Part shown: positions 1 through 64,000 of the stretch, one piece after another | Layout: each line of letters opens with the position of its first letter | Position numbering within the stretch: the first letter of the stretch is position 1 | Sequence record: PV173775 | Length of the DNA: 64,000 nucleotides | Direction: 5' to 3' (one strand) | DNA from: Escherichia phage GEP001 | Program-made: the position numbers and the translations under genes | The notes under the pieces: generated by a model | Seen by the model: only the letters and a program-made list of their open reading frames with translations | What the model was told of the DNA's origin: nothing | Databases searched by the model: none

Positions 1-1
1 T

Positions 2-301
2 TTAAGCGATGAAGCCCATTTTAATTATCTGATGGCTGCTGTTCCTCAGGGTAAAAGATATGGTAAATGGGCAAAACTGGTTGAAGATTCTACCGAAGTA
101 TTGATTATTAAGTTACTTGCTAAGCGGTATCAAGTTAATACAAATGATGCAATTAACTATAAATCAATTCTTACTAAAAATGGAAAACTTCCTTTAGTAT
201 TAAAAGAACTAAAAGGTTTAGTCACGGATGATTTTTTGAAAGAAGTGACTAAGAACGTAAAAGAACAGAAACAACTCAAAAAACTAGCATTGGAATGGTA
301 A
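2..301 (+). CDS. 62: clamp-loader small subunit gp62, C-terminal part (5' end lies outside window)
   Basis: Frame is open from the window edge to TAA at 299-301; lies immediately upstream of regA as in T4-type order 62-regA-43. Assignment is positional. Confidence 0.6.
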
Positions 302-302
302 A

Positions 303-671
303 ATGATTGAAATTACTCTTAAAAAACCTGAAGATTTTCTGAAAGTTAAAGAAACCTTGACTCGCATGGGAATTGCTAATAATAAAGATAAAGTTCTGTA
401 TCAATCCTGTCATATTCTCCAGAAAAAAGGACTATACTATATCGTCCATTTTAAAGAAATGCTTCGTATGGATGGCCGTCAGGTTGAAATGACAGAAGAA
501 GATGAAGTTCGTCGTGATTCGATTGCATGGCTGTTAGAAGATTGGGGACTGATTGAAATCGCTCCAGGTCAAAGAACTTTTATGAAAGATTTAACTAATA
601 ACTTCCGAGTTATTTCTTTTAAGCAAAAACATGAATGGAAACTCGTTCCTAAATATACGATTGGAAATTAA
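303..671 (+). CDS. regA: RegA translational repressor
   Basis: 122 aa; sequence MIEITLKKPEDFLKVKETLTRMGIANNKDKVLYQSCHILQKKGLYYIVHFKEM... recognised as T4 RegA; located between 62 and 43. Confidence 0.9.
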   Translation: MIEITLKKPEDFLKVKETLTRMGIANNKDKVLYQSCHILQKKGLYYIVHFKEMLRMDGRQVEMTEEDEVRRDSIAWLLEDWGLIEIAPGQRTFMKDLTNNFRVISFKQKHEWKLVPKYTIGN

Positions 672-673
672 GC

Positions 674-691
674 AAGGGGCTTCGGCCCCTT
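674..691 (+). terminator. stem-loop aaggggc-ttcg-gcccctt after regA (weak U tract)
   Basis: 7-bp GC-rich inverted repeat with UUCG loop read directly from sequence. Confidence 0.45.
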
Positions 692-699
692 ATTTGGAG

Positions 700-749
700 T
701 ATAATATATCAAGAGCCTAATAACTCGGGCTATAAACTAAGGAATATCT
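700..749 (+). promoter_or_regulatory. gene 43 5' leader with small hairpin and RBS (candidate gp43 translational operator)
   Basis: Sequence gagcctaataactcgggctataaactaaggaatatctATG; T4 DNA polymerase is known to autoregulate via an operator hairpin just upstream of its RBS. Confidence 0.4.
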
Positions 750-3446
750 ATGAAAGAATTTTATATCTCTATCGAAACAGTCGGAAATAATATTGTTGAA
801 CGTTATATTGATGAAAATGGAAAGGAACGTACTCGTGAAGTAGAATATCTTCCGACTATGTTTAGGCATTGTAAGGAAGAGTCAAAATACAAAGACATTT
901 ATGGTAAAAATTGCGCTCCTCAAAAATTTCCATCAATGAAAGATGCACGAGACTGGATGAAACGAATGGAAGATATCGGTCTCGAAGCTCTCGGTATGAA
1001 CGATTTTAAACTCGCTTATATCAGTGATACATATGGTTCAGAAATTGTTTATGACCGAAAATTTGTTCGTGTAGCTAACTGTGACATTGAGGTTACTGGT
1101 GATAAATTTCCTGACCCAATGAAAGCAGAATATGAAATTGATGCTATCACTCATTATGATTCAATTGACGACCGTTTTTACGTCTTTGATTTGTTGAATT
1201 CAATGTACGGTTCAGTATCAAAATGGGATGCAAAGTTAGCTGCTAAGCTTGACTGTGAAGGTGGTGATGAAGTTCCTCAGGAAATTCTTGACCGAGTAAT
1301 TTATATGCCATTCGATAATGAGCGTGATATGCTCATGGAATATATTAATCTCTGGGAACAGAAACGACCTGCTATTTTTACCGGTTGGAATATTGAGGGA
1401 TTTGACGTTCCGTATATCATGAATCGCGTTAAAATGGTTCTCGGTGAACGTAGTATGAAACGCTTCTCTCCAATCGGTCGAGTAAAATCTAAACTAATTC
1501 AAAATATGTACGGTAGCAAAGAAATTTATTCTATTGATGGCGTATCTATTCTTGATTATTTAGATTTGTACAAGAAATTCGCATTTACTAATTTGCCATC
1601 ATTCTCTTTGGAATCAGTTGCTCAACATGAAACCAAAAAAGGTAAATTGCCGTACGATGGTCCTATTAATAAACTTCGTGAGACTAATCATCAACGATAC
1701 ATTAGTTATAACATTATTGACGTAGAATCAGTTCAAGCAATTGATAAAATTCGTGGGTTTATCGATCTAGTTTTAAGTATGTCTTATTATGCTAAAATGC
1801 CTTTTTCTGGCGTAATGAGTCCTATTAAAACTTGGGATGCTATTATTTTTAACTCATTGAAAGGTGAACATAAGGTTATTCCTCAACAAGGTTCGCACGT
1901 TAAACAAAGTTTTCCAGGTGCATTTGTGTTTGAACCTAAAGCGATTGCCCGTCGATACATTATGAGTTTTGACTTGACGTCTTTGTATCCTAGCATTATT
2001 CGTCAGGTTAACATTAGTCCTGAGACTATTCGTGGACAGTTTAAAGTTCATCCAATTCATGAATATATCGCAGGAACAGCTCCTAAACCAAGTGATGAGT
2101 ATTCATGTTCTCCGAATGGATGGATGTATGATAAGCATCAAGAAGGTATCATTCCAAAGGAAATCGCTAAAGTATTTTTCCAACGTAAAGATTGGAAAAA
2201 GAAAATGTTCGCTGAAGAAATGAATGCCGAAGCTATTAAAAAGATTATTATGAAAGGTGCAGGGTCTTGTTCAACTAAACCGGAAGTTGAACGATATGTT
2301 AAGTTCAATGATGATTTCTTAAATGAATTATCGAATTACACCGAATCTGTTCTTAATAGTCTGATCGAAGAATGTGAAAAAGCAGCTACACTTGCTAACA
2401 CAAATCAGCTGAACCGTAAAATTCTTATTAACAGTCTTTATGGTGCTCTTGGCAATATTCATTTCCGTTACTATGATTTGCGAAATGCTACTGCTATCAC
2501 AATTTTTGGTCAAGTTGGTATTCAGTGGATTGCTCGTAAAATTAATGAATACCTGAATAAAGTATGTGGAACTGATGGTGAAGATTTCATTGCAGCAGGT
2601 GATACTGATTCGGTATATGTCTGTGTAGATAAAGTTATTGAAAAAGTAGGTCTTGACCGCTTTAAAGAACAAAATGATTTAGTTGAATTCATGAATCAGT
2701 TTGGTAAGAAAAAGATGGAACCTATGATTGATGTTGCATATCGTGAGTTATGTGATTATATGAATAACCGCGAGCATCTGATGCATATGGACCGTGAAGC
2801 TATTTCTTGCCCTCCACTTGGTTCAAAGGGTGTTGGTGGATTTTGGAAAGCGAAAAAACGTTATGCTCTAAACGTTTATGATATGGAAGATAAGCGATTT
2901 GCCGAACCGCATCTAAAAATCATGGGTATGGAAACTCAACAAAGTTCAACACCAAAAGCAGTACAAGAAGCTCTCGAAGAAAGTATTCGTCGTATTCTTC
3001 AGGAAGGCGAAGAGTCTGTCCAAGAATACTACAAGAACTTTGAGAAAGAATATCGTCAACTTGACTATAAAGTTATTGCTGAAGTAAAAACTGCGAATGA
3101 TATAGCGAAATATGATGATAAAGGTTGGCCAGGATTTAAATGCCCGTTCCACATTCGCGGTGTGCTAACTTATCGTCGAGCTGTTAGTGGTTTAGGTGTA
3201 GCTCCAATTTTGGATGGAAATAAGGTAATGGTTCTTCCATTACGTGAGGGAAATCCATTTGGTGATAAGTGCATTGCTTGGCCGTCGGGTACGGAACTTC
3301 CAAAAGAAATTCGTTCTGATGTACTGTCTTGGATTGACTACTCAACTTTGTTCCAAAAATCGTTTGTTAAACCGCTTGCGGGTATGTGTGAATCGGCAGG
3401 TATGGACTATGAGGAAAAAGCTTCGTTAGACTTCCTGTTTGGCTGA
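750..3446 (+). CDS. 43: DNA polymerase gp43 (family B, 3'-5' exonuclease)
   Basis: 898 aa, same length as T4 gp43; N-terminus MKEFYISIETVGNNIVERYIDENGKERTREVEY...; polymerase motifs DxxSLYPS and YGDTDS present. Confidence 0.97.
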   Translation: MKEFYISIETVGNNIVERYIDENGKERTREVEYLPTMFRHCKEESKYKDIYGKNCAPQKFPSMKDARDWMKRMEDIGLEALGMNDFKLAYISDTYGSEIVYDRKFVRVANCDIEVTGDKFPDPMKAEYEIDAITHYDSIDDRFYVFDLLNSMYGSVSKWDAKLAAKLDCEGGDEVPQEILDRVIYMPFDNERDMLMEYINLWEQKRPAIFTGWNIEGFDVPYIMNRVKMVLGERSMKRFSPIGRVKSKLIQNMYGSKEIYSIDGVSILDYLDLYKKFAFTNLPSFSLESVAQHETKKGKLPYDGPINKLRETNHQRYISYNIIDVESVQAIDKIRGFIDLVLSMSYYAKMPFSGVMSPIKTWDAIIFNSLKGEHKVIPQQGSHVKQSFPGAFVFEPKAIARRYIMSFDLTSLYPSIIRQVNISPETIRGQFKVHPIHEYIAGTAPKPSDEYSCSPNGWMYDKHQEGIIPKEIAKVFFQRKDWKKKMFAEEMNAEAIKKIIMKGAGSCSTKPEVERYVKFNDDFLNELSNYTESVLNSLIEECEKAATLANTNQLNRKILINSLYGALGNIHFRYYDLRNATAITIFGQVGIQWIARKINEYLNKVCGTDGEDFIAAGDTDSVYVCVDKVIEKVGLDRFKEQNDLVEFMNQFGKKKMEPMIDVAYRELCDYMNNREHLMHMDREAISCPPLGSKGVGGFWKAKKRYALNVYDMEDKRFAEPHLKIMGMETQQSSTPKAVQEALEESIRRILQEGEESVQEYYKNFEKEYRQLDYKVIAEVKTANDIAKYDDKGWPGFKCPFHIRGVLTYRRAVSGLGVAPILDGNKVMVLPLREGNPFGDKCIAWPSGTELPKEIRSDVLSWIDYSTLFQKSFVKPLAGMCESAGMDYEEKASLDFLFG

Positions 3447-3459
3447 TAGAATAAATCTA

Positions 3460-3481
3460 GGGACCTCCGGGTCCCTTTTTC
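3460..3481 (+). terminator. intrinsic terminator gggacc-tccg-ggtccc + T5
   Basis: Perfect 6-bp stem, 4-nt loop, followed by ttttt, directly after gene 43 stop. Confidence 0.7.
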
Positions 3482-3563
3482 ATACAAGTAATATAAATCT
3501 ATACTTAGGAAAAATAGATGATTCTGGACCTCTGGAATTCATTAAAAAATTTTTCACAAAATG

Positions 3564-3594
3564 GTTTACAAGACTGTTCCTCTGTGGTACTATA
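3564..3594 (+). promoter_or_regulatory. early promoter (GTTTAC -35, 18-bp spacer, TACTAT -10)
   Basis: gtttacaagactgttcctctgtggtactatac; matches the T4 early promoter pattern; 30-bp block nearly identical to promoter at 32737. Confidence 0.6.
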
Positions 3595-3627
3595 CAACTA
3601 TCAACTGATGCGGATTTGGAGAATGAA

Positions 3628-4008
3628 ATGAAAATCGCTATTTTGGTTATTGCATTGGGTCTTACTGGTTGTGTAGCTCAAGGACCAGTAGTAAATCAGT
3701 CTGATGTAGGAAAAATTGTAAACTGCTCAAGCAAATTTTATAATCCTAATGTTAAGTGTTATAAAGAAGCTCCAAAACAGACAGTAGAACAAATGCAGGC
3801 GAATTTTGACGAAGCTATTCGTCCAGATGAATCTGCCCAAGCATATCGTAATTCAGATGTAATTACACGCGAAGAAAAAATTGAAAGCTACTGCGCTGAA
3901 CTTTGGGCTAATTGGGCTAATAATTACCAATGGCGTACTGGTAAAAATGCTCCGATGGAGTATGTAGTGAATTCTTATAATTCATGTGTAAAAAATTTGA
4001 CTAAGTGA
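3628..4008 (+). CDS. small lipoprotein (imm.1-like), internal start of the 189-codon track ORF
   Basis: MKIAILVIALGLTGC signal peptide with lipobox; the track ORF start at 3439 overlaps gene 43 and includes the promoter, so the Met at 3628 is preferred. Confidence 0.55.
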   Translation: MKIAILVIALGLTGCVAQGPVVNQSDVGKIVNCSSKFYNPNVKCYKEAPKQTVEQMQANFDEAIRPDESAQAYRNSDVITREEKIESYCAELWANWANNYQWRTGKNAPMEYVVNSYNSCVKNLTK

Positions 4009-4015
4009 GGAAAAC

Positions 4016-4267
4016 ATGGAAACTTTAGTAGCAGGTTCAATTTTTATGGTTTTAGTTTCAGGCGTGTTGGCTATTATTATATACATGCTTCCATGGTTCA
4101 TCGCCTTGATGCGTGGGTCAAAATCGACAGTAGGAATCTTTTTCACATCTTTACTGTTTAACTGGTCAATTATTGGTTGGTTTATTACATTTATTTGGTC
4201 AATTGCGGGTGAAACTAAAAAATCTGCACAGCAAAACCAAGTAATTATCATCAGAGAGAAGGAATGA
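4016..4267 (+). CDS. imm: Imm superinfection immunity membrane protein
   Basis: 83 aa, two hydrophobic segments, position between 43 and 42 as in T4. Confidence 0.8.
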   Translation: METLVAGSIFMVLVSGVLAIIIYMLPWFIALMRGSKSTVGIFFTSLLFNWSIIGWFITFIWSIAGETKKSAQQNQVIIIREKE

Positions 4268-4413
4268 AAAGCAAAATTATAGCAGTGTTGCTTTTAATCT
4301 TGATGATTATAATAAGTATATACTATAGTGTAACGGTTCCTCTTATGATTCCAACGCTTATTATAGGGTGGAGTTTATTACTGTTACAAGTTAAATATGA
4401 ATGTATCAATTGA
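4264..4413 (+). CDS. small hydrophobic protein (49 aa)
   Basis: ATG overlaps imm stop (ATGA); MKSKIIAVLLLILMIIISIYYSVTVPLMIPTLIIGWSLLLLQVKYECIN; below the ORF-track size cutoff. Confidence 0.4.
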   Translation: MKSKIIAVLLLILMIIISIYYSVTVPLMIPTLIIGWSLLLLQVKYECIN

Positions 4414-4420
4414 GGTTTAA

Positions 4421-5161
4421 ATGATTAATGACTCTATGACAGTTGAAGAAATCCGTCTTCATTTGGGAATTGCATTAAAGGAAAAAGATTTCGTAATTGA
4501 TAAAACCGGTGTTAAAACTATTGAAATTATTGGTGCATCATTTGTAGCAGATGAACCTTTTATTTTTGGCGCTCTTAATGATGAATACATTCAGCGTGAA
4601 CTTGAATGGTATAAGTCTCAAAGTTTGTTTGTTAAAGATATTCCAGGTGAAACGCCGAAGATTTGGCAGCAGGTAGCATCTTCTAAAGGCGAAATTAACT
4701 CGAATTATGGTTGGGCCATCTGGTCAGAAGATAACTATGCCCAGTATGATATGTGTTTAGCTGAACTTGGTCAAAATCCTGATTCTCGCCGCGGTATCAT
4801 GATTTATACTCGTCCATCCATGCAGTTTGACTACAATAAAGATGGCATGTCAGATTTCATGTGTACGAATACAGTGCAGTACCTGATTCGTGATAAGAAA
4901 GTCAATGCAGTGGTTAACATGCGTTCAAATGACGTGGTCTTCGGATTCCGTAATGATTATGCATGGCAAAAATACGTACTAGATAAATTAGTATCTGATT
5001 TGAATGCAGGTGATTCAACTCGTCAGTATAAAGCAGGTTCCATTATATGGAATGTCGGGAGCCTTCATGTGTATTCCCGTCATTTTTATTTGGTTGACCA
5101 TTGGTGGAAAACTGGCGAAACTCATATTGCGAAAAAAGATTATAACGGTGAGTGGAAATGA
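4421..5161 (+). CDS. 42: dCMP hydroxymethylase gp42
   Basis: 246 aa; sequence recognised as T4 gp42 (thymidylate-synthase fold). Confidence 0.95.
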   Translation: MINDSMTVEEIRLHLGIALKEKDFVIDKTGVKTIEIIGASFVADEPFIFGALNDEYIQRELEWYKSQSLFVKDIPGETPKIWQQVASSKGEINSNYGWAIWSEDNYAQYDMCLAELGQNPDSRRGIMIYTRPSMQFDYNKDGMSDFMCTNTVQYLIRDKKVNAVVNMRSNDVVFGFRNDYAWQKYVLDKLVSDLNAGDSTRQYKAGSIIWNVGSLHVYSRHFYLVDHWWKTGETHIAKKDYNGEWK

Positions 5162-6000
5162 TTCAATTCGTAATTCCAAGCTATCAACGCGTAGGGGCAG
5201 TTTCTGCCCTTGATATGTTTCCGACTGATTATGAACCTCATATTGTAGTACGTGAACACGAAGAAAAAGCTTATTATGACGCTTACGGGTCTAGAGCTAA
5301 AATTATAACTATTCCTGATGATGTTAATGGAATTGCTGGTACTCGTAAAGCAATTACTGATATGTATGCAGGTCAACGAATCTGGATGATTGATGATGAT
5401 ACTACTATTCGTATGAGTTCAATGCGAAAGAAAGATGATCGTCGCTGCGTAGATAAAATTAATCAATTAACCCGTGAACAGTTCTATGAATTGATTCAAT
5501 ACGTGGAAGATGCCATGGATTGCGGGTATTATCATGGTCATGCTCGTTTACCAATTTTTAAAATTACTTCATCTTGGGGTAATTATCGTGAAAATTCATA
5601 TGGATTCACGAATACCTGGTATGATTTAGGAAAACTTACAACAGAACAAATTGGGTATGGAAAAATTGATTTATGCGAAGATATGTATGCATTTCTCAAT
5701 TTAATTAATCAAGGTTATCCGCATTTGGCCTTGTTCAAATATCTGGTTGTATCTGGAAAAGCACAAGCTCCTGGCGGGTGCAGTTCAATTCGTAGTAATT
5801 CTAAACATAATAGAGCGCTTGAGCAAATCAATAGAGAGTTTCCAGAGCAAGCTCGTTGGAAAACTTCTAATATTGAAAAACGAAAATCGTTGGGTGAAGA
5901 AGACGAGCCATTAAAGGTTCTTCGCATGTGTGTTTCGCGCAAAGAAAAGTCAGAAGCATTTCATAAGTTTAATGCTATTCATCCAATAGCAGTTGATTAA
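5158..6000 (+). CDS. putative HMC-DNA glucosyltransferase (GT-A, DxD motif), at the locus where T4 has beta-gt
   Basis: 280 aa from the ATG overlapping the gene 42 stop; WMIDDDTTI DxD motif; not the 351-aa T4 beta-gt; T2/T6 are known to carry a beta-alpha-glucosyltransferase here. Confidence 0.55.
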   Translation: MIQFVIPSYQRVGAVSALDMFPTDYEPHIVVREHEEKAYYDAYGSRAKIITIPDDVNGIAGTRKAITDMYAGQRIWMIDDDTTIRMSSMRKKDDRRCVDKINQLTREQFYELIQYVEDAMDCGYYHGHARLPIFKITSSWGNYRENSYGFTNTWYDLGKLTTEQIGYGKIDLCEDMYAFLNLINQGYPHLALFKYLVVSGKAQAPGGCSSIRSNSKHNRALEQINREFPEQARWKTSNIEKRKSLGEEDEPLKVLRMCVSRKEKSEAFHKFNAIHPIAVD

Positions 6001-6077
6001 TGCCTAAATTTATTGTGTTATAATTACTCTATCTTTAACCAGTGAGGAAAATATAATGATGCCTATGGAAAAAATGA

Positions 6078-7259
6078 ATGTCTATTGCAGATTTAAAATC
6101 CCGTTTGATTAAAGCTTCCACTTCTAAAATGACTGCTGAACTGACTACATCTAAATTCTTTAATGAAAAGGATGTAATCCGTACAAAAATCCCAATGCTT
6201 AATATCGCTATTTCTGGTGCGATTGATGGTGGTATGCAGTCTGGTTTAACCATTTTTGCAGGTCCTTCTAAACACTTTAAATCAAATATGTCTTTGACTA
6301 TGGTTGCGGCGTATTTGAACAAATATCCTGACGCAGTTTGTCTATTCTATGATAGCGAATTTGGTATTACTCCAGCTTATTTGCGATCCATGGGAGTTGA
6401 CCCGGAACGAGTAATTCATACACCAATCCAGTCAGTTGAACAACTGAAAATTGATATGGTGAATCAGCTTGAAGCTATTGAGCGTGGTGAAAAGGTTATT
6501 GTATTCATCGACTCAATCGGTAATATGGCTTCTAAGAAAGAAACGGAAGATGCCTTGAATGAAAAATCTGTGGCAGATATGACTCGTGCTAAATCACTGA
6601 AGTCATTATTCCGTATTGTTACTCCTTATTTTAGTATTAAAAACATTCCATGTGTTGCGGTTAACCATACAATTGAAACAATTGAAATGTTTAGTAAAAC
6701 CGTGATGACAGGTGGTACAGGCGTAATGTATTCGGCTGATACTGTATTCATTATCGGTAAACGTCAGATTAAAGATGGTTCTGATCTTCAGGGGTATCAA
6801 TTTGTTCTAAATGTAGAAAAATCTCGTACTGTCAAAGAAAAAAGTAAATTCTTTATTGATGTTAAATTTGACGGTGGTATCGATCCTTATTCTGGATTGT
6901 TAGATATGGCTCTTGAATTAGGATTTGTGGTAAAACCTAAAAATGGCTGGTATGCTCGTGAATTTCTTGACGAAGAAACCGGCGAGATGATTCGCGAAGA
7001 AAAATCTTGGCGTGCAAAAGATACCAATTGCACTACATTCTGGGGTCCTTTATTTAAACATCAGCCATTCCGAGATGCTATTAAACGTGCTTATCAGTTA
7101 GGTGCTATTGATAGCAATGAAATTGTTGAAGCTGAAGTTGATGAATTGATTAACTCAAAGGTTGAAAAATTTAAATCTCCAGAAAGTAAAAGTAAATCAG
7201 TAGCTGATTTAGAAACTGACCTAGATCAGTTAAGTGATATGGAAGAATTTAATGAATAA
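6078..7259 (+). CDS. uvsX: UvsX recombinase (RecA/Rad51 family)
   Basis: 393 aa; Walker A GPSKHFKS; sequence recognised as T4 UvsX. Confidence 0.95.
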   Translation: MSIADLKSRLIKASTSKMTAELTTSKFFNEKDVIRTKIPMLNIAISGAIDGGMQSGLTIFAGPSKHFKSNMSLTMVAAYLNKYPDAVCLFYDSEFGITPAYLRSMGVDPERVIHTPIQSVEQLKIDMVNQLEAIERGEKVIVFIDSIGNMASKKETEDALNEKSVADMTRAKSLKSLFRIVTPYFSIKNIPCVAVNHTIETIEMFSKTVMTGGTGVMYSADTVFIIGKRQIKDGSDLQGYQFVLNVEKSRTVKEKSKFFIDVKFDGGIDPYSGLLDMALELGFVVKPKNGWYAREFLDEETGEMIREEKSWRAKDTNCTTFWGPLFKHQPFRDAIKRAYQLGAIDSNEIVEAEVDELINSKVEKFKSPESKSKSVADLETDLDQLSDMEEFNE

Positions 7260-7596
7260 AGATGATTTAGATTTAGATCTAGAAATTATCGATGAATCCC
7301 CCTCTTCGGAGGGGGAAGAAGAAAGAAAAGAACGTCTTTTTAATGAATCTCTTAAGATAATTAAATCTGCCATGGAAAATGTTATCCAGGAGATTGTCAT
7401 TAAACTAGAAGATGGTTCTACACACATTGTGTATGTGACAAAATTAGATTGGGTTGATGGAAAAGTCGTAATGGACTTTGCTGTTCTTGATCAAGAAAGA
7501 AAAGCTGAGTTAGCTCCTCATGTAGAAAAATGTATTACAATGCAACTACAAGATGCATTTAATAAAAGGTCAAAGAAAAAATTTAAATTCTTTTAA
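7252..7596 (+). CDS. 40: gp40 head-vertex assembly chaperone
   Basis: 114 aa from internal Met (MNKDDLDLDL...), matching T4 gp40 length; lies between uvsX and 41. Confidence 0.65.
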   Translation: MNKDDLDLDLEIIDESPSSEGEEERKERLFNESLKIIKSAMENVIQEIVIKLEDGSTHIVYVTKLDWVDGKVVMDFAVLDQERKAELAPHVEKCITMQLQDAFNKRSKKKFKFF

Positions 7597-7605
7597 GGAG
7601 TAAGT

Positions 7606-9033
7606 GTGGTAGAAATTATTCTTTCTCATCTCATATTTGATCAAGCTTATTTTTCAAAAGTTTGGCCATATATGGATTCAGAATATTTTGAAAGTGGTCC
7701 AGCTAAAAATACATTCAAATTAATTAAATCTCATGTCAATGAGTACCATAGCGTTCCATCTATTAATGCGTTAAATGTTGCATTAGAAAATAGTTCATTT
7801 ACTGAAACAGAATATTCTGGTGTAAAAACACTTATTTCGAAACTAACCGATTCTCCAGAAGACCATAGCTGGTTAGTAAAAGAAACAGAAAAATACGTTC
7901 AGCAAAGGGCGATGTTTAATGCTACGTCTAAAATAATTGAAATTCAAACTAATGCTGAGCTTCCTCCGGAAAAACGCAATAAGAAAATGCCAGATGTAGG
8001 TGCTATTCCTGACATCATGCGCCAAGCATTATCAATTTCATTTGATAGTTACGTTGGTCATGATTGGATGGATGACTACGAAGCACGTTGGCTATCTTAT
8101 ATGAATAAAGCTCGTAAGGTTCCATTTAAACTCAAAATTCTAAATAAAATTACTAAAGGCGGAGCTGAAACTGGAACACTGAATGTTTTAATGGCTGGTG
8201 TTAACGTTGGTAAGTCATTAGGTCTGTGTTCATTGGCAGCAGATTATTTGCAGCTCGGACATAATGTTCTTTACATTTCCATGGAAATGGCTGAAGAAGT
8301 CTGTGCTAAACGTATTGATGCTAATATGCTTGATGTTTCTCTTGATGACATTGATGATGGGCATATTTCTTACGCTGAGTATAAAGGAAAAATGGAAAAA
8401 TGGCGTGAGAAATCTACTCTCGGTCGTTTAATCGTTAAACAGTATCCTACTGGTGGAGCAGACGCTAATACATTTCGATCGCTTTTAAACGAATTGAAGC
8501 TCAAGAAGAATTTTGTTCCAACAATCATTATTGTCGACTATCTAGGTATTTGTAAATCTTGCCGCATCAGAGTTTACTCAGAAAATAGTTACACAACTGT
8601 TAAAGCCATCGCAGAAGAATTGCGTGCTCTGGCTGTTGAAACCGAAACTGTTCTTTGGACTGCAGCACAGGTTGGTAAGCAAGCTTGGGATTCTTCTGAT
8701 GTTAACATGAGCGATATTGCAGAATCTGCCGGTCTTCCAGCAACAGCCGATTTTATGCTTGCGGTCATTGAAACTGAGGAGTTAGCAGCTGCTGAACAAC
8801 AACTCATTAAGCAAATCAAATCACGATATGGCGATAAGAATAAATGGAATAAGTTTTTGATGGGTGTTCAAAAAGGAAATCAGAAATGGGTAGAAATTGA
8901 ACAAGATTCTACTCCAACTGAAGTGAACGAAGTGGCAGGTTCACAGCAGATTCAAGCTGAGCAGAATCGCTATCAAAGAAACGAATCCGCTCGAGCTCAG
9001 TTAGATGCTTTGGCAAACGAATTAAAATTTTAG
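7606..9033 (+). CDS. 41: replicative DNA helicase gp41 (DnaB-like)
   Basis: 475 aa; GTG start; Walker A GVNVGKS; sequence recognised as T4 gp41. Confidence 0.95.
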   Translation: MVEIILSHLIFDQAYFSKVWPYMDSEYFESGPAKNTFKLIKSHVNEYHSVPSINALNVALENSSFTETEYSGVKTLISKLTDSPEDHSWLVKETEKYVQQRAMFNATSKIIEIQTNAELPPEKRNKKMPDVGAIPDIMRQALSISFDSYVGHDWMDDYEARWLSYMNKARKVPFKLKILNKITKGGAETGTLNVLMAGVNVGKSLGLCSLAADYLQLGHNVLYISMEMAEEVCAKRIDANMLDVSLDDIDDGHISYAEYKGKMEKWREKSTLGRLIVKQYPTGGADANTFRSLLNELKLKKNFVPTIIIVDYLGICKSCRIRVYSENSYTTVKAIAEELRALAVETETVLWTAAQVGKQAWDSSDVNMSDIAESAGLPATADFMLAVIETEELAAAEQQLIKQIKSRYGDKNKWNKFLMGVQKGNQKWVEIEQDSTPTEVNEVAGSQQIQAEQNRYQRNESARAQLDALANELKF

Positions 9034-9073
9034 TTTACAAGCCGACAAGACTATGGTATAGTAGTCTTGTCGG
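9033..9073 (+). promoter_or_regulatory. early promoter with 11-bp perfect inverted repeat (ccgacaagact / agtcttgtcgg) bracketing the -10
   Basis: GTTTAC 9033-9038, TATAGT 9057-9062, arms 9042-9052 and 9063-9073. Confidence 0.55.
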
Positions 9074-9091
9074 TTAAATGAGGAGATTTTT

Positions 9092-9274
9092 ATGGAATTG
9101 GTAAAGGTAGTTTTTATGGGGTGGTTTAAGAATGAAAGCATGTTTACTAAAGAAATCACAATGATGAAAGATGACGTTCAATGGGCTACTACTCAATATG
9201 CTGAAGTTAATAAAGCGCTAGTTAAAGCTTTCATTGATGACAAGAAAGTATGCGAAGTGGATTGCCGAGGATAA
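9092..9274 (+). CDS. dmd: Dmd antitoxin (inhibitor of RnlA/LsoA RNase toxins)
   Basis: 60 aa; MELVKVVFMGWFKNESMFTKEITMMKDDVQWATTQYAEVNKALVKAFIDDKKVCEVDCRG recognised as T4 Dmd (61.5). Confidence 0.8.
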   Translation: MELVKVVFMGWFKNESMFTKEITMMKDDVQWATTQYAEVNKALVKAFIDDKKVCEVDCRG

Positions 9275-9275
9275 T

Positions 9276-9533
9276 ATGCATATTGTTTTATTTAAACCTA
9301 CTCCGTATAACGTCAGGAAAAATACTCAATTCAAAGCACTTATCGCAGATACGTGGGAATTGGTATTAGATATTCCAGCAGAAGAAAGCCCTCCATTTGG
9401 TCGAGTGGAATTTATTAAGTTTGCTGTGCGCCCTACAAAGCGGCAGATTCGCCAATGCAAAAGATACTTTCGTAAAATCGTCAAGTTAGAGAAACAGTTT
9501 GTAACATGTGATTATACAGAAGTTTTAAAATAG
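9276..9533 (+). CDS. hypothetical protein (basic, 85 aa)
   Basis: ATG preceded by GAGGA RBS immediately after dmd stop; the track ORF start at 9234 overlaps dmd. Confidence 0.55.
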   Translation: MHIVLFKPTPYNVRKNTQFKALIADTWELVLDIPAEESPPFGRVEFIKFAVRPTKRQIRQCKRYFRKIVKLEKQFVTCDYTEVLK

Positions 9534-9535
9534 TA

Positions 9536-9578
9536 GTTTACAAGCTGATAGAGTTGTGTTATAGTAATTCTATCAGCT
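9536..9578 (+). promoter_or_regulatory. early promoter with 10-bp perfect inverted repeat (agctgataga / tctatcagct) bracketing the -10
   Basis: GTTTAC 9536-9541, TATAGT 9560-9565, arms 9543-9552 and 9569-9578. Confidence 0.55.
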
Positions 9579-9596
9579 AATCGCGGAGAAAAGAAA

Positions 9597-9851
9597 ATGA
9601 TGCTAGTTAATAGAGAATATCAGTTTAAATCAGAAGAAGATTTGGAAAAATTCGCGAGCGGTTGTGAACTGAATAGACGCACAGCTAAAGTCATAGGATT
9701 AAAACCCTTTACAGTTCTAGATTGTGAAGTTTCTAAATTCCGCAGAGGGTGTTCTATTAGCGGTCATGCTCTGGTTGATGGGAACACATTTTTCTTTGTT
9801 TTTAGCGTCAGAGAACTTTTATTGATTAACGAACTTGAGGAAATAAAATAG
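9597..9851 (+). CDS. hypothetical protein (84 aa)
   Basis: ORF with RBS-like gcggagaaaag upstream. Confidence 0.5.
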   Translation: MMLVNREYQFKSEEDLEKFASGCELNRRTAKVIGLKPFTVLDCEVSKFRRGCSISGHALVDGNTFFFVFSVRELLLINELEEIK

Positions 9852-9879
9852 TTTACTTTTGTTTTAAACATGTTATTAT
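9851..9879 (+). promoter_or_regulatory. early promoter (GTTTAC, 17 bp, TATTAT)
   Basis: gtttacttttgttttaaacatgttattat. Confidence 0.5.
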
Positions 9880-9903
9880 AGACCTATCAAAACAAACGAG
9901 TAA

Positions 9904-10095
9904 ATGGAGAATAAAATGTCTAAAGTATCAGGTTATCAATTATTAACACAAGAACAACGTTCAGAGATGGATTCTTTACAAGAACGGTGTCAGCATAGAA
10001 ATAACGCACTTGATTCATTTTTATTAGTTGAATATGAAAACTTGTGCTCTAGACTTGAAAAAGAATATGTTCATCAACATGGAGGAGAAGAATGA
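9904..10095 (+). CDS. hypothetical protein (63 aa; alternative start at 9916)
   Basis: Two in-frame ATGs; GGAG RBS favours the ATG at 9916. Confidence 0.5.
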   Translation: MENKMSKVSGYQLLTQEQRSEMDSLQERCQHRNNALDSFLLVEYENLCSRLEKEYVHQHGGEE

Positions 10096-10142
10096 AACTG
10101 AAATCACCAATTATTGTAATTTGTCTGTTTGCTTCTACTAGT

Positions 10143-10171
10143 GTTTACTTTTGTTGAAAATTGAGATACTA
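10143..10171 (+). promoter_or_regulatory. early promoter (GTTTAC, 17 bp, TACTAT)
   Basis: gtttacttttgttgaaaattgagatactat. Confidence 0.5.
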
Positions 10172-10198
10172 TAAACATAAACTACTGAGGAGATTATC

Positions 10199-10492
10199 AT
10201 GAAAAAATTTATCTTTGCTGCAATTTTTGCTTTATCTTCTTGCGCTGCTCAGCCTGCTATGGCGGGTTATGACAAAGATTTGTGTGAGTGGTCTATGACT
10301 GCAGATCAGACTGAGGTTGAAACTCAGATTGAAGCCGATATTATGAATATCGTTGAGCGTGATCGTCCTGAAATGAAAGCTGAAGTGCAAAAACAACTTA
10401 AGTCTGGTGGTGTAATGCAGTATAATTATGTTCTGTATTGCGATAAAAACTTTAATAATAAAAATATCGTAACCGAAATCACAGGCGAATAA
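10199..10492 (+). CDS. sp: Spackle periplasmic protein (superinfection exclusion, lysozyme inhibitor)
   Basis: 97 aa with N-terminal signal peptide MKKFIFAAIFALSSCAAQPAMA; recognised as T4 Sp. Confidence 0.75.
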   Translation: MKKFIFAAIFALSSCAAQPAMAGYDKDLCEWSMTADQTEVETQIEADIMNIVERDRPEMKAEVQKQLKSGGVMQYNYVLYCDKNFNNKNIVTEITGE

Positions 10493-10493
10493 T

Positions 10494-11126
10494 ATGATTT
10501 ATTATATGCACAAAAATCCACCGTTTAAATATGGTAAATTTCCTGATGCACAATGTTATAATATAACACCTAATGAAAATAACCGTGGATATCTTATTGG
10601 CACAATTTTTGTAATTGTTAAAGATAACGAAATCGTTGCCTGGGCAGATTTTAAAGGTACAACATATGATGTTAATCCGGTGCCTTTCACATATTACAAT
10701 TTAATGGATTTGGCATACGATTATAATTGGTTTAATCATGATACTTTGGCTCATATTGAAGGTGTAGGATTTGATATTTCATATTCGGAATACACTTTAA
10801 GCCCTATGAGTCGAGCCCATAAAGAACCTGAATATTTTTCATTTAGGAAACGTGTAAACTTTAAACGCAGCACAGAGTATATCGGTGGAATCTTTGTTAA
10901 AGATAATCGAATTATTCGTATTAATTATCCTTTGAGCGTTAGTCAAAAAGATATTGATGTTGATTTAGATTTCACTGAAAATAATATTAATAATATTGCT
11001 TCTGTGTATTTTGGTATCGATCACAAAATTGTAATATGTGGATATGAATTACCGTTTGAAGAACAGCCTAAAGTAAAAGTTTCTATTGACGATCAAATTT
11101 TTAATGCTTTTATGAATAAAGGTTAA
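10494..11126 (+). CDS. hypothetical protein (210 aa) with two internal VKDN-type repeats
   Basis: C-terminus SIDDQIFNAFMNKG is shared with the next ORF. Confidence 0.6.
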   Translation: MIYYMHKNPPFKYGKFPDAQCYNITPNENNRGYLIGTIFVIVKDNEIVAWADFKGTTYDVNPVPFTYYNLMDLAYDYNWFNHDTLAHIEGVGFDISYSEYTLSPMSRAHKEPEYFSFRKRVNFKRSTEYIGGIFVKDNRIIRINYPLSVSQKDIDVDLDFTENNINNIASVYFGIDHKIVICGYELPFEEQPKVKVSIDDQIFNAFMNKG

Positions 11127-11127
11127 T

Positions 11128-11484
11128 ATGTATAGTTCTGAATTTTCATATTTAAAAATGGAAAAAATTTCATACGATTTTATAGATGAAAAGGTTTATT
11201 ACAGTTTCCATGAACCGCGTTTTAATAGTGAGGTTGGGTTTATTGTAGTAAAAGACAATTTCATTTTAAAGATATATTCGGCATTAAAGGATTTTCACTA
11301 CGAAAATATTAACCTAAAATTTGATAAAGAAAACGTTCGTAATTGTGCAGTAACAATTACAGGAAATAAAGGTACATGTGTTATGCTATCTGATGAAATT
11401 AATGATTTGCTAAATGATGTAGAAAAGGTTGCTGTTCCATCGATTGATGACCAAATTTTTAATGCTTTTATGAATAGAGGTTAA
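11128..11484 (+). CDS. hypothetical protein (118 aa), paralog of the preceding ORF
   Basis: Shares the VKDN repeat and C-terminus SIDDQIFNAFMNRG. Confidence 0.6.
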   Translation: MYSSEFSYLKMEKISYDFIDEKVYYSFHEPRFNSEVGFIVVKDNFILKIYSALKDFHYENINLKFDKENVRNCAVTITGNKGTCVMLSDEINDLLNDVEKVAVPSIDDQIFNAFMNRG

Positions 11485-11485
11485 T

Positions 11486-11650
11486 ATGAAAACATATAAA
11501 GAATTTATCAAAGAAGATATGGTAGCTGGAGATTCGGGTGGTAATCCTGAAAATATCTCTACTGGAACAACGTCAGGCGCTGTAGTAAATAAAGGCCCTG
11601 AACAGATTCCTAAAAAGAAAAAAGAGGAATCTAAAGAAAAAGAAGAGTAA
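11486..11650 (+). CDS. small hypothetical protein (54 aa, lysine/glutamate-rich C-terminus)
   Basis: ATG overlaps the preceding stop (TAATATG); below track cutoff. Confidence 0.35.
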   Translation: MKTYKEFIKEDMVAGDSGGNPENISTGTTSGAVVNKGPEQIPKKKKEESKEKEE

Positions 11651-11652
11651 AA

Positions 11653-12681
11653 ATGTCATCAATACCTTGGATTGATAATGAGTTTGCATATCGTGCATTA
11701 GCTCATTTACCTAAATTTACACAAGTAAATAATAGTTCAACTTTTAAATTGCGGTTTAGATGCCCTGTTTGTGGAGATTCAAAAACCGACCAAAATAAAG
11801 CTCGTGGATGGTATTATGGCGATAATAATGAAGGAAATATTCATTGTTATAACTGTAACTATCATGCACCAATCGGAATATATTTAAAGGAGTTTGAACC
11901 CGATTTATATCGTGAGTATATCTTTGAAATAAGAAAAGAAAAAGGTAAAAGTCGTCCAGTAGAAAAACCTAAAGAACTTCCTAAACAACCTGAGAAGAAA
12001 ATAATTAAATCTCTTCCGTCATGTGTTAGATTAGATAAACTGGCGGAAGACCATCCAATTATAAAATATGTAAAAGCTCGCTGTATTCCAAAGGATAAAT
12101 GGAAATATCTTTGGTTTACATCTGAATGGCCTAAATTAGTTAATAGTATAGCACCAGGAACATATAAAAAGGAAATACCTGAGCCTCGTCTTGTTATTCC
12201 AATTTATAATGCTAATGGAAAAGCTGAGTCTTTTCAAGGACGTGCATTAAAGAAAGATGCTCCTCAAAAATATATCACCATCAAAGCTTATCCTGAGGCA
12301 ACAAAAATCTATGGTGTTGAACGAGTTAAAGATGGTGATGTATATGTTCTAGAAGGACCTATAGATTCACTTTTTATTGAAAATGGTATAGCTATTACAG
12401 GTGGTCAATTAGACCTAGAAATTGTTCCATTTAAAGATAGACGAGTATGGGTTTTGGATAATGAACCTCGTCATCCTGATACTATTAAACGAATGACTAA
12501 ATTAGTTGACGCAGGAGAAAGGATTATGTTTTGGGACAAATCTCCATGGAAATCAAAAGATGTTAATGATATGATTAGAAAGGAAGGTGCAACCCCTGAA
12601 CAAATTATGGAATATATGAAAAATAATATTGCGCAGGGGTTGATGGCTAAAATGCGGCTATCTAAATATGCTAAGATTTAA
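11653..12681 (+). CDS. 61: DNA primase gp61
   Basis: 342 aa; zinc ribbon CPVCGDS...HCYNCNYH; TOPRIM motif VLEGPIDSLF; recognised as T4 gp61. Confidence 0.95.
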   Translation: MSSIPWIDNEFAYRALAHLPKFTQVNNSSTFKLRFRCPVCGDSKTDQNKARGWYYGDNNEGNIHCYNCNYHAPIGIYLKEFEPDLYREYIFEIRKEKGKSRPVEKPKELPKQPEKKIIKSLPSCVRLDKLAEDHPIIKYVKARCIPKDKWKYLWFTSEWPKLVNSIAPGTYKKEIPEPRLVIPIYNANGKAESFQGRALKKDAPQKYITIKAYPEATKIYGVERVKDGDVYVLEGPIDSLFIENGIAITGGQLDLEIVPFKDRRVWVLDNEPRHPDTIKRMTKLVDAGERIMFWDKSPWKSKDVNDMIRKEGATPEQIMEYMKNNIAQGLMAKMRLSKYAKI

Positions 12682-12878
12682 ATTAACCCAACTAAAGCAA
12701 ATGCTAAATCTACGAATGTATCAAGAGTAATTACTGGAATACTAACGCCATGAGCAATAGCAACTGGCGATAAAACAAAATTCCAAAGTAAAATTCCTAT
12801 CATAGCAGAAATAGTAAAAGCTATACGTTTTTTATTACCTTTGATGGCATTAACAAGTGCCATTAATTTTTGTACCAT
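12678..12878 (-). CDS. antisense small membrane protein (66 aa)
   Basis: Strong Shine-Dalgarno AAGGAGG 7 nt upstream of ATG on the minus strand; two hydrophobic segments; the only convincing minus-strand gene in the early region. Confidence 0.55.
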   Translation of the reverse strand: MVQKLMALVNAIKGNKKRIAFTISAMIGILLWNFVLSPVAIAHGVSIPVITLDTFVDLAFALVGLI

Positions 12879-12927
12879 GTGTCGTCCTCCTTTAAATTAA
12901 ATATTTATCGCAAATTTTACAAAATTT

Positions 12928-12957
12928 GTTTACTTTCTCAGCTTGTTGTGGTATTAT
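12928..12957 (+). promoter_or_regulatory. early promoter (GTTTAC, 18 bp, TATTAT)
   Basis: gtttactttctcagcttgttgtggtattat, upstream of the 186-aa ORF. Confidence 0.55.
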
Positions 12958-12982
12958 AAAATAAACTGCTGAGGATAATATA

Positions 12983-14322
<1,340 letters not shown>

Positions 14323-14382
14323 CTGCTTATATATTCAAATGATATAATTATTTAACTTATTAATGAATTGAAAGGAAAAATA

Positions 14383-14901
14383 ATGGCATACTTTAATGAA
14401 TGTTCACAACTGATCGAAGGCGCTGATAAAGCTCAAAATGAATACTGGGATATTCTCGGTGATGAAAAAGACCCGCTGCAGGTTATGCTTGATATGCAGA
14501 AATCTTTGCAGGTTCGTTTAGCTAAAGATAAACCTGAATATAACCGTCATCCTGATGATTTGGCTACTGCAGGTGAAGTTGTTGATTGGCTGCGTAATCA
14601 GAAAGATTATATTGACGATGAATTCCGTGAACTTCTAACTTCTCTTGGCGGTATGAGTAATGGCGAAAAAGATGCATCTGCTGTATGGAAGCCTTGGAAA
14701 GCTCAACATGGTGAACGCCGTGAAACTCTAATTACTGATTTGTCTCCACAAGACCAGTTGGAAATTAAATTCGAAATGATTGATATTCTTCATTTCGTTT
14801 TGAACATGTTCCAAGGTCTTGGTCTTACGGCTGAAGAAATCTTTAAACTTTATTATCTGAAAAATGCTGAAAACTTCGCTCGTCAAGACCGAGGTTATTA
14901 A
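14383..14901 (+). CDS. 56: dCTPase/dUTPase gp56 (MazG-like pyrophosphatase)
   Basis: MAYFNECSQLIEGADKAQNEYWDILGDEKDPLQVMLDMQ... recognised as T4 gp56; ATG at 14383 with AGGA RBS. Confidence 0.9.
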   Translation: MAYFNECSQLIEGADKAQNEYWDILGDEKDPLQVMLDMQKSLQVRLAKDKPEYNRHPDDLATAGEVVDWLRNQKDYIDDEFRELLTSLGGMSNGEKDASAVWKPWKAQHGERRETLITDLSPQDQLEIKFEMIDILHFVLNMFQGLGLTAEEIFKLYYLKNAENFARQDRGY

Positions 14902-14945
14902 TAGCTCGTTTATTTAAACGACGACTTAAAAGCCGTGAGAATTAT

Positions 14946-14953
14946 TATAAATA
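14946..14953 (+). promoter_or_regulatory. late promoter TATAAATA for soc
   Basis: Exact TATAAATA about 30 bp upstream of soc ATG. Confidence 0.6.
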
Positions 14954-14983
14954 ATCATGTAATTTAAATAAAAGGAGAATTAC

Positions 14984-15229
14984 ATGGCTAGTACTCGCGG
15001 TTATGTTAATATCAAAACATTTGAGCAGAAATTAGATGGAAATAAGAAAATTGAAGGAAAGGAAATTTCAGTAGCTTTCCCTCTTTATTCTGACGTTCAC
15101 AAAATTTCTGGCGCTCATTACCAGACATTCCCTTCAGAAAAAGCAGCATATACTACTGTATATGAAGAAAATCAGCGTACTGAATGGATTGCTGCAAACG
15201 AAGATTTGTGGAAAGTAACTGGTGGTTAA
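14984..15229 (+). CDS. soc: Soc small outer capsid protein
   Basis: 81 aa; MASTRGYVNIKTFEQKLDGNKKIEGKEISVAFPLY... recognised as T4 Soc. Confidence 0.9.
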   Translation: MASTRGYVNIKTFEQKLDGNKKIEGKEISVAFPLYSDVHKISGAHYQTFPSEKAAYTTVYEENQRTEWIAANEDLWKVTGG

Positions 15230-15236
15230 TAATTCA

Positions 15237-15262
15237 AGGACTCCTTCGGGAGTCCTTTTTTC
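15237..15262 (+). terminator. intrinsic terminator aggactcc-ttcg-ggagtcct + T6
   Basis: 8-bp stem, UUCG loop, tttttt. Confidence 0.8.
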
Positions 15263-15272
15263 ATTTTACTGG

Positions 15273-15301
15273 TTTACTTTCCAAAATGAGTATGGTATAA
15301 T
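15273..15301 (+). promoter_or_regulatory. early promoter (GTTTAC, 17 bp, TATAAT)
   Basis: gtttactttccaaaatgagtatggtataat. Confidence 0.6.
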
Positions 15302-15327
15302 AAAATTATCTTATAGAGGAGAGCACT

Positions 15328-15540
15328 ATGTTAAATCGCTGGATTAAACCAAATGAAGACCTTCAGAAGGTTCTTGATAAAGCTATCTCTGATAAATGGG
15401 GTATGAAAAGCTGGGATTGTGATATCGTCACGCATTCATTCATGATGCATGCAGATGGTTCAGTCGAGTTCAATGCTGAAATGCGATACACTGACTGGGG
15501 TGGATTTCAAAGAGTCGAATTTCAAAGAGGCTTTTTGTAA
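15328..15540 (+). CDS. hypothetical protein (70 aa)
   Basis: ORF with GAGGAG RBS. Confidence 0.55.
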   Translation: MLNRWIKPNEDLQKVLDKAISDKWGMKSWDCDIVTHSFMMHADGSVEFNAEMRYTDWGGFQRVEFQRGFL

Positions 15541-15881
15541 TGTTTATCTTTAACTGGTTTAAAAATTTCTTTACGGATTTTTTCTTTACAGCTCCTGGAG
15601 AAGGTGTAGTTCCTATTTCAAACGACTACCTTCCTTTAACTGTAGTTGAATATGTTTATATGGGAGATGGAACAGTAGAAGCAGTTACTATGACTTATGA
15701 AGAAGCCCAAGAATATTATAAAAATCCTTGGCGCTGGTCAACACCTACTGCATCATCTAATACACAGAATACACAATCTAGTTCTGATTCATATGACACT
15801 AATGTTCCTGTTCATGTATGGGCGGGCGATTCATGTGGAAGTTCTTGTGATTCTAGTTGTTCATCTACATCTTGTGATTGA
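15540..15881 (+). CDS. hypothetical protein (113 aa, Ser/Cys-rich C-terminus)
   Basis: ATG overlaps the preceding stop. Confidence 0.5.
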
Positions 15882-15889
15882 GGAAAATT

Positions 15890-16375
15890 ATGGAAGCGAT
15901 TTTGTTTGAAATGTATATTAGTAGTAATAGTTTGTCGTTTGCTAAAGACGTTCCAATTACCGTAGCAGTAATGATTGATAAGGGTTATTGTGACCCAATG
16001 TATCTCGTAGAAAATTTCGTTTCAATGCCAGTTCCAGAAGATGCTGAAATAAAACTTAAAAAGATTGGTATTATTGAAACTGTACCAAATATTCCGTTTA
16101 GAGCAATTGAAGCATTTACTAAATCCGAATACATTAATGTTAGCGCAGAACAATATAATGATAAACCTTTATCTTTCTATTCGTATGATTCATTATATAG
16201 TTGGAAAATAGATAAAGGAAATAAATTTATAATTGCGAGTGAAGATGCGTTATCATACTTTATTTCTTCTATATGGAATAGTTTACATCCAAATTTGCTA
16301 AAAATTCATGAATTTGATGATGCTCCTACTGTTGTTTTAGGTAAAACAAATGAAAGTTCTGAAGAAAATGTTTGA
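15890..16375 (+). CDS. mrh: Mrh-like protein (modulator of host heat-shock sigma)
   Basis: 161 aa from ATG at 15890 with GAGGA RBS; size and position match T4 mrh; identity is positional. Confidence 0.45.
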
Positions 16376-16553
16376 ATGGTTCAATAGACCAAACTCAATG
16401 TACATTGATGATGGTTGGGTTGAACAGGCAAATAAAGAAATGCAGAACGAATCAGAAGAATGGATGAAATCAATGATTAGTGCCGAGAAAGAAAAGAAAT
16501 TAGAACGCTCAGCGCTTAAATTGATGAGAGACATCTATGGGGATAAATCGTGA
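16350..16553 (+). CDS. hypothetical protein (67 aa)
   Basis: Track ORF. Confidence 0.45.
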
Positions 16554-16714
16554 ACAGAGATATGACGCTAGAAGAGGCCAAGGCTAAAGCAAATGAAGCA
16601 CTGGATTTGCTTCTTAAAATTGGCAGTAAAATGATGGAAGAAAATGAGAAATATATCCAGGAAAACAAAATTCCTGACGGCCCATTAGTAGGCAAGAGGA
16701 AATCACATGATTGA
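16550..16714 (+). CDS. small hypothetical protein (about 54 aa, GTG start)
   Basis: Fills the gap between flanking ORFs; below track cutoff. Confidence 0.3.
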
Positions 16715-17177
16715 AGTAGCAAAACTATATTCAATAGAATTTATGTCTAAAGAAGGTAAATCTGTAAATACACTTGACAAAAAGTGCTCATTAATTATTC
16801 CTTTAGCAGAAAATCCGGATATTTTAATTAAAGATATAAAAGAAAGAAAATATCCAGAAGATGTTATTCTAATTATAAAGCATACTGAAGATATTTTGCA
16901 GCATATTGATTCACCATTTTCTTCTTCTGAGGCTTTAACTATCAAAGGCTATAAAAGAGCTCATGAATATGGTCTTTTTGACCTATTTGAAGACGATAAA
17001 GTTAAATTAGCGAGTCAACCTTCTAAAAGTAAAACATTCATTATTGAAGATATTAAAGATATAAATGCATTTGTTAAGATGGTCTGGGCTCATTTTGATG
17101 TTGGACTACGCTGGAGAATGTCCGAAGAAGAAAGAAAGATTATTGAAACTAATCGTTATTTTGGTTTTTATCGCTAG
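16707..17177 (+). CDS. hypothetical protein (156 aa)
   Basis: Track ORF. Confidence 0.55.
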
Positions 17178-17185
17178 GAATTAAT

Positions 17186-17368
17186 ATGGATTTATTTGAG
17201 ATGTTAGAAGATAATCATTCTACGAATATCCAGAATGATTCTAGTGATTATAAGAAAGAATACCGTATAGTATTACAGAATTATGGAATTGAAGCCCCAG
17301 ATGCTCTTCTAGAAGAACTAGCTTCATACCATCTTGACCCTCCGCCCTGGGCTCCCTGGGCAAAATAA
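17186..17368 (+). CDS. hypothetical protein (60 aa, acidic)
   Basis: Track ORF. Confidence 0.4.
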   Translation: MDLFEMLEDNHSTNIQNDSSDYKKEYRIVLQNYGIEAPDALLEELASYHLDPPPWAPWAK

Positions 17369-17379
17369 TTCAAAAAGTT

Positions 17380-17409
17380 GTTTACTTTCCTTCCTAACGA
17401 TGATATGAT
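17380..17409 (+). promoter_or_regulatory. early promoter (GTTTAC, 18 bp, TATGAT)
   Basis: aaaaagttgtttactttccttcctaacgatgatatgat. Confidence 0.5.
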
Positions 17410-17435
17410 AGCTTCTGAAGTATATGGAGGCTATC

Positions 17436-18059
17436 ATGATTATTAATCTTGCAGATGTTGAACAGTTATCTATAAAAGCTGAAAGTGTTGATTTTCAATA
17501 TGATATGTATAAAAAGGTCTGTGAAAAATTTACTGATTTCGAGCAGTCAGTTCTTTGGCAATGTATGGAAGCCAAAAAGAATGAAGCTCTTCATCGGCAG
17601 TTGAATAAAATCATTAAAAAGCATTTAACTAAATCACCTTATCAGCTATATCGTGGTATATCAAAATCGACAAAAGAGCTCATTAAAGATTTACAAGTTG
17701 GAGAAGTGTTTTCAACGAATAGAGTAGATTCATTTACTACTAGTTTGCACACAGCATGTGGTTTTTCTTATGTTGAGTATTTCACTGAAATAATATTTCG
17801 CTTAAAAACTGATAAAGCTTTTAATTATTCTGACCATATCAGCGATATTATACTTTCTTCTCCTAATACTGAGTTTAAGTATACATATGAAGATACTGAT
17901 GGATTAGATTCAGAACGTACTGATAACTTAATGATGATTGTGCGTGAACAAGAATGGATGATTCCAATTGGAAAGTATAAAATAACTTCTATTTCAAAAG
18001 AAAAATTACACGATTCATTTGGAACATTTAAAGTGTATGATATTGAGGTAGTTGAATGA
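17436..18059 (+). CDS. modB: ADP-ribosyltransferase ModB
   Basis: 207 aa from ATG with GGAGG RBS; R-S-EXE motifs (YRGIS, FTTS, EQEWMIP). Confidence 0.75.
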   Translation: MIINLADVEQLSIKAESVDFQYDMYKKVCEKFTDFEQSVLWQCMEAKKNEALHRQLNKIIKKHLTKSPYQLYRGISKSTKELIKDLQVGEVFSTNRVDSFTTSLHTACGFSYVEYFTEIIFRLKTDKAFNYSDHISDIILSSPNTEFKYTYEDTDGLDSERTDNLMMIVREQEWMIPIGKYKITSISKEKLHDSFGTFKVYDIEVVE

Positions 18060-18658
18060 AATATTCAGCAATGCAATTAAAAGATTTTAAAATCAAATCA
18101 ATGAATGCATCGGTGCGTGCTTCTATTCGTGAAGAATTACTTTCTGAAGGATTTAATTTATCCGAAATTGAACTTTTAATTCATTGTATTACTAATAAGC
18201 CAGACGATCATTCTTGGTTAAATGAAATAATCAAATCTCGTTTGGAACCAAACGATAAACCTCTTTGGAGAGGTGTTCCAGTTGAGACTAAGCAGGTGTT
18301 AAATCAAGGAATTGATATTATTACATTTGATAAAGTAGTATCAGCTTCATATGATAAAAATATAGCTCTGCATTTTGCTTCTGGATTAGAATACAACACA
18401 CAAGTTATTTTTGAATTCAAAGCTCCTATGGTATTTAATTTTCAGGAGTATGCTATAAAAGCTCTACGTTGTAAAGAATATAGTCCAAGTTTTAAGTTTC
18501 CAGATAGCCATCGCTATCGTAATATGGAATTAGTTTCAGATGAACAAGAAGTAATGATACCAGCTGGAAGTGTATTTAGAATTGCAGATAGATATGAGTA
18601 TAAAAAGTATTCAACATACACTATCTATACTCTTGATTTTGAAGGATTTAATCTATAA
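18056..18658 (+). CDS. modA: ADP-ribosyltransferase ModA
   Basis: 200 aa; R-S-EXE motifs (WRGV, SAS, EQEVMIP); paralog of the preceding gene. Confidence 0.75.
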   Translation: MKYSAMQLKDFKIKSMNASVRASIREELLSEGFNLSEIELLIHCITNKPDDHSWLNEIIKSRLEPNDKPLWRGVPVETKQVLNQGIDIITFDKVVSASYDKNIALHFASGLEYNTQVIFEFKAPMVFNFQEYAIKALRCKEYSPSFKFPDSHRYRNMELVSDEQEVMIPAGSVFRIADRYEYKKYSTYTIYTLDFEGFNL

Positions 18659-18714
18659 TGGAAGGACTTAGATTCATTATACCATGAAAGTTTTAAAGCA
18701 TTTTTCATAAAGTT

Positions 18715-18744
18715 GTTTACAAGCTGAAGTAAAAATGATATAGT
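18715..18744 (+). promoter_or_regulatory. early promoter (GTTTAC, 18 bp, TATAGT)
   Basis: gtttacaagctgaagtaaaaatgatatagt. Confidence 0.55.
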
Positions 18745-18773
18745 ATAAGTAGTTAACCGTCCGTGAGAAAAAT

Positions 18774-19520
18774 ATGAAACTATCTAAAAATCAAATTCGT
18801 AAAATTACACGTCGTTTAGAGCATACTCAGGCATCAGCTAAAAGACGTTCTAAAGATTTTAACTTAGACTTCAATTACATTAAGAACATTTTAGATCAGA
18901 AAGTTTGCGCTTACTCGGGAGAACCTTTTGATAATCGTATTGAAGGAGAGAAATTATCATTAGAACGTTTTGATAATAACGTTGGATACATTAAAGGGAA
19001 TGTTATTGCAGTAAAGAAAAAGTATAATACATTTCGTTCTGATTATACTTTAGAAGAGTTGATTGAAAAGCGTGATTTATTTGCTTTGCGAATTGGTCGT
19101 TCATCTGCGAAAAAAGTTCATAAACTAAATTTAGATGAAAAGAAATGGGCTAAAATCAAAAAGACTTATAATCAAATTAAAGCTATACAGAAAAAACGTG
19201 AAAACCGAATTGAGCACATTTCTCAGCTTTCTAAGTCAAAACAAACATCTGACATTAAGCTAACGATTATAGCGCTTAAAGCTCGTATTGATGGTTCTCG
19301 TATAGCAGAAGGCGCTGAAGTTGTTAAATTGAACGTTCTTCTTAAAGGCTCGGATTGGAAAACTGTGAAAAAGTTGTCAGAAGCAGAAATGCAATATGAT
19401 ATGTGTGATAAAATTATTCAAGGTGTAGAGCGGTATCAAAACTTGTCTTTTATTGATAAACTTAAACTGAAAAGAGGATACCCGCTAAATTGTTCAATTT
19501 TTAAACTTATCCGAGGATAA
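18774..19520 (+). CDS. srd: Srd-like protein (sigma70-similar)
   Basis: 248 aa; position between modA and dda as in T4; identity is positional. Confidence 0.5.
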   Translation: MKLSKNQIRKITRRLEHTQASAKRRSKDFNLDFNYIKNILDQKVCAYSGEPFDNRIEGEKLSLERFDNNVGYIKGNVIAVKKKYNTFRSDYTLEELIEKRDLFALRIGRSSAKKVHKLNLDEKKWAKIKKTYNQIKAIQKKRENRIEHISQLSKSKQTSDIKLTIIALKARIDGSRIAEGAEVVKLNVLLKGSDWKTVKKLSEAEMQYDMCDKIIQGVERYQNLSFIDKLKLKRGYPLNCSIFKLIRG

Positions 19521-19521
19521 T

Positions 19522-19833
19522 ATGTTTTATGTATATGCGATAGTGTATAGAGATAAAGATGGATTTGCGGTGCCTGTTCCTCTTGATGAACATCGTCCTG
19601 CTATATTTTTTGAAAGGGAGATTGCTGATAAAGTATTTACAACTCTTAAAGAGCAGTATCAACTAGCTTTAGGTATGGGAATTCCGAGATTAGTTGAGAC
19701 TCCACGCAAGTTTTGGTTTAATAAAATAGAAGTTAAACATGTTAAGCCTGATGTAGACACACAAAGATTATATCGGCGAATTTTAGATACTGGGCGTATT
19801 GTTAGTATACCAATTGCAGGGAATTTACGATGA
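19522..19833 (+). CDS. hypothetical protein (103 aa, dda.1-like)
   Basis: Track ORF immediately upstream of dda. Confidence 0.5.
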   Translation: MFYVYAIVYRDKDGFAVPVPLDEHRPAIFFEREIADKVFTTLKEQYQLALGMGIPRLVETPRKFWFNKIEVKHVKPDVDTQRLYRRILDTGRIVSIPIAGNLR

Positions 19834-21149
19834 CATTTGATGATTTGACAGAAGGCCAGAAAAATGCCTTTAACATCGTTATGAGGGCTATCAAAGAAAA
19901 GAAACATCATGTAACTATTAATGGACCTGCCGGTACTGGTAAAACTACTCTTACTAAGTTCATCATTGAAGCTTTAATATCTACAGGCGAAACTGGAATT
20001 ATTTTAGCAGCTCCTACACATGCAGCTAAAAAGATTCTTTCAAAACTATCAGGGAAAGAAGCAAGTACTATTCACAGTATTCTCAAAATTAACCCAGTAA
20101 CATACGAAGAAAACGTTCTTTTTGAACAAAAAGAAGTACCGGATTTGGCTAAATGCAGAGTATTAATCTGCGACGAAGTGTCAATGTATGATAGAAAGCT
20201 ATTTAAAATTCTGCTTTCAACTATCCCGCCGTGGTGTACTATAATTGGAATAGGCGATAATAAGCAAATTAGACCTGTTGACCCAGGAGAAAACACTGCT
20301 TATATCAGTCCATTCTTTACGCACAAAGATTTTTATCAGTGTGAACTCACTGAAGTTAAACGCAGTAATGCTCCTATTATTGATGTAGCTACTGATGTTC
20401 GTAATGGTAAGTGGATTTATGATAAAATTGTTGACGGGCATGGAGTACGTGGATTTACTGGTGATACCGCTTTACGCGATTTTATGGTAAATTATTTTTC
20501 AATCGTAAAATCACTAGATGATTTGTTTGAAAATCGTGTAATGGCATTTACGAATAAATCTGTTGATAAGTTAAATAGCATTATTCGTAAAAAGATTTTT
20601 GAAACTGATAAAGACTTTATTGTCGGTGAAATTATTGTAATGCAGGAACCATTAATTAAAACATATAAAATTGATGGAAAGCCTGTGTCAGAAATTATTT
20701 TTAATAACGGACAATTAGTTCGTATTATAGAAGCAGAGTATACATCAACATTTGTTAAAGCTCGTGGTGTTTCTGGAGAATATCTAATTCGTCATTGGGA
20801 TTTAACAGTAGAAACTTACGGCGATGATGAATATTATCGTGAAAAGATTAAAATAATTTCATCTGATGAAGAGCTGTATAAGTTTAACTTATTTTTAGGT
20901 AAAACGGCAGAAACTTACAAAAATTGGAATAAAGGTGGAAAAGCTCCGTGGAGTGATTTTTGGGATGCTAAATCACAGTTTAGTAAAGTGAAAGCACTTC
21001 CTGCATCAACATTCCATAAAGCTCAGGGCATGTCTGTAGATCGTGCTTTTATCTATACGCCTTGTATTCATTATGCAGATGCTGAACTAGCGCAGCAGCT
21101 TCTTTATGTTGGTGTCACTCGTGGTCGTTATGATGTGTTTTATGTATGA
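19830..21149 (+). CDS. dda: Dda DNA helicase (SF1B)
   Basis: 439 aa; Walker A GPAGTGKT; recognised as T4 Dda. Confidence 0.95.
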   Translation: MTFDDLTEGQKNAFNIVMRAIKEKKHHVTINGPAGTGKTTLTKFIIEALISTGETGIILAAPTHAAKKILSKLSGKEASTIHSILKINPVTYEENVLFEQKEVPDLAKCRVLICDEVSMYDRKLFKILLSTIPPWCTIIGIGDNKQIRPVDPGENTAYISPFFTHKDFYQCELTEVKRSNAPIIDVATDVRNGKWIYDKIVDGHGVRGFTGDTALRDFMVNYFSIVKSLDDLFENRVMAFTNKSVDKLNSIIRKKIFETDKDFIVGEIIVMQEPLIKTYKIDGKPVSEIIFNNGQLVRIIEAEYTSTFVKARGVSGEYLIRHWDLTVETYGDDEYYREKIKIISSDEELYKFNLFLGKTAETYKNWNKGGKAPWSDFWDAKSQFSKVKALPASTFHKAQGMSVDRAFIYTPCIHYADAELAQQLLYVGVTRGRYDVFYV

Positions 21150-21170
21150 TTAAATTTGAGGAAGCTATTC

Positions 21171-21416
21171 GTGGAAATAACTAAAGACCAGTTTTATCTA
21201 CTTCAAGATAAAGTGAGTGAAATTTATGAAATAGCTTATAGTAAAAATCGCAAAAACGTGAAAATTGAATCAGGCAAGTTAATGCTTCAATTGGAAGAAA
21301 TTGAACGAGATTTGATTGCGTTAGAATTCTTTTGTGGTGAAGTTAAAACTGTTACAATCAGTGATTACATTTTAGGTGAAATTAGCCATCTTTATAAGGC
21401 GGTTATTAATGATTGA
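21171..21416 (+). CDS. hypothetical protein (about 81 aa, GTG start)
   Basis: RBS GAGGAAG; tandem paralog of the next ORF. Confidence 0.45.
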   Translation: MEITKDQFYLLQDKVSEIYEIAYSKNRKNVKIESGKLMLQLEEIERDLIALEFFCGEVKTVTISDYILGEISHLYKAVIND

Positions 21417-21651
21417 ATTAAGTTTGCATCAGTTTAAATCTCTTATGACAAATGTTAAAGCTGTCATTCAAGAAAATTCAGGACCTGATAATGTTACTAT
21501 TCGCGAAAAAGCTTTAAAGATAGTATACAGTCTTGAAGAGATACAAAAAGATATTGAATCTATGGCAAAATTTATTGATGAGCCCATTAATAAAGTTTAT
21601 ATCCAAGATTATACTGTAGGTCAAATTCGCGATTTAGCGAGGAAAATTTAA
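21409..21651 (+). CDS. hypothetical protein (80 aa), paralog of the preceding ORF
   Basis: ATG at 21409 overlaps the preceding stop; similar L..EEI..D...I.DY..G.I..L pattern. Confidence 0.45.
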   Translation: MIELSLHQFKSLMTNVKAVIQENSGPDNVTIREKALKIVYSLEEIQKDIESMAKFIDEPINKVYIQDYTVGQIRDLARKI

Positions 21652-22334
21652 TGTTTGATTTTATTATAGATTTTGAAACAATGGGAAGCGGTGAAAAGGC
21701 AGCTGTTATTGATTTGGCTGTTATTGCCTTTGACCCTAATCCAGAAGTAGTTGAAACGTTTGATGAATTAGTTTCACGCGGCATTAAAATCAAATTTGAT
21801 TTAAAAAGCCAAAAAGGACATCGTCTTTTTACTAAAAGCACTATCGAATGGTGGAAAAATCAGTCTCCTGAAGCTCGAAAAAATATTGCACCGTCAGATG
21901 AAGATGTAAGCACTATCGATGGTATTGTAAAATTTAATGATTACATCAATGTACATAACATCGATCCTTGGAAATCTCAAGGCTGGTGCCGTGGAATGTC
22001 GTTTGATTTTCCAATTTTAGTCGATCTCATTCGTGATATTCAACGTCTTAATGGCGTTTCTGAGAATGAACTTGACACATTTAAGTTAGAACCATGTAAA
22101 TTCTGGAATCAGCGTGATATTCGTACCAGAATTGAAGCACTTCTCCTTGTTCGTGATATGACCACGTGTCCTCTTCCAAAGGGAACTTTAGATGGATTCG
22201 TTGCACATGATTCTATTCATGACTGTGCGAAAGACATCCTGATGATGAAGTATGCTTTGCGATATGCTATGGGTCTTGAAGATGCTCCGTCAGAGGAAGA
22301 ATGCGATCCTCTATCTCTTCCAACAAAACGATAA
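21651..22334 (+). CDS. dexA: DexA exonuclease A (DnaQ-like 3'-5' exonuclease)
   Basis: 227 aa; MFDFIIDFETMG DEDD-type motif; recognised as T4 DexA. Confidence 0.9.
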   Translation: MFDFIIDFETMGSGEKAAVIDLAVIAFDPNPEVVETFDELVSRGIKIKFDLKSQKGHRLFTKSTIEWWKNQSPEARKNIAPSDEDVSTIDGIVKFNDYINVHNIDPWKSQGWCRGMSFDFPILVDLIRDIQRLNGVSENELDTFKLEPCKFWNQRDIRTRIEALLLVRDMTTCPLPKGTLDGFVAHDSIHDCAKDILMMKYALRYAMGLEDAPSEEECDPLSLPTKR

Positions 22335-22340
22335 AAAGTT

Positions 22341-22370
22341 GTTTACTTCCTCGGTTAGTTGTGGTATTAT
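22341..22370 (+). promoter_or_regulatory. early promoter (GTTTAC, 18 bp, TATTAT)
   Basis: aaaaagttgtttacttcctcggttagttgtggtattat. Confidence 0.6.
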
Positions 22371-22397
22371 AACACCATAGCTACTGAGGATAATAAA

Positions 22398-22901
22398 ATG
22401 AAAATTTATCGTGTTGAATCATCTTTTAGTATTCTTAATTATGAAGATGCTATAACAATACGTCGAAATCTTTGTGTTCAAATAACACCGTACAGGAGTA
22501 TAATAGATTCATGGAGCGAAGAGTGGTTATTACACGTAGGTTATGACAGACCTAATTTTATGCATCATAGCGATAATAATAATAAAAGAATTCCTTTACC
22601 ACACGAAGATAAACTATTAGTTAAAAACGCTAATATAGTAATTAATACTAAGTTCAAGAAAGATTATGTTGGAGTAGAATATCATATTCCAGGATGGTTT
22701 ATAGCTCTTTATCATTTTGCTTTCGCTAGTGAATATGATATGATGAGATGGTTCACACGAGAAGAGCGGGAAGAATTATCTTCTAAAGGATTTTATCTCG
22801 CTGTGTATGAAGTTCCAGATGATCAAGTTATCATTGGCGGGCACCAAGTAATGTTCCGCAAATCGCATGCTGAACTCATAGATTTTATTGAAATGAGATA
22901 A
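22398..22901 (+). CDS. hypothetical protein (167 aa)
   Basis: ATG at 22398 downstream of the promoter; the track start at 22359 lies inside the promoter. Confidence 0.55.
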   Translation: MKIYRVESSFSILNYEDAITIRRNLCVQITPYRSIIDSWSEEWLLHVGYDRPNFMHHSDNNNKRIPLPHEDKLLVKNANIVINTKFKKDYVGVEYHIPGWFIALYHFAFASEYDMMRWFTREEREELSSKGFYLAVYEVPDDQVIIGGHQVMFRKSHAELIDFIEMR

Positions 22902-22903
22902 TT

Positions 22904-23446
22904 ATGAAATTTAATTATAATCCTGAATACATACCAAATCCGGTAGCTAAACTGATTGATTTTGATGTTGTAAGCACTTATGTATGCCCTGTTAAACCAC
23001 TGGAAATTAAGGAATCTACTATGACTACCGCTATTGAAATCGGCAAAACCTACAAACTAGTTGAACCTGAAATTAAAACCAATGCCTTGATTTCCGGCTA
23101 TAAAACTTTGACTGGTGTTTTTGGCGAAGGCGAATTTACTGTTGAAGACTTTGAAAAAAGTAAATGGTTTACTAAATCTTATATTGTCCACGGTCGTCGT
23201 TTAGACAATAACAAAATAGAGAAAATCCTGGTTTATGAAGCAGAGTTCATCCTGTTCCAAGAAGTTGAAGAACAAGACCCTACAGACCTTCTAACTCGTG
23301 CGGTAGCTATCAAGACCCCATTTGTTTCGGTCTGTGGTTGGGTAACAGACCAGTGGATTGAAGATGGTGTTGAACTTCTGAACGTTGTTCATGCAGGTGA
23401 TTTTAGCGTAGTACCTCGTAGTACGGTGGTAGCTATTTTGAATTAA
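22904..23446 (+). CDS. hypothetical protein (180 aa) sharing a C-terminal domain with MotB
   Basis: C-terminal CGWVTDQWIEDGVELLNVVHAGDFSVVPRS resembles the next ORF. Confidence 0.6.
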   Translation: MKFNYNPEYIPNPVAKLIDFDVVSTYVCPVKPLEIKESTMTTAIEIGKTYKLVEPEIKTNALISGYKTLTGVFGEGEFTVEDFEKSKWFTKSYIVHGRRLDNNKIEKILVYEAEFILFQEVEEQDPTDLLTRAVAIKTPFVSVCGWVTDQWIEDGVELLNVVHAGDFSVVPRSTVVAILN

Positions 23447-23448
23447 TA

Positions 23449-23484
23449 GTTTACAAACTCTTGGGACCAGAGTATAATGGTCCC
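23449..23484 (+). promoter_or_regulatory. early promoter with 7-bp perfect inverted repeat (gggacca / tggtccc) around TATAAT
   Basis: GTTTAC 23449-23454, TATAAT 23473-23478. Confidence 0.6.
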
Positions 23485-23522
23485 GCGGAGTATAAAATCT
23501 TTTTAACAAGTGAGAGATAACT

Positions 23523-24020
23523 ATGATTATTAATATTGGTGAAATTGCTCGTGTATCTGATAAATCTCGTTCTAAAGCAGCAGGAAAATTGGTCGAAATT
23601 GTAAGCATTCAGCTTAAACACGGCGTTAAAGATGAAGATTCTGAAGTAAAAGTGCGTATCATTCCTAAAGATGGAAAGTCTAAACCTCAGTTTGGCTATG
23701 TTCGTGCGAAATTTCTTGAATCTGCGTTTTTGAAAGCTGTTCCCGCTAAAGGAATTGAGACGATTGATACTTCACATGTAGGTGTAGACTTTAAGTGGAA
23801 ACTCGGTCAGGCTATTAAGTTCATTGCTCCTTATGAATTCGAATTTACCGAAGATGAGGAAGGGGTTGTTCAAAAACATCGTACTCGTGCTATGTGTGCA
23901 TACATTACCGATCAATGGGTAGAAGATGGCGTTAAGTTGTACAACGCGGTATTTTTAGGAACATACAAAGTCATTCCTGAAAGTTGGATTAAACACTATA
24001 GCAAAGCTCGCTGTGCATAA
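23523..24020 (+). CDS. motB: MotB-like protein
   Basis: 165 aa; position between dexA and cef/goF as in T4; identity is positional. Confidence 0.5.
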   Translation: MIINIGEIARVSDKSRSKAAGKLVEIVSIQLKHGVKDEDSEVKVRIIPKDGKSKPQFGYVRAKFLESAFLKAVPAKGIETIDTSHVGVDFKWKLGQAIKFIAPYEFEFTEDEEGVVQKHRTRAMCAYITDQWVEDGVKLYNAVFLGTYKVIPESWIKHYSKARCA

Positions 24021-24050
24021 AGTTTAAAATTTTTTCATAAAACTATATAC

Positions 24051-24093
24051 ATCAGTAGTTGATTATGGTACTATATCAATATCAACTACTGAT
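24051..24093 (+). promoter_or_regulatory. promoter-like element with 13-bp perfect inverted repeat (atcagtagttgat / atcaactactgat) and TACTAT in the loop
   Basis: Read directly from sequence; no GTTTAC -35. Confidence 0.45.
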
Positions 24094-24105
24094 ACAGAAA
24101 ACAAC

Positions 24106-24387
24106 TTGGAGAATAAAATGGAAAACTTAATTATCATCGAACAATCTTTCAACGATTATGGTATGGCTTATGGTTATCGTGCGATAATGGAAGATTCTCG
24201 TGGATGTGTTATCGATATTGCTGAATGTAAAGATTTACTGCAGCTTTTGAAGATTGTTCGCAAAAATTGGGATTGTGAAAACATTAAAGTTCGTGTTGTA
24301 ACGGAAGAAGAAACTGTTTTTCATGATGTAAAATTTGCCAAAGGTGCTGCTACTCTTCTGAAACGCATCGCTCCACTGTTCAATTAA
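24106..24387 (+). CDS. hypothetical protein (93 aa)
   Basis: Track ORF. Confidence 0.5.
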   Translation: MENKMENLIIIEQSFNDYGMAYGYRAIMEDSRGCVIDIAECKDLLQLLKIVRKNWDCENIKVRVVTEEETVFHDVKFAKGAATLLKRIAPLFN

Positions 24388-24400
24388 TGAGGAAATTGTA

Positions 24401-24616
24401 ATGAAACGTAAAATTGTTCAGAACTGCACTAATGACGAATTTGAAGATGTATTATTTGATCCAGATTTGGTAGTGGTTCAAAAGGAACATACCGTTAAGT
24501 TTACTCACTTGACTTCGGTTTATGTGTATGAAAAGGTTGGTGATAAACAGCCGATTTACGGTGTATTCCGTGAAATTACTGAAGATGGCACAACTTACTG
24601 GAAGGAAATTTATTAA
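24401..24616 (+). CDS. hypothetical protein (71 aa; Cef-like by size and position)
   Basis: Same length as T4 Cef; sequence not recognised. Confidence 0.35.
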
Positions 24617-25035
24617 TGGCTATTAAATTTGAAGTTAATAAATGGTATCAATTTAAAAATAAACAAGCTCAAGAAAATTTTATTAAAGACCATACTGATA
24701 ACGGAATCTATGCACGACGTTTAGGTATGGAACCTTTTAAAATTTTAGATGTTGACTATTACGGGCGTCCTACTAAAATTGTGACATCTACTGGCACAAT
24801 TGGATATTCAACATGTGGTACAGTCATTGACGAAAACTTTATCTGGCTCTCTACTAACGAAGCTGAGTTCTTTGATGAAGTTGAAAATCCATACCAGGCT
24901 GCTGAAGAACAAGAGCAGGAAGAGCAAGAACAAATAGAAGATTTCACAGAATTCCCGGTAATGAAAGTTACTATTGAAAATAATGAACAGGCATGGTCTT
25001 TGTATCAGATGTTGAAAGCACATTTTAAGGAATAA
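24616..25035 (+). CDS. hypothetical protein (139 aa; GoF-like by position; acidic [10 protein letters not shown] tract)
   Basis: Track ORF. Confidence 0.35.
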
Positions 25036-25037
25036 TT

Positions 25038-25214
25038 ATGCCAATGTATGATTATAAATGCCAATCCGAAGATTGCGGGCATGAATATGAAAAAATTAAA
25101 AAGATTTCTGAACGAGAAAATGATGTTTGCCCTAAATGTCATCGTTTGTCTACTCGTCGGCCTTCTGCTCCTAAGCATGTGAATGGTGGATTTTACGACT
25201 TACTTAAAGGGTAA
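25038..25214 (+). CDS. zinc-ribbon protein (58 aa; CxxC...CxxC)
   Basis: MPMYDYKCQSEDCGHEYEKIKKISERENDVCPKCHRLSTRRP...; below track cutoff. Confidence 0.45.
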   Translation: MPMYDYKCQSEDCGHEYEKIKKISERENDVCPKCHRLSTRRPSAPKHVNGGFYDLLKG

Positions 25215-25216
25215 TT

Positions 25217-25588
25217 ATGTTTAAAATTGGTAAGAAATATCGTGTTCGCGAAGGTGAAGAAAAGAAATATCTACTTTCTTCTATTTATAGGAATGGTTCT
25301 ATTAATGCCGTAATATCTACAAGCGAATTTATCGTTGAAGATATGAAAGGCCATAATGTTACAATGATTAGTACAGCATCTGGAAATGATGGAAAAATTC
25401 TTCACAGTTTTCAGAGTAATGTTCTAATTTATGATGAAGAATTTGACTTCTTCGAAGAAGTTCCTGAAGATTTTGATTTTGAATGCACCATCACTATGAA
25501 ATCTGGTGACCCTCTTTCATTTACGGTTAAAGATGAAAGAAGTCGCTTGAGAATTATTAGTCTCCTTCAAGCCATTAAATTTGAGTGA
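25217..25588 (+). CDS. hypothetical protein (123 aa)
   Basis: Track ORF. Confidence 0.5.
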   Translation: MFKIGKKYRVREGEEKKYLLSSIYRNGSINAVISTSEFIVEDMKGHNVTMISTASGNDGKILHSFQSNVLIYDEEFDFFEEVPEDFDFECTITMKSGDPLSFTVKDERSRLRIISLLQAIKFE

Positions 25589-25592
25589 AATT

Positions 25593-25853
25593 ATGAAATA
25601 TGTTAATCGTTCTATCGCGGCATTAGTATTAGCAGTATCTTTAGTAGGATGTACTGATGCTGATAATGCAACCAAAGTTTTGTCTTCAAGTGGGTTTACT
25701 AATATTGAAATCACTGGATACAATTGGTTTGGTTGCTCTGAAAATGATTTCCAACACACTGGATTTCGTGCTATTGGACCTACCGGGCAAAAAGTAGAAG
25801 GAACCGTGTGTTCTGGTCTATTCTTCAAGGATTCGACTATCCGTTTTAAATAA
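25593..25853 (+). CDS. lipoprotein (86 aa)
   Basis: MKYVNRSIAALVLAVSLVGC signal peptide with lipobox. Confidence 0.55.
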   Translation: MKYVNRSIAALVLAVSLVGCTDADNATKVLSSSGFTNIEITGYNWFGCSENDFQHTGFRAIGPTGQKVEGTVCSGLFFKDSTIRFK

Positions 25854-25870
25854 AAGGCCTTCGGGCCTTT
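25853..25870 (+). terminator. stem-loop aaaggcc-ttcg-ggccttt
   Basis: 7-bp stem with UUCG loop; weak U tract. Confidence 0.5.
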
Positions 25871-25922
25871 AGCTTTATGATTACCGGAGTATAATATTCC
25901 CGAAACCAAACGAGGATAAGTG

Positions 25923-27740
25923 ATGATTAAGAATGAAATTAAAATTCTGAGCGATATTGAACATATCAAAAAGCGTAGCGGCATGTACATTGGTTCTTCT
26001 GCTAATGAAATGCATGAGCGCTTTCTGTTTGGTAAATGGGAAAGTGTTCAGTATGTACCTGGTCTTGTTAAGCTTATTGATGAAATTATCGATAACTCAG
26101 TAGATGAAGGTATTCGTACTAAGTTTAAATTCGCAAATAAAATTAATGTTACCATTAAAAATAATCAGGTAACAGTTGAAGATAACGGTCGTGGTATTCC
26201 ACAAGCGATGGTTAAAACACCTACCGGTGAAGAAATTCCTGGTCCTGTTGCTGCCTGGACTATTCCAAAAGCAGGTGGTAACTTTGGTGATGATAAAGAA
26301 CGCGTCACCGGTGGTATGAATGGTGTTGGTTCTAGTTTAACTAACATTTTTTCTGTGATGTTTGTCGGTGAAACTGGCGATGGTCAAAATAATATTGTTG
26401 TTCGTTGTTCAAATGGCATGGAAAATAAATCATGGGAAACTATTCCTGGAAAATGGAAAGGAACTCGCGTTACTTTCATTCCTGATTTTATGTCATTTGA
26501 AACTAATGAGCTATCTCAAGTTTATCTTGACATTACGTTAGATCGTCTCCAGACACTTGCAGTAGTTTATCCTGATATTCAATTTACCTTTAATGGTAAA
26601 AAGGTTCAGGGTAATTTTAAGAAATATGCACGCCAATATGATGAACACGCCATCGTTCAAGAACAAGAAAACTGTTCTATTGCGGTTGGTCGTTCACCGG
26701 ACGGTTTTCGTCAATTAACGTACGTCAATAACATTCATACTAAGAATGGTGGCCATCACATTGACTGCGTTATGGATGATATTTGTGAAGACCTTATTCC
26801 ACAAATCAAACGTAAGTTCAAAATTGATGTAACTAAAGCACGTGTTAAAGAATGTTTGACTATCGTTATGTTTGTTCGTGATATGAAAAACACGCGATTT
26901 GACTCTCAAACTAAAGAGCGTCTGACTTCTCCATTTGGTGAAATCCGTAGTCATATTCAGCTTGATGCTAAAAAGATTTCACGTGCTATTTTAAATAATG
27001 AAGCAATTTTAATGCCAATTATTGAAGCTGCCTTGGCTCGTAAATTGGCGGCAGAAAAAGCAGCAGAAACTAAAGCAGCTAAAAAGGCTTCTAAAGCTAA
27101 GGTTCATAAACATATTAAAGCGAATCTTTGTGGTAAAGATGCTGACACTACTCTTTTCTTGACTGAGGGTGATTCTGCTATCGGATATCTTATTGATGTT
27201 CGTGATAAAGAACTTCATGGCGGTTATCCATTGCGTGGTAAAGTTCTCAACAGTTGGGGTATGTCATATGCTGATATGCTTAAAAACAAAGAACTGTTTG
27301 ATATTTGCGCAATCACTGGATTAGTTCTTGGTGAAAAAGCCGAAAACTTGAATTATCATAATATTGCTATTATGACCGATGCTGACCATGATGGTCTAGG
27401 AAGCATTTATCCTTCTTTGCTCGGATTTTTTAGTAATTGGCCAGAACTGTTTGAACAAGGAAGAATTCGCTTTGTCAAAACTCCTGTAATCATCGCTCAG
27501 GTCGGTAAAAAACAAGAATGGTTTTATACAGTCGCTGAATATGAGAGTGCTAAAGATGCTCTACCTAAACATAGCATCCGTTATATTAAGGGACTTGGCT
27601 CTTTGGAAAAATCTGAATATCGTGAGATGATTCAAAATCCAGTATATGATGTTGTTAAACTTCCTGAGAATTGGAAAGAGCTTTTTGAAATGCTCATGGG
27701 AGATAATGCTGACCTTCGTAAAGAATGGATGAGCCAGTAG
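25923..27740 (+). CDS. 39: DNA topoisomerase II large subunit gp39 (ATPase, GyrB-like), 39 and 60 in one ORF
   Basis: 605 aa; GHKL ATPase and TOPRIM motifs; single ORF with no split or bypass element, as in T2/T6. Confidence 0.9.
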   Translation: MIKNEIKILSDIEHIKKRSGMYIGSSANEMHERFLFGKWESVQYVPGLVKLIDEIIDNSVDEGIRTKFKFANKINVTIKNNQVTVEDNGRGIPQAMVKTPTGEEIPGPVAAWTIPKAGGNFGDDKERVTGGMNGVGSSLTNIFSVMFVGETGDGQNNIVVRCSNGMENKSWETIPGKWKGTRVTFIPDFMSFETNELSQVYLDITLDRLQTLAVVYPDIQFTFNGKKVQGNFKKYARQYDEHAIVQEQENCSIAVGRSPDGFRQLTYVNNIHTKNGGHHIDCVMDDICEDLIPQIKRKFKIDVTKARVKECLTIVMFVRDMKNTRFDSQTKERLTSPFGEIRSHIQLDAKKISRAILNNEAILMPIIEAALARKLAAEKAAETKAAKKASKAKVHKHIKANLCGKDADTTLFLTEGDSAIGYLIDVRDKELHGGYPLRGKVLNSWGMSYADMLKNKELFDICAITGLVLGEKAENLNYHNIAIMTDADHDGLGSIYPSLLGFFSNWPELFEQGRIRFVKTPVIIAQVGKKQEWFYTVAEYESAKDALPKHSIRYIKGLGSLEKSEYREMIQNPVYDVVKLPENWKELFEMLMGDNADLRKEWMSQ

Positions 27741-27769
27741 TTTACTTTACCACAAGGATGTGGTATAAT
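27740..27769 (+). promoter_or_regulatory. early promoter (GTTTAC, 18 bp, TATAAT)
   Basis: gtttactttaccacaaggatgtggtataat. Confidence 0.65.
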
Positions 27770-27794
27770 TAATTAGGCAAATGAGGATATTGAA

Positions 27795-27998
27795 ATGAAA
27801 TCATATAAAGTAAATTTAGAACTTTTTGATAAAGCAGTTCATCGAGAATATAGAATCATTCAACGCTTTTTCGATATGGGAGAAGCCGAAGAGTTTAAAA
27901 ACCGCTTTAAGAATATTAGAGATAAAATTCAATCCGACACCGCAACTAAAGATGAACTACTAGAAGTTGCCGAAGTTATTAAACGCAATATGAATTAA
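27795..27998 (+). CDS. hypothetical protein (67 aa, rIIA.1-like position)
   Basis: Track ORF. Confidence 0.5.
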
Positions 27999-28008
27999 TG
28001 AGGAAATT

Positions 28009-30186
28009 ATGATTATCACCACTGAAAAAGAAACAATTCTTGGTAATGGTTCTAAATCAAAAGCATTTAGCATCACAGCGTCTCCTAAAGTATTTAAAAT
28101 TCTGTCATCTGATTTGTATACAAACAAGATTCGCGCAGTGGTTCGTGAATTGATTACCAATATGATTGATGCCCATGCTCTTAATGGAAATCCTGAAAAA
28201 TTTATCATTCAAGTTCCAGGACGATTAGATCCGCGATTTGTTTGCCGAGATTTTGGTCCAGGTATGAGCGATTTTGATATTCAGGGTGATGATAATTCTC
28301 CTGGGTTGTATAATTCATACTTTAGTTCATCTAAGGCTGAATCTAATGATTTCATTGGTGGATTTGGTTTAGGTTCTAAATCTCCGTTTAGTTATACTGA
28401 TACATTTAGTATTACTTCATATCATAAAGGTGAAATTCGTGGTTATGTAGCTTACATGGATGGTGACGGTCCGCAGATTAAACCTACATTCGTAAAAGAA
28501 ATGGGTCCAGACGATAAAACTGGCATTGAAATCGTAGTTCCGGTTGAAGAAAAAGACTTTAGAAACTTTGCTTATGAAGTTTCTTATATCATGCGACCAT
28601 TCAAAGATTTGGCTATTATTAATGGTCTTGACCGCGAAATTGATTATTTTCCGGATTTTGATGACTATTACGGTGTAAATCCAGAAAGATACTGGCCAGA
28701 TCGTGGTGGATTGTATGCTATCTATGGCGGTATTGTTTATCCTATTGATGGCGTTATTAGAGACCGTAACTGGTTAAGCATTCGCAATGAAGTGAATTAT
28801 ATTAAGTTTCCAATGGGTTCACTTGATATTGCTCCATCGCGTGAGGCTCTTTCGCTGGATGATCGTACTCGTAAAAATATTATTGAGCGTGTTAAAGAGC
28901 TCAGTGAAAAGGCATTTAATGAAGATGTAAAACGATTTAAAGAATCTACATCTCCTCGTCATACATACCGTGAATTGATGAAGATGGGATATTCTGCTCG
29001 AGATTATATGATTAGTAATTCGGTCAAATTCACGACTAAAAATCTGTCATATAAAAAGATGCAGAGCATGTTTGAACCTGACAGTAAGTTATGCAATGCA
29101 GGGGTTGTGTATGAAGTAAATCTTGACCCTCGACTGAAACGCATTAAGCAAAGTCATGAAACTTCAGCCGTTGCATCAAGTTATCGTCTGTTTGGTATTA
29201 ATACGACAAAAATTAATATTGTTATTGATAATATTAAAAATCGTGTTAATATTGTCCGTGGATTAGCGCATGCGTTAGATGATAGCGAATTTAATAACAC
29301 CTTAAATATTCATCATAACGAGCGTCTTCTGTTTATTAATCCGGAAGTAGAATCGCAAATTGATTTACTTCCTGATATTATGGCAATGTTTGAAAGTGAT
29401 GAAGTTAACATTCATTATTTGTCAGAAATTGAAGCTTTAGTTAAAAGTTATATTCCAAAGGCAGTTAAAAGTAAAGCTCCTCGTCCTAAAGCTGCTACTG
29501 CATTTAAGTTCGAAATTAAAAACGGGCGCTGGGAAAAAGAGGAACTGTTTACGCTCACATCAGAAGCAGATGAAATTACTGGTTATGTAGCATACATGCA
29601 TCGTTCTGATATTTTCTCTATGGATGGTACTACATCGCTTTGTCATCCATCTACGAATATTTTGATTCGTATGGCTAATCTTATTGGCATTAATGAATTT
29701 TATGTTATTCGTCCGCTTTTGCAGAAAAAGGTAAAAGAACTTGGTCAGTGCCAATGTATTTTTGAAACTTTGCGTGATTTATATGTAGATGCTTTTGATG
29801 ATGTAGATTATGATAAGTATGTAGGTTATTCAAGTTCAGCTAAACGATATATTGATAAAATTATCAAGTATCCTGAGTTAGATTTTATGATGAAGTACTT
29901 CAGTGTAGATGAAGTTTCTGAAGAATATACACGACTCGCTAATATGGTTAGTTCATTACAGGGTGTATATTTCAACGGTGGAAAAGATACCATCGGTCAT
30001 GACATCTGGACAGTAACTAATCTTTTTGATGTATTATCAAATAATGCTTCAAAAAACAGTGATAAAATGGTTGCTGAGTTTACCAAGAAATTCCGTATTG
30101 TTTCCGACTTCATCGGTTATCGCAATTCTTTAAGTGATGATGAAGTTTCCCAAATCGCTAAAACTATGAAGGCCCTTGCGGCCTAA
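28009..30186 (+). CDS. rIIA: rIIA protein
   Basis: 725 aa; N-terminal GHKL-like motif (DFGPGM...GGFGLGSKS); recognised as T4 rIIA. Confidence 0.95.
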
Positions 30187-30197
30187 TAAGGAAAATT

Positions 30198-31136
30198 ATG
30201 TACAATATTAAATGCCTGACCAAAAACGAACAAGCTGAAATTGTCAAACTGTATTCAAGTGGTAATTATACTCAGCAGGAATTGGCTGATTGGCAAGGTG
30301 TATCGGTTGATACCATCCGTCGTGTTTTGAAAAATGCTGAAGAAGCTGAGCGCTCCAAAGTTACCATTAGCGGTGACATTACAGTTGAAGTTAAGAGTGA
30401 TGCAGTTATTGCTCCAGTTGCTAAATCTGACATTATTTGGAATGCATCTAAAAAATTCATTTCAATTACTGTTGATGGCGTAACTTATAACGCAACTCCT
30501 AATACTCATTCAAACTTCCAGGAAATTCTTAATCTGCTTGTTGCAGATAAATTGGAAGAAGCGGCACAAAAAATTAATGTTCGTCGCGCTGTTGAAAAAT
30601 ATATTTCCGGCGATGTTCGAATTGAAGGTGGAAGCCTGTTCTATCAAAATATTGAATTGCGGTCTGGTTTAGTTGATCGTATTCTCGATTCGATGGAAAA
30701 AGGTGAAAACTTTGAATTTTATTTTCCATTCCTGGAAAATCTGCTGGAAAACCCAAGCCAAAAAGCAGTATCTCGACTCTTTGATTTCTTGGTAGCAAAC
30801 GATATTGAAATTACAGAAGACGGCTACTTCTATGCTTGGAAAGTAGTTCGCAGCAATTACTTTGACTGTCATTCAAATACTTTTGATAACAGCCCTGGTA
30901 AAGTAGTTAAAATGCCACGTACTCGTGTGAATGACGATGATACACAAACTTGTTCTCGTGGTCTGCATGTGTGTTCTAAATCTTATATTCGTCACTTTGG
31001 TAGTTCAACCAGTCGAGTTGTAAAAGTTAAAGTGCATCCGCGTGATGTAGTATCAATTCCGATTGATTACAACGATGCTAAAATGCGTACCTGCCAATAC
31101 GAAGTAGTTGAAGACGTTACTGAACAATTTAAATAA
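30198..31136 (+). CDS. rIIB: rIIB protein
   Basis: 312 aa; follows rIIA; recognised as T4 rIIB. Confidence 0.9.
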   Translation: MYNIKCLTKNEQAEIVKLYSSGNYTQQELADWQGVSVDTIRRVLKNAEEAERSKVTISGDITVEVKSDAVIAPVAKSDIIWNASKKFISITVDGVTYNATPNTHSNFQEILNLLVADKLEEAAQKINVRRAVEKYISGDVRIEGGSLFYQNIELRSGLVDRILDSMEKGENFEFYFPFLENLLENPSQKAVSRLFDFLVANDIEITEDGYFYAWKVVRSNYFDCHSNTFDNSPGKVVKMPRTRVNDDDTQTCSRGLHVCSKSYIRHFGSSTSRVVKVKVHPRDVVSIPIDYNDAKMRTCQYEVVEDVTEQFK

Positions 31137-31164
31137 GGGCTTCGGCCCTTAACTAAGGAAAATT

Positions 31165-31359
31165 ATGTTAGGTTATCAAGCACGAGTAAAAGAAGAATAC
31201 GATCAATTAATGCTCAAAATTAATGCACTGAGCAAATTTTTAGAAAGCACAAAGTTTCTAACGATTAATGAAGTTGAGCAAGAACTGCTGCTTTCACAAT
31301 TTACCTCAATGAAATCTTATGCAGATTGTTTAGAAAAAAGAATTGCACAATTCAAATAA
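31165..31359 (+). CDS. hypothetical protein (64 aa)
   Basis: Bracketed by UUCG stem-loops. Confidence 0.5.
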   Translation: MLGYQARVKEEYDQLMLKINALSKFLESTKFLTINEVEQELLLSQFTSMKSYADCLEKRIAQFK

Positions 31360-31364
31360 AATAA

Positions 31365-31388
31365 GGGCTTCGGCCCTTTTGTTTTAAG
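31365..31388 (+). terminator. intrinsic terminator aagggc-ttcg-gccctt + T-rich
   Basis: Read directly from sequence. Confidence 0.7.
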
Positions 31389-31395
31389 GGAAATT

Positions 31396-31725
31396 ATGAT
31401 TTATTGTATGAATATCGGTGATTCCGACATAAAAGAGATTAATCTACACGGAAATCATCACGCTAATATTGTGTACTGCAATAAATTTGAGTTTGGTCAC
31501 GAAAAACTTGGGTTTCTTTACTGTAATGATGTTATAGTCATGGATAAAAAGGAACTCGATGAACTCGACCGTGAGTCTTTAGATGAAAATGACAGAATTT
31601 ATTATGGTACTCTTAAAGTATATAACGCTTATCTCAGCGGTAAAAAGGAAAGTCTAAATGCAGAAAACGAATCCGGGTTTACAGAGACTATTTCAGATTC
31701 CGACATTTACCCTATCGAACAATGA
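31396..31725 (+). CDS. hypothetical protein (109 aa)
   Basis: Track ORF; overlaps denB start out of frame. Confidence 0.45.
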   Translation: MIYCMNIGDSDIKEINLHGNHHANIVYCNKFEFGHEKLGFLYCNDVIVMDKKELDELDRESLDENDRIYYGTLKVYNAYLSGKKESLNAENESGFTETISDSDIYPIEQ

Positions 31726-32215
31726 TTTGACTAGTGAAATGAAGGTCAAAATTGCTGATACAGCAAGATACTCTTTAAAACAAAACCCGAACCAGGATAA
31801 AGCAGAAGTTATTGAAAGATGCCGTATCGCTGTGTATGCAGAGTTTTTTGTAGCAGATTGGCTGAGCGGGTATGTTAATAAAGGTCAAGAGGATGTTAAT
31901 GACCCGTATACATATGCGTGGGATGTACTGGCGCATCCAAAATACTGCGGGCTTCGTGTAGAAGTCAAAACACATCAAACTGACTCACGTTGGATTTCGA
32001 TAACAACCGGATGCAGCGGAGAATATCCATACGGTTCTGGAATAAATCTAGGGCCCATTCTGAATCATCAAGTCGCTGACTGTATAATTATATTCAACAC
32101 TAAAGAAATTCATCCAGGTGTCATCCAGTACACTCCGAAGTTCATCGGTGATAGAGAAGACCTTCGCAAGGTTGTAAGAAAAAGCAACTACAACGGATGG
32201 TATCTTTCCATTTAA
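31658..32215 (+). CDS. denB: DenB endonuclease IV (dC-specific)
   Basis: 185 aa, same length as T4 EndoIV; position between rIIB and ndd. Confidence 0.7.
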   Translation: MQKTNPGLQRLFQIPTFTLSNNDLTSEMKVKIADTARYSLKQNPNQDKAEVIERCRIAVYAEFFVADWLSGYVNKGQEDVNDPYTYAWDVLAHPKYCGLRVEVKTHQTDSRWISITTGCSGEYPYGSGINLGPILNHQVADCIIIFNTKEIHPGVIQYTPKFIGDREDLRKVVRKSNYNGWYLSI

Positions 32216-32231
32216 AAATTTTCACAAAACG

Positions 32232-32261
32232 GTTTACATACCACAAGGACCGTGGTACTAT
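32232..32261 (+). promoter_or_regulatory. early promoter (GTTTAC, 18 bp, TACTAT)
   Basis: ggtttacataccacaaggaccgtggtactat. Confidence 0.6.
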
Positions 32262-32288
32262 ACAACTATCAGCTACGGAGGAGTAAAA

Positions 32289-32552
32289 ATGAAATTTAAA
32301 TTTTATTACGCTAAACATAAAATAACTGATGAGTTTGTGTCAGTTGAATATTCTAGCGATGATGAAGGTATGATTTATACTCGCTTGGGACTATCGCATT
32401 GGGAGTCTGATACGCCTTATTTTTCAACTCCTGAAGAAATTACACGCTTAGTTAATGGTCATATGAATGACCACTGGGATGTAATTCTTACAGATAGTCT
32501 TAAAGCGGCTATTAATAGTAATGAAATGAAAATCGCTGAGATTGAACTATGA
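32289..32552 (+). CDS. hypothetical protein (87 aa)
   Basis: Track ORF. Confidence 0.5.
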   Translation: MKFKFYYAKHKITDEFVSVEYSSDDEGMIYTRLGLSHWESDTPYFSTPEEITRLVNGHMNDHWDVILTDSLKAAINSNEMKIAEIEL

Positions 32553-32736
32553 GTTCATTATGGTGGTGTTTTGTTTGGTTAATTAGTATTCCATTAATTT
32601 GTTTAACATTTACTTTTGTGATGAGGTTATTATGAAAATTTTGAATTCTGTACTTATTGCTTGTGCGTGGTGGGTTGCGCAAGTTTCGGCAGTAGTGATT
32701 GGTATTCACATTTATTACGAATATTTTTAAAAAAGT

Positions 32737-32767
32737 TGTTTACAAGACTGTTCCTCTGTGGTACTAT
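32737..32767 (+). promoter_or_regulatory. early promoter (GTTTAC, TACTAT), near-identical copy of the promoter at 3564
   Basis: aaaaagttgtttacaagactgttcctctgtggtactat. Confidence 0.6.
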
Positions 32768-32795
32768 TACCCTATCAACTACGGAGGAACAGAAA

Positions 32796-32909
32796 ATGAA
32801 AAAGATTGTTAAAGCTATATGGAATGTAGTTATAATACTAGTAGTTTTGAGTATATTCCCAATCGTTTTAATGATTGATGTATTAAACGCTTACTTTGGA
32901 TTTATGTGA
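32796..32909 (+). CDS. small membrane peptide (37 aa)
   Basis: ATG after GGAGG RBS; hydrophobic; the track ORF 32661-32909 extends upstream through the promoter. Confidence 0.4.
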   Translation: MKKIVKAIWNVVIILVVLSIFPIVLMIDVLNAYFGFM

Positions 32910-32916
32910 GGAAAAT

Positions 32917-33114
32917 ATGAAGCGTAAACGCAGTGCTTTTACATTTATGGAATGGTTTTTCGATAATATTTTTCCAGCTTTATTCATTTTCATGCTGATT
33001 TTTGCCTTGGGTTCAGTTGTGGTTGGAATCTATTTGATGGCGGTTGTCGGAATGGATATTCACCAAAATGGTTTAAAATCTGTGGTTGAAACAATTTGGA
33101 ATGGTGTAAAATAA
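32917..33114 (+). CDS. small membrane protein (65 aa)
   Basis: GAGGA RBS; two hydrophobic segments. Confidence 0.5.
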   Translation: MKRKRSAFTFMEWFFDNIFPALFIFMLIFALGSVVVGIYLMAVVGMDIHQNGLKSVVETIWNGVK

Positions 33115-33221
33115 TGAATTTACTAAGCATTTGGTTTTATATTCTTGTATTTTACATTGGCGCAAATATCCCATATTGGATGGGATGGTCAACAACTGCA
33201 TTTGGATTTTATACTCCCTGA
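33114..33221 (+). CDS. small membrane peptide (35 aa)
   Basis: ATG overlaps the preceding stop (TAATG); hydrophobic. Confidence 0.3.
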   Translation: MNLLSIWFYILVFYIGANIPYWMGWSTTAFGFYTP

Positions 33222-33229
33222 GGTGAATT

Positions 33230-33445
33230 ATGAAAATTTTTAAAGATGTAAAAGTTGGTGAAATTTTCTGTTTAGATAATGGTGATCAGTTAATTCGTAT
33301 TTCACCTCTTAAGAGCACTAGCGAGAAAATGACAGTTAACTCTACTTTAGCAAATAACAGTAATGAACGTTTCTGTATTGAAAATGATACTGAAACTTAT
33401 ACTGTAGAAGAATTCTGGGAATTAAGTGTCGACTGCGACGATTAA
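33230..33445 (+). CDS. hypothetical protein (71 aa)
   Basis: Track ORF. Confidence 0.5.
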   Translation: MKIFKDVKVGEIFCLDNGDQLIRISPLKSTSEKMTVNSTLANNSNERFCIENDTETYTVEEFWELSVDCDD

Positions 33446-33505
33446 TTTATCGGCCGTATGTATTCATGCGGCCTTGGAGTAGAAAATAATTTAGAGGAAA
33501 TCAAT

Positions 33506-33961
33506 ATGAAATACATGACTGTTACTGATCTGAATAATGCAGGCGCAACTGTTATTGGTACAATCAAGGGCGGTGAATGGGTTTTTGGAACTCCACATAA
33601 AGACATTTTGTCTAACCCTGGATTTTACTTTTTAGTGAGTAAATTTGGTGGTCCATTTGATAGTCCGTGTGTATCTGCGCGATTTTATGTAGGTAATCAG
33701 CGTTCTAAGCAAGGATTCAGCGCAGTTCTAAGTCATATTCGTCAGCGTCGGTCTCAGCTTGCGCGTACTATTGCAAATAACAATGTTCCATACACAGTAT
33801 TTTATCTACCTGCTTCTAAGATGAAACCTCTGACGACAGGATTTGGAAAGGGTCAGTTAGCTTTAGCGTTTACTCGTAATCATCATTCTGAGTATCAAAC
33901 ACTTGAAGAAATGAACCGTATGTTGGCTGATAACTTTAAATTTGTTTTGCAGGCATATTAA
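33506..33961 (+). CDS. ndd: Ndd nucleoid disruption protein
   Basis: 151 aa from internal Met; [25 protein letters not shown]... recognised as T4 Ndd. Confidence 0.85.
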
Positions 33962-34038
33962 TGAGTAATTTCCATAATGAACATGTGATGCAGTTCTATC
34001 GTAACAATCTTAAAACTAAAGGCATCTTCGGACGCTAG
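33961..34038 (+). CDS. stp: Stp peptide (modulator of host EcoprrI/PrrC)
   Basis: 25 codons, [25 protein letters not shown]; ATG overlaps ndd stop; recognised as T4 Stp. Confidence 0.75.
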
Positions 34039-34048
34039 TGAGGAAAAT

Positions 34049-34204
34049 ATGAATATCGCAAAATTATTAGGAGTTATTTCATTTATTTGTTGGATAGTAG
34101 CATGTGTTTTAACTATCTGTATTGATGTCAGCAGCGTGTTTTCGCAAGCTTTAGCTCAGGGTATGTGTGCATGTTTAACATTTGCGTTGTTATCTAATGA
34201 TTAA
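34049..34204 (+). CDS. small membrane protein (51 aa; Ac-like by position)
   Basis: MNIAKLLGVISFICWIVACVLTICIDVSS...; lies between stp and 52 where T4 has ac. Confidence 0.45.
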   Translation: MNIAKLLGVISFICWIVACVLTICIDVSSVFSQALAQGMCACLTFALLSND

Positions 34205-34337
34205 GAAAATCTTGGGCTACTCAGTAGCCCTTGCTGCTTTACTGGTAGCACTATATTATGGAGTAATGTTCGGATTAATTCAAGTCGTGCTTTTCATTTC
34301 TGATGTTATTATGGCACTACATTCACTAGTATGGTAA
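34197..34337 (+). CDS. small membrane peptide (46 aa)
   Basis: ATG overlaps the preceding ORF; hydrophobic. Confidence 0.35.
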   Translation: MIKKILGYSVALAALLVALYYGVMFGLIQVVLFISDVIMALHSLVW

Positions 34338-34341
34338 ATTT

Positions 34342-35670
34342 ATGCAACTGAATAATCGCGATTTAAAAAGTATCATTGATAATGAAGCACTGGCTTATGC
34401 TATGTACACGGTTGAAAATCGTGCTATTCCAAATATGATTGATGGATTTAAGCCAGTCCAACGATTTGTTATTGCTCGAGCTCTTGATTTGGCGCGAGGA
34501 AATAAAGATAAGTTTCACAAACTCGCTTCTATTGCAGGTGGTGTAGCTGACCTTGGATATCATCATGGTGAAAACTCTGCGCAAGACGCGGGGGCTTTGA
34601 TGGCTAATACTTGGAATAATAACTTTCCTTTGTTAGATGGTCAAGGAAACTTTGGTTCTCGTACTGTTCAAAAAGCAGCAGCAAGTCGTTATATTTTTGC
34701 TCGTGTAAGTAAAAATTTCTATAACGTATATAAAGATACTGAATATGCTCCGGTACATCAAGATAAAGAACACATTCCGCCTGCTTTCTATTTGCCTATT
34801 ATTCCTACTGTTCTTCTTAATGGTGTTTCCGGTATTGCAACTGGTTATGCAACTTACATTCTTCCTCATAGTGTTTCTTCTGTTAAGAAAGCTGTATTAC
34901 AAGCTCTTCAAGGAAAGAAAGTAACTAAACCGAAAGTAGAATTCCCAGAATTTCGTGGTGAAGTCGTTGAAATTGACGGTCAATATGAAATTCGTGGAAC
35001 GTACAAGTTTACCTCACGAACCCAAATGAATATCACTGAGATTCCGTATAAGTATGATCGTGAAACTTATGTGAGTAAAATCTTAGACCCGCTTGAAGAT
35101 AAAGGCTTCATTACATGGGATGATGCTTGTGGTGAGCATGGCTTTGGCTTTAAAGTTAAATTCCGTAAAGAATATTCTTTGAGCGATAACGAAGAAGAAC
35201 GTCACGCGAAAATTATGAAAGACTTCGGGTTGATTGAGCGTCGTTCCCAGAATATTACCGTTATTAATGAGAAAGGAAAGCTGCAAGTTTACGATAACGT
35301 AGTTGATTTAATTAAAGACTTTGTTGAAGTTCGTAAAACTTATGTCCAAAAACGAATTGATAATAAAATCAAAGAAACTGAATCAGCATTTCGTTTAGCC
35401 TTTGCCAAGGCACATTTCATTAAGAAAGTGATTTCGGGTGAAATTGTTGTACAAGGTAAAACTCGCAAAGAACTGACCGAAGAACTTTCTAAAATTGAGA
35501 TGTATTCTTCTTATGTTGATAAACTAGTCGGAATGAATATTTTTCATATGACTTCTGATGAAGCAAAGAAACTTGCTGAAGAAGCTAAAGCTAAGAAAGA
35601 AGAAAACGAATATTGGAAAACTACTGATGTAGTTACAGAATACACCAAAGATTTAGAGGAAATCAAATGA
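34342..35670 (+). CDS. 52: DNA topoisomerase II medium subunit gp52 (GyrA-like)
   Basis: 442 aa; recognised as T4 gp52. Confidence 0.95.
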   Translation: MQLNNRDLKSIIDNEALAYAMYTVENRAIPNMIDGFKPVQRFVIARALDLARGNKDKFHKLASIAGGVADLGYHHGENSAQDAGALMANTWNNNFPLLDGQGNFGSRTVQKAAASRYIFARVSKNFYNVYKDTEYAPVHQDKEHIPPAFYLPIIPTVLLNGVSGIATGYATYILPHSVSSVKKAVLQALQGKKVTKPKVEFPEFRGEVVEIDGQYEIRGTYKFTSRTQMNITEIPYKYDRETYVSKILDPLEDKGFITWDDACGEHGFGFKVKFRKEYSLSDNEEERHAKIMKDFGLIERRSQNITVINEKGKLQVYDNVVDLIKDFVEVRKTYVQKRIDNKIKETESAFRLAFAKAHFIKKVISGEIVVQGKTRKELTEELSKIEMYSSYVDKLVGMNIFHMTSDEAKKLAEEAKAKKEENEYWKTTDVVTEYTKDLEEIK

Positions 35671-35816
35671 GTCCATTCATTGGTATTACAAGTGCGGCGT
35701 TAGTATCTGGTAGCATTTTACTGGCGGGTTTAGGCGTTGTTCCAGCCGTAGCAGGAGGTCTTCTTGCGTTCGGCATTCAACGTGTTATCATGACAGTTAT
35801 CACAGTCATGCAGTAA
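35667..35816 (+). CDS. small membrane peptide (49 aa)
   Basis: ATG overlaps gene 52 stop (ATGA); hydrophobic, Gly/Ala-rich. Confidence 0.35.
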   Translation: MSPFIGITSAALVSGSILLAGLGVVPAVAGGLLAFGIQRVIMTVITVMQ

Positions 35817-35822
35817 TTTTAG

Positions 35823-35840
35823 GGAGAGCCTCGGCTCTCC
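35823..35840 (+). other. RNA stem-loop ggagagc-ctcg-gctctcc (no U tract)
   Basis: 7-bp perfect stem read from sequence. Confidence 0.5.
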
Positions 35841-35869
35841 AAAGCATACTGTGGTACTATACAACTATC
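35839..35869 (+). promoter_or_regulatory. motA promoter-like element (TACTAT -10, no GTTTAC); 31-bp copy also at 52406-52436
   Basis: ccaaagcatactgtggtactatacaactatc. Confidence 0.5.
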
Positions 35870-35901
35870 AAATACTGATACAGAATTACGGAGATTAGAA
35901 A

Positions 35902-36537
35902 ATGTCTAAAGTAACTTACATCATCAAAGCTTCTAACGATGTTCTGAATGAAAAAACTGCTGCGATTTTAATTACCATTGCTAAGAAAGATTTCATTACA
36001 GCTGCAGAAGTTCGTGAGGTGCATCCAGATTTAGGTAATGCAGTAGTTAATAGTAATATTGGGGTATTGATTAAAAAAGGCCTAGTGGAGAAATCCGGTG
36101 ATGGATTAATCATTACAGGTGAAGCTCAGGATATTATTTCAAATGCGGCAACTTTATACGCACAGGAAAACGCTCCTGAACTGCTGAAAAAACGAGCAAC
36201 TCGTAAAGCTCGCGAAATTACTTCTGATATGGAAGAAGATAAAGACTTCATGTTAAAACTTTTAGATGAAAATGGATTTGTTCTTAAAAAAGTTGAAACT
36301 TATCGTAGTAACTATCTCGCTATTTTAGAAAAACGCACTCACGGAATTCGCAATTTTGAAATTAACAACAATGGAAATATGCGAATTTTTGGATACAAAA
36401 TGATGGAACATCATATTCAGAAATTTACTGATATCGGAATGTCATGTAAAATCGCTAAAAACGGTAATGTGTATCTTGACATTAAACGCTCGGCAGAAAA
36501 CATTGAAGCTGTAATCACCGTAGCATCTGAACTGTGA
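35902..36537 (+). CDS. motA: MotA middle-transcription activator
   Basis: 211 aa; recognised as T4 MotA. Confidence 0.95.
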   Translation: MSKVTYIIKASNDVLNEKTAAILITIAKKDFITAAEVREVHPDLGNAVVNSNIGVLIKKGLVEKSGDGLIITGEAQDIISNAATLYAQENAPELLKKRATRKAREITSDMEEDKDFMLKLLDENGFVLKKVETYRSNYLAILEKRTHGIRNFEINNNGNMRIFGYKMMEHHIQKFTDIGMSCKIAKNGNVYLDIKRSAENIEAVITVASEL

Positions 36538-36547
36538 GGAATAAATA

Positions 36548-36877
36548 ATGAACAAGTTAGAAATTATCAATGAACTTCGTCGTTGTGCAGAACCTACTCA
36601 AGAGGGATGGGGCATCTGGTACCACGGGGCTTATCTTGGAACTATCGTAAAGATTAAGACCGGTAAATACATGATTATTCGTGAAAGTAAAGATGCTCCA
36701 GTAGGTATTCGCAATAATTTTATGGCAGCGATAAGTTCATTTACGGATGCAGCTTACGAAATTTACCTTGCTGATTATAAAGAATTCCAGGAATCTCAAC
36801 CAGTTATTCGCTCAATTGGTGTTAACAAAGCTCAACAGAAAACTTTGTGGCAGCGTATTAAAGGATGGTTTAAATGA
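36548..36877 (+). CDS. hypothetical protein (109 aa)
   Basis: Track ORF. Confidence 0.5.
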
Positions 36878-37335
36878 ATCCATTTATTAATCGTTTAAAA
36901 ATGCTGAATGTTCCTTTATCTCGTGAAACTCCAGAAAGTCTTGTTCAAAAATTTAAAGCACATGGTTATAAATGCACAGAAGAAGATATTCTTGCAGAAG
37001 TTCCGGAAATTTGTTGGCAAACCGCATACTGGGATGAAAACCAAAAGTACCAACGACGGATTGTTTGCGCAGCCAACCGTTTTAAATTAAAAGATGGACG
37101 AACTCTTGTTATTCCAGGTGCTCGTCATTATTCTAAAGATATGGCAGCAGTTTTAGATGTAGTTAAACCCCAATTAGTTACTCAGCAAGTTTGTGATGAT
37201 GACCAAGGGTTTATTGACCAATATAGTAATTATTGGACACGTGAAGAAGCAATGATTATTGCAACTTACGCTGGACAAGTACGTATTGAACGCGGCGGTA
37301 GTGAAAAAGAACTTTACTCTGAGGACCTTTACTAA
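36874..37335 (+). CDS. hypothetical protein (153 aa)
   Basis: Track ORF. Confidence 0.5.
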
Positions 37336-37403
37336 TGAATATTAAAAAGTTTCAAATTGATGGAATTACTAATCAAATCCAGGCGTTGTAATATGCCAAT
37401 AAA

Positions 37404-37631
37404 ATGATGTCAACTAATTGGGGAATTTATGCTAATGAACCTGCATTTCAGTTTTGTGATATGGAATTAACTAAAAAGCTCGTAGGAAAAGATTATGTAT
37501 GTCCATTTAGTTCCCCAATAAATGGAATGTTAAAACCTGCTTTACGCGATCTTTATATTGCGATGAACGAAGAGATGATAAAAGAGCTAAAACGTCAACT
37601 GAAGGTGATTCAATTTGGCCAGGGAAATTAA
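37404..37631 (+). CDS. hypothetical protein (75 aa)
   Basis: Track ORF. Confidence 0.45.
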   Translation: MMSTNWGIYANEPAFQFCDMELTKKLVGKDYVCPFSSPINGMLKPALRDLYIAMNEEMIKELKRQLKVIQFGQGN

Positions 37632-37833
37632 TTCAAAATCCGATTATTTTAACTCTCTCAATGATAAAGATAAAAATCTAATACGGCACTTTATCGTTGA
37701 GATGGGATATACTGACACACGTGATTTAAGAGAACATATATTTGAATGTGGTGTAGCTAAAAAGTTTTCATTCACATGCAAATGTTTAAGAGAGGTGATT
37801 CAGCACTATGAACAATTTAGTCGCAAAACATAA
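37615..37833 (+). CDS. hypothetical protein (72 aa)
   Basis: Track ORF. Confidence 0.45.
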   Translation: MAREINSKSDYFNSLNDKDKNLIRHFIVEMGYTDTRDLREHIFECGVAKKFSFTCKCLREVIQHYEQFSRKT

Positions 37834-37916
37834 TTTTAATAAAGCTTCTGTTCATAAAGATAAGAAGAAAGCGTTTAAAGAATCTAATCGCAAACAGAAA
37901 CATAAGGGGAAGGTCT

Positions 37917-38195
37917 ATGATTATTGATTCTCAATCTGTGGTTCAATATACAATCAAAATTGATATTCTAGAAAAGCTATATAAGTTTCTACCAAATTTA
38001 TACCACTCAATTGTTAATGAATTAGTTGAAGAACTACATCTTGAGAATAATGATTTCTTGGTTGGAACTTATAAAGACCTCTCAAAAGCAGGATATTTTT
38101 ACGTAATTCCAGCTCCAGGAAAAAGTATTGATGATGTATTAAAAACTATAATGATTTACGTCCATGATTACGAAATTGAAGATTATTTCGAATGA
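37917..38195 (+). CDS. Arn-like protein (candidate anti-McrBC), by size and position
   Basis: 92 aa, acidic; T4 Arn is 92 aa and sits near asiA; sequence not recognised. Confidence 0.35.
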   Translation: MIIDSQSVVQYTIKIDILEKLYKFLPNLYHSIVNELVEELHLENNDFLVGTYKDLSKAGYFYVIPAPGKSIDDVLKTIMIYVHDYEIEDYFE

Positions 38196-38344
38196 GTCAT
38201 AATCTTGAAAAGGTAATCGAGCATAATGTAGCTCAGGAACGTGAGTCGTTCAAGGAATTCGTAGAAAAAATTTTTGAAGAAAATAACACAGACCAGTTTA
38301 CAAATCAAGTGTCTGATGGTATTATAATAAAGTCAACTAATTGA
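38192..38344 (+). CDS. small hypothetical protein (50 aa)
   Basis: ATG overlaps the preceding stop. Confidence 0.3.
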   Translation: MSHNLEKVIEHNVAQERESFKEFVEKIFEENNTDQFTNQVSDGIIIKSTN

Positions 38345-38356
38345 GTGGTATAGTTA

Positions 38357-38629
38357 ATGAATAAAAACATTGATACAGTTCGTGAAATTATTACTGTTGC
38401 GTCTATTTTGATTAAATTTTCCAGAGAAGATATTGTTGAGAATCGTGCTAATTTTATTGCATTTCTGAATGAGATTGGAGTAACGCATGAAGGTAGAAAG
38501 TTAAATCAGAATTCATTCCGTAAAATTGTTTCTGAATTAACCCAAGAAGATAAGAAAACCCTCATCGACGAATTCAACGAGGGTTTTGAGGGTGTATATC
38601 GATATCTAGAGATGTATACAAACAAATAA
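38357..38629 (+). CDS. asiA: AsiA anti-sigma70 factor
   Basis: 90 aa; MNKNIDTVREIITVASILIKFSREDIVENRANFIAFLNEIGVTHEGRKL... recognised as T4 AsiA. Confidence 0.9.
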   Translation: MNKNIDTVREIITVASILIKFSREDIVENRANFIAFLNEIGVTHEGRKLNQNSFRKIVSELTQEDKKTLIDEFNEGFEGVYRYLEMYTNK

Positions 38630-39286
38630 TTATTTAGCCCTTCCTAATATTCTGGCCGCCTGAGAACATATTGATTCAAGGCGGTCATTACTTATATGAT
38701 CATTTCTATACCAGTACATGGTTATTGTTCCAGCATAGATATTATCCAAATTGAAATATGGACAACTATACATGTAATTTATTTCGGGAGTAGGCTTTTT
38801 AGTTGGTAAAAAAGCAAATTTTGAATTGGAATAATAGTGACGTCCATTTAAATGAACTGTATATTCATCCATAGTTTTATCAACAGGATATCCTCCAAGT
38901 GATTTTTCGCTTATTGTTGAAGGTAATTTTCCTTCATATGCTATGATATCAACAAAATAGTTTAAGTTTTTAGGGCGGAAAGAATACACCGCACTAAAGT
39001 CTGCCTCAGATGATATATGAACTATCTGGAGTTGTTCCAGGGCGACAGATTCAAAGCGTGCATTTCTTTCCTTTTCAATAATTTCACTGTATGTTTCATA
39101 CTTTGATTGCTTATAGTACTCAAAGAAACTATCTCCCCTATACCAAACAATCGCCATCATAAATAAAAGAATTACGACAGCTACTCGGGAAGCAAGAACC
39201 TTCCCGGTAGCGTTATCTTTGAACAAGCGATCTAGAACACCCAACAGAATATCAGAGGGCGAAAATGATATTCTAGGTGCTGCCAT
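38630..39286 (-). CDS. t: holin T
   Basis: 218 aa; one N-terminal TM segment and large periplasmic domain; convergent with asiA as in T4. Confidence 0.85.
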   Translation of the reverse strand: MAAPRISFSPSDILLGVLDRLFKDNATGKVLASRVAVVILLFMMAIVWYRGDSFFEYYKQSKYETYSEIIEKERNARFESVALEQLQIVHISSEADFSAVYSFRPKNLNYFVDIIAYEGKLPSTISEKSLGGYPVDKTMDEYTVHLNGRHYYSNSKFAFLPTKKPTPEINYMYSCPYFNLDNIYAGTITMYWYRNDHISNDRLESICSQAARILGRAK

Positions 39287-39316
39287 AGACCCTCCTTTTA
39301 AGGATATTTATTCAAA

Positions 39317-40105
39317 TTATACTCTTGGACCATATATTGCTCCAACGTTTTGCCATGTCGGTGTAGACCCTATGACGGCATAACCAGCAGCACCGCCATC
39401 GTATTCATATCCTTGACCACGAATATTACATCTACCTCCTGCGGAGCCAACTTCACCACCAGACCCGCCGCTATAGATACCGTTCACAGACCCTGCGCCA
39501 GGCGCAGAAATAGTACCAGCAGTTGCTCCTGATTGCATATCAATAGATCCGCCGGGCGCGCCAAACGGACGACCGCCGCCACCGCCAAAGGTCAATCTCA
39601 TTTGTGAAAAAGGAGAATAATATCCGCCGCCACCGCCGCCGCCGCCGCCAGCAATAGCTCCGCCATTATTAATTCTTAGTCTCCCACCAATATCATTTTG
39701 AATACAATGACCCCCAGCTGAGCCAGGACTATTGCTACCGCCATTCCCGCCACGGCCATACATCGTTACACCATGTATATTCAGTTGAACATATTCATTC
39801 GGTGTATCTCCGTACATGAAGAATAAAGGAACATCTTTAGAATATGATACTAAATCTCCAGTGATATTAAACACTATAGGTGCACTACCTGCCTCAAAAC
39901 ATCTATCTCGGAACCATTGGCCATTGAAGTTATGGTCTGCTCCAAGCGTGTGAATTATTTCAACAGATCGACCTATCATATTACTCATCCAGAACGGAAT
40001 GCCCATTCTTAATCGTTGGGCCGCGCCACCCATCCAATTTTGTCCTGTATTAACTACTGCAGACGATCCTACCCACGGTCCTGTTACTGCCATATAAACC
40101 TCCAA
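39317..40105 (-). CDS. 38: gp38 receptor-recognising adhesin (T2-type, glycine-rich motifs)
   Basis: 262 aa; GGGGGGGGG and GGxGG tracts; T4 gp38 is shorter and lacks these, T2/T6-type is about 260 aa. Confidence 0.8.
39625..39651 (-). repeat. (GGC/GCC)n simple repeat encoding the poly-Gly tract of gp38
   Basis: ccgccgccaccgccgccgccgccgcca on the plus strand. Confidence 0.8.
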
Positions 40106-40124
40106 GGGGCCGAAGCCCCTCTTA

Positions 40125-43100
40125 TTATTTTAACAACGATTTAACTAATGCTTTAAGTTCTTCGATTTCTGATTTAAGTTCTGCAATTTCTGCAGTATGC
40201 TCATTGATTGCAGCTGTATTTAAACCAATTATACCGTTATAGTTCAAACGAAGTAAAGCTTCACCATCAGGGTCACCTTCAACCAATTCAGGTAAAATAG
40301 CTTGAACTTCTTGAGCTATCAAACCGGCGTTAGGTTCCCATTTCTGATTGCCTTCTTCATCTAGGCCTCGCTTCTGCATATAAGTGTAACCGTTAATTTT
40401 AGAAAGCTTCTCAGAAGCATTTTCAAATTTAACAAGGTCTTTTTTAACACGAATATCAGAACGGACATAAACATCGCGGACAAATGTGGAATAGGCATCG
40501 CTTTGTTGGATTAAATGACCAAAAGAAATAATAGCTCTTCCTTGTTCAGTCCACAAAGCACCAGTGGTATCCCAAAGACCTTCATGGAGATGGTAAGCGG
40601 ACGACCATGAAGCAATATGCATTCCATTTGCAACCATGTTAATACGACCGTCACCGCCATGAACTAACCCAGTGTCATTATCACCAATAACAACACATGC
40701 GCCTGTCCATGCAGGGTCACCTCCACCAGCTGATATTCTTACTCCAGCTTTAACCATGTCAGGAACGTACATGTTTCCATTATGGTGGAATTCGAAGATA
40801 GCTTGCGGATCGCTAGCATTTTCCTGGTTACCAACACGAATAATAGCCTGAGCCCATTGGTTAGTGATACGGCGCATACCAAAATCTACGCCTGATACGT
40901 ATCCTTCGTTAGTAATGACAGATTTCCCTTTGATAATTGGATAATAGCTATCATTACCTACGTAGCCAAAATCCACAAATATCGGTGCTTCTTGTCGCCA
41001 TTGGTTTGCCCAATCGCCAGCTTGGTGCGCAATCCAGTATGCTCCATTTATATAAAGACGGTCCCTATTAAAATTAAAAGTAGCAGACCCTTGAGGAGAT
41101 AAAGTAATTTCTCCGACATCATTAATGTTAACACCGCTGTTAGTTTGAAAACTATAAAACGATATAGCATTATCAGCGCCGCCATTGCCTACATACCAGT
41201 TATTAACACCACCTTTTTTACCTTTAACATAGCCAGCTTCATCTGCTGGATAATCAATAACAACAGCGTCTGAGTTGGTTTTAAGAGTTAAACGGCCTGT
41301 CATCGTGTCGCCTTCTTTAGCCACACGGGAGGCAATAGCATCATGAAGGTTGGTTATATCACCAGCAGAGCTAAATAATTTCCAAATATCAGAGAAGATA
41401 TTACCATTTCGAGCAATAGTAGCTTCACCACCACCAACCTGTACGTTATCTGGGAAGTTAACAGTACCGTCCTGATTAAAACGAGACGTATGGCCTTGTG
41501 AACCATCTTCTTTCAGATGATGAATAACGAATGTACCTGAATTAATTTCAGTACCTAAAGACCAAACGGATTTACCGTTTAGAAACTTCTGTTTAACAAT
41601 AGGATAATATTTGCTTACAGCATCATCATCGATTTCCTGGAAAATAGGAGCCGCTTGAACATATTGAATGTCATAACCGCCGGCACCCGCTCCATGACCA
41701 GTAAATTTAATATAACCGTTTGCTGCGAACGTATTGTAACTTGATTGTAAATCTGGAATAGTAACTTTACCAGTATCTAAAGCCATACTAAACGGGCGAA
41801 GTGGACCGATATCGCCATGTTTACCTTCGCCATAAGCAGTTGGAATAATATGAAGACTGCCTTCTGAACGTCTAAAAATAGCTCCATAATCTGCGTTCCA
41901 AATGCGAAGCGCATTCACTGCTCCAGATGAAATTTCGCCTGTTGTGTGAACTCCTCTATTTCCAGCAGTAACACCGGATGATTCAAATGAACCATTGACG
42001 TTCATTTCTACTTCACCAGTAGTAAGTCTTTGAATATAACTCATCCAGCTAGTTGCATCAGAAATTTCCATGACATTTTTACGATTACCTACACTAGGAT
42101 TAGTAAACGTATTACCCCATACAGAAATTGTCATATTATCAACTGAACTGCTACCAGTTGTGTTACCTCTAAACAACAGCGTAGAAGCATTATTACGACC
42201 ATCAATATTAACAGAACCACCAATAACGTCAATATTACCTGGAGTAACTAACAAACCGCCATGAGTATTAATGTTTGTGGTACCCTTACCGCGGAAATAA
42301 TGATGATAATTACCACCTTGGTAATATCCTAAAAGAGTCTGACCGTCACCGTATGCGTTATTATCATGGTAAGTAACAACAGTAGCCAAAGCATAGTTTT
42401 CAGTCGGAGGAGTAGTTAAATCTGTTCCATTAGTAGAATATCCAGCTACAAATTTTCTTAGGCTAGTTGTTTCGCTAGGGCTAAATAAAAATGTTTTCGT
42501 TCCATTATTGACGCTGAAATAATATCCATCCTGATGCCATTTAAATCCGGTATCATTATCGCCAAGAGAAATTGAAGCAGTCCCTAATTCAGAGTATCCT
42601 TTATTGCCACCAGGAGTACCAACAGAAATAGAATGGCCTGCTTTCAATCCACCGGACCAGGTAAACGACCAAAGATAAGTGTCTAAGCCATCTCCAGTAT
42701 ACCAAGTTATTCCATCATTATCTTTAACTTCATGGAATACACCAGCGCCTACAGCATTGCGCATAACACGGAGATGATTAATAGCAGTAGTGCTTTCAGA
42801 CAATGGAACGTTGTCTGCCATAGAATAAATGTCATAATCGCTCGTAGATTTATTATTAGTAATAACTCTATTTGTCAAAATCTGAGGAGTTGACATAGAT
42901 TTCCATGCTGATACTTCAGGTGAAGTAAATAGGCCACTGCCTGAAAATGCATAGGTGCTTTCATCACCCGCGGCGTAGTCTTTAACGCGGATATTAACTA
43001 CTTGCGTAGTTAATCCATCATTAGCCGGTGCATAAATGATTCCACGTTCACGATCAGCTGAATCATGAAAACGAACATGTGCTGTACCTGAACTTTTTGT

Positions 43101-43436
43101 AATAAGTTCTCCGCCTTCGGTCATAATCTGCCCGGCGGCAATAATATCGCGAGTTACTCGAGCAATACCAGTTAAATTAAAATTACCTGTCTGAGTGAAG
43201 GTGCCATTTAAAGTATAATCACCAGTTTGATTATAGTTTCCTATATGAATAACATTCCCGTCAATACTACCGCCCTTAGCAAAACCAAGATCAATGATAT
43301 TTCCTTGGTCGTCTTTAGTAAAAAGTACGCGGTCTTTTAAGTTTATAGCCAATTCACCTTCGGCTAATACTGAAGCGGCAGGACGTGCTCCTGCAGTTTT
43401 GCTTCTTTTAAATTGTATTTGTTTTAAAGTAGCCAT
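40125..43436 (-). CDS. 37: gp37 long tail fiber distal subunit
   Basis: 1103 aa; N-terminus [40 protein letters not shown]...; the C-terminal about 100 aa resemble an intramolecular chaperone domain with coiled-coil tail. Confidence 0.85.
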
Positions 43437-43444
43437 AAGTCCTC

Positions 43445-44101
43445 TTAATAATAGCCGAAATCTTGAACAGAATCCTTAATAACAATTTGATCAAATCGTG
43501 GAACATGCGAAGGTTGAGATGCAGGATTCTGTGAAAAAAGGTTTGGCGCAGTTAAATTTCCTGTCATAGTATCTCCAGAGCGTAATACTCTAGAGTTTGC
43601 GTTTGCTGTAACAATATTTATTGCTCCATCAACATAATCTTTCCGTGTAAGGTCATAATTATTTACTGGAGATAATGAAGCTGCGCGTATTTGTGATGCT
43701 TCAATTACACCCTTTGAGCTAATATCTCCATTTCGCGTGTTAATTACTACAGTTCTACCTGCTGTTCCTTGTGATGATTTAAAACCAATACCATACCACG
43801 AAACAATATCCATATTTGTAGTATCATACGTGGCATTATCACCAGGACCAGCAAAAATACCATTGTCACCTGACCCTGCACCAGGAACAGTCATTCCTTT
43901 ATTAAAAATTACTTTATTTAAATACGTACCACCATTAGCTTTAGAAACGAAATCGTTATCAGTAGCTTGTGGTTTATTATATTCTGAATATATTTTAAAT
44001 GATTTATAGAGTACATCGTCACCGGCTGGATTCAATGGAAAATTTCCTTGATGCCAAATGACAGAGCCTCCAGTTGTTGAACCTACTTTTAAATCAGCCA
44101 T
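43445..44101 (-). CDS. 36: gp36 long tail fiber distal connector
   Basis: 218 aa; position between 35 and 37. Confidence 0.8.
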   Translation of the reverse strand: MADLKVGSTTGGSVIWHQGNFPLNPAGDDVLYKSFKIYSEYNKPQATDNDFVSKANGGTYLNKVIFNKGMTVPGAGSGDNGIFAGPGDNATYDTTNMDIVSWYGIGFKSSQGTAGRTVVINTRNGDISSKGVIEASQIRAASLSPVNNYDLTRKDYVDGAINIVTANANSRVLRSGDTMTGNLTAPNLFSQNPASQPSHVPRFDQIVIKDSVQDFGYY

Positions 44102-44124
44102 TGTATGCCCCTTTATTTTAATAG

Positions 44125-44132
44125 TATTTATA
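44125..44132 (-). promoter_or_regulatory. late promoter TATAAATA for gene 36
   Basis: Exact TATAAATA on the minus strand 24 bp upstream of the gene 36 ATG. Confidence 0.6.
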
Positions 44133-44133
44133 A

Positions 44134-44158
44134 AGAAAAAGGGAACCCGAAGGCTCCC
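44134..44158 (-). terminator. terminator hairpin gggagcc-uucg-gguuccc + U tract after gene 35
   Basis: 7-bp stem with one G-U pair and UUCG loop, read on the minus strand. Confidence 0.55.
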
Positions 44159-44163
44159 TCAAT

Positions 44164-45279
44164 TTAAACTTCTCTAAATTCTTGCCCAAACACTTTACCA
44201 GTTTTAGACGATGCTTGCGTAGGAAGTACCATTATATCCGGAGGTGAAGCAGATTCACAGACATAATTAACTCGAATACCATTGACGCCAAATTCAGCAG
44301 GTTTTGAAATTCCGCCATTTCTTGATACTTCAGAAAAACTTAAATTCCTCATGCCACCTTGACCTGCTTGTGCAGTTCTTTGTGCATATATCGTAAATCC
44401 TACTGCATTTTCTGGAATAACTACATAATCTTCCTTTAATTCCCATGACTCAGCTTGTCCAGTAAACTCAGCATGTGTTGAAGAAATATATCCATTCGAT
44501 TCATCATAAAAACGGATAGATATATTTGTAGTTCCAAGCGCAAGTAAATCGGCATCAGCATATAGCTGTGCTTTAAGATAAAGAACATCGCCAGGAATTA
44601 AATTATAATCAGAGAGTTTACTTATCGCAGATGAAGTTGGTAAACGTGCAATTTCGTTATTAGTTCCACCAACCGCTGACATAAATTGCTCAACGCTTTC
44701 GTATGTTCTTTTAGGAAATCCTGTAGCTCCAACGTCTTCTAAACTATCAAATACAACATCTAAAATAGTTTGATAGTCATCTGTGCTTTTTCTATTACTT
44801 AGTTTAACATGTTCTAATGCAATAGCTCTTTTAGAAGAAGTGTAAAAAGCAGCATATGATACGTCAAATCTTGACAATATAGAATCAGATGGAAAAGCAG
44901 ACGTTCCTGTGGCTCTTAGCCAAGATACTACCTCAGGAGGAAAATTAACCTTTCCACTAGTTAATATAGCAACAAGTCTATTATTCGTCAAAGAGTTCAT
45001 GAAACCAACAAAAGCAGCTGATGTAGTATCATCTGAAGTCGAAAAAGCATATGACTTACTATCAACCAATGCTCCTGTAGAAGGATCAAAAACTCTTAAA
45101 TGAAGACCTGCGTTAAATGTTTGGCTTCCGATAAGATTATCCTGAAATTTGACATATGGTCCTGCTGTAGAAAGCGGGCAAGAACCCGCTATGCTTATTT
45201 TATATCTTACTGAATTGCTTTCCGATAAAAATGGCGTTTGGACATATCCTTGTCCAAACTCTGCCATAAATTTTTCCAT
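44164..45279 (-). CDS. 35: gp35 long tail fiber hinge connector
   Basis: 371 aa (T4 gp35 is 372 aa). Confidence 0.8.
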   Translation of the reverse strand: MEKFMAEFGQGYVQTPFLSESNSVRYKISIAGSCPLSTAGPYVKFQDNLIGSQTFNAGLHLRVFDPSTGALVDSKSYAFSTSDDTTSAAFVGFMNSLTNNRLVAILTSGKVNFPPEVVSWLRATGTSAFPSDSILSRFDVSYAAFYTSSKRAIALEHVKLSNRKSTDDYQTILDVVFDSLEDVGATGFPKRTYESVEQFMSAVGGTNNEIARLPTSSAISKLSDYNLIPGDVLYLKAQLYADADLLALGTTNISIRFYDESNGYISSTHAEFTGQAESWELKEDYVVIPENAVGFTIYAQRTAQAGQGGMRNLSFSEVSRNGGISKPAEFGVNGIRVNYVCESASPPDIMVLPTQASSKTGKVFGQEFREV

Positions 45280-45287
45280 AATACCTC

Positions 45288-48200
45288 TTATTCAACCCAT
45301 TCAAATTTAACCGTTTTATTCACTGGGTCAGGAATAATACGAACATTACCAATTCGTAAGAAATCACGAATAGTAAGATTCCCCATTATAGCATTATCAG
45401 ATGGTAAAGCACCAATATCAGATGGCTGAGGAGGGTTACCCCCATCAAATACCTGAACAAAACTTGACCAAGAGTTTTTAGTTTTCTGCCATGTACGCGT
45501 CCAGCGAGTGGTGCGCGCTTCTGGGGTCGTTGGATAAGTAATCCAATCTTGGTAAAGCGAATCGAGTGTGTTACCAAACTGAGTCAACGTACCAGGAGAT
45601 TTAACCTCTTCGCCGCGTTCTAAGTATGGAAGACCAGTCACTTCATTAGTTTTTTCAACCATCTTAAAATAACCCGGGAATTGGTTATAAGTGGCTGAAT
45701 CATTAATATCGATTGACCAGAATCCTACAGTATCAGATGTTGGCGCACGAGTATATAAATCAGAGGTTTTAGTACCCTGAGAACGAATTCTCGAGTTGAC
45801 AGTTAAACCACCTGAAGTTATAGTAGCACCTTTGGCAATGATTAAGCTTTCACCAATTGTAACCTGACCAGATTGATTATTAATAGCTAAAGGACGTAAT
45901 CCATTAAATCCACCAGTCTGATCGCCAGATGCAGTAAGCATAAAATAGGTGTTAGCAGCATCATTGCGAATAAAGAATCCATAATCACCGTTTATTGCTC
46001 TAAAAGCATTCGACGATTTACTGATAAATTCGCCATTAGCAGTAACTGAACTACCGAATGTTGCAACGCCATTCGCATTCAATGTTCCTGAAGCATTCAC
46101 ATTTATCGGTGTTACTGTACCATTAATGCTAAATGCTATATTACCATCTTTATTGCGTTGAGAATAAAAGTGATAAGATGTGTCATCACTAACTTCAAAT
46201 ACAGTAGAACGTGTTGTATCTGACCCGCCACCAAACTGATTTCCCCAAACTGTGATATTCATCGTCTGTGCTGGGTTAGTTCCAGTTTGAGGTCCTTTTT
46301 CAAAAATCAATTGAGTTGCTGTTCCAGTATTAGAAATAGTCAATGTACTATTTGCTGAAACTGATCCACCGAACGTAGCAGTACTAGATGATACAAGAGG
46401 GGCACTCAGATTCGTTTGTTGGGTTAAGGTTAGTGAACCATTAACCGTTTGTGCAATATCCCTACGAATGAACTGAGATGAATCTAGACCATCCAGTAAA
46501 TTACTATCTACAGCTTTTGCTTTTAACGGCAAATAATTTGCTAATACACGGTTTAATTCGTATGGCGATACTGCATAACTATTTTTCTCGTACAATTCTA
46601 ATGACTGTGTTGAACCAACTGTATCATTACCAACGAATGTAATTGAACCAGATGAAGTTTTAACAAAACCTCTTACCAGAGTAGTAGCTGCCCAAGTAGG
46701 TTCACTCTGCACAATCCATTTTAAATTTTTTGGAGATACAGCAGTATTTGCTGACGTTCCAGCTACAGTTTCAGACTGAGTTGCAACTTTAATAACGCCT
46801 TCCTGTGCTTCAGTAGATTTAGTACCTAAAAGCTTTTTAGGAGTTATTAAAACATTATCTAATGTTCCTGCAGCAGCTTCAACTTGTGTAGCCACACGAA
46901 GTGTACCACGCTGTGTCTCATTTGCTTCAAGAATATTAAGGGTATAATGGTCCCAGAGAGTTCCTGATTCAACTAATCCAGATAGAGCAACAACAGAAGT
47001 ACGATCAGTACTGTTAAATCTAGTTTTAATTTTTAATGGTGTAGAGATACGAGTATCGTCGACGCCTGCGTCGAATTCAACTTGCGTAGCAATTTCAGCT
47101 ATACCACTTAAACTTTCAGTTGCTTTACGGTCATTTAAAGTTTTAGGAGTGACTGCGCGAGTATAATCAGTTCCTGTATTAACTTCACTTTGCGTAGCAA
47201 TTTCAATTAAACCAATTCTTCCATCAGTTGATGTCTTTTTATGTAACGTTTCTGGCGTTACAACAGCATTTGCCCATCCTTCTTGGCTTTGTCCAGCAAT
47301 TACTTCACTTTCAACCGCTAAAATTACTGCACCTTGTTGCGTTGGAGTAGCTTTATACTGATCCAGAGCTTTAGGCGAAACAACTAAATTATTAGTGTTT
47401 TTATTATAAACGTTTGTACCATTTAATTCACGACTAGAAGCTGGAGTAGCTCCTGCGGTAGATACAAAGGTTACAATACCAGATAATGATTCAGAACCTT
47501 GACGAGCTTGAAGCTTTTTAGGAGTGATGATTGTAGCATCATCAGTACCTGCATTAGTTTCTTGCTGTGTAGCAATTTCAGCAACACCTCTACGAGTTTC
47601 TGTGGCAGTTCTTTCATTCAGCTTTTTAGGAGTGATGATAATATCATCAGCAAAAGAGAATGTAGTATCCTGGTTCACTTGGGCAGTAGTTGCTATTCTT
47701 GCGATACCTCTACGAGTTTCTGTAGCAGTACGGTTAGCTAATGTTTCTGGTGTAATTGCTAATTCTTTTTGTGGAGAATTTTCTAAATCAGCATTTGCTT
47801 GAGCTTGTGTAGCTAAAGCTATTACGCCTAATCTTGCTCTAGTAGAATCATTTAAAGAATCAACTCTTTCAACAGTTGGAACGTTTTGTTGTACAACCCA
47901 GTATTTTCCGTCAGAATCTTCTATGTAAGCAAGCTGTAAAACTGGAACATAATTAGTTTCACCGTTAAAAACTAATTCTTGAACAGTCACCCATTCAGCT
48001 TCAGGCGGATACTCTGAACGTTTTGGGAATTGCAACAATTGAACTGAAGAAGCAATTTTATCTTCACCGGCAGCTTTGATTTTAACTGTTTGGCCTTTTC
48101 TCATGTAATTCATGGAAATTTTAACAGTATCACCAATGGAAATATCGGTTGGAAGTTGAAGTTCAATTGTTTGGGTTGTTCCGTTATTCGCTCCAAATAC

Positions 48201-49157
48201 CATGACTTCTTCATTTGGACGAATACTAGAATTAGTTGTTATAATACGTAAACGTGCTTTACTATCCCCGTCAAACAATCTCCACAATTTTTCATTATCA
48301 TCATACATCAAGAAACCGTCAATCGATGTACGTCCTTCAATAGAATGAGTTCCATCTTCTTGTATTGAAGTAGTTTCATCGTATGTAGTAACAATTGTAT
48401 GATAAAGTGGATTTAGTTTATCTAAATCGACGAAATTAATAATATCGCCATGATTAGCAAATCTCGGAAGTTTAATATTAATCGGCGCAGCGGAAGTAAA
48501 TCTACGCACGATAAAATCGTTAGATTGCGCCTGATAAAGACTTGCCGGTGTTACAATTGCAGCTTCTCTGCTATAATCAGCAACGTACATTTGCCACAGA
48601 CGATTACTAAAAATTAAAACTATCTGTGATTTTGGATGAGTCATTAGTACTGATCGTACTTGCTGACCTCTAAAATTTACAATGCTTTGCACCGGAGCTG
48701 TAATTAAAACTTGGTTAACTCCAGGTTTTCCTCCAATGTCTTGGAGAACGATAGTATCTCCATCAATTGGGGAAGATGGTAAAGTAAATGTAATGTCATT
48801 ACCAGCTGCAGTATCAACTGAAATTGATTCGCCTGACTTTAATTGATAAGGTCCTGATGAAACAGTTGTCCAATTAGCATCAGTACGTAATGCTCTCCAG
48901 CGTACGCTATTAAAAGCTCCTGCCGGTTTTGGAATATCATTTATAGCAGCCCAAAAGCGGTTATCATAAATGATTACAAAATCTTTTAAATATCCACGAG
49001 TTGGATCGTATTGTTGAACTGTGTTTTCTTGAATTAAGTAATCAACGTTAACACCGTCAGTTCCTACGGTACGATCAGCTAAAGCTACGTTGATTATTTT
49101 ATCGCCACCTGCGTCCAGACCGTCTTCTGCTCTGAACTTTCTTTTAATCTCGGCCAT
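45288..49157 (-). CDS. 34: gp34 long tail fiber proximal subunit
   Basis: 1289 aa, same length as T4 gp34; internal repeated T..G..R.AT..E motifs. Confidence 0.9.
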   Translation of the reverse strand: MAEIKRKFRAEDGLDAGGDKIINVALADRTVGTDGVNVDYLIQENTVQQYDPTRGYLKDFVIIYDNRFWAAINDIPKPAGAFNSVRWRALRTDANWTTVSSGPYQLKSGESISVDTAAGNDITFTLPSSPIDGDTIVLQDIGGKPGVNQVLITAPVQSIVNFRGQQVRSVLMTHPKSQIVLIFSNRLWQMYVADYSREAAIVTPASLYQAQSNDFIVRRFTSAAPINIKLPRFANHGDIINFVDLDKLNPLYHTIVTTYDETTSIQEDGTHSIEGRTSIDGFLMYDDNEKLWRLFDGDSKARLRIITTNSSIRPNEEVMVFGANNGTTQTIELQLPTDISIGDTVKISMNYMRKGQTVKIKAAGEDKIASSVQLLQFPKRSEYPPEAEWVTVQELVFNGETNYVPVLQLAYIEDSDGKYWVVQQNVPTVERVDSLNDSTRARLGVIALATQAQANADLENSPQKELAITPETLANRTATETRRGIARIATTAQVNQDTTFSFADDIIITPKKLNERTATETRRGVAEIATQQETNAGTDDATIITPKKLQARQGSESLSGIVTFVSTAGATPASSRELNGTNVYNKNTNNLVVSPKALDQYKATPTQQGAVILAVESEVIAGQSQEGWANAVVTPETLHKKTSTDGRIGLIEIATQSEVNTGTDYTRAVTPKTLNDRKATESLSGIAEIATQVEFDAGVDDTRISTPLKIKTRFNSTDRTSVVALSGLVESGTLWDHYTLNILEANETQRGTLRVATQVEAAAGTLDNVLITPKKLLGTKSTEAQEGVIKVATQSETVAGTSANTAVSPKNLKWIVQSEPTWAATTLVRGFVKTSSGSITFVGNDTVGSTQSLELYEKNSYAVSPYELNRVLANYLPLKAKAVDSNLLDGLDSSQFIRRDIAQTVNGSLTLTQQTNLSAPLVSSSTATFGGSVSANSTLTISNTGTATQLIFEKGPQTGTNPAQTMNITVWGNQFGGGSDTTRSTVFEVSDDTSYHFYSQRNKDGNIAFSINGTVTPINVNASGTLNANGVATFGSSVTANGEFISKSSNAFRAINGDYGFFIRNDAANTYFMLTASGDQTGGFNGLRPLAINNQSGQVTIGESLIIAKGATITSGGLTVNSRIRSQGTKTSDLYTRAPTSDTVGFWSIDINDSATYNQFPGYFKMVEKTNEVTGLPYLERGEEVKSPGTLTQFGNTLDSLYQDWITYPTTPEARTTRWTRTWQKTKNSWSSFVQVFDGGNPPQPSDIGALPSDNAIMGNLTIRDFLRIGNVRIIPDPVNKTVKFEWVE

Positions 49158-49191
49158 TCTCCCGGGCTCCTATTGTGTTTTCAATAATAAG

Positions 49192-49199
49192 TATTTATA
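49192..49199 (-). promoter_or_regulatory. late promoter TATAAATA for gene 34
   Basis: Exact TATAAATA on the minus strand about 35 bp upstream of the gene 34 ATG. Confidence 0.6.
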
Positions 49200-49261
49200 C
49201 TTGTTTACTTTAAGATTCGGATGGTATATAATAGAAATCTCACTAATTGAACGAGGTTCAT

Positions 49262-50179
49262 ATGGATTTAGAAATGATGCTGGATGAAGATTACAAAGAA
49301 GGAATTTGCTTAATTGACTTTAGTCAGATTGCGCTTTCAACTGCTTTAGTAAACTTCCCAGATAAAGAAAAAATTAATTTATCAATGGTTCGTCATTTGA
49401 TATTGAACTCAATTAAGTTTAATGTCAAAAAAGCAAAAACTCTTGGATACACTAAAATTGTGTTGTGTATCGATAACGCGAAATCTGGATACTGGCGTCG
49501 TGATTTTGCTTATTATTATAAGAAAAACCGTGGAAAAGCACGAGAAGAATCTACTTGGGACTGGGAAGGTTATTTTGAATCCAGTCATAAAGTTATAGAT
49601 GAATTGAAAGCTTATATGCCATACATTGTTATGGATATTGATAAGTATGAAGCAGATGACCATATTGCTGTTCTTGTTAAAAAGTTCTCTTTAGAAGGGC
49701 ACAAGATTTTAATCATTTCATCGGATGGTGACTTTACTCAACTTCACAAGTATCCAAATGTTAAGCAATGGTCACCGATGCACAAGAAATGGGTTAAAAT
49801 TAAAAGCGGTTCTGCTGAAATTGACTGCATGACTAAAATCCTTAAAGGCGACAAAAAGGATAACGTTGCTTCAGTTAAAGTACGATCTGACTTTTGGTTT
49901 ACCAGAGTTGAAGGTGAACGAACTCCTTCAATGAAAACATCTGTTGTTGAAGCTATTGCTAATGACCGTGAGCAAGCTAAGGTGCTTCTCACTGAATCTG
50001 AATATAATCGATATAAAGAAAATTTAGTTCTAATTGATTTTGATTATATTCCTGATAATATTGCTTCAAACATTGTGAATTACTATAATTCATATAAATT
50101 ACCACCGCGTGGCAAAATTTATTCATATTTTGTAAAAGCGGGTCTTTCTAAATTAACTAATAGCATTAATGAATTTTGA
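49262..50179 (+). CDS. rnh: RNase H (5'-3' exonuclease, FEN-1 family)
   Basis: 305 aa from MDLEMMLDEDYKEGICLIDFSQIALSTALVNF...; recognised as T4 RNase H. Confidence 0.9.
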   Translation: MDLEMMLDEDYKEGICLIDFSQIALSTALVNFPDKEKINLSMVRHLILNSIKFNVKKAKTLGYTKIVLCIDNAKSGYWRRDFAYYYKKNRGKAREESTWDWEGYFESSHKVIDELKAYMPYIVMDIDKYEADDHIAVLVKKFSLEGHKILIISSDGDFTQLHKYPNVKQWSPMHKKWVKIKSGSAEIDCMTKILKGDKKDNVASVKVRSDFWFTRVEGERTPSMKTSVVEAIANDREQAKVLLTESEYNRYKENLVLIDFDYIPDNIASNIVNYYNSYKLPPRGKIYSYFVKAGLSKLTNSINEF

Positions 50180-50187
50180 GGTGAATA

Positions 50188-50457
50188 ATGGCTAAAAAAG
50201 AAATGGTTGAATTTGATGAAGCTATCCATGGCGAAGACTTGGCTAAATTTATCAAAGAAGCATCTGATCATAAACTGAAAATTTCTGGTTATAATGAATT
50301 GATTAAAGATATTCGAATTCGCGCCAAAGATGAACTTGGCGTTGATGGTAAGATGTTTAATCGTCTTTTAGCTTTGTATCATAAAGATAACCGTGATGTG
50401 TTTGAAGCTGAAACCGAAGAGGTAGTTGAACTTTATGACACAGTTTTCTCTAAATGA
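50188..50457 (+). CDS. dsbA: DsbA dsDNA-binding late transcription enhancer
   Basis: 89 aa; position between rnh and 33. Confidence 0.75.
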   Translation: MAKKEMVEFDEAIHGEDLAKFIKEASDHKLKISGYNELIKDIRIRAKDELGVDGKMFNRLLALYHKDNRDVFEAETEEVVELYDTVFSK

Positions 50458-50773
50458 TATTCGTCCGGTCGATGAGACCGGTCTTTCAGAAAAAGAACTT
50501 TCAATTAAGAAAGAAAAGGATGAAATAGCAAAGCTTCTTGATCGTCAAGAAAATGGATTTATTATTGAAAAAATGGTAGAAGAGTTTGGAATGAGTTATC
50601 TTGAAGCTACAACAGCATTCTTGGAAGAAAATTCTATTCCTGAAACTCAATTTGCTAAATTTATTCCTTCGGGTATAATTGAAAAAATTCAGTCAGAAGC
50701 TATTGACGAAAATCTTTTACGTCCTTCTGTTGTTCGTTGTGAAAAAACTAATACATTAGATTTTCTACTATGA
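50435..50773 (+). CDS. 33: gp33 late transcription co-activator
   Basis: 112 aa from MTQFSLNDIRPVDETGLSEKELS...; recognised as T4 gp33. Confidence 0.85.
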   Translation: MTQFSLNDIRPVDETGLSEKELSIKKEKDEIAKLLDRQENGFIIEKMVEEFGMSYLEATTAFLEENSIPETQFAKFIPSGIIEKIQSEAIDENLLRPSVVRCEKTNTLDFLL

Positions 50774-51423
50774 TTAAACTCCGCATGCCTGCTGGTGGTG
50801 AAAGATATATTGATGGTAAATCAGTTTATAAATTATACTTAATGATAAAACAACATATGAATGGAAAGTATGATGTAATTAAGTATAATTGGTGCATGCG
50901 GGTGTCTGATGCCGCTTATCAAAAGCGAAGGGATAAGTATTTTTTCCAGAAGTTATCAGAAAAATATAAATTAAAGGAACTTGCTTTAATCTTTATAAGC
51001 AATCTTGTTGCTAACCAAGATGCTTGGATTGGTGACATCTCTGACGCTGATGCACTTGTGTTTTATCGTGAATATATCGGACGCTTAAAGCAAATTAAAT
51101 TTAAGTTTGAAGAAGATATTCGCAACATTTATTATTTTAGTAAAAAAGTTGAAGTTTCTGCTTTTAAAGAAATCTTTGAATATAATCCAAAAGTTCAATC
51201 AAGTTATATTTTTAAACTACTTCAATCGAATATAATTTCGTTTGAGACGTTTATCTTGCTTGATTCGTTTTTAAATATAATTGATAAACATGATGAACAG
51301 ACTGATAATTTAGTCTGGAATAATTATTCTATAAAGTTAAAGGCTTATAGAAAAATTTTAAATATTGATTCGCAGAAAGCTAAAAGTGTTTTCATTGAAA
51401 CTGTGAAATCCTGCAAGTATTAA
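50770..51423 (+). CDS. 59: gp59 helicase loader
   Basis: 217 aa, same as T4 gp59; MIKLRMPAGGERYIDGKSVYKLYLMIKQ... Confidence 0.9.
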   Translation: MIKLRMPAGGERYIDGKSVYKLYLMIKQHMNGKYDVIKYNWCMRVSDAAYQKRRDKYFFQKLSEKYKLKELALIFISNLVANQDAWIGDISDADALVFYREYIGRLKQIKFKFEEDIRNIYYFSKKVEVSAFKEIFEYNPKVQSSYIFKLLQSNIISFETFILLDSFLNIIDKHDEQTDNLVWNNYSIKLKAYRKILNIDSQKAKSVFIETVKSCKY

Positions 51424-51445
51424 TTGCTTATTATAAATAGATTAT
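51424..51445 (+). promoter_or_regulatory. gene 32 promoter cluster: MotA-box-like TTGCTTA plus late TATAAATA (51432-51439)
   Basis: taattgcttattataaatagattataat. Confidence 0.5.
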
Positions 51446-51489
51446 AATTATCTCACTGACCAGCTATGAGGTCATACATCGTCATAGCA

Positions 51490-51522
51490 CCAACTGTTAA
51501 TTAAATTAAAAAGGAAATAAAA
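51490..51522 (+). promoter_or_regulatory. gene 32 AU-rich translational operator and RBS
   Basis: ttaattaaattaaaaaggaaataaaaATG; gp32 is known to autoregulate its own translation. Confidence 0.5.
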
Positions 51523-52701
51523 ATGTTTAAACGTAAATCTACTGCTGAACTCGCTGCACAAATGGCTAAACTGGCTGGAAATAAAGGTGGTTTTTCTTCT
51601 GAAGATAAAGGCGAGTGGAAACTGAAACTCGACAATGCGGGTAACGGTCAAGCAGTAATTCGTTTTCTTCCGTCTAAAAATGATGAACAAGCACCATTCG
51701 CAATTCTTGTAAATCACGGTTTCAAGAAAAATGGTAAATGGTATATTGAAAACTGTTCATCTACCCACGGTGATTACGATTCTTGTCCAGTATGTCAGTA
51801 CATCAGTAAAAATGATTTGTATAACACTGACAATAAAGAGTACGGTCTTGTTAAACGCAAAACTTCTTACTGGGCTAACATTCTTGTAGTAAAAGACCCA
51901 GCTGCTCCAGAAAATGAAGGTAAAGTATTTAAATACCGTTTCGGTAAGAAAATCTGGGATAAAATCAATGCAATGATTGCAGTTGATGTTGAAATGGGTG
52001 AAACTCCGGTTGATGTAACTTGTCCGTGGGAAGGTGCTAACTTTGTACTGAAAGTTAAACAAGTTTCTGGTTTTAGTAACTACGACGAATCTAAATTCCT
52101 GAATCAATCTGCGATTCCAAACATTGATGATGAATCTTTCCAGAAAGAACTGTTCGAACAAATGGTTGACCTTTCTGAAATGACTTCTAAAGATAAATTC
52201 AAATCGTTTGAAGAACTGAGCACTAAGTTCAGTCAAGTTATGGGAACTGCTGCTATGGGTGGTGCCGCAGCAACTGCCGCTAAGAAAGCTGATAAAGTTG
52301 CTGATGATTTGGATGCATTCAATGTTGATGACTTCAAAACAAAAACTGAAGATGATTTTATGAGCTCAAGTTCTGGCAGTTCATCTAGTGCTGATGACAC
52401 GGACCCCAAAGCATACTGTGGTACTATACAACTATCGGCAATACTGCTGATGATGATTAAAGAGGAAAATAACATGGCTAAAATTGATATTGATGTTGTT
52501 GATTTTGAATATATTGAAGAAATTATTCGTAATCGTTATCCTGAACTCCGTATCATAAGCGCACTAAATGATCCTAATTGCAATGTTTCAGTTGTTATTG
52601 AAGGTCCTTTAAATCGTCTTAAACAATTTATGATTAATGAATATTGTGACGGTATGGATGCTAAAGATGTAGAATTTTACACAGGATTTATTGAGCAGTA
52701 A
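51523..52701 (+). CDS. 32: gp32 ssDNA-binding protein, as encoded a 392-codon read-through ORF
   Basis: First 294 aa recognised as gp32 (zinc site, ...[14 protein letters not shown]); no stop follows and the frame continues into the 75-codon ORF beginning MAKIDIDVV. Confidence 0.85.
52474..52701 (+). CDS. 75-codon ORF with its own RBS (AAGAGGA), in frame with gene 32
   Basis: [75 protein letters not shown]. Confidence 0.5.
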
Positions 52702-52707
52702 TTATCA

Positions 52708-52725
52708 AGGGGCTATCAAGCCCCT
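52708..52725 (+). terminator. stem-loop aggggc-tatcaa-gcccct
   Basis: 6-bp GC stem; weak U tract. Confidence 0.4.
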
Positions 52726-52745
52726 ATTAAAATGAGGAAAAGAAA

Positions 52746-53111
52746 ATGTATATCGGTAAAAAGTATGAACTTGTTCCAAGACTTATTGATACATTTATTA
52801 ATTATCGTCCACGTTCTAATTCAGCAATAGTTAAAATTATTCAAGAAAATGGCGGATGGTTTGAAGTTAAAGAAGCTTTCTTTGTTGATGGATTTAGAGT
52901 AATAAAACACATTGAATGCGCAAATGGAAAGCATTTTTACTTTAACGTTTGCGAAGACGAATTTCATTGTTTTCGTGAGTATAAAGAACCGACTTTTGAA
53001 GAAGATGAAGTCGAAGACAAGGTTTCTGGCGTAACAAAAATTCACTGCATTGTAGATGAAAACAATGTAGACGAAATCATTGAACTTTTGCGAAAAACTT
53101 TCAAAAAGTAG
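52746..53111 (+). CDS. hypothetical protein (121 aa)
   Basis: Track ORF. Confidence 0.5.
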   Translation: MYIGKKYELVPRLIDTFINYRPRSNSAIVKIIQENGGWFEVKEAFFVDGFRVIKHIECANGKHFYFNVCEDEFHCFREYKEPTFEEDEVEDKVSGVTKIHCIVDENNVDEIIELLRKTFKK

Positions 53112-53140
53112 TTTACAGTAGGGTAGTAGTGTGATACTAT
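53111..53140 (+). promoter_or_regulatory. early promoter (GTTTAC, 18 bp, TACTAT)
   Basis: gtttacagtagggtagtagtgtgatactat. Confidence 0.6.
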
Positions 53141-53165
53141 TACCCTATCAACTAAGGAGAATAAA

Positions 53166-53408
53166 ATGAGATTACAACGCCAGAGCATCAAAGATTCGGA
53201 AGTTAGAGGTAAATGGTATTTTAATATCATCGGTAAAGATTCTGAACTTGTTGAAAAAGCTGAACAACTTTTACGTGATATGGGATGGGAAGATGAATGC
53301 GATGGATGCCCTCTTTATGAGGATGGAGAAAGCGCAGGATTCTGGATTTACCATTCTGACGTCAATCAGTTTAAAGCTGATTGGAAAATTGTGAAAAAGT
53401 CTGTTTGA
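53166..53408 (+). CDS. hypothetical protein (80 aa)
   Basis: Track ORF. Confidence 0.5.
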   Translation: MRLQRQSIKDSEVRGKWYFNIIGKDSELVEKAEQLLRDMGWEDECDGCPLYEDGESAGFWIYHSDVNQFKADWKIVKKSV

Positions 53409-53418
53409 GGAAAATATT

Positions 53419-53754
53419 ATGTCTGACATTCACGTAACTGGAATTGCCCAAGTAAATATCCGCTGCCAATTTAAAACTGTACCTGGGGTGACTCATATTA
53501 CTTTATCACACGACCCATATTCTCGTGGAAGACAGTTAACTGGCGTAATTAAGTTTTTTGGTGGAATTGGCGGAAACGAATTTACTATAGGCGATGACGA
53601 AATTGTTGGCTGTAAATTAAAAGTTCAGAAGGGCGTGTTAGAACTTTTTAGTGATGAAGTTTTTGATGAAATTTCACAAGCAGTTAATAAAGGAATGTTA
53701 ACGTTAATTAAAATGATTAAAGCTAGTGGATATGTTCCCGATCCTTTATATTAG
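53419..53754 (+). CDS. hypothetical protein (111 aa)
   Basis: Track ORF. Confidence 0.5.
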   Translation: MSDIHVTGIAQVNIRCQFKTVPGVTHITLSHDPYSRGRQLTGVIKFFGGIGGNEFTIGDDEIVGCKLKVQKGVLELFSDEVFDEISQAVNKGMLTLIKMIKASGYVPDPLY

Positions 53755-53762
53755 GAGATAAT

Positions 53763-54005
53763 ATGATTTTTGTTTTTGAATTTATGAATGATGAATTTGA
53801 TTATGCAATTTTTAACGCATTGCATAATCCTGATTTAAATGAATTTAATGAAATGTTTTCTGACGCTTTGAGTATGTCAGAAGAATACTGTGGAGAATGT
53901 CAACGTGTTTGCGTGACAGTCTTTGAAAACAAAGAAAAGACATATGAAGAATTATTCTTTGATGCTAATAAAGCCACTGAATGGTTTATTGAAAGGGGGT
54001 TTTGA
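53763..54005 (+). CDS. hypothetical protein (80 aa)
   Basis: Track ORF. Confidence 0.5.
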   Translation: MIFVFEFMNDEFDYAIFNALHNPDLNEFNEMFSDALSMSEEYCGECQRVCVTVFENKEKTYEELFFDANKATEWFIERGF

Positions 54006-54593
<588 letters not shown>

Positions 54594-54613
54594 AATAACA
54601 CGTGGCGGAAAAT

Positions 54614-54961
54614 ATGAATTTTAATTACTACCCTATTCTATTAGAAAAAGACGCGAAACAACCAAAATGGCAGGGTCCTCAGTTTATTAAAGGTGTCTAT
54701 CAATTAGTAGTTCCTAAAGACAAAATTTATAGCAGTTGTTTCACTGAATCCGCTTGTAGTATTTTTGGTAATAATTCTCCGTATTGGAATTTTGATATAA
54801 AGCTTGACAGAAATATCGATATTTGGTTGAAAGCTATGGATATCGGCAATATCACGTTTGATGAGAATAATTATCATATTATTGGTCGCTTTTCCAAGCG
54901 TGGTAAAGAATTGTATTTTACGCCTGAAATTGAAAGAAAATTTGATGCTAAACCGTATTGA
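54614..54961 (+). CDS. hypothetical protein (115 aa from ATG; 119 from GTG at 54602) between frd and td
   Basis: Track ORF; sequence not recognised. Confidence 0.5.
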   Translation: MNFNYYPILLEKDAKQPKWQGPQFIKGVYQLVVPKDKIYSSCFTESACSIFGNNSPYWNFDIKLDRNIDIWLKAMDIGNITFDENNYHIIGRFSKRGKELYFTPEIERKFDAKPY

Positions 54962-55006
54962 TTATTTAGCTTCATAAAATGTATTATAATTTATATAAGG
55001 TACTAA

Positions 55007-55867
55007 ATGAAACAATACCAAGATTTAATTAAAGACATTTTTGAAAATGGCTATGAAACCGATGACCGAACAGGCACAGGAACAATTGCTTTGTTCGGTA
55101 CTAAATCACGCTGGGATTTAACTAAAGGTTTTCCTGCAGTAACGACTAAGAAACTCGCTTGGAAAGCTTGCATCGCTGAGCTAATATGGTTTTTATCAGG
55201 AAGCACAAATGTCAATGATTTGCGTTTAATTCAGCATGATTCATTAATTCAAGGCAAAACAGTCTGGGATGAAAATTACGAAAATCAAGCAAAAGATTTA
55301 GGATATCATAGTGGTGAACTTGGTCCAATTTATGGAAAACAGTGGCGTGATTTTGGCGGTGTAGACCAAATTGTAGAAGTTGTTGATCGTATTAAAAAAC
55401 TGCCAAATGATAGACGTCAAATTGTTTCAGCATGGAATCCAGCTGAACTTAAATATATGGCATTACCGCCTTGTCATATGTTCTATCAGTTTAATGTGCG
55501 TAATGGCTATTTGGATTTGCAGTGGTATCAAAGAAGTGTTGACGTGTTCTTGGGCTTGCCATTCAACATTGCATCATATGCTGCATTAGTTCATATTGTA
55601 GCTAAGATGTGTAATCTTATTCCAGGAGATTTGATATTTTCTGGTGGTAATACTCATATCTATATGAATCACGTGGAACAATGTAAAGAAATTTTACGTC
55701 GTGAACCTAAAGAGCTTTGTGAACTGGTAATAGGCGGATTGCCTTATAAATTCCGCTATCTTTCTACTAAAGAACAATTGGAATACATTCTTAAACTCAG
55801 GCCTAAAGATTTCGTTCTTAAAGGTTACGAATCACACCCTCCTATTAAAGGAAAAATGGCGGTGTAA
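55007..55867 (+). CDS. td: thymidylate synthase Td (uninterrupted)
   Basis: 286 aa continuous ORF with TS active-site region (PPCH); no intron. Confidence 0.95.
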   Translation: MKQYQDLIKDIFENGYETDDRTGTGTIALFGTKSRWDLTKGFPAVTTKKLAWKACIAELIWFLSGSTNVNDLRLIQHDSLIQGKTVWDENYENQAKDLGYHSGELGPIYGKQWRDFGGVDQIVEVVDRIKKLPNDRRQIVSAWNPAELKYMALPPCHMFYQFNVRNGYLDLQWYQRSVDVFLGLPFNIASYAALVHIVAKMCNLIPGDLIFSGGNTHIYMNHVEQCKEILRREPKELCELVIGGLPYKFRYLSTKEQLEYILKLRPKDFVLKGYESHPPIKGKMAV

Positions 55868-55890
55868 TTAATTATTAATTGTGAGGATAT

Positions 55891-56154
55891 ATGATTTTAC
55901 GATTTAAAGATACTTCTGGTGTAGTTCTTTTTACACTTCCTAACCCAAGCGAATTAGAAGTTCCAGGACCAAATCAGCCTATTATCATTTACGGCAAAAA
56001 ATATTATACTCATAAAATGACTCGTGAGTATTTTGATAATAAAATTTCTACAGTTAAAACTTCTTCAGATTGTTACTATGATATTACTGTTTTAACGGAA
56101 AAACAATATGACGAATTATTACCGCGCGGGCCGTCTATGCCAAGTAGTGAATAA
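55891..56154 (+). CDS. hypothetical protein (87 aa)
   Basis: Track ORF. Confidence 0.5.
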
Positions 56155-56434
56155 ATATAAATCCGACTTTGATGTTAATATTCACCGTGGTACATTTTGG
56201 GGAAATTACGTCGGTAAAGATGCTGGCAGCCGGGAGGCTGCCATTGAATTATTCAAAAAAGATTTTATACGTCGAATTAAATCCGGAGAAATAACTAAAG
56301 CACATTTAGAGCCTTTACGTGGAATGAGGCTAGGATGCACATGTAAACCAAAGCCGTGTCATGGTGATATAATAGCTCATATAGTTAACCGATTGTTTAA
56401 AGACGATTTTCAAGTTGAGGACTTATGCAATTAA
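56108..56434 (+). CDS. hypothetical protein (108 aa) with C-x-C-x5-C-H cluster
   Basis: [12 protein letters not shown] motif; overlaps neighbours out of frame. Confidence 0.5.
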
Positions 56435-58689
56435 TTAATGTTATCAAAAGTAGTGGTGTTTCTCAAAGCTTTGACCCGCAAAAAATTATTAAAGTTTTAT
56501 CTTGGGCAGCTGAAGGAACATCTGTAGATCCTTATGAATTATATGAAAATATTAAATCATATCTCCGTGATGGAATGACCACTGATGACATTCAAACCAT
56601 TGTAATTAAGGCTGCTGCGAATTCTATTTCAGTTGAAGAGCCTGATTACCAATATGTAGCTGCACGCTGTTTAATGTTTGCTCTTCGTAAGCATGTTTAC
56701 GGGCAATATGAACCACGTTCATTTATTGACCATATTTCTTACTGTGTAAATGAAGGTAAATATGACCCTGAATTGTTGTCAAAATATTCAGCAGAAGAAA
56801 TTACATTTTTAGAATCAAAAATTAAGCATGAGCGGGATATGGAATTTACTTATTCCGGAGCGATGCAATTAAAAGAAAAATATCTAGTTAAAGATAAAAC
56901 CACTGGTCAAATTTATGAAACTCCACAGTTTGCATTTATGACTATTGGAATGGCATTGCATCAAGATGAACCTGTTGACAGATTAAAACACGTTATCCGT
57001 TTTTATGAAGCAGTATCCACTCGACAGATTTCATTGCCAACTCCTATTATGGCTGGATGTCGTACTCCAACTCGGCAATTTAGTTCATGTGTTGTTATTG
57101 AGGCAGGTGATTCGCTGAAGTCTATCAATAAGGCTTCTGCTTCAATTGTTGAATATATCTCCAAACGAGCTGGAATCGGCATTAACGTTGGTATGATTCG
57201 TGCCGAAGGTTCTAAGATTGGCACAGGTGAAGTACGCCATACTGGTGTTATTCCTTTTTGGAAACATTTTCAGACTGCTGTTAAATCATGTTCACAGGGC
57301 GGAATTCGTGGCGGCGCTGCTACTGCTTATTATCCTATTTGGCATTTGGAAGTTGAAAATCTTCTCGTTTTGAAAAATAACAAAGGTGTAGAAGAAAACC
57401 GTATCCGTCATATGGATTATGGCGTCCAGCTGAATAACCTAATGATGGAACGTTTTGGAAAGAACGACTACATTACTTTGTTCAGTCCGCATGAAATGGG
57501 TGGCGAGCTTTATTATTCTTATTTTAAAGACCAAAACCGTTTCCGCGAATTATACGAAGCAGCAGAAAAAGACCCTAATATTCGCAAAAAGCGTATTAAA
57601 GCCCGTGAACTATTTGAATTACTCATGACTGAACGATCAGGAACAGCAAGGATTTATGTGCAGTTCATTGATAATACGAATAATTATACTCCGTTTATTC
57701 GTGAAAAGGCACCTATTCGTCAGAGTAACTTGTGTTGTGAAATTGCTATTCCAACAAATGATGTGAATAGTCCTGATGCCGAAATTGGATTGTGTACGTT
57801 ATCTGCATTTGTGTTGGATAACTTCGATTGGCAAGACCAAGATAAAATTAATGAATTAGCAGAAGTTCAAGTTCGCGCTCTTGATAATCTTTTGGATTAC
57901 CAAGGATATCCAGTTCCTGAAGCAGAAAAAGCTAAAAAGCGTCGAAATCTTGGTGTAGGTGTTACCAACTATGCAGCTTGGCTGGCAAGTAACTTTGCTT
58001 CTTATGAAGATGCTAACGATTTAACACATGAACTATTTGAGAGATTACAGTATGGACTCATTAAAGCATCCATTAAGCTCGCCAAAGAAAAAGGACCTTG
58101 CGAATATTATTCAGACACTCGTTGGTCTCGAGGCGAATTACCTATCGACTGGTACAATAAAAAGATTGACCAAATCGCAGCTCCAAAATACGTTTGTGAC
58201 TGGTCGTCGCTGCGGGAAGACCTTAAGCTCTTTGGCATCCGTAATAGCACATTATCAGCACTTATGCCATGTGAGTCATCTTCCCAAGTTTCTAACAGTA
58301 CAAACGGTATCGAGCCTCCACGTGGACCAGTCTCTGTTAAAGAGTCAAAAGAGGGCTCCTTTAATCAAGTCGTGCCCAATATTGAGCATAACATAGACCT
58401 ATATGATTATACATGGAAATTAGCTAAGAAAGGTAATAAACCTTATCTTACGCAGGTAGCTATTATGCTTAAATGGGTATGTCAATCAGCTTCAGCGAAT
58501 ACATATTATGACCCGCAGATTTTTCCAAAAGGAAAGGTTCCAATGTCTGTAATGATTGATGACCTTTTGTACTTTTGGTATTTTGGCGGAAAAAATTTCT
58601 ATTATCATAATACCCGCGACGGTTCTGGTACTGATGATTATGAAATAGAAACTCCAAAAGCTGAAGATTGTTCATCCTGTAAATTATGA
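56425..58689 (+). CDS. nrdA: ribonucleotide reductase large subunit NrdA
   Basis: 754 aa; N-terminal ATP-cone; recognised as T4 NrdA. Confidence 0.95.
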   Translation: MQLINVIKSSGVSQSFDPQKIIKVLSWAAEGTSVDPYELYENIKSYLRDGMTTDDIQTIVIKAAANSISVEEPDYQYVAARCLMFALRKHVYGQYEPRSFIDHISYCVNEGKYDPELLSKYSAEEITFLESKIKHERDMEFTYSGAMQLKEKYLVKDKTTGQIYETPQFAFMTIGMALHQDEPVDRLKHVIRFYEAVSTRQISLPTPIMAGCRTPTRQFSSCVVIEAGDSLKSINKASASIVEYISKRAGIGINVGMIRAEGSKIGTGEVRHTGVIPFWKHFQTAVKSCSQGGIRGGAATAYYPIWHLEVENLLVLKNNKGVEENRIRHMDYGVQLNNLMMERFGKNDYITLFSPHEMGGELYYSYFKDQNRFRELYEAAEKDPNIRKKRIKARELFELLMTERSGTARIYVQFIDNTNNYTPFIREKAPIRQSNLCCEIAIPTNDVNSPDAEIGLCTLSAFVLDNFDWQDQDKINELAEVQVRALDNLLDYQGYPVPEAEKAKKRRNLGVGVTNYAAWLASNFASYEDANDLTHELFERLQYGLIKASIKLAKEKGPCEYYSDTRWSRGELPIDWYNKKIDQIAAPKYVCDWSSLREDLKLFGIRNSTLSALMPCESSSQVSNSTNGIEPPRGPVSVKESKEGSFNQVVPNIEHNIDLYDYTWKLAKKGNKPYLTQVAIMLKWVCQSASANTYYDPQIFPKGKVPMSVMIDDLLYFWYFGGKNFYYHNTRDGSGTDDYEIETPKAEDCSSCKL

Positions 58690-58740
58690 TATAATTTGAC
58701 TCACGGACGAGTCACTATCTATTAACTAAGCGGAAAATTT

Positions 58741-59919
58741 ATGAGCACAGTTTTTAATACAAATCCAGTTGATGTTTTAAAAGAACCTATGTTCTTCGGT
58801 TCAGGTCTTGGTATTGCGCGTTATGATATTCAACGTCATAAAGTTTTTGAAGATTTAACCGAAAAGCAGTTGTCATTTTTCTGGCGTCCTGAAGAAGTAA
58901 ACTTAATGATGGATGCTGCACAATTTAACAAGCTTCCTCAATATCAGCAAGATATTTTTACTAATAATCTGAAGTATCAATCACTTCTAGATAGCATTCA
59001 GGGTCGTGCGCCATCTGCTGTACTTATGTCATTAATTTCAGACCCAAGTCTTGATACATGGGTTGCTACATGGACTTTTAGTGAAACTATTCACAGTCGT
59101 TCATATACTCATATCATGCGAAATCTTTATACTGATCCATCGAAGGTATTTGATGAGATTGTACTAGATGAAGCTATCATGAAACGTGCTGAATCTATCG
59201 GTCGCTATTATGATGATGTTCTGACTAAAACCCGTGAATGGGAAAATGCTAAAGAATTTACAGAACTAGCTAAAGAATCTCCTGATGCTGTTTTTCGTTT
59301 AAATCGAGCTATTAAACAAGAAGCCGAAGCTAAACGAGCACTAATGAAATCTCTTTACCTCTGTTTGCACGTTATTAATGCCTTAGAAGCTATTCGTTTT
59401 TATGTATCTTTTGCATGTACCTTTAACTTCCATAAGAACATGGAAATCATGGAAGGTAATGCCAAGATTATGAAGTTCATTGCACGTGATGAGCAGCTTC
59501 ACCTTAAAGGCACCCAATATATTATTCGTCAACTTCAATCCGGTACTGATGGCGATGAATGGGTTAAAATTGCTCAAGAGTGTGAACAAGAAGCAGTTGA
59601 TATTTTCATGGAAGTTAACCGCCAAGAAAAAGATTGGGCAGTTCATTTATTTAAAGATGGCGATGTTCCTGGATTAAATACAAATAGCATGTGGAGCTTT
59701 ATTGATTACTTAACTGTATCTCGTATGAAACAGTGTGGTCTTCCATGCCCAATTACCGATGCTCCGGTTAAACATCCATATCCTTGGATTCGTGAATACC
59801 TTAATTCTGATAATGTTCAATCCGCGCCACAAGAAGTAGAACTGTCATCTTACCTTGTTGCACAGATTGATAATGATGTTGATGATAAAGTTATGATGAG
59901 TTTTAAAAAATACTTTTAA
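58741..59919 (+). CDS. nrdB: ribonucleotide reductase small subunit NrdB (uninterrupted)
   Basis: 392 aa continuous ORF; di-iron motifs; no intron. Confidence 0.95.
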   Translation: MSTVFNTNPVDVLKEPMFFGSGLGIARYDIQRHKVFEDLTEKQLSFFWRPEEVNLMMDAAQFNKLPQYQQDIFTNNLKYQSLLDSIQGRAPSAVLMSLISDPSLDTWVATWTFSETIHSRSYTHIMRNLYTDPSKVFDEIVLDEAIMKRAESIGRYYDDVLTKTREWENAKEFTELAKESPDAVFRLNRAIKQEAEAKRALMKSLYLCLHVINALEAIRFYVSFACTFNFHKNMEIMEGNAKIMKFIARDEQLHLKGTQYIIRQLQSGTDGDEWVKIAQECEQEAVDIFMEVNRQEKDWAVHLFKDGDVPGLNTNSMWSFIDYLTVSRMKQCGLPCPITDAPVKHPYPWIREYLNSDNVQSAPQEVELSSYLVAQIDNDVDDKVMMSFKKYF

Positions 59920-59923
59920 GGAG

Positions 59924-59946
59924 TGGGCCGCAAGGCCCATTTTATT
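59924..59946 (+). terminator. intrinsic terminator tgggcc-gcaa-ggccca + TTTTATT
   Basis: Read directly from sequence after nrdB stop. Confidence 0.75.
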
Positions 59947-61534
<1,588 letters not shown>

Positions 61535-61537
61535 GCT

Positions 61538-61567
61538 GTTTACAAGTCCCTCGTGTTGTGTTATAGT
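61538..61567 (+). promoter_or_regulatory. early promoter (GTTTAC, 18 bp, TATAGT)
   Basis: gtttacaagtccctcgtgttgtgttatagt. Confidence 0.55.
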
Positions 61568-61598
61568 AGACTTACTGACATAACATGAGGACTTTATG

Positions 61599-62102
61599 AT
61601 GGATTTACAGCTTATTACTACTGAAATGGTCGTTGAAGCATACGGTGATACTACAGATGGGATTTCTGTATTTAAAGGAAATCGTCGAGTTGGATATATC
61701 ACCGATCTTAAGAAAGATTTAGCTAAGCAAGTCAAGCGGAAAACGACCATCAAAGAATATCGAAATCGTCGTCTTGAGCAAGCCCGTGATATGCTTCCTG
61801 ACGCAGTTGAGGAGATGAAAGTCTTTTTAGAAAATCAGCTTGCGAAATATGATTGTGATGTGTTCATTAATCAGACTCAACCTAATGTTCATATTAACAA
61901 CTGTAAATGCTACATCATCGTTAATCCTTTGACGGGAAAACATCGTCTTGGAATTAGTAATCCAAATCGTAGTGCATCAGATATGGCAGAAGATGTTGAG
62001 GCATGCTTTAAAATTTCTAAATCTCCGGCTGAACATCATATTTTAATTAACGGTCTTTCTCAAGACGATATTGTAGAGGTTATTAAAACTTTATGCATGT
62101 AA
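61599..62102 (+). CDS. alc: Alc (blocks host transcription on cytosine DNA)
   Basis: 167 aa from second Met; position between rnlA and pseT as in T4. Confidence 0.7.
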   Translation: MDLQLITTEMVVEAYGDTTDGISVFKGNRRVGYITDLKKDLAKQVKRKTTIKEYRNRRLEQARDMLPDAVEEMKVFLENQLAKYDCDVFINQTQPNVHINNCKCYIIVNPLTGKHRLGISNPNRSASDMAEDVEACFKISKSPAEHHILINGLSQDDIVEVIKTLCM

Positions 62103-62446
62103 GTAATTTTACAGCTGGATTGCTATTACTTGTAATAGCATTTGGCGGAACATCTATTATTTTAAAAAATAAGGTAGAAAGATTAGAAACATCGGTTACT
62201 GAAATTACAAAAACGGCCAATGAAAACGCTTTAGCATTAGATAATTTGCGAATTCAGTATAATTATATTGATGCGATGAATAATAAAAATCGTGAGGCAA
62301 TTGCTGCTATTGAGCGTGAAAATGAAAAACTGCGCAAAGATGCAAAGAAGGCGGATGTGGTGGCTCATAAGCCAGGATTGGTTGAAAAACAAATCAACAA
62401 CTCCTTCAACAAGTTCGCAGAAGACATCCAGGACCTTTCTAAATGA
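62093..62446 (+). CDS. hypothetical membrane-anchored protein (117 aa)
   Basis: N-terminal hydrophobic segment. Confidence 0.5.
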   Translation: MHVSNFTAGLLLLVIAFGGTSIILKNKVERLETSVTEITKTANENALALDNLRIQYNYIDAMNNKNREAIAAIERENEKLRKDAKKADVVAHKPGLVEKQINNSFNKFAEDIQDLSK

Positions 62447-62742
62447 TTAAACTATCAGCAGTAATATTATCTATTGGTCTTCTAGTTGGTTGTTCGACAA
62501 AGCCTCTAGAAGTAAAGAAAGAAACAGTTCATCCTAATTGGCCTGTGCAAATAAAGTCATATGATGAAGCTAAACTATCCTGGCAAGTTAAAGTTATTGA
62601 TGGTAAAGCTTGGGTTGGTATGCCATTCGAAGATTCCCAGGAATTTCGTATTTGGCTTAATGATGTAAAACGATATGTACATGATCAGAAAACTATGATA
62701 TGTTATTATCGTCAAGAGCTAAAAGAGGATAAATGCAAATGA
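62443..62742 (+). CDS. lipoprotein (99 aa)
   Basis: MIKLSAVILSIGLLVGC signal peptide with lipobox. Confidence 0.55.
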   Translation: MIKLSAVILSIGLLVGCSTKPLEVKKETVHPNWPVQIKSYDEAKLSWQVKVIDGKAWVGMPFEDSQEFRIWLNDVKRYVHDQKTMICYYRQELKEDKCK

Positions 62743-62965
62743 TTTCATGGCATCAATTTGAACATCTCAAAGGATTGATTTATGAATCCGAAATGGCTGC
62801 AATGATTTATGGACGCCAGATTCAACGATTAGAATCTTTACCTCCAACTAATGATGTTTTATTAGCTCAATCTCGGGCTAATCTTAAAAATGAATACCAA
62901 AATAAGTGGGGTAAAGCATCTAAAGACCTGCATGATTATATTCAATCATTGGTTGAGAAAAATAA

Positions 62966-62969
<4 letters not shown>
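62733..62969 (+). CDS. hypothetical protein (78 aa)
   Basis: Track ORF. Confidence 0.5.

Positions 62970-64000
<1,031 letters not shown>

Follow-up and report, generated by a model that had tools for sequence, protein, structure and literature searches.

Which glycosyltransferase does Escherichia phage GEP001 encode between gene 42 and uvsX, and what would it do to the phage's DNA? In T4, this slot is filled by two genes, b-gt for the beta-glucosyltransferase (351 aa) and segA for a homing endonuclease. We analyzed the window, meaning the whole stretch of 64,000 nucleotides from sequence record PV173775, where neither has a match. It is a Tequatrovirus (T4-like) segment, and over its first 25 kb many published phages match it at 95-97% identity. 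The gene in the slot is very probably the orthologue of the T2/T6 beta-glucosyl-HMC-alpha-glucosyltransferase, with the activity and pathway proposed below. Here, we describe the gene and its neighbors, then its family and predicted fold, and finally its likely influence on DNA glucosylation and the history of the slot.

The ba-gt gene and its neighbors

An open reading frame on the plus strand (5152-6000) includes an ATG at 5158 and a TAA stop at 5998-6000, giving 280 intact codons. The ATG at 5158 corresponds to the annotated start in orthologues, with a length of 843 bp. We refer to 5158..6000 (+) as ba-gt (also ggt, g-gt or TAGT), encoding a beta-1,6-glucosyl-alpha-glucosyl-hmC-forming DNA glucosyltransferase. 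The earlier note on this DNA had placed a 280-aa gene here in the 42-uvsX locus, and the reading frame, start, stop and neighbors all agree. Upstream is gene 42 (4421..5161, +; Pfam Thymidylat_synt, 6.2e-16), the dCMP hydroxymethylase gene for hmC synthesis. Its TGA stop (5159-5161) overlaps the ba-gt start (ATG, 5158-5160) in an ATGA at 5158..5161 (+), and both are probably transcribed together, with coupled translation. Downstream is the uvsX recombinase gene (6078..7259, +; T4_UVSX_C, 4.7e-39), and the order across the region is 43, imm.1-like, imm, 42, ba-gt, uvsX, 40, 41. When used as tblastn queries, T4 b-gt, segA and the alpha-gt of phage P8 matched nothing anywhere in the window (E > 0.9 for b-gt and segA), and no segA lies between ba-gt and uvsX.

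Substitutions in ba-gt are almost all synonymous. Phage ECO07P2 differs at 12 nucleotides, all of them silent, while the codon changes comprise 24 synonymous and one non-synonymous relative to phage P8, and 28 synonymous and four non-synonymous relative to T2. This pattern indicates a coding sequence under selection rather than a chance reading frame. The short antisense and out-of-frame reading frames within ba-gt had no support. Searches of the whole window with Rfam (gathering thresholds) and ARAGORN found nothing, and a promoter-like scan of 3400-6200 gave 17 hits, which is not above the shuffle expectation of 12.4 +/- 3.7. Within codons 13-18 of ba-gt, there is a GC-rich hairpin, GGGGCAG-TTT-CTGCCC (5194-5210, +), with a stem that is identical, synonymous sites included, in Tequatrovirus, Jiaodavirus and Karamvirus; phage Muldoon does not have it. 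This terminator-like hairpin shows no compensatory changes, and it does not fold convincingly better than shuffled sequences (z = -1.6).

Family assignment, predicted fold and candidate catalytic residues

The ba-gt protein matches PHROG 842 ("beta-glucosyl-HMC-alpha-glucosyltransferase") at 5.6e-89 and Pfam TAGT (PF20691, TET-associated glycosyltransferase) at 38.8 bits, above the curated gathering cut-off of 27.5. These two matches bear out the earlier description of the product as a GT-A-like DxD glycosyltransferase. The Pfam match takes in essentially the whole model (residues 3-207; profile positions 2-205 of 205), and the two share a GT-A fold with a DxD motif; the E-value of 1.2e-9 is modest for a member of the family. 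The T-even branch of TAGT extends ~70 residues past the C-terminal end of the PF20691 model, and it acts after dCMP hydroxymethylase and alpha-GT, not after a TET/JBP dioxygenase. No NCBIfam family was matched, and Pfam Glycos_transf_2 (PF00535) gave no hit at E <= 1. The T6 protein, under the name TAGT, has been modelled as a GT-A enzyme in a sister position to GT2 (PMC13216743). The ba-gt protein would work like a GT2 enzyme yet belongs to a separate sequence family.

Close relatives are numerous. By megablast, 479 phage records contain near-identical DNA (474 of them covering at least 80% of the gene), and about 480 Tequatrovirus records have ba-gt at the same 42-uvsX locus. By tblastn, 689 records match the protein, 177 of them with at least 99% identity; pSs-1, KFS-EC3, ZCEC15 and ECO07P2 encode proteins that are 100% identical to that of the window. 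A second band of matches at 63-66% identity comes from Klebsiella, Enterobacter and Citrobacter phages, and remoter matches include Serratia phage Muldoon (47%) and an alphaproteobacterial phage (24%). A word-indexed homologue search yielded 11 clusters. With hundreds of T4-like phages carrying it at the same spot, this ba-gt is nothing unusual, and its family has already been well described. Public records name the same gene inconsistently, as hypothetical protein, glucosyl transferase, alpha-glucosyl-transferase, putative beta-glucosyltransferase or glycosyltransferase like family 2, and OK274152 apparently labels it thymidylate synthase. The AP0188xx records of T2 and T6 include many product names that are clearly wrong, e.g. 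"major capsid protein" for helicase 41.

The WMIDDDTTI motif, from which the DxD assignment was originally made, occupies residues 76-84. Its aspartates, D79-D80-D81 (5392..5400, +; GATGATGAT), are invariant among homologues down to 32% identity, as are P7, S8, Y9, R11 and D175 in our alignment. Four of these lie in IPSYQR (residues 6-11; 5173..5190, +), a GT2-type N-terminal nucleotide-sugar binding motif in which R11 is family-invariant except for a His in T2. D175, from the pair E174-D175 (5677..5682, +), is ~95 residues past the DxD and is a candidate catalytic base by analogy with GT2. An AlphaFold2 model from an alignment of nine sequences reached medium confidence overall (pTM 0.74, mean pLDDT 71.5), with values of 85-94 across the first 80 residues and below 50 in the poorly defined loops 130-150 and 190-211. 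The model has a Rossmann-like alpha/beta/alpha nucleotide-sugar binding fold, and D79-D81 directly follow strand 74-78, which places the DxD at the end of the fourth beta-strand as in GT-A enzymes. Thus, the predicted fold is GT-A and GT2-like.

The family has no solved structure. Neither the protein sequence alone nor a profile recovered a significant relative among solved structures; the sole sensible match was the GT2 enzyme AvpGT (E = 0.25), whose DDDD aligns with D79-D81 in the profile comparison. Inverting GT-A enzymes of GT2 (BcsA 9fmv, WrtF 9omh, AvpGT 9jma, TarP 6h1j and TarS 5tze) share 9-16% identity with the window protein. Unlike these enzymes, its acceptor would be a sugar on duplex DNA. 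The T2/T6 enzyme makes a beta-linked product from alpha-linked UDP-glucose and is therefore expected to invert, as GT2 enzymes do. By analogy, we infer that the DDD (79-81) would coordinate the divalent cation and bind the UDP diphosphate, that the IPSYQR N-terminal loop would aid nucleotide binding, and that the base would be an acidic residue, probably D175.

Expected activity and the extent of diglucosylation

The earlier note pointed out that T2 and T6 carry a transferase for the second glucose at this position and proposed a comparison with those enzymes and with T4 b-gt. Over 280 aa, the window protein shares 99% identity with its orthologue in T2 and 98% with that in T6, both of which lie between 42 and uvsX (T2: AP018813, MH751506; T6: AP018814, MH550421). 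The T2/T6 genes (T6 SwissProt Q06718) share with the window gene the motifs, the locus and the ATGA overlap with gene 42. The length of 280 aa is shared as well, with the T6 record AP018814 at 279 aa. Four substitutions lead from the window to the T2 protein (R11H, K92R, I101V, P251S), and five, plus a one-residue deletion in the DDD, to T6 AP018814 (Y40N, D55G, K92R, I101V, R106H). Nothing in these differences suggests a different function. According to PMC11946311, which cites Winkler and Ruger (Nucleic Acids Res 21:1500), the ba-gt genes of T2 and T6 were cloned in 1993.

The two T6 records disagree in ba-gt. In AP018814 (4712-4992 of the locus piece), one GAT of GATGATGAT is missing, so that DDD becomes DD. 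MH550421 (2715-2995 of the locus piece) keeps the DDD, has an amber codon at position 10 (CAG to TAG), and is annotated from Met20. This reflects either laboratory stock variation or sequencing error in a model phage.

Orthology, locus, fold and motifs come from the present analysis, while activity and phenotype are carried over by analogy from published work on the T6 gene. In the proposed pathway, gene 42 would supply hydroxymethyl-dCMP for incorporation into DNA, and an alpha-glucosyltransferase would place an alpha-linked glucose on hmC. The ba-gt enzyme, as a metal-dependent, inverting, GT2-like protein of GT-A fold, would then transfer a second glucose from UDP-glucose in beta-1,6 linkage to yield gentiobiosyl-hmC. 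In P8, the closest relative sequenced across the region, alpha-gt lies ~7.6 kb beyond what corresponds to the left end of the window, past gene 43.

By setting the choice between alpha-glucosyl-hmC and gentiobiosyl-hmC, the enzyme would influence how sensitive the phage is to modification-reading defences such as Brig1, BapA and GmrSD-type systems, with the balance between mono- and di-glucosylated hmC as the determinant. This role, which the earlier note had put forward in general terms, is documented for T6 deletion mutants. T6 without ba-gt has DNA with alpha-glucosyl-hmC only and is more sensitive to Brig1, a glycosylase (PMC11078745), and deletion of the gene under the name g-gt turns T6 DNA into a substrate of BapA, which releases glucose (bioRxiv 10.64898/2026.02.25.707755). 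Because of this effect on defence sensitivity, annotating the gene is useful when the host range of candidates for phage therapy is to be predicted. These points have already been made for T2, T6 and field Tequatroviruses; the window adds a further near-identical copy and no new biology.

The homologous enzymes of T2 and T6 yield very different amounts of gentiobiosyl-hmC, 5% and 72%, respectively (PMC6024577). T2 ba-gt has His at residue 11, whereas all other aligned homologues have Arg; the window codon (5188-5190, CGC) also encodes Arg, as it does in T6 and in nearly all records. Using a 44-residue N-terminal peptide with H11 in tblastn, we found this variant in eight of 681 matching phage records, seven of T2 and one of SV76, the latter with the same length as T2 AP018813. 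Pattern scans of IMG/VR for the codon contexts gave 0 loci with H11 and 3 with R11, too few to inform. R11H, at a family-invariant residue of the nucleotide-binding loop, might be the cause of low gentiobiosylation in T2. If R11H does lower T2 activity, then R11 in the window, as in T6, predicts T6-like, gentiobiose-rich DNA, and we infer such a composition for GEP001.

The T2 values also bring in a reading that we consider unlikely, in which the window gene is a weak allele as in T2 and the DNA would be mostly mono-alpha-glucosylated, with a few percent gentiobiosyl-hmC. It gains some weight from the fact that only four residues separate the window protein from one that reaches 5% where T6 reaches 72%; a 99% identical allele with so low a yield means that the extent of diglucosylation cannot be read from sequence. 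What speaks against a weak allele is that the window has R11 and P251, like T6 and most records, while R11H is private to T2 at a family-invariant site, and that field Tequatroviruses with alpha-GT and TAGT have 40-67% gentiobiosyl-hmC by LC-MS (PMC13390438).

Two readings would change the enzyme's role altogether. Addition of the first sugar directly to bare hmC, as solitary TAGT homologues might do, is very improbable for this gene given its 98-99% identity to the T2/T6 enzymes, and deletion of the T6 gene removes the second glucose only, leaving alpha-glucosyl-hmC intact. Also, ~25% of hmC is unmodified in T2 and T6 despite the enzyme (bioRxiv 10.64898/2026.02.25.707755). The idea has its origin in TAGT homologues found without alpha- or beta-GT in 288 of 753 genomes (PMC13216743) and in PhiJL001, where a 24%-identical homologue adjoins a thymidylate-synthase-like gene. 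One could also argue from the lack of sequence-level matches to solved structures or NCBIfam, and from the low-confidence parts of the model, that the protein is not a glycosyltransferase and its DDD fortuitous; we find this scarcely credible.

States of the 42-uvsX slot and other features of the window

The statement that the gene "replaces" T4 b-gt holds in that both occupy the same slot with unrelated sequences: BLASTP of the window protein against T4 b-gt showed no similarity (best E = 3.4), which sets it outside the T4 beta-gt family. The two enzymes are alike in using UDP-glucose as donor and in forming a beta linkage on modified phage DNA. They differ in fold, GT-B for T4 b-gt versus GT-A for the window protein (PMC13216743), and in acceptor, bare hmC for T4 b-gt versus alpha-glucosyl-hmC for ba-gt. 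The word itself is T4-centered, as alpha-GT plus TAGT is the majority state: it is the usual combination, and the T4-type alpha-GT plus beta-GT occurs in six of 753 genomes (PMC13216743). The synteny, with TAGT in the position of T4 beta-gt, is explicit in PMC13390438, and two papers from 2026 report both this position and the relative frequency of the two combinations; the earlier proposal was therefore correct yet already known, in nearly the same words.

The slot has further states in related phages. Enterobacter phage myPSH1140 (Karamvirus; 2501-4404 of the locus piece) and Serratia phage Muldoon (Muldoonvirus; 2492-4440) have TAGT next to a T4-type beta-gt between 42 and uvsX, and Klebsiella phage PKO111 (Jiaodavirus) has TAGT alone. 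The 42-uvsX slot is therefore a glycosyltransferase site with several states, and T4 and T2/T6 may differ through differential loss, starting from an ancestor with both genes, and not through replacement. Combining the two suggestions, an allele at residue 11 would set the ratio of mono- to di-glucosylation, and the slot would ancestrally have held TAGT plus beta-gt, with opposite single losses in T4 and in T2, T6 and the window. We offer this combination tentatively, as possible but somewhat doubtful in its entirety.

Between imm and gene 42, a 49-codon reading frame (4264-4413, +) encodes a very hydrophobic peptide (MKSKIIAVLLLILMIIISIYY...), and its ATG overlaps the imm stop in an ATGA. It is intact in T4, T2, T6, ECO07P2 and P8 at 90-94% amino-acid identity, with conservative replacements and few second-position changes, and is unannotated in all five records. 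By this pattern of conservation, it could be an overlooked gene for a small membrane protein.

At the position of the split T4 topoisomerase genes 39 and 60, the window has one reading frame of 606 codons (25920-27740, +), which we take to be the unsplit, T2-like arrangement without the translational bypass of gene 60. In the tail-fibre region, a 262-codon reading frame (39317-40105, -) lies downstream of one of 1103 codons (40125-43436, -). Judged by size and position, the pair is more in line with a T2-type gp38 adhesin and gp37 than with a T4-type gp38 chaperone.

Follow-up and report, generated by a model that had tools for sequence, protein, structure and literature searches.

Inverted repeats at early promoters of the T4-like phage GEP001 are PeSL cassettes with hairpins predicted in read-through RNA

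Why would a phage embed its early promoters in inverted repeats whose arms differ from one promoter to the next? The question is raised by four sites in a 64,000-nucleotide stretch of DNA from Escherichia phage GEP001 (record PV173775; hereafter the window), which is that of a Tequatrovirus (T4-like phage) and matches ECO07P2 at 99.5% identity. A first-pass annotation of the sequence had described perfect inverted repeats at 9042-9073, 9543-9578, 23463-23484 and 24051-24093, and each of the four is present exactly there. In this study, we examined their anatomy, folding and conservation, and we conclude that the repeats at all four sites are real and under selection. They are PeSL ("promoter-early stem-loop") cassettes of T4-like phages, an element class that is already known: its architecture is in print (Arbiol 2010, PMC2839356; Comeau 2014, PMC4122927), the T4/PST pair included, with attenuator and recombination roles. 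What is new here is small, namely the RNA-level selection of the stems, their confinement to read-through RNA, the missing U tract at the four sites and the occlusion of the Shine-Dalgarno (SD) sequence at about half of the hairpin-bearing early promoters. In the accessible portions of the PeSL papers (PMC2839356; PMC4122927) we found no analysis of covariation or strand polarity, nor of 3' arms that occlude the SD.

The promoter elements described below lie on the + strand. At site 1, the -35 hexamer TTTACA (9034-9039) directly follows gene 41's TAG stop codon (9031-9033), and the -10 hexamer TATAGT (9057-9062), 17 bp from this exact TTTACA, lies in the loop. The 5' arm CCGACAAGACTA (9042-9053) falls within the promoter spacer, and the 3' arm TAGTCTTGTCGG (9062-9073) spans the putative start site and is followed by TTAAAT, with no U tract. 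The repeat is perfect, as first described, with arms of 12 nt, one base longer than had been given. Downstream come the SD GAGGAG (9080-9085) and the ATG of dmd (9092), and the promoter itself is documented in T4 as the early promoter of dmd-tifA (PMC9391042). The genes dmd and tifA sit between sites 1 and 2. Site 2 lies 3' of the tifA (61.4) stop codon (9531-9533) and has a -35 hexamer TTTACA (9537-9542), again exact and 17 bp from a TATAGT -10 hexamer (9560-9565) in the loop. Its 5' arm (9543-9556) occupies the spacer and consists of the perfect AGCTGATAGA (9543-9552) and four more pairs including G.U, so that the repeat is perfect over 10 nt and reaches 14 pairs once G.U is counted; the 3' arm (9565-9578) ends in TCTATCAGCT, its perfect part (9569-9578), and is followed by AATCGC, the SD GGAG (9585-9588) and an ATG at 9597.

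The other two sites lie in the motB-cef region. Site 3 begins 3' of the stop codon of a motB.1-like gene with TTTACA (23450-23455), from which the -10 hexamer TATAAT (23473-23478), in the loop, is once more separated by 17 bp. The 5' side of the hairpin (23457-23469) lies in the spacer and contains the core GGGACCA (23463-23469); the 3' side (23478-23491) contains the core TGGTCCC (23478-23484) and an outer helix to GGAG (23487-23490), and the motB ATG follows at 23523. At site 4, a -35-like hexamer TATACA (24046-24051) is followed by the 5' arm ATCAGTAGTTGAT (24051-24063), the -10 hexamer TACTAT in the loop (24069-24074) and the pairing 3' arm ATCAACTACTGAT (24081-24093), after which come ACAGAA, the SD GGAG (24108-24111) and the cef ATG (24118). 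This promoter (TATACA-N17-TACTAT) is weaker than the textbook T4 early promoters of sites 1-3 (tagTTTACA-N17-TATAGT/TATAAT); JS10 has the same layout, and TACTAT is the -10 hexamer of four further early promoters in the window. The proposal that the -10 hexamer lies in the loop thus holds at all four sites, with the refinement that at sites 1 and 3 its last base falls in the 3' arm. The 20 nt upstream of the four -35 hexamers are 75-90% A+T, against 65% in the window, and SD and ATG stand 6-38 nt past the stems. T4 carries the same hairpins at the 41>dmd, motB.1>motB and motB>cef junctions. The T4 GenBank record annotates neither promoters nor terminators in this region, and an Rfam scan of the whole window returned zero matches.

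Could repeats of this kind arise by chance? Each site was folded from the -35 hexamer to the start codon and compared with 400 dinucleotide shuffles, none of which folded as well; z was -7.2, -4.4, -5.0 and -5.1 for sites 1-4, with 15, 14, 13 and 13+5 pairs. Among random 45-mers of the same strand, 0.13% reach -18 kcal/mol. The hairpins are retained in read-through contexts of 180-190 nt, in MFE and centroid structures alike. Counting promoters against shuffled controls, as the first-pass annotation had suggested, gave z < -2 at 11 of the 18 early promoters in the window (mean z -2.8, Stouffer Z -11.9), and the mean was still -2.6 after the -35, -10 and SD were fixed. Decoy promoter matches (n = 61) had a mean z of -0.29 (Mann-Whitney P = 2e-4 versus the early promoters), and duplexes between spacer and leader averaged -12.45 kcal/mol for cognate against -7.30 kcal/mol for non-cognate pairs (permutation P < 5e-5). 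The feature is not obligatory, since 7 of the 18 early promoters have no significant hairpin.

T4 is known to undergo quasi-palindrome template-switch mutagenesis, which can make imperfect repeats perfect, and the repeats might be chance or mutational by-products, arising for example when template switching corrects quasi-palindromes in the AT-rich DNA between genes. Such an origin leaves unexplained why the excess is confined to genuine early promoters and missing at decoys, why the placement is fixed, with the 5' arm in the spacer and the 3' arm past the -10 hexamer, why spacer and leader are so strongly specific for their cognate partner, and why the hairpin is maintained over genera with differing sequences. 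Fold statistics, decoys and the cognate test already largely refute it, and we find it hardly credible.

The comparison with relatives clarifies what is conserved. The arms had been called covarying; between the four sites, which are not homologous, this is not covariation in the strict sense, and the term becomes appropriate once a junction is set against its orthologues in other genera. Site 3 was aligned across Tequatro-, Gapriver- and Dhakavirus. Pairing holds in 94% of the cells, and both sides have changed in 5 of the 9 pairs; the covariation score is 0.58, whereas slid controls do not exceed 0.25. The basis for this covariation is just 3-4 independent lineages. The junction upstream of cef (site 4) carries four unrelated stems across four genera, and VR20 has kept a hairpin there though its loop has no -10 hexamer left. 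An IMG/VR search with Dmd yielded just 5 loci; being near-identical, they help little in judging covariation. The both-sided changes at site 3, the unrelated stems at the cef junction and the cognate specificity of spacer and leader bear out the original suggestion that the target of selection is the pairing and not a sequence bound by one protein. We rejected a single protein recognizing a palindromic operator, since the arms show no relationship either among sites or among genera.

Is the selected structure formed in DNA or in RNA? Both a DNA cruciform and a hairpin in read-through RNA had been envisaged, and our data disfavour the former. Haplotypes of site 1 contain 0, 1 or 2 G.U pairs, variants in T4, RB5-type phages, RB27 and JS10 contain G.T pairs, and Watson-Crick pairing on both strands, which a cruciform demands, is not kept in the relatives. 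The sense strand is more stable than the antisense strand in 24 of 29 hairpins, by a mean of -3.9 kcal/mol, a bias that is in part compositional (baseline -1.0 to -1.9 kcal/mol) and exceeds that baseline; G.U accounts for 53 of 411 pairs in sense folds and 9 of 357 in antisense folds, counts that also carry a compositional baseline bias. These patterns make an RNA structure formed by the mRNA strand the more likely of the two.

The repeat might instead work as promoter DNA, as a cruciform or non-template-strand hairpin that lays open the -10 hexamer or modulates formation of the open complex, or as a target for early-promoter shut-off, the mechanism of which is unresolved (PMC3014915). All four repeats are indeed perfectly Watson-Crick in this phage, with each DNA strand folding at -6.5 to -12.5 kcal/mol and the -10 hexamer in the loop. 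However, relatives keep the stem via G.T, which is fine in RNA and a mismatch on both DNA strands, and the repeat is missing at 7 of the 18 early promoters. Furthermore, loops of 8-17 nt with stems of 7-13 bp, as found here, are poor cruciform formers, and the related hairpins described below have arms 25-36 nt apart that end in the SD, an arrangement sensible in RNA only. We therefore regard a role as promoter DNA as very improbable.

If the structure is formed in RNA, the question becomes which RNA. Transcription in E. coli generally starts about 7 nt 3' of the -10 hexamer, and the putative start sites were placed by this rule. With the starts so positioned, the 5' partner of every pair lies upstream of the start site, and because of this geometry both arms would occur only in read-through RNA. 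Leaders have a mean folding energy of -14.1 kcal/mol in read-through transcripts and -0.8 kcal/mol in promoter-initiated ones; at the four sites the values are -18 to -24 and 0 to -4.7 kcal/mol. Geometry and leader folding energies thus agree with the earlier prediction that a transcript started at the promoter holds the distal arm only and that the full hairpin would form only in read-through RNA.

The same arrangement recurs elsewhere in the window. A fifth element, tagTTTACAgTAGGGTA...TACTATTACCCTA, belongs to the class of the four sites and lies at 53112-53148 (z -3.8). In a sister class of early promoters, the 3' arm takes in the SD of the downstream gene. At 12929-12975, the spacer TTCTCAGC pairs with GCTGAGGA, which is the SD itself, and at 17381-17438 a hairpin (17404-17416/17426-17438) covers SD and ATG, its 5' side overlapping the -10 hexamer. 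At the dexA to motB.2 junction (22342-22390) the spacer TCCTCGGTTAGTTGTGGT pairs with the SD-bearing ACCATAGCTACTGAGGA, at 32739-32792 the spacer CTGTTCCTC(TGTGG) with the SD-bearing (CTACG)GAGGAACAG, and at 61539-61594 the spacer AAGTCCcTC... with the SD-bearing ...GAGGACTT. The SD serves as 3' arm in about half of the approximately 11 hairpin-bearing early promoters of the window. The four original sites differ in this respect, with no SD nucleotide paired in the folds at 9034, 9537, 23450 or 24046.

What could such hairpins do to a read-through transcript? The four hairpins are not canonical terminators. An intrinsic terminator has a U tract (at least 5 T in 8) right after a G+C-rich stem with a loop of 3-8 nt. 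The tails here (TTAAAT, AATCGC, GCGGAG and ACAGAA for sites 1-4) contain no such tract, and a consensus terminator scan called none of the four; E. coli RNA polymerase would therefore not be expected to terminate efficiently at them by the intrinsic route. In the annotation of phage SA20RB, WebGeSTer labelled both hairpins as terminators, and TransTermHP did so for site 1 too. The U-tract terminators of the window (15236, 25858, 31365, 678) stand upstream of the -35 hexamer. Behind those at 15236 and 25858 we saw no promoter with a comparable hairpin; the early promoter at 15273 has a weak one only (z -2.1), and the promoter after 25858 lies outside the folded 18. Literature searches on T4 Term-seq, 3'-end mapping and 41-dmd junction transcripts gave nothing usable. 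Processing by RNase III, which had been put forward for the read-through RNA, is disfavoured by stems of only 7-15 bp, and we rejected it as these are too short against the near-continuous duplex of about 20 bp or more of RNase III sites. Translational coupling, in which a terminating ribosome melts the stem, was also rejected at the four sites, where the stem lies at least 8 nt past the stop codon and contains no SD.

Another possibility is that the hairpin is purely a 3'-end stabilizer: after cleavage downstream, by RegB at the SD GGAG or by RNase E, exonucleases would halt there and the upstream cistron (gene 41, for example) would outlive the early cistron, with transcription and downstream translation unaffected. 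The hairpins stand 8-20 nt past the upstream stop codon without a U tract, GGAG follows 6-14 nt downstream of all four, and RegB cuts GGAG in early SDs (review PMC3014915); the VR20 hairpin upstream of cef, which survives without a -10 hexamer in its loop, also fits. Stabilization alone does not account for the consistent place of the 5' arm upstream of the start, which leaves the promoter's own transcripts unstructured, nor for the SD being the 3' arm in half of the hairpins. As the whole explanation it is, in our judgment, unlikely. Stabilization is also compatible with the attenuation and SD occlusion discussed below, the two being non-exclusive.

The sites also coincide with places where genomes have been rearranged. 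Homology with most relatives ends at 9541, within the -35 hexamer of site 2, and homology with JS10 stops at 23454, within that of site 3. Between tifA and sp, four cassette arrangements are found, with junctions in common -35 and SD blocks, and the stem TAGGGTA/TACCCTA is common to the element at 53112 and to the Dhakavirus motB>cef junction. Taken together with the mini-circles reported in the PeSL literature and the amplification of T4 dmd-tifA by recombination, these breakpoints, arrangements and the shared stem could mean that the repeats are mainly DNA recombination substrates, through a hairpin-recognizing protein or through cassette homology, and that RNA structure is incidental. The crossovers, however, fall in the conserved -35 and SD blocks and not in the site-specific arms, which, being unique to each site, offer no homology, and the compensatory changes and tolerance of G.U indicate RNA pairing. 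Recombination as the main purpose of the repeats thus seems quite improbable to us.

Based on these results, we consider a PeSL-type, read-through-specific hairpin, attenuator-like at the four sites and SD-occluding in the sister class, to be the best explanation, with somewhat more in its favour than against it. Each site would be a composite, in which the 55-95 bp separating two small early genes accommodate a strong sigma-70 early promoter. The promoter's sequence-free 17-bp spacer, the 5' arm, would have been shaped for pairing with the 3' arm, which consists of the discriminator and the start-site region. A polymerase initiating at the promoter would start in or just past the 3' arm and would therefore make an mRNA with an open leader. 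A polymerase coming from the upstream gene would transcribe both arms, and a hairpin of -18 to -24 kcal/mol would form a few bases past the stop codon; as both arms would be found only in upstream-derived RNA, the hairpin would be a read-through-specific RNA element. It may mark the 3' boundary of the upstream cistron and insulate the downstream early gene from upstream transcription. At the four sites it would most likely act as an attenuator that resembles a terminator but has no U tract, and it might block 3' exonucleases too; in the sister class it would occlude the Shine-Dalgarno sequence. The promoter and SD blocks that recur between cassettes could double as crossover points for cassette shuffling. 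Our data show the anatomy, the excess over chance, the covariation, the bias to the sense strand and the breakpoints; we infer each of these functional consequences, like the position of the start sites.

PeSL elements of this kind organize the accessory-gene regions of T4-like phages as plug-in cassettes, in which every gene brings a promoter and a boundary signal. This helps to explain why host-range and anti-defence genes, dmd and tifA among them, are gained and lost so fast. A more speculative proposal, about which we are rather doubtful, is that the stems are a genome-wide filter on transcript origin and not terminators, early cistrons being expressed only from RNA of their own promoter. 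Silencing would then result from SD occlusion in the sister class, and at sites like the four from a hairpin without a U tract that blocks exonucleases or pauses the read-through polymerase over the promoter. If true, this would help to explain why T4 early-protein synthesis collapses after shut-off, a process described as incompletely understood (review PMC3014915), despite continuing middle-mode read-through. If mapped 5' and 3' ends bore out the read-through-specific stems, the missing U tract and the SD occlusion described above, the published "terminator" label would need revision, and the elements would provide a clean model for transcript-origin-dependent expression.

How, then, do these elements compare with known systems? 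PeSLs combine an early promoter with a stem-loop, mostly between -35 and -10 or overlapping -10; they are AT-rich upstream and carry SD and ATG at the 3' end, and for T4/PST the consensus is TTTACW-N17-TAYWAT with variable stems (PMC2839356; PMC4122927). Sites 1-4 share the sigma-70-type early promoter with a stable stem-loop on or by it (-18 to -24 kcal/mol), the AT-rich upstream region, the SD and ATG on the 3' side and the intergenic position right behind a stop codon, and they likewise lie between small accessory genes, in hyperplastic regions and at indel or replacement breakpoints. One PeSL stem-loop matched rrnB T1 in lowering lacZ expression (PMC2839356; PMC4122927), in the sole functional assay, which used one G/C-rich RB49 stem-loop in a plasmid reporter and did not separate termination from RNA processing or decay. 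Unlike the assayed RB49/phi1 stems, which pair a G-run with a C-run, the stems here are unique to each site; the figure legend for PST places stems just upstream of the promoter, whereas the four stems here enclose the -10 hexamer; and, since they have no U tract, the label "terminator" is not established for them. The T4 genes e, soc, 49 and I-TevI have hairpins with a late promoter inside (review PMC3014915, section 29), and the soc example is located in this window at 14946-14986. As in the e/soc type, at the four sites the promoter lies in or beside the 5' arm, so that upstream-initiated RNA is predicted to fold and promoter-initiated RNA is not, and the sister-class early promoters (12929, 17381, 22342, 32739, 61539) would sequester the SD likewise. 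The difference is that the e/soc type has late promoters (TATAAATA) and a 3' arm with SD or AUG, whereas at the four sites the SD is unpaired, 6-27 nt past the hairpin. Intrinsic terminators share the compact stable hairpin right behind a stop codon, but have loops of 3-8 nt, against 6-17 nt here, and the U tract that is missing here. The T7 early RNase III sites are also hairpins between early cistrons, and the upstream mRNA keeps a 3' stem that protects it; those sites have internal loops in a duplex of about 20 bp or more and are cut by RNase III, while the present stems are of 7-15 bp and overlap promoters. Finally, lambdoid morons are likewise single accessory genes with their own promoter and stop signal, gained and lost as units; in morons a separate promoter and terminator flank the gene, whereas here one element would take both parts and bring recombination homology as well.

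The early genes of the window (G+C content 35%) lie on the + strand, and positions 8500-10500 share 99.5% identity with Escherichia phage ECO07P2 and about 96% with T4 and several hundred further Tequatrovirus genomes. With genes ordered by means of ORF lists together with the ime09 and T4 annotations, site 1 (9042-9073) directly follows gene 41 (7606-9033) and precedes dmd (9092-9274) and 61.4/tifA, which ends at 9533; site 2 (9543-9578) comes next, ahead of a goF-like gene (9597-9851), a small ORF and sp; site 3 (23463-23484) separates a motB.1-like gene (22904-23446) from motB (23523-24020), and site 4 (24051-24093) separates motB from cef (ATG at 24118). The four inverted repeats described in the first-pass annotation were all found in the window sequence at the positions given there, each with a -10 hexamer inside its loop. 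At sites 1-3 (promoters 9034, 9537 and 23450, named by the start of the -35 hexamer), an exact TTTACA abuts the upstream gene's stop codon (tagTTTACA) and is followed, at 17-bp spacing, by TATAGT or TATAAT, which, judged by sequence, is the T4 early-promoter pattern; the site 1 promoter has been assigned to the dmd-tifA operon (PMC9391042, which cites Liebig and Ruger 1989). The site 4 promoter (24046) is TATACA-N17-TACTAT, identical to that at the orthologous junction of JS10, and TACTAT is the -10 hexamer in four further early promoters of the window.

Several approaches demonstrate that these repeats do not arise simply by chance. We folded each of the 18 early promoters in + strand intergenic gaps of the window from the -35 hexamer to the start codon, and scored the folds against 400 dinucleotide shuffles. 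An excess was found in this window-wide count, which the first-pass annotation had proposed: z was below -2 in 11 of the 18 (mean z -2.8; Stouffer Z -11.9), with values of -7.2, -4.4, -5.0 and -5.1 at sites 1, 2, 3 and 4, and a significant hairpin was absent in seven. Holding the -35, -10 and Shine-Dalgarno (SD) sequences fixed in the shuffles changed the mean little (-2.6). By comparison, 61 decoy matches to the promoter pattern elsewhere in the window had a mean z of -0.29 and a best dG of -11.5 kcal/mol (Mann-Whitney P = 2e-4), and only 0.13% of random 45-mers reached -18 kcal/mol. When the spacer of each promoter was paired with the leader of every promoter, cognate combinations averaged -12.45 kcal/mol vs -7.30 for non-cognate ones (permutation P < 5e-5), and in eight promoters the cognate pairing was better than all 34 non-cognate combinations. 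Based on the shuffles, the decoys and the cognate matching, we regard the repeats as real, as specific to genuine early promoters and as matched one by one.

All hairpin-bearing promoters share one anatomy. The 5' arm begins 1-8 nt past the -35 hexamer, within the spacer, which is the sole sequence-free part of these compact gaps, and the 3' arm comes after the -10 hexamer. Transcription generally starts about 7 nt past the -10 hexamer, which would place the 5' partner of every pair upstream of the start site. The mean leader dG is -14.1 kcal/mol for read-through RNA, arriving from the upstream gene, vs -0.8 for promoter-initiated RNA, and the hairpins still form with 100 nt of upstream coding sequence added to the fold; arm geometry and energies thus support the earlier proposal that both arms pair only in read-through RNA. 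Two classes can be recognized. In the SD-free class (9034, 9537, 23450, 24046 and 53112), the 3' arm extends to about +5. In the SD class, the 3' arm contains the SD, as seen by folding at 12929-12975, 17381-17438, 22342-22390, 32739-32792 and 61539-61594, and weakly at 15273-15325, all on the + strand. There, an anti-Shine-Dalgarno sequence (TCCTC...) makes up the spacer right after the -35 hexamer and base-pairs with the downstream gene's SD; at 17381, the start codon is paired as well. On sequence grounds, translation in this class would be blocked on read-through RNA, and promoter-initiated RNA would be open. The same arrangement occurs in RB69, VR5, JS10 and Shf125875, at orthologous and non-homologous junctions and with differing stem extensions.

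T4 carries the same hairpins at 41>dmd, motB.1>motB and motB>cef, and the informative comparisons are those with other genera. Upstream of motB, the arms are GGGACCA/TGGTCCC in Tequatrovirus (with a G.U variant in RB27), GGGGTCA/TGACCCC in the Gaprivervirus VR20, which amounts to two double compensatory changes, and GAGAGCCAT/ATGGCTCTC in Dhakaviruses. In this alignment, 94% of cells are paired and both sides have changed in 5/9 pairs; the covariation score of 0.58, drawn from only three to four independent lineages, was reached by 0/500 shuffles, and slid controls stayed at or below 0.25. Upstream of cef, we found four unrelated stems (ATCAGTAGTTGAT, GGTAGGGTA, GATAGGG and GGTCTAT). In VR20, the motB>cef stem GATAGGGT/GCCCTATC (locus L018, 3090-3125) is kept 3 nt before the SD around a loop (aatttt) without a -10 hexamer, and the stem is thus retained without the promoter. 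At dexA>motB.2, an SD-containing hairpin is kept in Tequatrovirus, Dhakavirus and Mosigvirus with differing extensions, and RB27 has a double change from G-C to A-U. In RB69, the non-homologous promoters between 41 and sp fall into both hairpin classes. The pairing of orthologous junctions with changed arms supports selection for structure, as had been suspected from the unrelated arms.

Right after the site 3 hairpin, 23487-23499 reads GGAGTATAAAATC, which resembles a standard T4 SD and start (GGAGAATAAAATG) whose ATG was lost; the true motB SD and ATG lie 25-35 nt beyond, and T4, VR20 and the Dhakaviruses all retain GGAG here. It may be left over from an earlier cassette junction or represent a RegB site.

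The structure could in principle form in DNA, as a cruciform at the promoter, since the repeats at sites 1-4 are perfect and could fold on both strands; relatives discriminate. At site 1, the haplotype CCGAC../..GTCGG, without G.U pairs, occurs in this window only, T4 has CTGAC../..GTCGG (one G.U) and eight other loci have CTGAC../..GTTGG (two). Over 29 hairpins, G.U pairs make up 53/411 in sense folds and 9/357 in antisense folds, and sense RNA is the stabler in 24 (mean difference -3.9 kcal/mol); as -1.0 to -1.9 kcal/mol and 63-66% are expected from composition alone, this excess is only moderate, and the hairpins are non-independent samples. Furthermore, the arms of the SD class, separated by 25-36 nt, end in the ribosome-binding site, a geometry that only makes sense in RNA. 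Together, the G.U haplotypes, sense bias and SD-class geometry favour folding of the mRNA-sense transcript over a cruciform. RNase III processing of this RNA, also raised in the first-pass annotation, is disfavoured by stems of 7-15 bp.

The hairpins of sites 1-4 are not followed by a U tract, and a consensus terminator scan called 0/4 of them; the same scan called a terminator with a U tract at 15236. Further U-tract hairpins were found at 25858, 31365 and 678 in a gap listing of the window. All four sit upstream of a promoter's -35 hexamer, and the promoters behind them have an embedded hairpin that is weak at most (15273, z -2.1), a distribution that suggests complementary roles for the two kinds of hairpin. 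In the SA20RB annotation, the site 1 and site 2 hairpins are given as rho-independent terminators (WebGeSTer; site 1 also TransTermHP). An Rfam scan of the whole window gave no match. We propose that the stem at sites 1-4 would be an RNA element present solely in read-through transcripts, shielding the downstream early gene from upstream transcription; this insulation could operate through attenuation without a U tract, a block to 3' exonucleases or polymerase pausing. The main rival, in which the stem is a barrier to 3' exonucleases, is compatible with insulation, and a literature search for T4 3'-end mapping found none.

Other repeats were noted. At 35822-35840, a hairpin without U tract (GGAGAGC-ctcg-GCTCTCC) occupies the -35 position before tgtggTACTAT; the downstream block ATCAAATACTGATACAGAA is homologous to the 3'-arm region of site 4, and the complementary spacer is absent. 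Small CCAC(A)...(T)GTGG stems at 27748-27765, 32241-32255 and 60370-60384, not significant against shuffles, are located between the -35 hexamer (or the MotA box aTGCTTcc, 60358) and the -10 hexamer and employ the conserved tgtgg that precedes the latter. A 13-nt perfect inverted repeat with a 34-nt loop at 50831-50890 (AATTATACTTAAT/ATTAAGTATAATT), apparently in coding sequence, may be chance in AT-rich DNA.

It is close to certain that sites 1-4 are promoter-early stem-loops (PeSLs), a class already known and published. PeSLs were described in RB49 and phi1 as combining a strong sigma-70 promoter, which has an AT-rich region upstream, with an SD and ATG and with a stem-loop that mostly overlaps -10 or lies between -35 and -10; one such stem-loop cut lacZ expression as strongly as rrnB T1, and inter-PeSL recombination led to deletion, insertion and circularisation of gene cassettes (Arbiol et al. 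2010, PMC2839356). Later work added the PST/T4 pair, with variable stems and the consensus TTTACW-N17-TAYWAT, as well as vibriophages (Comeau et al. 2014, PMC4122927). In our data, homology to T4 and most relatives stops at 9541, within the site 2 -35 hexamer, and homology to JS10 stops at 23454, within that of site 3. The tifA-sp interval (9534-10198) has four cassette arrangements among close relatives: two cassettes in the window and ime09, one in RB5 (junction in the shared -35 block GTTTACTTTTGTT), the other one in SA20RB (junction in the shared SD block GGAGAA.AAAATG) and none in T4 and HY01. A fifth promoter has its -10 hexamer in a hairpin, tagTTTACAgTAGGGTA..TACTATTACCCTA (53112-53148, + strand); its stem TAGGGTA/TACCCTA is that of the Dhakavirus motB>cef junction (JS10, L014, 2005-2045; VR5, L013, 2010-2050), so this cassette is common to unrelated loci and genera. 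Its downstream block TACTATTACCCTATCAACTA is also present at 32739, where the spacer pairs with the SD instead. A cTATCAAc block about 5-12 nt past the -10 hexamer is conserved in many early promoters of several genera (9880-9890, 24075-24085, 32265-32275, 32770-32780, 35870-35880 and 53143-53152, and RB69, VR5, JS10 and Shf125875 loci), so homology between the cassettes extends past the promoter hexamers.

Of remaining interest are how the stems act and the sister class of early promoters whose hairpin occludes the SD. For the late promoters of T4 e, soc, 49 and I-TevI, it is textbook knowledge that a promoter can lie inside a hairpin that forms only in upstream-initiated RNA (PMC3014915). 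The window holds the textbook example itself at 14946-14986, where the soc late promoter TATAAATA (14946-14953) immediately precedes hairpin arms CATGTAATT/AATTACATG (14956-14964/14978-14986); these arms enclose the SD and also contain the ATG of soc (14984-14986).

Follow-up and report, generated by a model that had tools for sequence, protein, structure and literature searches.

The segment at 9092-10492 of the Escherichia phage GEP001 sequence is very probably the proximal half of a T4-type hyperplastic region, the gene 41-to-61 interval, an 'anti-TA island' that consists of early modules with recombining cassettes. The analysed window, a 64 000-nt stretch of DNA, comes from a Tequatrovirus (T4-like) genome; genes were placed by comparing T4 proteins with it by tblastn and confirmed with Pfam profiles. 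Gene identities, insertion junctions, hairpins and cargo variability were computed; what Dmd, TifA, AdfA and Sp do is taken from the literature. The region has been named the 'anti-TA island' and its remaining genes have been called 'attractive anti-toxin candidates' (Srikant, Guegler and Laub, 2022, eLife, PMC9391042). The named genes and the island concept, including the guilt-by-association proposal, are thus already in textbooks or recent publications, so that confirming both adds little; the segment is ordinary except for three extra small candidate genes, designated here ORF-A, ORF-B and ORF-C.

Gene content of the 41-to-61 interval and of the window

The interval and its boundaries are made up as follows.
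7606-9033, + strand: gene 41, encoding the replicative helicase; conserved, bounds the island upstream (99.4% identity with T4 gp41, tblastn)
9092-9274, + strand: dmd, antitoxin-like protein inhibiting the RNase toxins RnlA and LsoA (100% identity with T4 Dmd; PF17587, E 1.6e-46)
9276-9533, + strand: tifA (gp61.4), RNA-binding ToxN inhibitor (97.6% identity with T4 gp61.4; DUF7279, E 2.2e-20)
9597-9851, + strand: ORF-A, 84 aa, stand-alone GoF-N-terminal (LSm-like) domain, absent from T4 (PHROG 2980, E 3.2e-20)
9916-10095, + strand: ORF-B, 59 aa, acidic orphan, absent from T4 (PHROG 37915; mechanical ORF start at 9904)
10199-10492, + strand: sp (Spackle), inhibiting in the periplasm the gp5 lysozyme of a superinfecting phage (92.8% identity with T4 Sp; PF25676, E 7.6e-46)
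10494-11126, + strand: adfA (gp61.2), anti-DarT factor A (72% identity with T4 gp61.2; PF23813, E 1.7e-138, 459 bits)
11128-11484, + strand: ORF-C, 118 aa, absent from T4, short paralog corresponding to the C-terminal half of AdfA (PF23813, 34.4 bits, cut-off 27)
11486-11650, + strand: gene 61.1
11653-12681, + strand: gene 61, encoding the primase; conserved, bounds the island downstream (98.2% identity with T4 gp61, tblastn)

Comparison of the 44 related loci whose gp41-gp61 gap had identifiable limits showed variable cargo between conserved flanks: the gap is 417-5836 nt long and contains a total of 41 BLAST-distinct ORF families. Of these, 61.1 alone is universal (44/44), followed by sp (39/44). 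Ten cargo families from the islands of other phages matched only DUFs in Pfam. In GEP001, a stretch of 2 kb holds three validated anti-defence genes, dmd, tifA and adfA, and we roughly estimate the chance of finding three validated anti-TA genes in ∼ 2 kb of a 64-kb window at 3 x (2/64)^2, or ∼ 0.003. Position between genes 41 and 61 and gene order are as in the dmd-tifA-sp-adfA region of T4, and both phages have an early promoter ahead of dmd and another past tifA. GEP001 differs in being longer by 600 nt from tifA to sp, where ORF-A and ORF-B lie, and by 358 nt after adfA, where ORF-C lies; its AdfA is only 72% identical, and the specificity position is occupied by Asn. The ORFs interleaved with the known genes are genuine: they have Shine-Dalgarno sequences and match PHROG families. 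None of the small ORFs scored above the NCBIfam cut-offs. Neither the Rfam nor the tRNA scan of the whole window gave a match, and the DNA between the ORFs therefore holds no known RNA gene.

The original prediction, made from the sequence, named Dmd, Spackle, Imm, Arn, Stp, RnlA and PseT, and all seven are where it had put them (tblastn against T4, with Pfam support for Dmd, Spackle, Imm and Arn). The tblastn alignments cover 9092-9271 for Dmd, 10199-10489 for Spackle, 4016-4264 for Imm, 37917-38192 for Arn, 33961-34035 for Stp, 60410-61531 for RnlA and, for PseT, 63268 to the window end. The prediction was also right in assigning dmd and sp to one cluster, as the two genes lie 1.1 kb apart within the gene 41-to-61 interval, but overlooked adfA, which abuts sp. 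Its description of the ORFs at 9276-10095 as uncharacterised holds for ORF-A and ORF-B and fails for the first of them, which is tifA and encodes a published ToxN inhibitor.

Dmd, which is roughly 60 aa long and encoded just downstream of gene 41, would be expected from its sequence to bind and inhibit RnlA/LsoA toxins in GEP001. TifA is a homolog of gp61.4 encoded next to dmd, with a central cluster of basic residues (PF23945, 72.8 bits; pI 9.83; charge +7.6). It has been shown experimentally to inhibit ToxN, by binding both RNA and ToxN and trapping the toxin in an inactive ribonucleoprotein complex (PMC9391042, PMC10853763).

The other genes named in the prediction, with the arn neighbours, are spread over the rest of the window.
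4016-4267, + strand: imm, superinfection immunity membrane protein (97.6% identity with T4 Imm; PF14373, Imm_superinfect)
33961-34038, + strand: stp, peptide of 25 aa compared with 26 aa in T4 (tblastn, 24 of 25 residues identical)
36548-36877, + strand: arn.4, long 109-aa form, T4 ortholog
36874-37335, + strand: arn.3, T4 ortholog
37335-37631, + strand: arn.2, T4 ortholog with an ochre codon at position 19
37702-37833, + strand: arn.1, T4 ortholog (ORF extends to 37615)
37917-38195, + strand: arn, DNA-mimic inhibitor of McrBC (96.7% identity with T4 Arn; PF22134, DM_Arn, E 9.7e-54)
60410-61534, + strand: rnlA (gene 63), RNA ligase 1 (98.4% identity with T4; KxDG motif as TKEDGS)
63268-64000, + strand: pseT, polynucleotide kinase/phosphatase, truncated where the window stops (245 aa aligned with 81% identity)

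Spackle belongs to its family by sequence and has a putative N-terminal export signal, the leader MKKFIFAAIFALSSCAAQPAMA being recognizable by eye as signal-peptide-like. Spackle and Imm had been counted among the counter-defence functions, but both serve superinfection exclusion and are directed against other phage. The Stp peptide counters restriction and is also a trigger of PrrC. Arn combines family membership with the acidity of a DNA mimic (pI 4.55, charge -9.2). The T4 tRNA repair pair (Rnl1 and Pnkp) has its diagnostic motifs: besides the KxDG of RnlA, PseT carries the P-loop GCPGSGKST and the phosphatase DxDGT as FDLDGT, its C-terminal 56 residues lying beyond the window. Elsewhere, a PD-(D/E)xK nuclease-like ORF of 186 aa (12983-13543) and dam travel together as a module of two genes.

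The products of arn.1-4 are 94-100% identical to their T4 counterparts (tblastn) and matched no Pfam or NCBIfam family. These genes are co-transcribed with arn in T2 and have likewise been proposed as candidates by guilt by association (bioRxiv 2026 preprint). The ochre codon of arn.2 was considered as a shared polymorphism and rejected as such: IMG/VR contained no exact match, and not one of 484 phage records was 100% identical.

Repeated promoters and insertion junctions

Within the island, promoter calls are consensus matches, and the following elements were recorded.
9034-9062, + strand: early-type promoter TTTACA-17-TG-TATAGT, ahead of dmd
9040-9075: 15-bp hairpin overlapping the first promoter (-23.9 kcal/mol, z -7.2)
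9537-9565, + strand: second early-type promoter, after tifA
9543-9578: 14-bp hairpin overlapping the second promoter (-18.0 kcal/mol, z -4.5)
9851-9879, + strand: promoter-like sequence, left copy of the GTTTACTTTTGTT direct repeat bounding the ORF-B cassette (repeat family D4)
10143-10200, + strand: right copy of the GTTTAC... repeat and promoter-like sites before sp, right junction of both insertions

None of 200 shuffles was as stable as the 9040-9075 hairpin, and the promoter and hairpin at 9034-9075 belong to a 65-nt direct repeat with a copy at 9525-9589. A sigma-70-like early promoter with a stable stem-loop is repeated in the region, in two copies. The folding test gave no significant hairpin at the two promoter-like sites flanking ORF-B, and a terminator scan found no T-tract terminators.

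Relative to T4, the 600-nt insertion spans 9542-10141, and both of its junctions fall inside GTTTAC boxes with a 7-nt overlap, the left one being the GTTTAC -35 box of the second promoter. The ORF-B insertion, defined against phage P8, is bounded by a 13-nt repeat (junction overlap) and the ORF-C insertion by a 49-nt repeat. Indel junctions between related phages (against T4 and against P8) thus lie within the repeated motif, and the insertions of ORF-A, ORF-B and ORF-C are each flanked by repeated early-promoter or coding-tail sequences, as in the PeSL-type (promoter-early stem-loop) cassette shuffling described for T4-type phages (Arbiol et al., 2010; Comeau et al., 2014; PMC2839356, PMC4122927). 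GEP001 shares with PeSL cassettes the repeated early promoter and stable hairpin around ORFans of a hyperplastic region, as well as the location of indel junctions inside the repeated motif. It differs in that its hairpins overlap the promoter and lack GGGG...CCCC stems, that a significant hairpin is lacking at the two copies on either side of ORF-B, and that the promoter and terminator roles are putative. The T-even elements have been regarded as analogs, not homologs, of the RB49-type PeSLs (Arbiol et al., 2010).

The candidate genes and AdfA

ORF-A is related in sequence to the N-terminal domain of GoF (28% identity to the GoF of the same window, BLASTP E 3e-8), and this GoF also matches PHROG 2980. 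Compared with the GoF/Frd.2/MotB.1 LSm-like family (Kim et al., 2025, PMC12152347), with whose GoF it has PHROGs in common, ORF-A consists of the N-terminal domain alone, without the C-terminal one, is encoded in the 41-61 island and not near gene 39, and conserves a Cys3-His set (C23, C43, C52 and H57) that is missing in both GoF and Frd.2. It is present in 83 phage records; a Gaprivervirus homolog, 56% identical, keeps the Cys/His set and is also located in the 41-61 island. A search of 5.8 billion proteins returned five close relatives, and a profile search of 1.84 billion representatives returned one true cluster together with spurious multi-stretch matches in long proteins. The structure model, of low confidence, did not recover an LSm or SH3 fold, which is a bent antiparallel beta-sheet of five strands, and had only generic fold matches.

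AdfA matches PF23813 over its full length and above the gathering score. A His at the position equivalent to R164 of RB69 enables DarT1 neutralization (LeRoux et al., 2022); T4 has this His and an RB69-like AdfA (L029) has Arg (position 164 counted from MHKN), whereas the window's protein has Asn (N167). AdfA binds DarT, and the T4 delta-adfA mutant has no DarTG1 phenotype (LeRoux et al., 2022). ORF-C is a half-length relative of this full-length family member (BLASTP E 1e-11): its PF23813 match covers the C-terminal half only, and the two proteins have the invariant tail DDQIFNAFM in common and 35% identity outside it. ORF-C occurs in 332 phage records; it takes the place of AdfA in some phages (e.g. 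L027), coexists with AdfA in GEP001 and is present in T2, which has been described as lacking adfA (LeRoux et al., 2022).

Searches of PHROGs, Pfam, PDB sequences and NCBIfam revealed no homology of ORF-A, ORF-B or ORF-C to any characterised inhibitor; PDB sequence searches with ORF-A, ORF-B and arn.3 gave either nothing or weak zinc-finger noise (E above 0.2). Structure prediction, which had been suggested as a way of recognizing DNA-mimic or inhibitor folds, produced nothing diagnostic. A DNA-mimic fold was rejected for the interleaved ORFs: none is as acidic as Arn (the lowest charges are those of ORF-C, -6.3, and ORF-B, -5.2), and the ORF-B model is a plain helix.

Possible roles of the island and its extra genes

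In the arrangement that we favour, the island would be a string of early-transcribed modules, each behind a T4 early promoter, two of these promoters overlapping strong hairpins. The first module, dmd-tifA, would supply Dmd, binding and neutralizing the RnlA/LsoA RNase toxins, and TifA, inactivating ToxN; in the last, sp-adfA-ORF-C-61.1-61, exported Spackle would block the tail lysozyme of a superinfecting phage and AdfA would bind DarT. Between them lie two cassettes that have no counterpart in T4, the GoF/LSm-like ORF-A and the predicted 59-aa acidic helix of ORF-B, presumably gained or lost by recombination between repeated promoter sequences. Counting against this picture are the T4 delta-adfA mutant with its lack of a DarTG1 phenotype, the Asn in place of the neutralizing His in this AdfA, the poor ORF-A model, the scarcity of ORF-B homologs and the missing hairpins around ORF-B. 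An anti-defence role for ORF-A, ORF-B and arn.1-4 is a possibility; that ORF-A and ORF-B would each inhibit some other host abortive-infection toxin is a tentative suggestion, and binding of a DarT-family toxin by ORF-C appears somewhat less doubtful. Equally tentative is the broader proposal that the slot after sp houses a wider AdfA-like superfamily and that at least one of the three ORFs encodes a small protein, new as an inhibitor, that blocks an abortive-infection or TA toxin of the host. In such a superfamily the C-terminal DD[QE]IFNAFM tail would be the common functional handle and the diversified N-terminal parts would set toxin specificity.

It is quite possible, even if short of an even chance, that ORF-A and ORF-B are accessory genes of host takeover or RNA metabolism, settled in a recombination-permissive hyperplastic region and unconnected with defence; ORF-A, for instance, might adjust the stability of phage mRNA in the manner of an LSm-type RNA chaperone. 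Hyperplastic regions gather ORFans of all kinds (PMC2839356, PMC4122927), and the relatives of GoF are suspected of being RNA-stability factors and not toxin inhibitors: for the GoF/Frd.2/MotB.1 group, which includes ORF-A and has several further paralogs in the window (24616-25035, 25217-25588 and 52746-53111), altered stability of gene 41 mRNA is the sole phenotype reported, and knock-outs have no growth defect. Against this, three neighbours of ORF-A and ORF-B (dmd, tifA and adfA) encode validated toxin inhibitors, the ORF-A subfamily stays in the island across two genera, and, since Dmd and TifA are directed at toxins that are RNases, a protein linked to RNA could yet serve in counter-defence. 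Much less probable is a cluster devoted mainly to competition between phages, with the extra ORFs as further exclusion factors. Sp and Imm are indeed exclusion proteins and Sp is widespread at the locus, but ORF-A, ORF-B and ORF-C, unlike these two, lack both a signal peptide and a membrane segment, host toxins are what Dmd, TifA and AdfA act on, and imm lies 5 kb away, outside the island.

ORF-B might also be no functional gene at all, just a chance frame in DNA carried between two promoter copies, which we consider unlikely. It has a mere 59 codons, a single PHROG and one cluster in 5.8 billion proteins; with almost no homologs, its conservation says little, and since its copies, found in only 20 phage records, are all at least 95% identical, purifying selection is not measurable. 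The frame is nonetheless intact in 20 of the 20 records and always directly follows ORF-A, a GGAG precedes the ATG at 9916 by 7 nt with a promoter-like site further upstream, the region contains no Rfam RNA, and the AF2 model confidently predicts one long alpha-helix (residues 12-55, pLDDT 88.8).

With the anti-TA island as the preferred reading, all three of the small genes tested so far at this locus (3/3) are toxin inhibitors, and the candidates that it now offers are ORF-A, ORF-B and ORF-C, an AdfA with Asn at the specificity position, and the tail shared by otherwise unrelated proteins of the AdfA slot. If any of these candidates inhibits a defence system, it would enlarge the catalogue of anti-TA factors and would help to explain differences in host range among therapeutic T4-like phages.

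Named counter-defence genes and the phage backbone

A sequence search with the stretch 8500-11000 gave 99.6% identity to Escherichia phage ECO07P2 and matches in 665 phage records, nearly all of them Tequatrovirus. Relative to the T4 reference the window is inverted, its + strand matching the minus strand there, and tblastn located 87 of 102 T4 proteins in T4 order, from imm.1 through gene 41, rII and the tail-fibre genes to pseT. The original prediction had named several T4 counter-defence genes, and each was found where it had been placed.

Counter-defence and exclusion genes in the window (percentage identities to T4 are from tblastn)
9092-9271, + strand: Dmd, 100% identity, Pfam Dmd
10199-10489, + strand: Sp, 92.8% identity, Pfam T4_Spackle
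4016-4264, + strand: Imm, 97.6% identity, Pfam Imm_superinfect
37917-38192, + strand: Arn, 96.7% identity, Pfam DM_Arn
33961-34035, + strand: Stp, 24 of 25 residues as in T4, shorter than T4 Stp by one residue
60410-61531, + strand: RnlA, 98.4% identity, catalytic motif KEDG in translation
63268 to window end, + strand: PseT, 81% identity (98-100% for its neighbours), motifs GSGKS and DLDGT in translation

Inserted between pseT.1 and pseT, which adjoin in T4, is a 100-aa ORF of PHROG 2364, of unknown function (62966-63268, + strand).

The T4 mobile elements mobA, 60.1, segA, segG, mobE and I-TevI were not found in the window (25923-27795, 39317-40105 on the minus strand, and the td/nrdB regions), and neither was T4 gp38; a glycine-rich ORF adjoining t is probably a T2-type gp38 adhesin. 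In mobile elements and gp38 the backbone is closer to T2/T6 than to T4. The T4 beta-glucosyltransferase is absent, as is segA; their place is taken by a 282-aa ORF (5152-6000, + strand) of the beta-glucosyl-HMC-alpha-glucosyltransferase type (PHROG 842, E 1.9e-89; the Pfam TAGT match is weak). Given this enzyme type instead of that of T4, the phage DNA should carry a T2/T6-style gentiobiosyl modification, which bears on restriction evasion.

Another ORF absent from T4 (186 aa, 12983-13543, + strand; PHROG 8706, of unknown function) abuts dam (13543-14322). It occurs in 163 phage records, T2 among them, and D72...E85-x-K87 forms an invariant motif. Four of six homologs resemble DpnII (best E 8.3e-5), BanI and further PD-(D/E)xK nuclease families, though weakly, every match falling below the Pfam cut-offs. 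A Dam-type methylase always lies directly 3' of the homologs, in the window, in metagenome contigs and in Klebsiella phage KPV15, where the pair sits elsewhere in the genome, beside rIIB/denB. This constant pairing at differing sites suggests a nuclease-methylase pair that is mobile and may form a phage-borne GATC restriction-modification-like module; a literature search found no report of it.

In T2, arn.1-4, the small genes ahead of arn (36548-37833 here), share one middle transcript with arn, and a counter-defence role has been called "conceivable" (June 2026 bioRxiv preprint). In the window, arn.2 (37335-37631) has an ochre codon at position 19 (GAA to TAA, 37389-37391), the remainder of the gene being intact, including the 3' end at which ArcZ pairs in T2 (2026 preprint). 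None of 484 phage records was 100% identical over the ochre stretch, and the mutant 25-mer had no exact match in IMG/VR, compared with five for the sense version. The ochre appears to be either private to the GEP001 genome or a sequencing error.

The interval between genes 41 and 61

The stretch 9276-10095, which had been described as uncharacterised, comprises three ORFs, the first of which (9276-9533) is gp61.4, 97.6% identical to its T4 counterpart and of published function. [quoted passage not shown] TifA binds RNA and ToxN, giving an inhibited ribonucleoprotein complex (PMC10853763). Abutting sp on its other side is a gene missing from the original list, adfA (gp61.2, 10494-11126), encoding an anti-DarT factor (Pfam PF23813, E 1.7e-138).

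A promoter scan identified two strong early-type promoters (9034-9062 and 9537-9565; TTTACA-17-TG-TATAGT) belonging to a 65-nt direct repeat, in agreement with the published early promoter of dmd-tifA and the second promoter downstream of tifA (PMC9391042). Each overlaps a hairpin (15 bp, -23.9 kcal/mol, z -7.2, and 14 bp, -18.0 kcal/mol, z -4.5, respectively) that no shuffled sequence matched in stability. Pairwise alignment with T4 revealed a 600-nt insertion (9542-10141) with both junctions within GTTTAC -35 boxes; relative to phage P8, a 279-nt insertion carrying ORF-B is flanked by the 13-nt repeat GTTTACTTTTGTT; and relative to both, a 358-nt insertion carrying ORF-C is flanked by a 49-nt repeat that codes for a shared protein tail. 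The same pattern characterizes the promoter-early stem-loop (PeSL) cassettes by which ORFans are shuffled in the hyperplastic regions of T4-type phages (PMC2839356, PMC4122927), although the T-even elements have been regarded as analogs, not homologs (PMC2839356), and in the window a hairpin accompanies just two of the four copies of the promoter.

Of 45 loci from IMG/VR anchored on gp41, 43 allowed the gp41-gp61 gap to be delimited, and the window brings the total to 44 loci. The gap measures between 417 and 5836 nt and contains 1 to 12 ORFs, drawn from 41 BLAST-distinct families, and gp61.1 is its sole universal gene; Sp is present in 39 loci, TifA in 25 (at times duplicated), AdfA-family members in 16 and Dmd in 15. 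For ten cargo families from other phages, Pfam gave only DUFs. With such variable cargo, the locus acts as an accessory-gene island, which supports guilt-by-association logic in general and says nothing on any single ORF.

ORF-C and the shared C-terminal tail

ORF-C (11128-11484, 118 aa), absent from T4, is homologous to AdfA over the latter's C-terminal half (E 1e-11) and scores 34.4 bits against the AdfA Pfam family (cut-off 27 bits). It occurs in 332 records, among them T2, from which adfA is absent according to the literature, and in one IMG/VR locus (L027) it occupies the place of AdfA. The tail [IV]DDQIFNAFM[NK]R[GD] is invariant at the end of all 20 AdfA/ORF-C family members, and DD[QE]IFN[AF][FW]M also ends four other BLAST-distinct cargo families (F10, F21, F24 and F38). 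Within the 13-kb loci the tail is confined to the gap between genes 41 and 61, where the position following sp is its usual site.

Window copies of the DD[QE]IFNAFM tail (seen too in loci L007-L051)
11088-11126, + strand: end of adfA
11446-11484, + strand: end of ORF-C

Over the 14 tail codons, adfA and ORF-C show three synonymous differences and one conservative one, whereas protein identity elsewhere is 35%, which favours selection on the peptide over recent gene conversion. The tail may be a common functional handle to which diversified N-terminal parts are joined. At the position of R164 in RB69 AdfA, His confers DarT1 neutralisation; the RB69 protein (Arg) is non-neutralising and that of T4 (His) neutralising. 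The window AdfA has Asn there (codon 167), as does locus L007, by sequence a third allele, so its DarT specificity is not to be assumed.

Possible roles of the accessory ORFs

ORF-A (9597-9851, 84 aa), like ORF-B, has no counterpart in T4. It matches PHROG 2980, annotated goF (E 3.2e-20), and aligns at 28% identity (E 3e-8) with the GoF encoded in the window over its N-terminal domain, to which the whole of ORF-A corresponds. It is present in 83 phage records. C23, C43, C52 and H57 are kept in its close relatives and in a 56%-identical homolog from Gaprivervirus phage vB_EcoM_RZ, which also lies in the 41-61 interval, immediately 3' of gene 41; GoF and Frd.2, in contrast, lack this set. Counting ORF-A, at least five proteins of the LSm-like GoF/Frd.2/MotB.1 group are encoded in the window (the others at 22904-23446, 24616-25035, 25217-25588 and 52746-53111); a 180-aa member replaces T4 motB.1, and a 123-aa member (PHROG 622), not in T4, lies between 39.2 and 39.1.

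That ORF-A and ORF-B each inhibit other host abortive-infection toxins is a tentative reading, less likely than not for either protein; binding of a DarT-family protein by ORF-C is somewhat more plausible. The main rival, in keeping with the suspected RNA-stability role of its GoF relatives, is that ORF-A modulates RNA metabolism and that the accessory ORFs are here merely because the region tolerates insertions. An exclusion function is a minor alternative, as is the reading of ORF-B as no gene at all. ORF-B is an orphan, with a single cluster among 5.8 billion proteins. Its probable start codon, at 9916, is preceded by GGAG; the 59-aa product has a charge near -5, is modelled by AlphaFold2 as a single long helix (residues 12-55, pLDDT 88.8) and recurs at ≥95% identity in 20 phage records, each time just 3' of ORF-A. 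The DNA-mimic or inhibitor folds proposed as a check did not emerge: homology, PDB and fold searches of the accessory ORFs yielded nothing diagnostic and did not tell these readings apart.

The best-supported account of the segment is that of a known anti-TA island whose small, early-expressed proteins would bind toxins of the host (RnlA/LsoA by Dmd, ToxN by TifA, DarT by AdfA), with the exclusion protein Sp as part of it and cassette-borne accessory ORFs inserted between promoter repeats. The original observation is thus confirmed and its interpretation partly supported. Guilt by association was a reasonable proposal and not a new one, since a 2022 paper had termed the region a possible "anti-TA island" and had listed the other genes in it as "attractive anti-toxin candidates" (PMC9391042). 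With the island and its candidate logic already known, little here is new, and what the segment still offers is a defined set of candidate genes.

Follow-up and report, generated by a model that had tools for sequence, protein, structure and literature searches.

An anti-DarT gene, adfA, and its half-size neighbour at a variable locus of T4-like phages

The interval between the spackle gene sp and the DNA primase gene of T4-like phages differs in content from one relative to the next. In the 64,000-nucleotide stretch of Escherichia phage GEP001 that was analysed here (record PV173775, hereafter the window), it harbors two adjacent ORFs of 210 and 118 amino acids whose ends are strikingly similar. 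Indeed, the first protein ends in SIDDQIFNAFMNKG and the second in SIDDQIFNAFMNRG, and each is directly followed by GGTTAATATG, as already noticed in an earlier note made from the letters alone and confirmed here. Such a pair raises the question of whether the two genes are related beyond their ends, when they separated, and why their last codons are so well preserved. The explanation proposed below, which we consider reasonably probable, is that the known anti-toxin gene adfA stands beside a paralog reduced to a single module, that the tail common to both serves for docking, and that the repeats encoding this tail act as the joint at which genes are gained and lost.

The locus and its two genes

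The source of the window is a Tequatrovirus, i.e., a T4-like phage, since positions 10100-11750 share 99.8% identity with Escherichia phage ECO07P2 and 97-98% with many other phages. All genes discussed here lie on the plus strand. The gene 41 helicase (7606-9033) is followed by dmd (9092-9274), by a gene resembling 61.4, with a DUF7279 domain and located between dmd and a goF-like ORF (9597-9851), by a 63-aa ORF (9904-10095) and by sp (10199-10492; Pfam T4_Spackle, E 7.6e-46). Then come the 210-aa ORF (10494-11126; PHROG 3781), the 118-aa ORF (11128-11484; PHROG 4122, RB32ORF033c), gene 61.1 of 54 aa (11486-11650; PHROG 1823, E 7e-34, named gp61.1 in the annotation of relatives) and gene 61, annotated as DNA primase in relatives (11653-12681). 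The two ORFs occupy the variable slot directly after sp, its upstream flank, and before 61.1, its downstream flank, and the same slot is found in T4, T2, RB69 and VR25. The order dmd-61.4-sp-adfA-61.1-primase is that of a known anti-toxin island, and the corresponding neighbourhood of T4 (dmd, tifA/61.4, adfA) was termed the anti-TA island (Srikant et al., 2022, PMC9391042).

From sp through 61.1, every start codon is positioned one base past the preceding stop (TAATATG), the sp stop lying 1 nt ahead of the adfA start, and two bases separate the 61.1 stop from the gene 61 start. The region 9000-12800 contained no terminator-like site, and its promoter-like matches were weak and at background frequency only; a promoter or a terminator within the interval was thus rejected. 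Owing to this spacing and the lack of terminator-like sites, the genes are probably co-transcribed and translationally coupled.

The larger ORF can be identified from its sequence as AdfA, the product of T4 gene 61.2. It matches Pfam PF23813, whose curated cut-off is 27 bits, over its full length (residues 1-210, E 1.7e-138, 459.3 bits) and is 72% identical to T4 gp61.2. As a full-length member of the family (Johannesman et al., 2025), it shares with the T4 protein the sp-61.1 locus, the length class and the tail. DarT1, a DNA ADP-ribosyltransferase toxin, is bound and neutralised by AdfA (PMC11825919), and few other inhibitors of DarT toxins are known from phages. The larger gene had been described before; the earlier note had not recognised it as the anti-DarT factor. 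The designation AdfA, for anti-DarT factor A, is reportedly linked to LeRoux et al. in 2022.

The smaller ORF falls into PHROG 4122 with an E-value of 1.1e-72 and is annotated as hypothetical everywhere, the RB18 record alone adding "some similarity to gp61.2; RB32ORF033c". It scores 34.4 bits against the Pfam AdfA profile, at profile positions 113-211, a match that is gone once the last 16 residues (the tail) are cut. The two-module architecture of AdfA (~208-216 aa) is present in the 210-aa ORF and absent from the 118-aa ORF, which carries the same C-terminal module and tail, i.e., one module instead of two. On the strength of the comparisons reported in the last section, we conclude that the 118-aa protein is a true paralog of AdfA, called here mini-AdfA or mini. 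This protein has been overlooked in the literature, where T2 is described as being without an adfA homolog. As far as could be found, no earlier description exists of the half-size paralog, of the putative three-fold module, of the invariant tail common to three families or of the tail-bounded polymorphism; these extend the known AdfA family and do not represent a new kind of system.

The earlier note suspected that the interval is hyperplastic and proposed to compare copy numbers among related phages. It is indeed a copy-number hot spot in which the two-gene arrangement is not fixed, relatives carrying both genes, either one by itself, or neither. The order sp-adfA-mini-61.1 is seen in the window, teqdroes, NR1, Shfl2, Sf21, RB18 and Bas38, sp-adfA-61.1 in T4, ECML-134 and PE37, sp-mini-61.1 in T2, and sp-61.1, with neither gene, in Sfk20. 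By tblastn, full-length AdfA (at least 60% identity) was retrieved from 486 phage-collection records and mini (at least 75% identity) from 298, and a 301-nt probe for the adfA-mini junction was contiguously covered in 157. This amounts to about 157 records with both genes and about 141 in which mini is the only one; adfA stands by itself in at least 123 Tequatrovirus records, plus those of Mosigvirus, and a few records have neither. The single-module stand-alone form is thus very common, being carried by about 300 of the phage records that were searched, T2 among them, and the arrangements occur in roughly equal numbers, except for the rare absence of both. Because of this mixture of presence and absence, the AdfA family is a natural system in which to follow the shuffling of anti-defence repertoires. 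T2 was said to "naturally lack" an adfA homolog (PMC11825919); given that it carries mini, this statement holds only for the two-module gene.

Modules, specificity and a proposed role for the small protein

The structures were predicted with AF2, with moderate confidence for AdfA (pLDDT 69.9) and confidently for mini (pLDDT 83.6, pTM 0.72). The N-module of AdfA (aa 1-100; 10494-10793) lies in an N-terminal half with strands at 2-8, 20-25, 38-43, 46-51 and 57-64, a helix at 67-81 and a strand at 87-90. The C-module (aa 101-194; 10794-11075) lies in a C-terminal half with strands at 100-104, 113-121, 126-136, 139-146 and 151-159 and a helix at 162-173. Similarly, mini is predicted to form strands at 8-17, 22-29, 34-42, 45-51 and 56-64, a helix at 67-78, a strand at 84-87 and a helix at 89-102.

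According to the explanation that we favour, AdfA would be made of two copies of one module, in which a helix and a strand follow a beta meander of five strands with VKDN at a hairpin turn, and mini would be a single copy of the same module, every family member ending in the putative amphipathic helix DDQIFNAFM. The variable module would determine target specificity, the known residue 164 being situated in the module helix, and the invariant tail would dock on a conserved partner or surface. With specificity set by the module and docking by the tail, mini would most likely act as a stand-alone toxin binder whose target differs from that of AdfA, a suggestion based on its retention of the module and specificity helix, on purifying selection and on its location in an island of toxin inhibitors. 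At the DNA level, the tail-coding sequence and the adjoining Shine-Dalgarno/stop/start junction would provide the short homology needed to gain or lose a 358-bp mini cassette, and adfA would come and go at a shorter junction, which may have produced the four arrangements seen in relatives.

Specificity has been traced to a single position. RB69 AdfA binds DarT1 in the bacterial two-hybrid assay only after the substitution R164H, T4 having His there (PMC11257639, PMC11825919), and the same substitution enables RB69 AdfA to neutralise DarT1 (PMC11825919). By alignment, the equivalent residue of the window allele is Asn167 (codon 10992-10994), as opposed to His in T4 and Arg in RB69, and the predicted structure places it in the module helix. 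The His that marks DarT1-neutralising alleles is found in neither protein of the window, the aligned residue of mini being Asn72. T4 deprived of adfA shows no DarTG1 phenotype, and the authors of that work consider that AdfA alleles are tuned to other DarT homologs (PMC11825919). T2 without adfN cannot plate on DarTG1 cells (PMC11825919); since T2 carries mini and is nevertheless sensitive in this background, this is indirect evidence that natively expressed mini fails to neutralise that DarT1. A purely functional analogue of AdfA is AdfB of Vibrio phage ICP1, a small protein reported to block DarT by direct binding in an allele-specific manner (PMC11481870, in the summary given in PMC11257639).

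Mini could also be a partner or modulator of the two-module AdfA, or of a 145-aa protein in Gaprivervirus, working within a hetero-oligomer of modules and not as an independent inhibitor. Such a role would fit VR25, where a 145-aa tail-bearing protein adjoins mini and the pair resembles a split two-module protein, as well as the co-occurrence with mini of all five sampled AdfA alleles that have Asn at 164. However, T2-type phages carry mini alone, T4 and RB69 have AdfA without mini, and plasmid-borne AdfA is active by itself (PMC11825919), so that we regard a partnership of this kind as unlikely and retain the stand-alone binder as the preferred role.

The C-terminal tail as a peptide and as a DNA repeat

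The tail common to both ORFs comprises 12 invariant residues. Its nine residues DDQIFNAFM did not vary at all when 31 cluster representatives drawn from AdfA and mini-AdfA were aligned, the two ORFs of the window among them, even though overall identity went down to 26%. The most conserved element of the family is hence this predicted 9-residue C-terminal helix and not the globular part, and the same nine residues also end the proteins, about 145 aa long, of a third family. In the models, the C-terminal half of AdfA is followed by a disordered stretch and a tail helix at 198-207 with low pLDDT, and helix 89-102 of mini by a low-confidence break and a tail helix at 106-115. The linker ahead of the tail is variable in sequence as well as in length, linker and tail both having a pLDDT of about 50, and residues I, F, F and M, at i, i+1, i+4 and i+5, form one helix face. 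The tail is therefore modelled as an amphipathic helix carried by a variable linker.

When the window, T4, RB69, VR25 and further loci are compared across genera, 6 of the 8 degenerate positions in the DDQIFNAFM codons vary and the peptide is unchanged. Some of the loci in this comparison were found through a DNA pattern encoding DDQIFNAFM, and unconstrained protein-based searches gave the same picture. Invariance with only synonymous change, a single hydrophobic helix face and a loose linker are features typical of a tethered docking peptide and point to a shared docking motif. At the protein level, the tail consequently behaves like the interaction motif that the earlier note had imagined.

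Further tail-bearing families, or a host protein that the tail might mimic, were also looked for. The degenerate DNA pattern for DDQIFNAFM had no match in 185,579 genomes of bacteria and archaea, and its 13 viral and 12 metagenomic loci revealed no family besides AdfA, mini-AdfA and the 145-aa proteins. Similarly, when 1.84 billion representative proteins were searched exhaustively with HMMER, only 6 clusters emerged, all of them AdfA or mini-AdfA, the 145-aa family remaining below threshold. A bolder idea, which we consider rather unlikely, is that the C-terminal helix is a portable adaptor of three T-even protein families docking on one conserved hub, be it a conserved surface of ART-fold toxins or a component of the phage replisome at the fork, the site of DarT action, with the fast-evolving beta modules setting specificity and the same 45 nt serving as the recombination joint by which specificity modules are swapped. 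If true, one sequence would do two jobs, and the locus would amount to a cassette system for anti-toxin specificities.

The tail is also a direct repeat (family D1). Its first copy (11082-11130) covers SIDDQIFNAFMNKG, the stop and the start of mini, and its second copy (11440-11488) covers SIDDQIFNAFMNRG, the stop and the start of 61.1. The earlier note counted 3 mismatches between 11085-11130 and 11443-11488, intervals that span 46 nt; this count holds, and the full repeat is 49 nt long with 45 identical positions (92%), three of the 4 differences being synonymous and the fourth corresponding to the K/R exchange. Immediately upstream, ungapped identity drops to 20-50%, as for unrelated AT-rich DNA. 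Recent gene conversion is not needed to account for the similar 3' ends: two identical peptides encoded with phage codon usage are expected to show 6.2 differences as compared to the 3 observed (P = 0.078), and codon bias alone may thus suffice.

The tail might owe its conservation to the nucleic acid only, as a recombination joint, for translational coupling or through RNA structure, the peptide being functionless. Tail DNA is almost invariant within Tequatrovirus, and its last two codons also provide the Shine-Dalgarno sequence for the following gene, with which they travel. On the contrary, the changes between genera at 6 of 8 degenerate positions never touch the peptide, RNA folding at both junctions was no better than that of shuffled sequence (z = +1.5 and +0.5), and an Rfam search of the junctions gave no match; a structured or known RNA at these sites was accordingly rejected. 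We thus consider it distinctly improbable that the peptide is a mere by-product, and the docking tail remains our preferred reading.

How the cassettes may move is suggested by 29 tails at 19 Tequatrovirus-type loci, of which 14 are from named phages (the window among them) and 5 from viral contigs. In this set, the last two codons depend on which gene comes next, whatever the gene body that they terminate. Tails ahead of 61.1 end in AGA GGT TAA in 19/19 cases, of which 8 terminate adfA and 11 terminate mini, and those ahead of mini end in AAA GGT TAA, AAA GGT TAG or AGA GAT TAA in 10/10; since many of the genomes sampled are closely related, these counts do not represent independent events. 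Where adfA stands without mini, all 8 tails are identical in nucleotides to the commonest mini tail, with both T4-type and window-type adfA alleles. The mini cassette, made of the mini body and its tail, measures 358 bp and is bounded by tail repeats. The pattern of endings is what would be expected as leftover of unequal crossing-over between these repeats, adding or removing exactly one 358-bp unit. After sp, a junction remnant of 13 nt is left, AGAGGTTAGTATG in T2 and AGAGGCTAATATG in Sfk20.

Promoter-early stem-loop (PeSL) cassettes, attributed to Arbiol et al. in 2010, are said to mediate modular shuffling in T4-type phages. They are likewise short repeats at gene boundaries that delimit exchangeable cassettes, but neither promoter nor stem-loop was found here, where the repeat is a peptide-coding segment with a ribosome-binding junction. 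Small toxin-inhibitor genes of T4 vary in copy number and content by short-homology recombination (Srikant et al., 2022, PMC9391042); compared with this gain and loss, the homology at the present locus consists of the coding 3' ends of the genes themselves.

Probable homology of the modules and age of the duplication

The earlier note saw the motif G.I.VKDN.I twice in the first protein and once in the second. VKDN does occur at aa 42 and 135 of AdfA and at aa 41 of mini, but the complete motif is exact in copies 2 and 3 only, copy 1 being two residues longer (G.I.V.VKDN.I). Translated in six frames, the whole 64 kb contains VKDN only 4 times, and these sites are three of them, against an expectation of 0.006 for 328 aa. 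In the predicted structures, VKDN forms the central hairpin turn of all three copies (aa 42-45, 10617-10628, and aa 135-138, 10896-10907, in AdfA; aa 41-44, 11248-11259, between strands 34-42 and 45-51 of mini), and the spacing of hairpin, strand, helix and strand is almost identical.

Sequence similarity extends beyond the last codons, to which the earlier note envisaged that it might be confined, and the paralogy that it suspected is upheld. BLASTP aligned AdfA 98-210 with mini 4-118 at 35% identity over 123 aa (E 1e-11). After removal of the tails, AdfA 101-194 and mini 1-102 obtained a Smith-Waterman score of 64, when shuffled sequences scored 29 +/- 5.5 and reached 64 or more in 0/2000 cases. 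An HMM of tail-less mini proteins gave a median of 12.2 bits on the C-terminal halves of AdfA and of 13.6 bits on the N-terminal halves, the best shuffled decoys scoring 9.7 and 8.5 bits, respectively, and none of the 720 decoys matched the real medians. The two halves of AdfA also resembled each other by Smith-Waterman (p ~0.01).

It could be argued that the two proteins are unrelated save for a tail acquired by recombination, the VKDN motifs being convergent or fortuitous. Such an argument draws on the Pfam match of the 118-aa ORF, which depends on the tail, and on hhalign, which gave probabilities below 20% for tail-less module alignments, both pointing the opposite way to the shuffles. The hhalign probabilities are low because the alignments are shallow (Neff 1.4-2.8), and shuffle and decoy tests were used in place of hhalign for this comparison. 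These tests (0/2000 and 0/720), the agreement of strand and helix order and spacing across AdfA N-half, AdfA C-half and mini, and the threefold VKDN at the same hairpin turn make unrelated origins very unlikely. Given the order of predicted secondary structures and modest profile scores, the N-terminal half of AdfA is most probably a third, more diverged copy, and AdfA itself would be a tandem of one small module, in line with the three copies postulated by the earlier note.

The same note took the duplication to be recent, which does not stand. The proteins share 35% identity, with weak similarity outside the tail. Gaprivervirus carries a mini lineage beside its 145-aa gene, 44-49% identical to the window mini (tblastn), and synonymous sites are saturated between the window mini and that of VR25, which belongs to a different genus. 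Taken together, the identity, the Gaprivervirus lineage and the saturation indicate from sequence that the separation of adfA and mini is ancient. Within each lineage, dN/dS ratios (0.1-0.32 for mini and 0.09-0.42 for adfA) indicate purifying selection. That the 118-aa ORF is a decaying, functionless remnant of a partial adfA duplication is scarcely credible: mini is missing from many relatives including T4, and one metagenomic copy has a frameshift in an A-run, but its dN/dS of 0.1-0.32, its length kept at 116-125 aa across genera, its confidently predicted fold and its status as sole family member in about 141 T2-type records all argue for a live gene.

The 145-aa family (PHROG 8539, VR25_038) is represented by 86 Gaprivervirus and Dhakavirus records and is absent from the window. 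As AdfA and mini do here, it uses the slot directly after sp and ends in the invariant tail. It has a GYFLVDSDDRIV hairpin where AdfA and mini have VKDN, and the similarity of its body to theirs is at noise level. The idea that AdfA arose by fusion of two VR25 genes, the 145-aa protein corresponding to its N-terminal half, was unsupported by BLASTP, hhalign and HMM tests. When predicted viral structures were searched with Foldseek (E <= 1e-3), only a mini ortholog, two AdfA entries and the 145-aa protein of VR25 were retrieved, the last with an E-value of 2.9e-4 against the mini model.

Composition of the adfA allele

By its sequence, the allele of adfA carried by GEP001 (10494-11126, plus strand), which encodes the 210-aa anti-DarT factor A, is a mosaic. 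In the alignment, its first ~60 residues (aa 1-62, window 10494-10680) are almost the same as those of the allele of the Mosigvirus RB69, and the same stretch is strongly diverged from that of T4; the remainder of the protein, together with the short linker preceding the invariant C-terminal tail, is T4-like. Such an association of an RB69-like N-terminal end with a T4-like rest suggests that intragenic recombination between genera was at the origin of this mosaic.

Another feature of the allele is the asparagine present at the DarT1 specificity position (codon 10992-10994). Among the sampled AdfA alleles, all five with Asn at this position (GEP001 and loci L001, L002, L018 and L031) are followed by mini-AdfA, the 118-aa single-module paralog, and the His alleles are followed by it in some cases and lack it in others, this comparison being based on a small sample of related phages.

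Variable sites and putative promoters of the anti-toxin island

Two extra small ORFs are located between the 61.4-like gene and sp, namely a goF-like ORF (9597-9851; PHROG 2980, E 3e-20) and an ORF encoding a 63-aa protein (9904-10095; PHROG 37915). Both are missing from most relatives, including teqdroes and T4, and the matches to the window that start at position 10100 are limited to ECO07P2, PP01 and JoYop. The pair marks a further variable cassette site within the same anti-toxin island. Two promoter-like sites, one upstream of dmd (9034-9062) and the other upstream of the goF-like ORF (9537-9565), are near-identical to each other, both harboring TTTACA, a 17-nt spacer, TATAGT and an upstream TG; they may represent early promoters of the island.

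The island and mini-AdfA in other loci

In Gaprivervirus and Dhakavirus (VR25, L019, 2859-3080, and loci L006-L029), a 61.4-like gene (MFVLTQFSKA...) directly follows the tail-bearing gene or genes, so that the order of the anti-toxin island is unlike that of T4; the TAATATG junction is retained despite this difference. In the metagenome contig UMED01024097.1 (L045), which presents a T2-type locus (sp-mini-61.1), the mini-AdfA frame is broken by the loss of 1 nt from a run of A (A5 instead of A6), and this copy could be either a pseudogene or the product of an assembly error.

The product of gene 61.1

Gene 61.1 (11486-11650) encodes a 54-aa product, in which residues 8-53 correspond to the C-terminal end of PHROG 2086, a 156-aa family. 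RB69 gp61.1 has a length of 92 aa and carries an N-terminal extension. In several GenBank records, the 54-aa product bears the name of major capsid protein or major capsid domain-containing protein, apparently through the propagation of an error.

What the first reader, a model, noticed from the sequence alone, without database searches (positions are those of the whole stretch)
22904..24020. Shared C-terminal domain between the MotB-like ORF and its upstream neighbour
The 180-aa ORF (22904-23446) and the 165-aa MotB-like ORF (23523-24020) share a C-terminal segment: CGWVTDQWIEDGVELLNVVHAGDFSVVP versus CAYITDQWVEDGVKLYNAVFLGTYKVIP. They are separated by a palindromic promoter. This points to a duplicated DNA-binding or effector domain on two different N-terminal modules.
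Basis: seen in the sequence. Interest (0 to 1): 0.4.

Follow-up and report, generated by a model that had tools for sequence, protein, structure and literature searches.

The report
MotB and MotB.1 share a C-terminal domain
Two neighbouring early genes of this T4-like phage, motB.1 and motB, really do end in the same small beta-barrel domain attached to different front halves, but this was published for phage T4 in 2021, so the finding is real and ordinary.

Summary
The window is the dda–dexA–motB.2–motB.1–motB–cef–goF–39 early region of a Tequatrovirus. ORF 22904-23446 is a MotB.1 homologue and ORF 23523-24020 is MotB.

The shared segment is longer than the 28 residues quoted. It is a whole C-terminal domain: residues 125-178 of MotB.1 and 88-160 of MotB, where MotB carries a ~17-residue hairpin insert. 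Both AlphaFold models show a five-stranded SH3/Tudor/KOW-like barrel.

The N-terminal modules differ. MotB has a basic KOW-like barrel. MotB.1 has an LSm/SH3-like barrel related to the Frd.2/GoF-family ORF at 25217-25588.

Relative to T4, the MotB.1 front half (22890-23333) is a swapped cassette, and DNA homology resumes at the start of the conserved core.

The shared C-terminal domain, the different N-terminal domains and a proposed duplication were published by Patterson-West et al. 2021 (PMC7827196), and Pfam PF17613 hits both proteins.

New here:
- The fold looks SH3-like, not OB.
- The shared core is acidic, which argues against direct DNA binding.
- The promoter-overlapping hairpin between the genes covaries.
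- The T4 reference motB.1 is cut short by one extra G inside this domain.

Novelty: already known. Interest: low.

The parts
22904..23446 (+). motB.1 homologue (180 aa). It fills the variable gene slot between motB.2 and motB.
   Evidence: ORF list. PHROG 2333 matches full length at 2.3e-83. Synteny matches T4 and a 98%-identical phage. More than 200 homologues were found, all carrying PF17613.
22904..23026 (+). N-terminal extension, residues 1-41, predicted disordered. Residues 17-39 (LIDFDVVSTYVCPVKPLEIKEST) are the linker that in 245-251-aa relatives joins an extra N-terminal domain.
   Evidence: pLDDT is below 50 for residues 1-41. The long forms P0083/P0085/P0098 carry the same linker. 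The linker motif occurs in 127 of 284 family proteins. Some annotators start at M40 instead, giving 141-aa forms.
23033..23266 (+). MotB.1 N-terminal LSm/SH3-like barrel, residues 44-121. It is not shared with MotB.
   Evidence: The AF2 model has strands 49-52, 77-85, 92-99, 105-111 and 118-120 plus helix 60-73, with pLDDT 77-89. It is 34% identical (E 2e-6) to ORF 25217-25588. phrog_622 hits at 2.6e-5. The LSm-like fold of the T4 MotB.1/GoF/Frd.2 N-terminal domains is published (PMC12152347).
23276..23437 (+). Shared C-terminal domain in MotB.1, residues 125-178, a five-stranded small barrel.
   Evidence: hhalign aligns 128-178. Model strands are 133-137, 142-153, 156-163, 166-171 and 175-177, with a 3-10 turn before the last strand. 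The domain HMM scores 85 bits.
22890..23333 (+). Cassette with no DNA similarity to T4. It covers the MotB.1 N-terminal part and linker, and is flanked by backbone that is 92-94% identical to T4.
   Evidence: blastn of window against T4: 21601-22889 is 94.2% identical, 23334-24125 is 92.6% identical, and nothing aligns in between.
23450..23478 (+). Sigma-70/T4-early-type promoter-like site for motB: TTTACA, 17 nt, TATAAT.
   Evidence: 11 of 12 consensus matches, the best in the region. The -35 and -10 are conserved in Tequatrovirus, Dhakavirus and Gaprivervirus relatives. This is a consensus match only; no transcript data were examined.
23457..23491 (+). Imperfect 13-bp inverted repeat (hairpin) with the -10 hexamer in its loop.
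   Evidence: RNA fold of 23440-23525 gives -26 kcal/mol, z = -4.6, and 0 of 200 shuffles fold as well. A second stem variant (GAGAGCC/GGCTCTC instead of GGGACC/GGTCCC) in L004, L006 and L007 keeps pairing through three double changes.
23523..24020 (+). motB (165 aa).
   Evidence: Pfam PF17613 matches at 2.8e-99 over residues 1-163. It is 88-98% identical to Tequatrovirus MotB proteins. Its position upstream of cef matches T4.
23523..23726 (+). MotB N-terminal KOW/SH3-like barrel, residues 1-68. It is basic and not shared with MotB.1.
23784..24002 (+). Shared C-terminal domain in MotB, residues 88-160. Relative to MotB.1 it has a ~17-residue beta-hairpin insert (about residues 103-122).
   Evidence: hhalign aligns 93-159. 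The aligned domains are in A4. Model strands are 97-112, 115-134, 137-144, 147-152 and 156-159, with pLDDT 83-94. The domain HMM scores 119 bits.
25217..25588 (+). 123-aa ORF related to the MotB.1 N-terminal barrel (Frd.2/GoF-type family). It shows that ORF180 is a two-way mosaic.
   Evidence: BLASTP gives 29/86 identities, E 2e-6, to ORF180 residues 45-123. phrog_622 hits at 2.7e-29, and there is a faint Pfam FRD2 hit.

Best explanation
Shown: the two ORFs are the MotB.1 and MotB genes of a T4-like (Tequatrovirus) phage. They share a homologous C-terminal domain: about 55 aa in MotB.1 and about 72 aa in MotB, which has a hairpin insert. In both models it is a five-stranded SH3/Tudor/KOW-like small beta-barrel. 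Across all data searched, this domain occurs only in small early proteins (about 100-250 aa) of T4-like phages of enterobacteria, and always at the C-terminus. It is found behind at least three kinds of N-terminal module: KOW-like, LSm/SH3-like (single or tandem), and an extra N-terminal domain. The motB.1 slot behaves as an exchangeable cassette, with its right-hand junction at the start of the conserved core. The similarity is old paralogy plus domain shuffling, not recent gene conversion. Inferred mechanism: the variable N-terminal barrels are the nucleic-acid-binding heads, with the basic KOW-like head of MotB binding DNA and the LSm-like head of MotB.1 binding RNA. The conserved acidic C-terminal barrel would be a common protein-contact module, used either for self- or hetero-association or for docking onto one shared host partner, for example the H-NS/StpA-DNA complexes with which MotB copurifies. 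motB has its own early promoter in the 76-nt spacer, overlapped by a conserved hairpin that can only form in read-through RNA from motB.1. My confidence in the identity and homology part is at least 0.95. My confidence in the protein-contact role is about 0.35-0.4.
For: Homology: BLASTP E 5e-11; 0 of 20,000 shuffles reach the real score; hhalign 98.6%; Pfam and PHROG cross-hits.
Identity and synteny.
Distribution: tblastn finds 843 phage records and 1748 places, typically two per genome, all T4-like. An exhaustive profile search of 1.84 billion representatives gives only 35 hits. The 29 small proteins among them (43-251 aa) include truncated or frameshifted fragments, and in every intact one the domain is C-terminal.
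Shuffling: KOW plus MotB.1-type C-terminal hybrids such as P0288 and P0289; tandem-barrel and 245-251-aa forms; a cassette boundary against T4 at 22890/23333; the ORF180 N-terminal domain is related to ORF 25217-25588.
Charge: the core is -2 to -4 in both families, the MotB N-terminal domain is +5, and no basic residue is conserved across both families.
Published background: MotB binds DNA non-specifically, is toxic, and copurifies with H-NS/StpA; MotB and MotB.1 share a C-terminal domain (PMC6070864 and PMC7827196).
Promoter and hairpin.
Confidence: 0.5

Rival explanations
1. The shared C-terminal domain is itself the nucleic-acid-binding module (OB-fold or cold-shock-like). It would have been duplicated so that two proteins bind DNA or RNA through the same domain.
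Confidence: 0.25
2. The similarity results from recent gene conversion or recombination between adjacent genes, not from an old shared domain.
For: The genes are adjacent. A 27-nt stretch is 78% identical at the DNA level (D1). The region is clearly recombinogenic, as shown by the cassette swap and a natural 43-aa motB.2::motB.1 deletion fusion, P0300.
Against: Protein identity is only about 50% over the core. DNA similarity does not extend beyond 27 nt. The two C-terminal types are distinct, internally conserved lineages across several phage genera: GVELLNVVH...PRS against GVKLYN.VF...PES. MotB also has a 17-aa insert that MotB.1 lacks.
Confidence: 0.04
3. The shared segment is a passive folding or stability scaffold with no interaction of its own. 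All function would reside in the N-terminal modules.
For: No activity has been assigned to it. Deleting T4 motB.1 gave no phenotype.
Against: It is the most conserved part of MotB.1: about 80-90% identity between window-type and T4-type proteins whose N-terminal domains share no detectable DNA similarity. Polar and charged surface-type residues (D, Q, E, D, N) are invariant across both paralogues. That pattern is unusual for a mere scaffold.
Confidence: 0.2
4. The match is chance similarity of two short beta-hairpin peptides.
For: The motif is short. A similar peptide (SGYATEQWVEDKGYL) recurs in unrelated phage tail-fibre repeats.
Against: 0 of 20,000 shuffles reach the score. hhalign gives E 8e-16 over 51 columns. 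The Pfam hit is above the gathering cut-off. The predicted domain architecture is the same in both proteins.
Confidence: 0.01

Closest known systems
Phage T4 MotB / MotB.1 pair (Patterson-West et al. 2021, Viruses 13:84, PMC7827196; Pfam PF17613 'motB')
   Same: Same genes, same order (motB.1 immediately upstream of motB), same shared C-terminal domain with different N-terminal domains. MotB here is about 88% identical to the T4-type MotB. The MotB.1 C-terminal core is about 80-90% identical to that of T4.
   Different: The MotB.1 N-terminal part here is a different cassette from T4's, with no DNA similarity across 22890-23333, and it has a 41-residue disordered extension. The T4 reference protein (119 aa) is cut short inside the shared domain by an extra G. 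My models indicate an SH3/Tudor-like barrel, not the published OB-fold.
LSm-like fold family GoF / MotB.1 / Frd.2 of Tevenvirinae (Kim et al. 2025, PMC12152347)
   Same: The N-terminal domain of the 180-aa ORF is a small bent beta-barrel. It is related by sequence to the phrog_622 / Frd.2-like ORF in the same window.
   Different: That family concerns the unshared N-terminal half only. GoF and Frd.2 lack the MotB-type C-terminal domain. The paper does not discuss the C-terminal domain shared with MotB.
SH3-like small beta-barrels: Tudor, chromo, PWWP, KOW (Spt5/NusG)
   Different: Sequence identity is only 8-23% and no profile-level relationship was detected. No aromatic-cage or KOW signature was tested. 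The resemblance is of fold only.

Membership tests
MotB (Pfam PF17613), for the 165-aa ORF | Full-length match to the family profile above the gathering score | tested here: met
   330 bits against a cut-off of 25, residues 1-163 on profile positions 1-160 of 162. phrog_1671 hits at 2.8e-76.
MotB (Pfam PF17613), for the 165-aa ORF | Genomic position between motB.1 and cef in the dda-39 early region | tested here: met
   Synteny with T4 and with phage vb_GEC_SH_GT. The window has one extra 93-aa ORF before cef.
MotB (Pfam PF17613), for the 165-aa ORF | Tight non-specific DNA binding, toxicity in E. coli, copurification with H-NS/StpA | not testable with these tools
   These are experimental properties of T4 MotB (PMC6070864, PMC7827196). 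They are inferred here from about 88% identity.
MotB.1 (T4p012; PHROG 2333), for the 180-aa ORF | Gene immediately upstream of motB, downstream of motB.2 | tested here: met
   The same slot holds 143-, 164-169-, 180- and 245-251-aa variants in relatives.
MotB.1 (T4p012; PHROG 2333), for the 180-aa ORF | MotB.1-type C-terminal domain (DPTDLL...GWVTDQWIEDGVELLNVVHAG..SVVPRS) | tested here: met
   Alignments A1, A2 and A4. PHROG 2333 hits at 2.3e-83.
MotB.1 (T4p012; PHROG 2333), for the 180-aa ORF | N-terminal domain homologous to that of T4 MotB.1 | tested here: inconclusive
   No DNA similarity to T4 across 22890-23333, and few identities in the N-terminal part of A1. Foldseek does match the T4 protein P39415 over 118 columns (34% identity, E 1.6e-7). 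Both are predicted small barrels.
LSm-like fold family (GoF/MotB.1/Frd.2) | N-terminal bent five-stranded antiparallel beta-sheet, with sequence relationship to family members | tested here: met
   Model strands plus helix in residues 44-120. phrog_622 hits at 2.6e-5. E 2e-6 to ORF 25217-25588. The pairwise match to the goF-like ORF 24616-25035 was not significant.
OB-fold / cold-shock DNA-binding domain (published assignment of the MotB C-terminal domain) | OB topology, with structural neighbours among OB, CSD or eIF5A domains | tested here: not met
Tudor / chromo 'royal family' readers | Aromatic cage that binds methylated lysine or arginine | not tested
The conserved aromatics (W/Y146, W151, H/F163, F/Y167) may simply form the core. 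Only fold resemblance is claimed.

The most novel reading that the evidence does not exclude
The acidic SH3-like C-terminal barrel could be a common docking or hetero-association module. T4-like phages would use it to bring interchangeable nucleic-acid-binding heads (KOW for DNA, LSm-like for RNA, tandem barrels) to one and the same host target, such as H-NS/StpA nucleoprotein filaments. The heads would be swapped as cassettes by recombination anchored on the conserved block of C-terminal core, promoter-hairpin and motB. If so, MotB.1 has so far been studied in T4 as a truncated protein lacking this module.
Probability: 0.2. Interest if true: 0.5.

Novelty: already known. Interest (0 to 1): 0.15.

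Why it matters
The core finding adds nothing new. It is published, and Pfam already encodes it. Some by-products could be useful to people who work on T4 host takeover.

1. The shared unit is a complete SH3/Tudor-like barrel with an acidic conserved face. That shifts the likely DNA-binding role to MotB's KOW-like head and suggests the shared domain is a protein-contact module.
2. The motB.1 slot is a clear example of N-terminal cassette exchange with a defined junction.
3. The T4 reference sequence truncates MotB.1 inside this domain. The identical full-length 143-aa protein is the common form in sequence databases. Constructs based on the 119-aa annotation (13.8 kDa) may therefore miss most of the domain.

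Tried and rejected
- Extra copies of the domain in the window: none besides the two ORFs. The next best six-frame hit has E 0.49.
- Rfam scan of 22300-24500 at E up to 1: nothing.
- Intrinsic terminator scan: none. The hairpin is therefore not a canonical terminator.
- BLASTP of ORF180 against the goF-like ORF 24616-25035: not significant, E 0.31. The relationship to that family rests on phrog_622 and on ORF 25217-25588.
- Long proteins (361-862 aa) hit by the domain profile. Three that I read are tail-fibre proteins with a repeated peptide SGYATEQWVEDKGYL, and another is Ig-domain rich. I treat these as short-motif resemblance, not homology.
- OB-fold assignment: not supported by the models.
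- Recent gene conversion: rejected, because DNA similarity is limited to 27 nt at 78%.
- Direct superposition of the two C-terminal domains and surface analysis: not possible, because model coordinates are not exposed.

Full report
**1. What the region is**

The window around the finding is the early, dispensable dda–39 region of a T4-like phage. The genes in order are:
- dda (19830-21149)
- two small ORFs
- dexA (21651-22334)
- motB.2 (to 22901)
- a 180-aa ORF (22904-23446)
- a 165-aa ORF (23523-24020)
- a 93-aa ORF
- cef (24401-24616)
- a goF-like ORF (24616-25035)
- 39.2
- a 123-aa ORF (25217-25588)
- an unsplit gene 39 (25920-27740)

The 2.1 kb around the finding is 95-98% identical to many Tequatrovirus genomes. 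The gene order matches T4 and phage vb_GEC_SH_GT. In that phage both ORFs are already annotated 'MotB-like transcriptional regulator'. The 165-aa ORF is MotB: Pfam PF17613 matches at 2.8e-99. The 180-aa ORF occupies the motB.1 slot and matches PHROG 2333 over its full length.

**2. The observation**

The statistics are:
- BLASTP: 16/32 identities, E 5e-11.
- Smith-Waterman score 108, against 30.6 +/- 5.2 in 20,000 shuffles of either protein. None reached it.
- Family profiles built separately for each protein align with 98.6% probability, E 8e-16, over ORF180 128-178 and MotB 93-159.
- Pfam motB hits the 180-aa ORF above its gathering score at residues 142-175.

Only these two copies exist in the window.

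**3. Extent and fold of the shared unit**

The shared unit is a whole domain, not a 28-residue motif.
- In MotB.1 it runs from DPTDLL (residue 125) to about residue 178.
- In MotB it runs from FKWKL (about residue 90) to about residue 160, with a ~17-residue insert between the first strand and the conserved core (alignment A4).

The AlphaFold2 models were built from two independent alignments: 41 MotB.1-type and 50 MotB-type sequences. They give matching five-strand patterns with a short 3-10 turn before the last strand:
- MotB.1: strands 133-137, 142-153, 156-163, 166-171, 175-177 (pLDDT 76-82).
- MotB: strands 97-112, 115-134, 137-144, 147-152, 156-159 (pLDDT 83-94, pTM 0.72).

**4. The unshared halves**

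MotB residues 1-68 form a KOW/SH3-like barrel with net charge +5.

ORF180 residues 1-41 are predicted disordered. Residues 44-121 form a helix-plus-barrel module. That module is 34% identical (E 2e-6) to the 123-aa ORF at 25217-25588 and hits phrog_622. This is the GoF/MotB.1/Frd.2 LSm-like family described in 2025 (PMC12152347).

ORF180 is therefore a two-way mosaic. Its front half is related to one gene of the window and its back half to another.

**5. Distribution and shuffling**

tblastn with the domain finds 843 phage records and 1748 places, usually two per genome and sometimes three. All are T4-like phages, almost all of enterobacteria.

An exhaustive profile search of 1.84 billion cluster representatives returns only 35 proteins.
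- The 29 small ones are 43-251 aa. Several are truncated or frameshifted fragments. In every intact protein the domain is C-terminal.
- They include hybrids with a MotB-like KOW head and a MotB.1-type tail (for example P0288, P0289), tandem-barrel forms, and 245-251-aa forms with an extra N-terminal domain.
- A Klebsiella phage has a single KOW-plus-tail gene followed directly by cef.
- The remaining weak hits are long proteins. Three are tail-fibre proteins with a repeated SGYATEQWVEDKGYL peptide. I regard these as motif-level resemblance.

Against T4, DNA identity is 94% up to 22889, absent from 22890 to 23333, and 92.6% from 23334 onward. In a phage with a 249-aa variant the flanking genes are unchanged.

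Recent gene conversion between the two neighbours is unlikely. DNA similarity between them is limited to 27 nt at 78%, and the two tail types form distinct conserved lineages.

**6. Prior knowledge**

Patterson-West et al. 2021 (PMC7827196, section 3.2 and Discussion) state the following:
- T4 MotB and MotB.1 share a conserved C-terminal domain but have different N-terminal domains.
- motB.1 lies immediately upstream of motB.
- One gene may have arisen by duplication of the other.
- Many phages carry both genes.

Only this paper and the 2025 LSm paper mention MotB.1 in the searchable library. The finding is therefore already known.

**7. Likely mechanism**

[quoted passage not shown] No truncation experiment assigns these activities to a domain.

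Three points bear on the role of the shared domain:
- The residues invariant across both paralogues are D, W, E, L, N and V, with Q and G nearly so. None is basic.
- The core is net -2 to -4 in both families.
- The basic charge of MotB is in its unshared head.

My best inference is that the heads bind nucleic acid, DNA for KOW and perhaps RNA for the LSm-like barrel. The shared acidic barrel would be a protein-contact module, used for self- or hetero-association or for docking on a common host partner. I put this at about 0.35-0.4. The published alternative, that the shared domain binds nucleic acid, gets about 0.25. A passive scaffold gets about 0.2.

**8. The spacer between the genes**

The 76-nt spacer has the best promoter-like site of the region: TTTACA, 17 nt, TATAAT at 23450-23478, matching 11 of 12 positions. 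A 13-bp imperfect inverted repeat (23457-23491) places the -10 in its loop. As RNA, 23440-23525 folds at -26 kcal/mol, z -4.6.

Relatives from Dhakavirus and some Tequatrovirus keep the promoter hexamers but carry a different stem: GAGAGCC/GGCTCTC instead of GGGACC/GGTCCC. Pairing is maintained through three double changes. A Mosigvirus lacks the structure. The palindrome is therefore selected.

A transcript started at this promoter would lack the 5' arm, so the hairpin can only form in read-through RNA from motB.1, or as a DNA structure. Its role is unknown. It is not a canonical terminator and matches no Rfam family.

**9. A practical by-product**

The T4 reference (NC_000866.4) annotates MotB.1 as 119 aa (13.8 kDa). 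Compared with a re-sequenced T4 clone (OL964735.1), it has one extra G (ATGGATTGGAAGATGG against ATGGATTGAAGATGG) in otherwise identical sequence. The extra base shifts the frame in the middle of the shared domain, and the remainder, EDGVELLNVVHAGEYSVVPRSAVVAILN, is intact in another frame. The corrected 143-aa protein exists verbatim on 256 contigs. The 119-aa form is on 2. The 2025 study describes MotB.1 as 13.8 kDa and cites NC_000866.4 for its T4 sequences. Its plasmid-borne protein may therefore have lacked most of this domain. That is my inference and I did not verify it.

**10. Verdict**

- Observation: confirmed.
- Interpretation: partly supported. The domain duplication on different heads is right, and the DNA-binding role is unproven and disfavoured.
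- Novelty: already known.
- Interest: 0.15.

Noticed in passing
L001 (T4 NC_000866.4) record positions about 7291-7310; compare window 23358-23372: The T4 reference motB.1 has one extra G relative to a re-sequenced T4 clone and to this window. The annotated protein (119 aa) is therefore truncated inside the shared domain. The intact 143-aa version occurs on 256 contigs, and the 119-aa one on 2.
   Followed up: yes
window 22890-23333: The N-terminal two thirds of motB.1 is a cassette with no DNA similarity to T4, set inside backbone that is 92-94% identical. The right-hand junction falls exactly at the first codon of the conserved core.
   Followed up: yes
window 24106-24387, with inverted repeat 24051-24093: A 93-aa ORF (phrog_3720, unknown function) lies between motB and cef, where T4 has only about 170 nt of spacer. 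Just upstream is a 20-nt inverted repeat, 85% complementary, which is also present in T4.
   Followed up: partly
P0300 (43 aa; from the representative search): A natural fusion, MKIYRVESSFSILDYEDGVELLNVVHAGDFSVVPRSAVVAILN, joins the start of MotB.2 to the end of the MotB.1 domain. This implies a deletion of most of motB.2 and motB.1 at a YED/EDG microhomology.
   Followed up: no
window 22952-23017 (ORF180 residues 17-38) and relatives P0260, P0268, P0269, P0288, P0290: A linker peptide of the type IDFDVVSTYVCPVKPLE (D-x-D-h-x-S-M-Y-x-x-P-h-K-P) recurs in different places: before the LSm-like barrel, between barrel and tail, or after a KOW head. It resembles the DPTDLLxxAVxIxxPF segment that opens the shared domain. 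It may mark recombination joints or an extra strand.
   Followed up: partly
ORF180 residues E157/R172 against MotB residues K138/E153 (window 23372-23374 and 23417-23419; 23934-23936 and 23979-23981): Two positions of the shared domain carry opposite charges in the two paralogue families (GVELL...PRS against GVKLY...PES). Each is nearly invariant within its family. This could be a swapped salt bridge or a specificity switch. More distant members do not keep the coupling.
   Followed up: no
P0301, P0304, P0306 (phage tail-fibre proteins, 601-862 aa): A repeated peptide, SLSGYATEQWVEDKGYLTEHQSL, resembles the MotB core AYITDQWVEDGVKLYN closely enough to give profile E-values of 1e-4 to 1e-6, and a Pfam motB hit of 29 bits for P0304. 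This is probably convergent hairpin sequence.
   Followed up: partly
window 25920-27740: Gene 39 (topoisomerase II large subunit) is a single 606-aa ORF. In T4 it is split into gp39 (516 aa) and gp60, with mobA between them.
   Followed up: no
L013 (Mosigvirus vB_Eco_mar005P1) 438-507: The motB.1-motB spacer of this RB69-like phage lacks the promoter-overlapping hairpin and has a weaker promoter match. The feature is therefore not universal.
   Followed up: no
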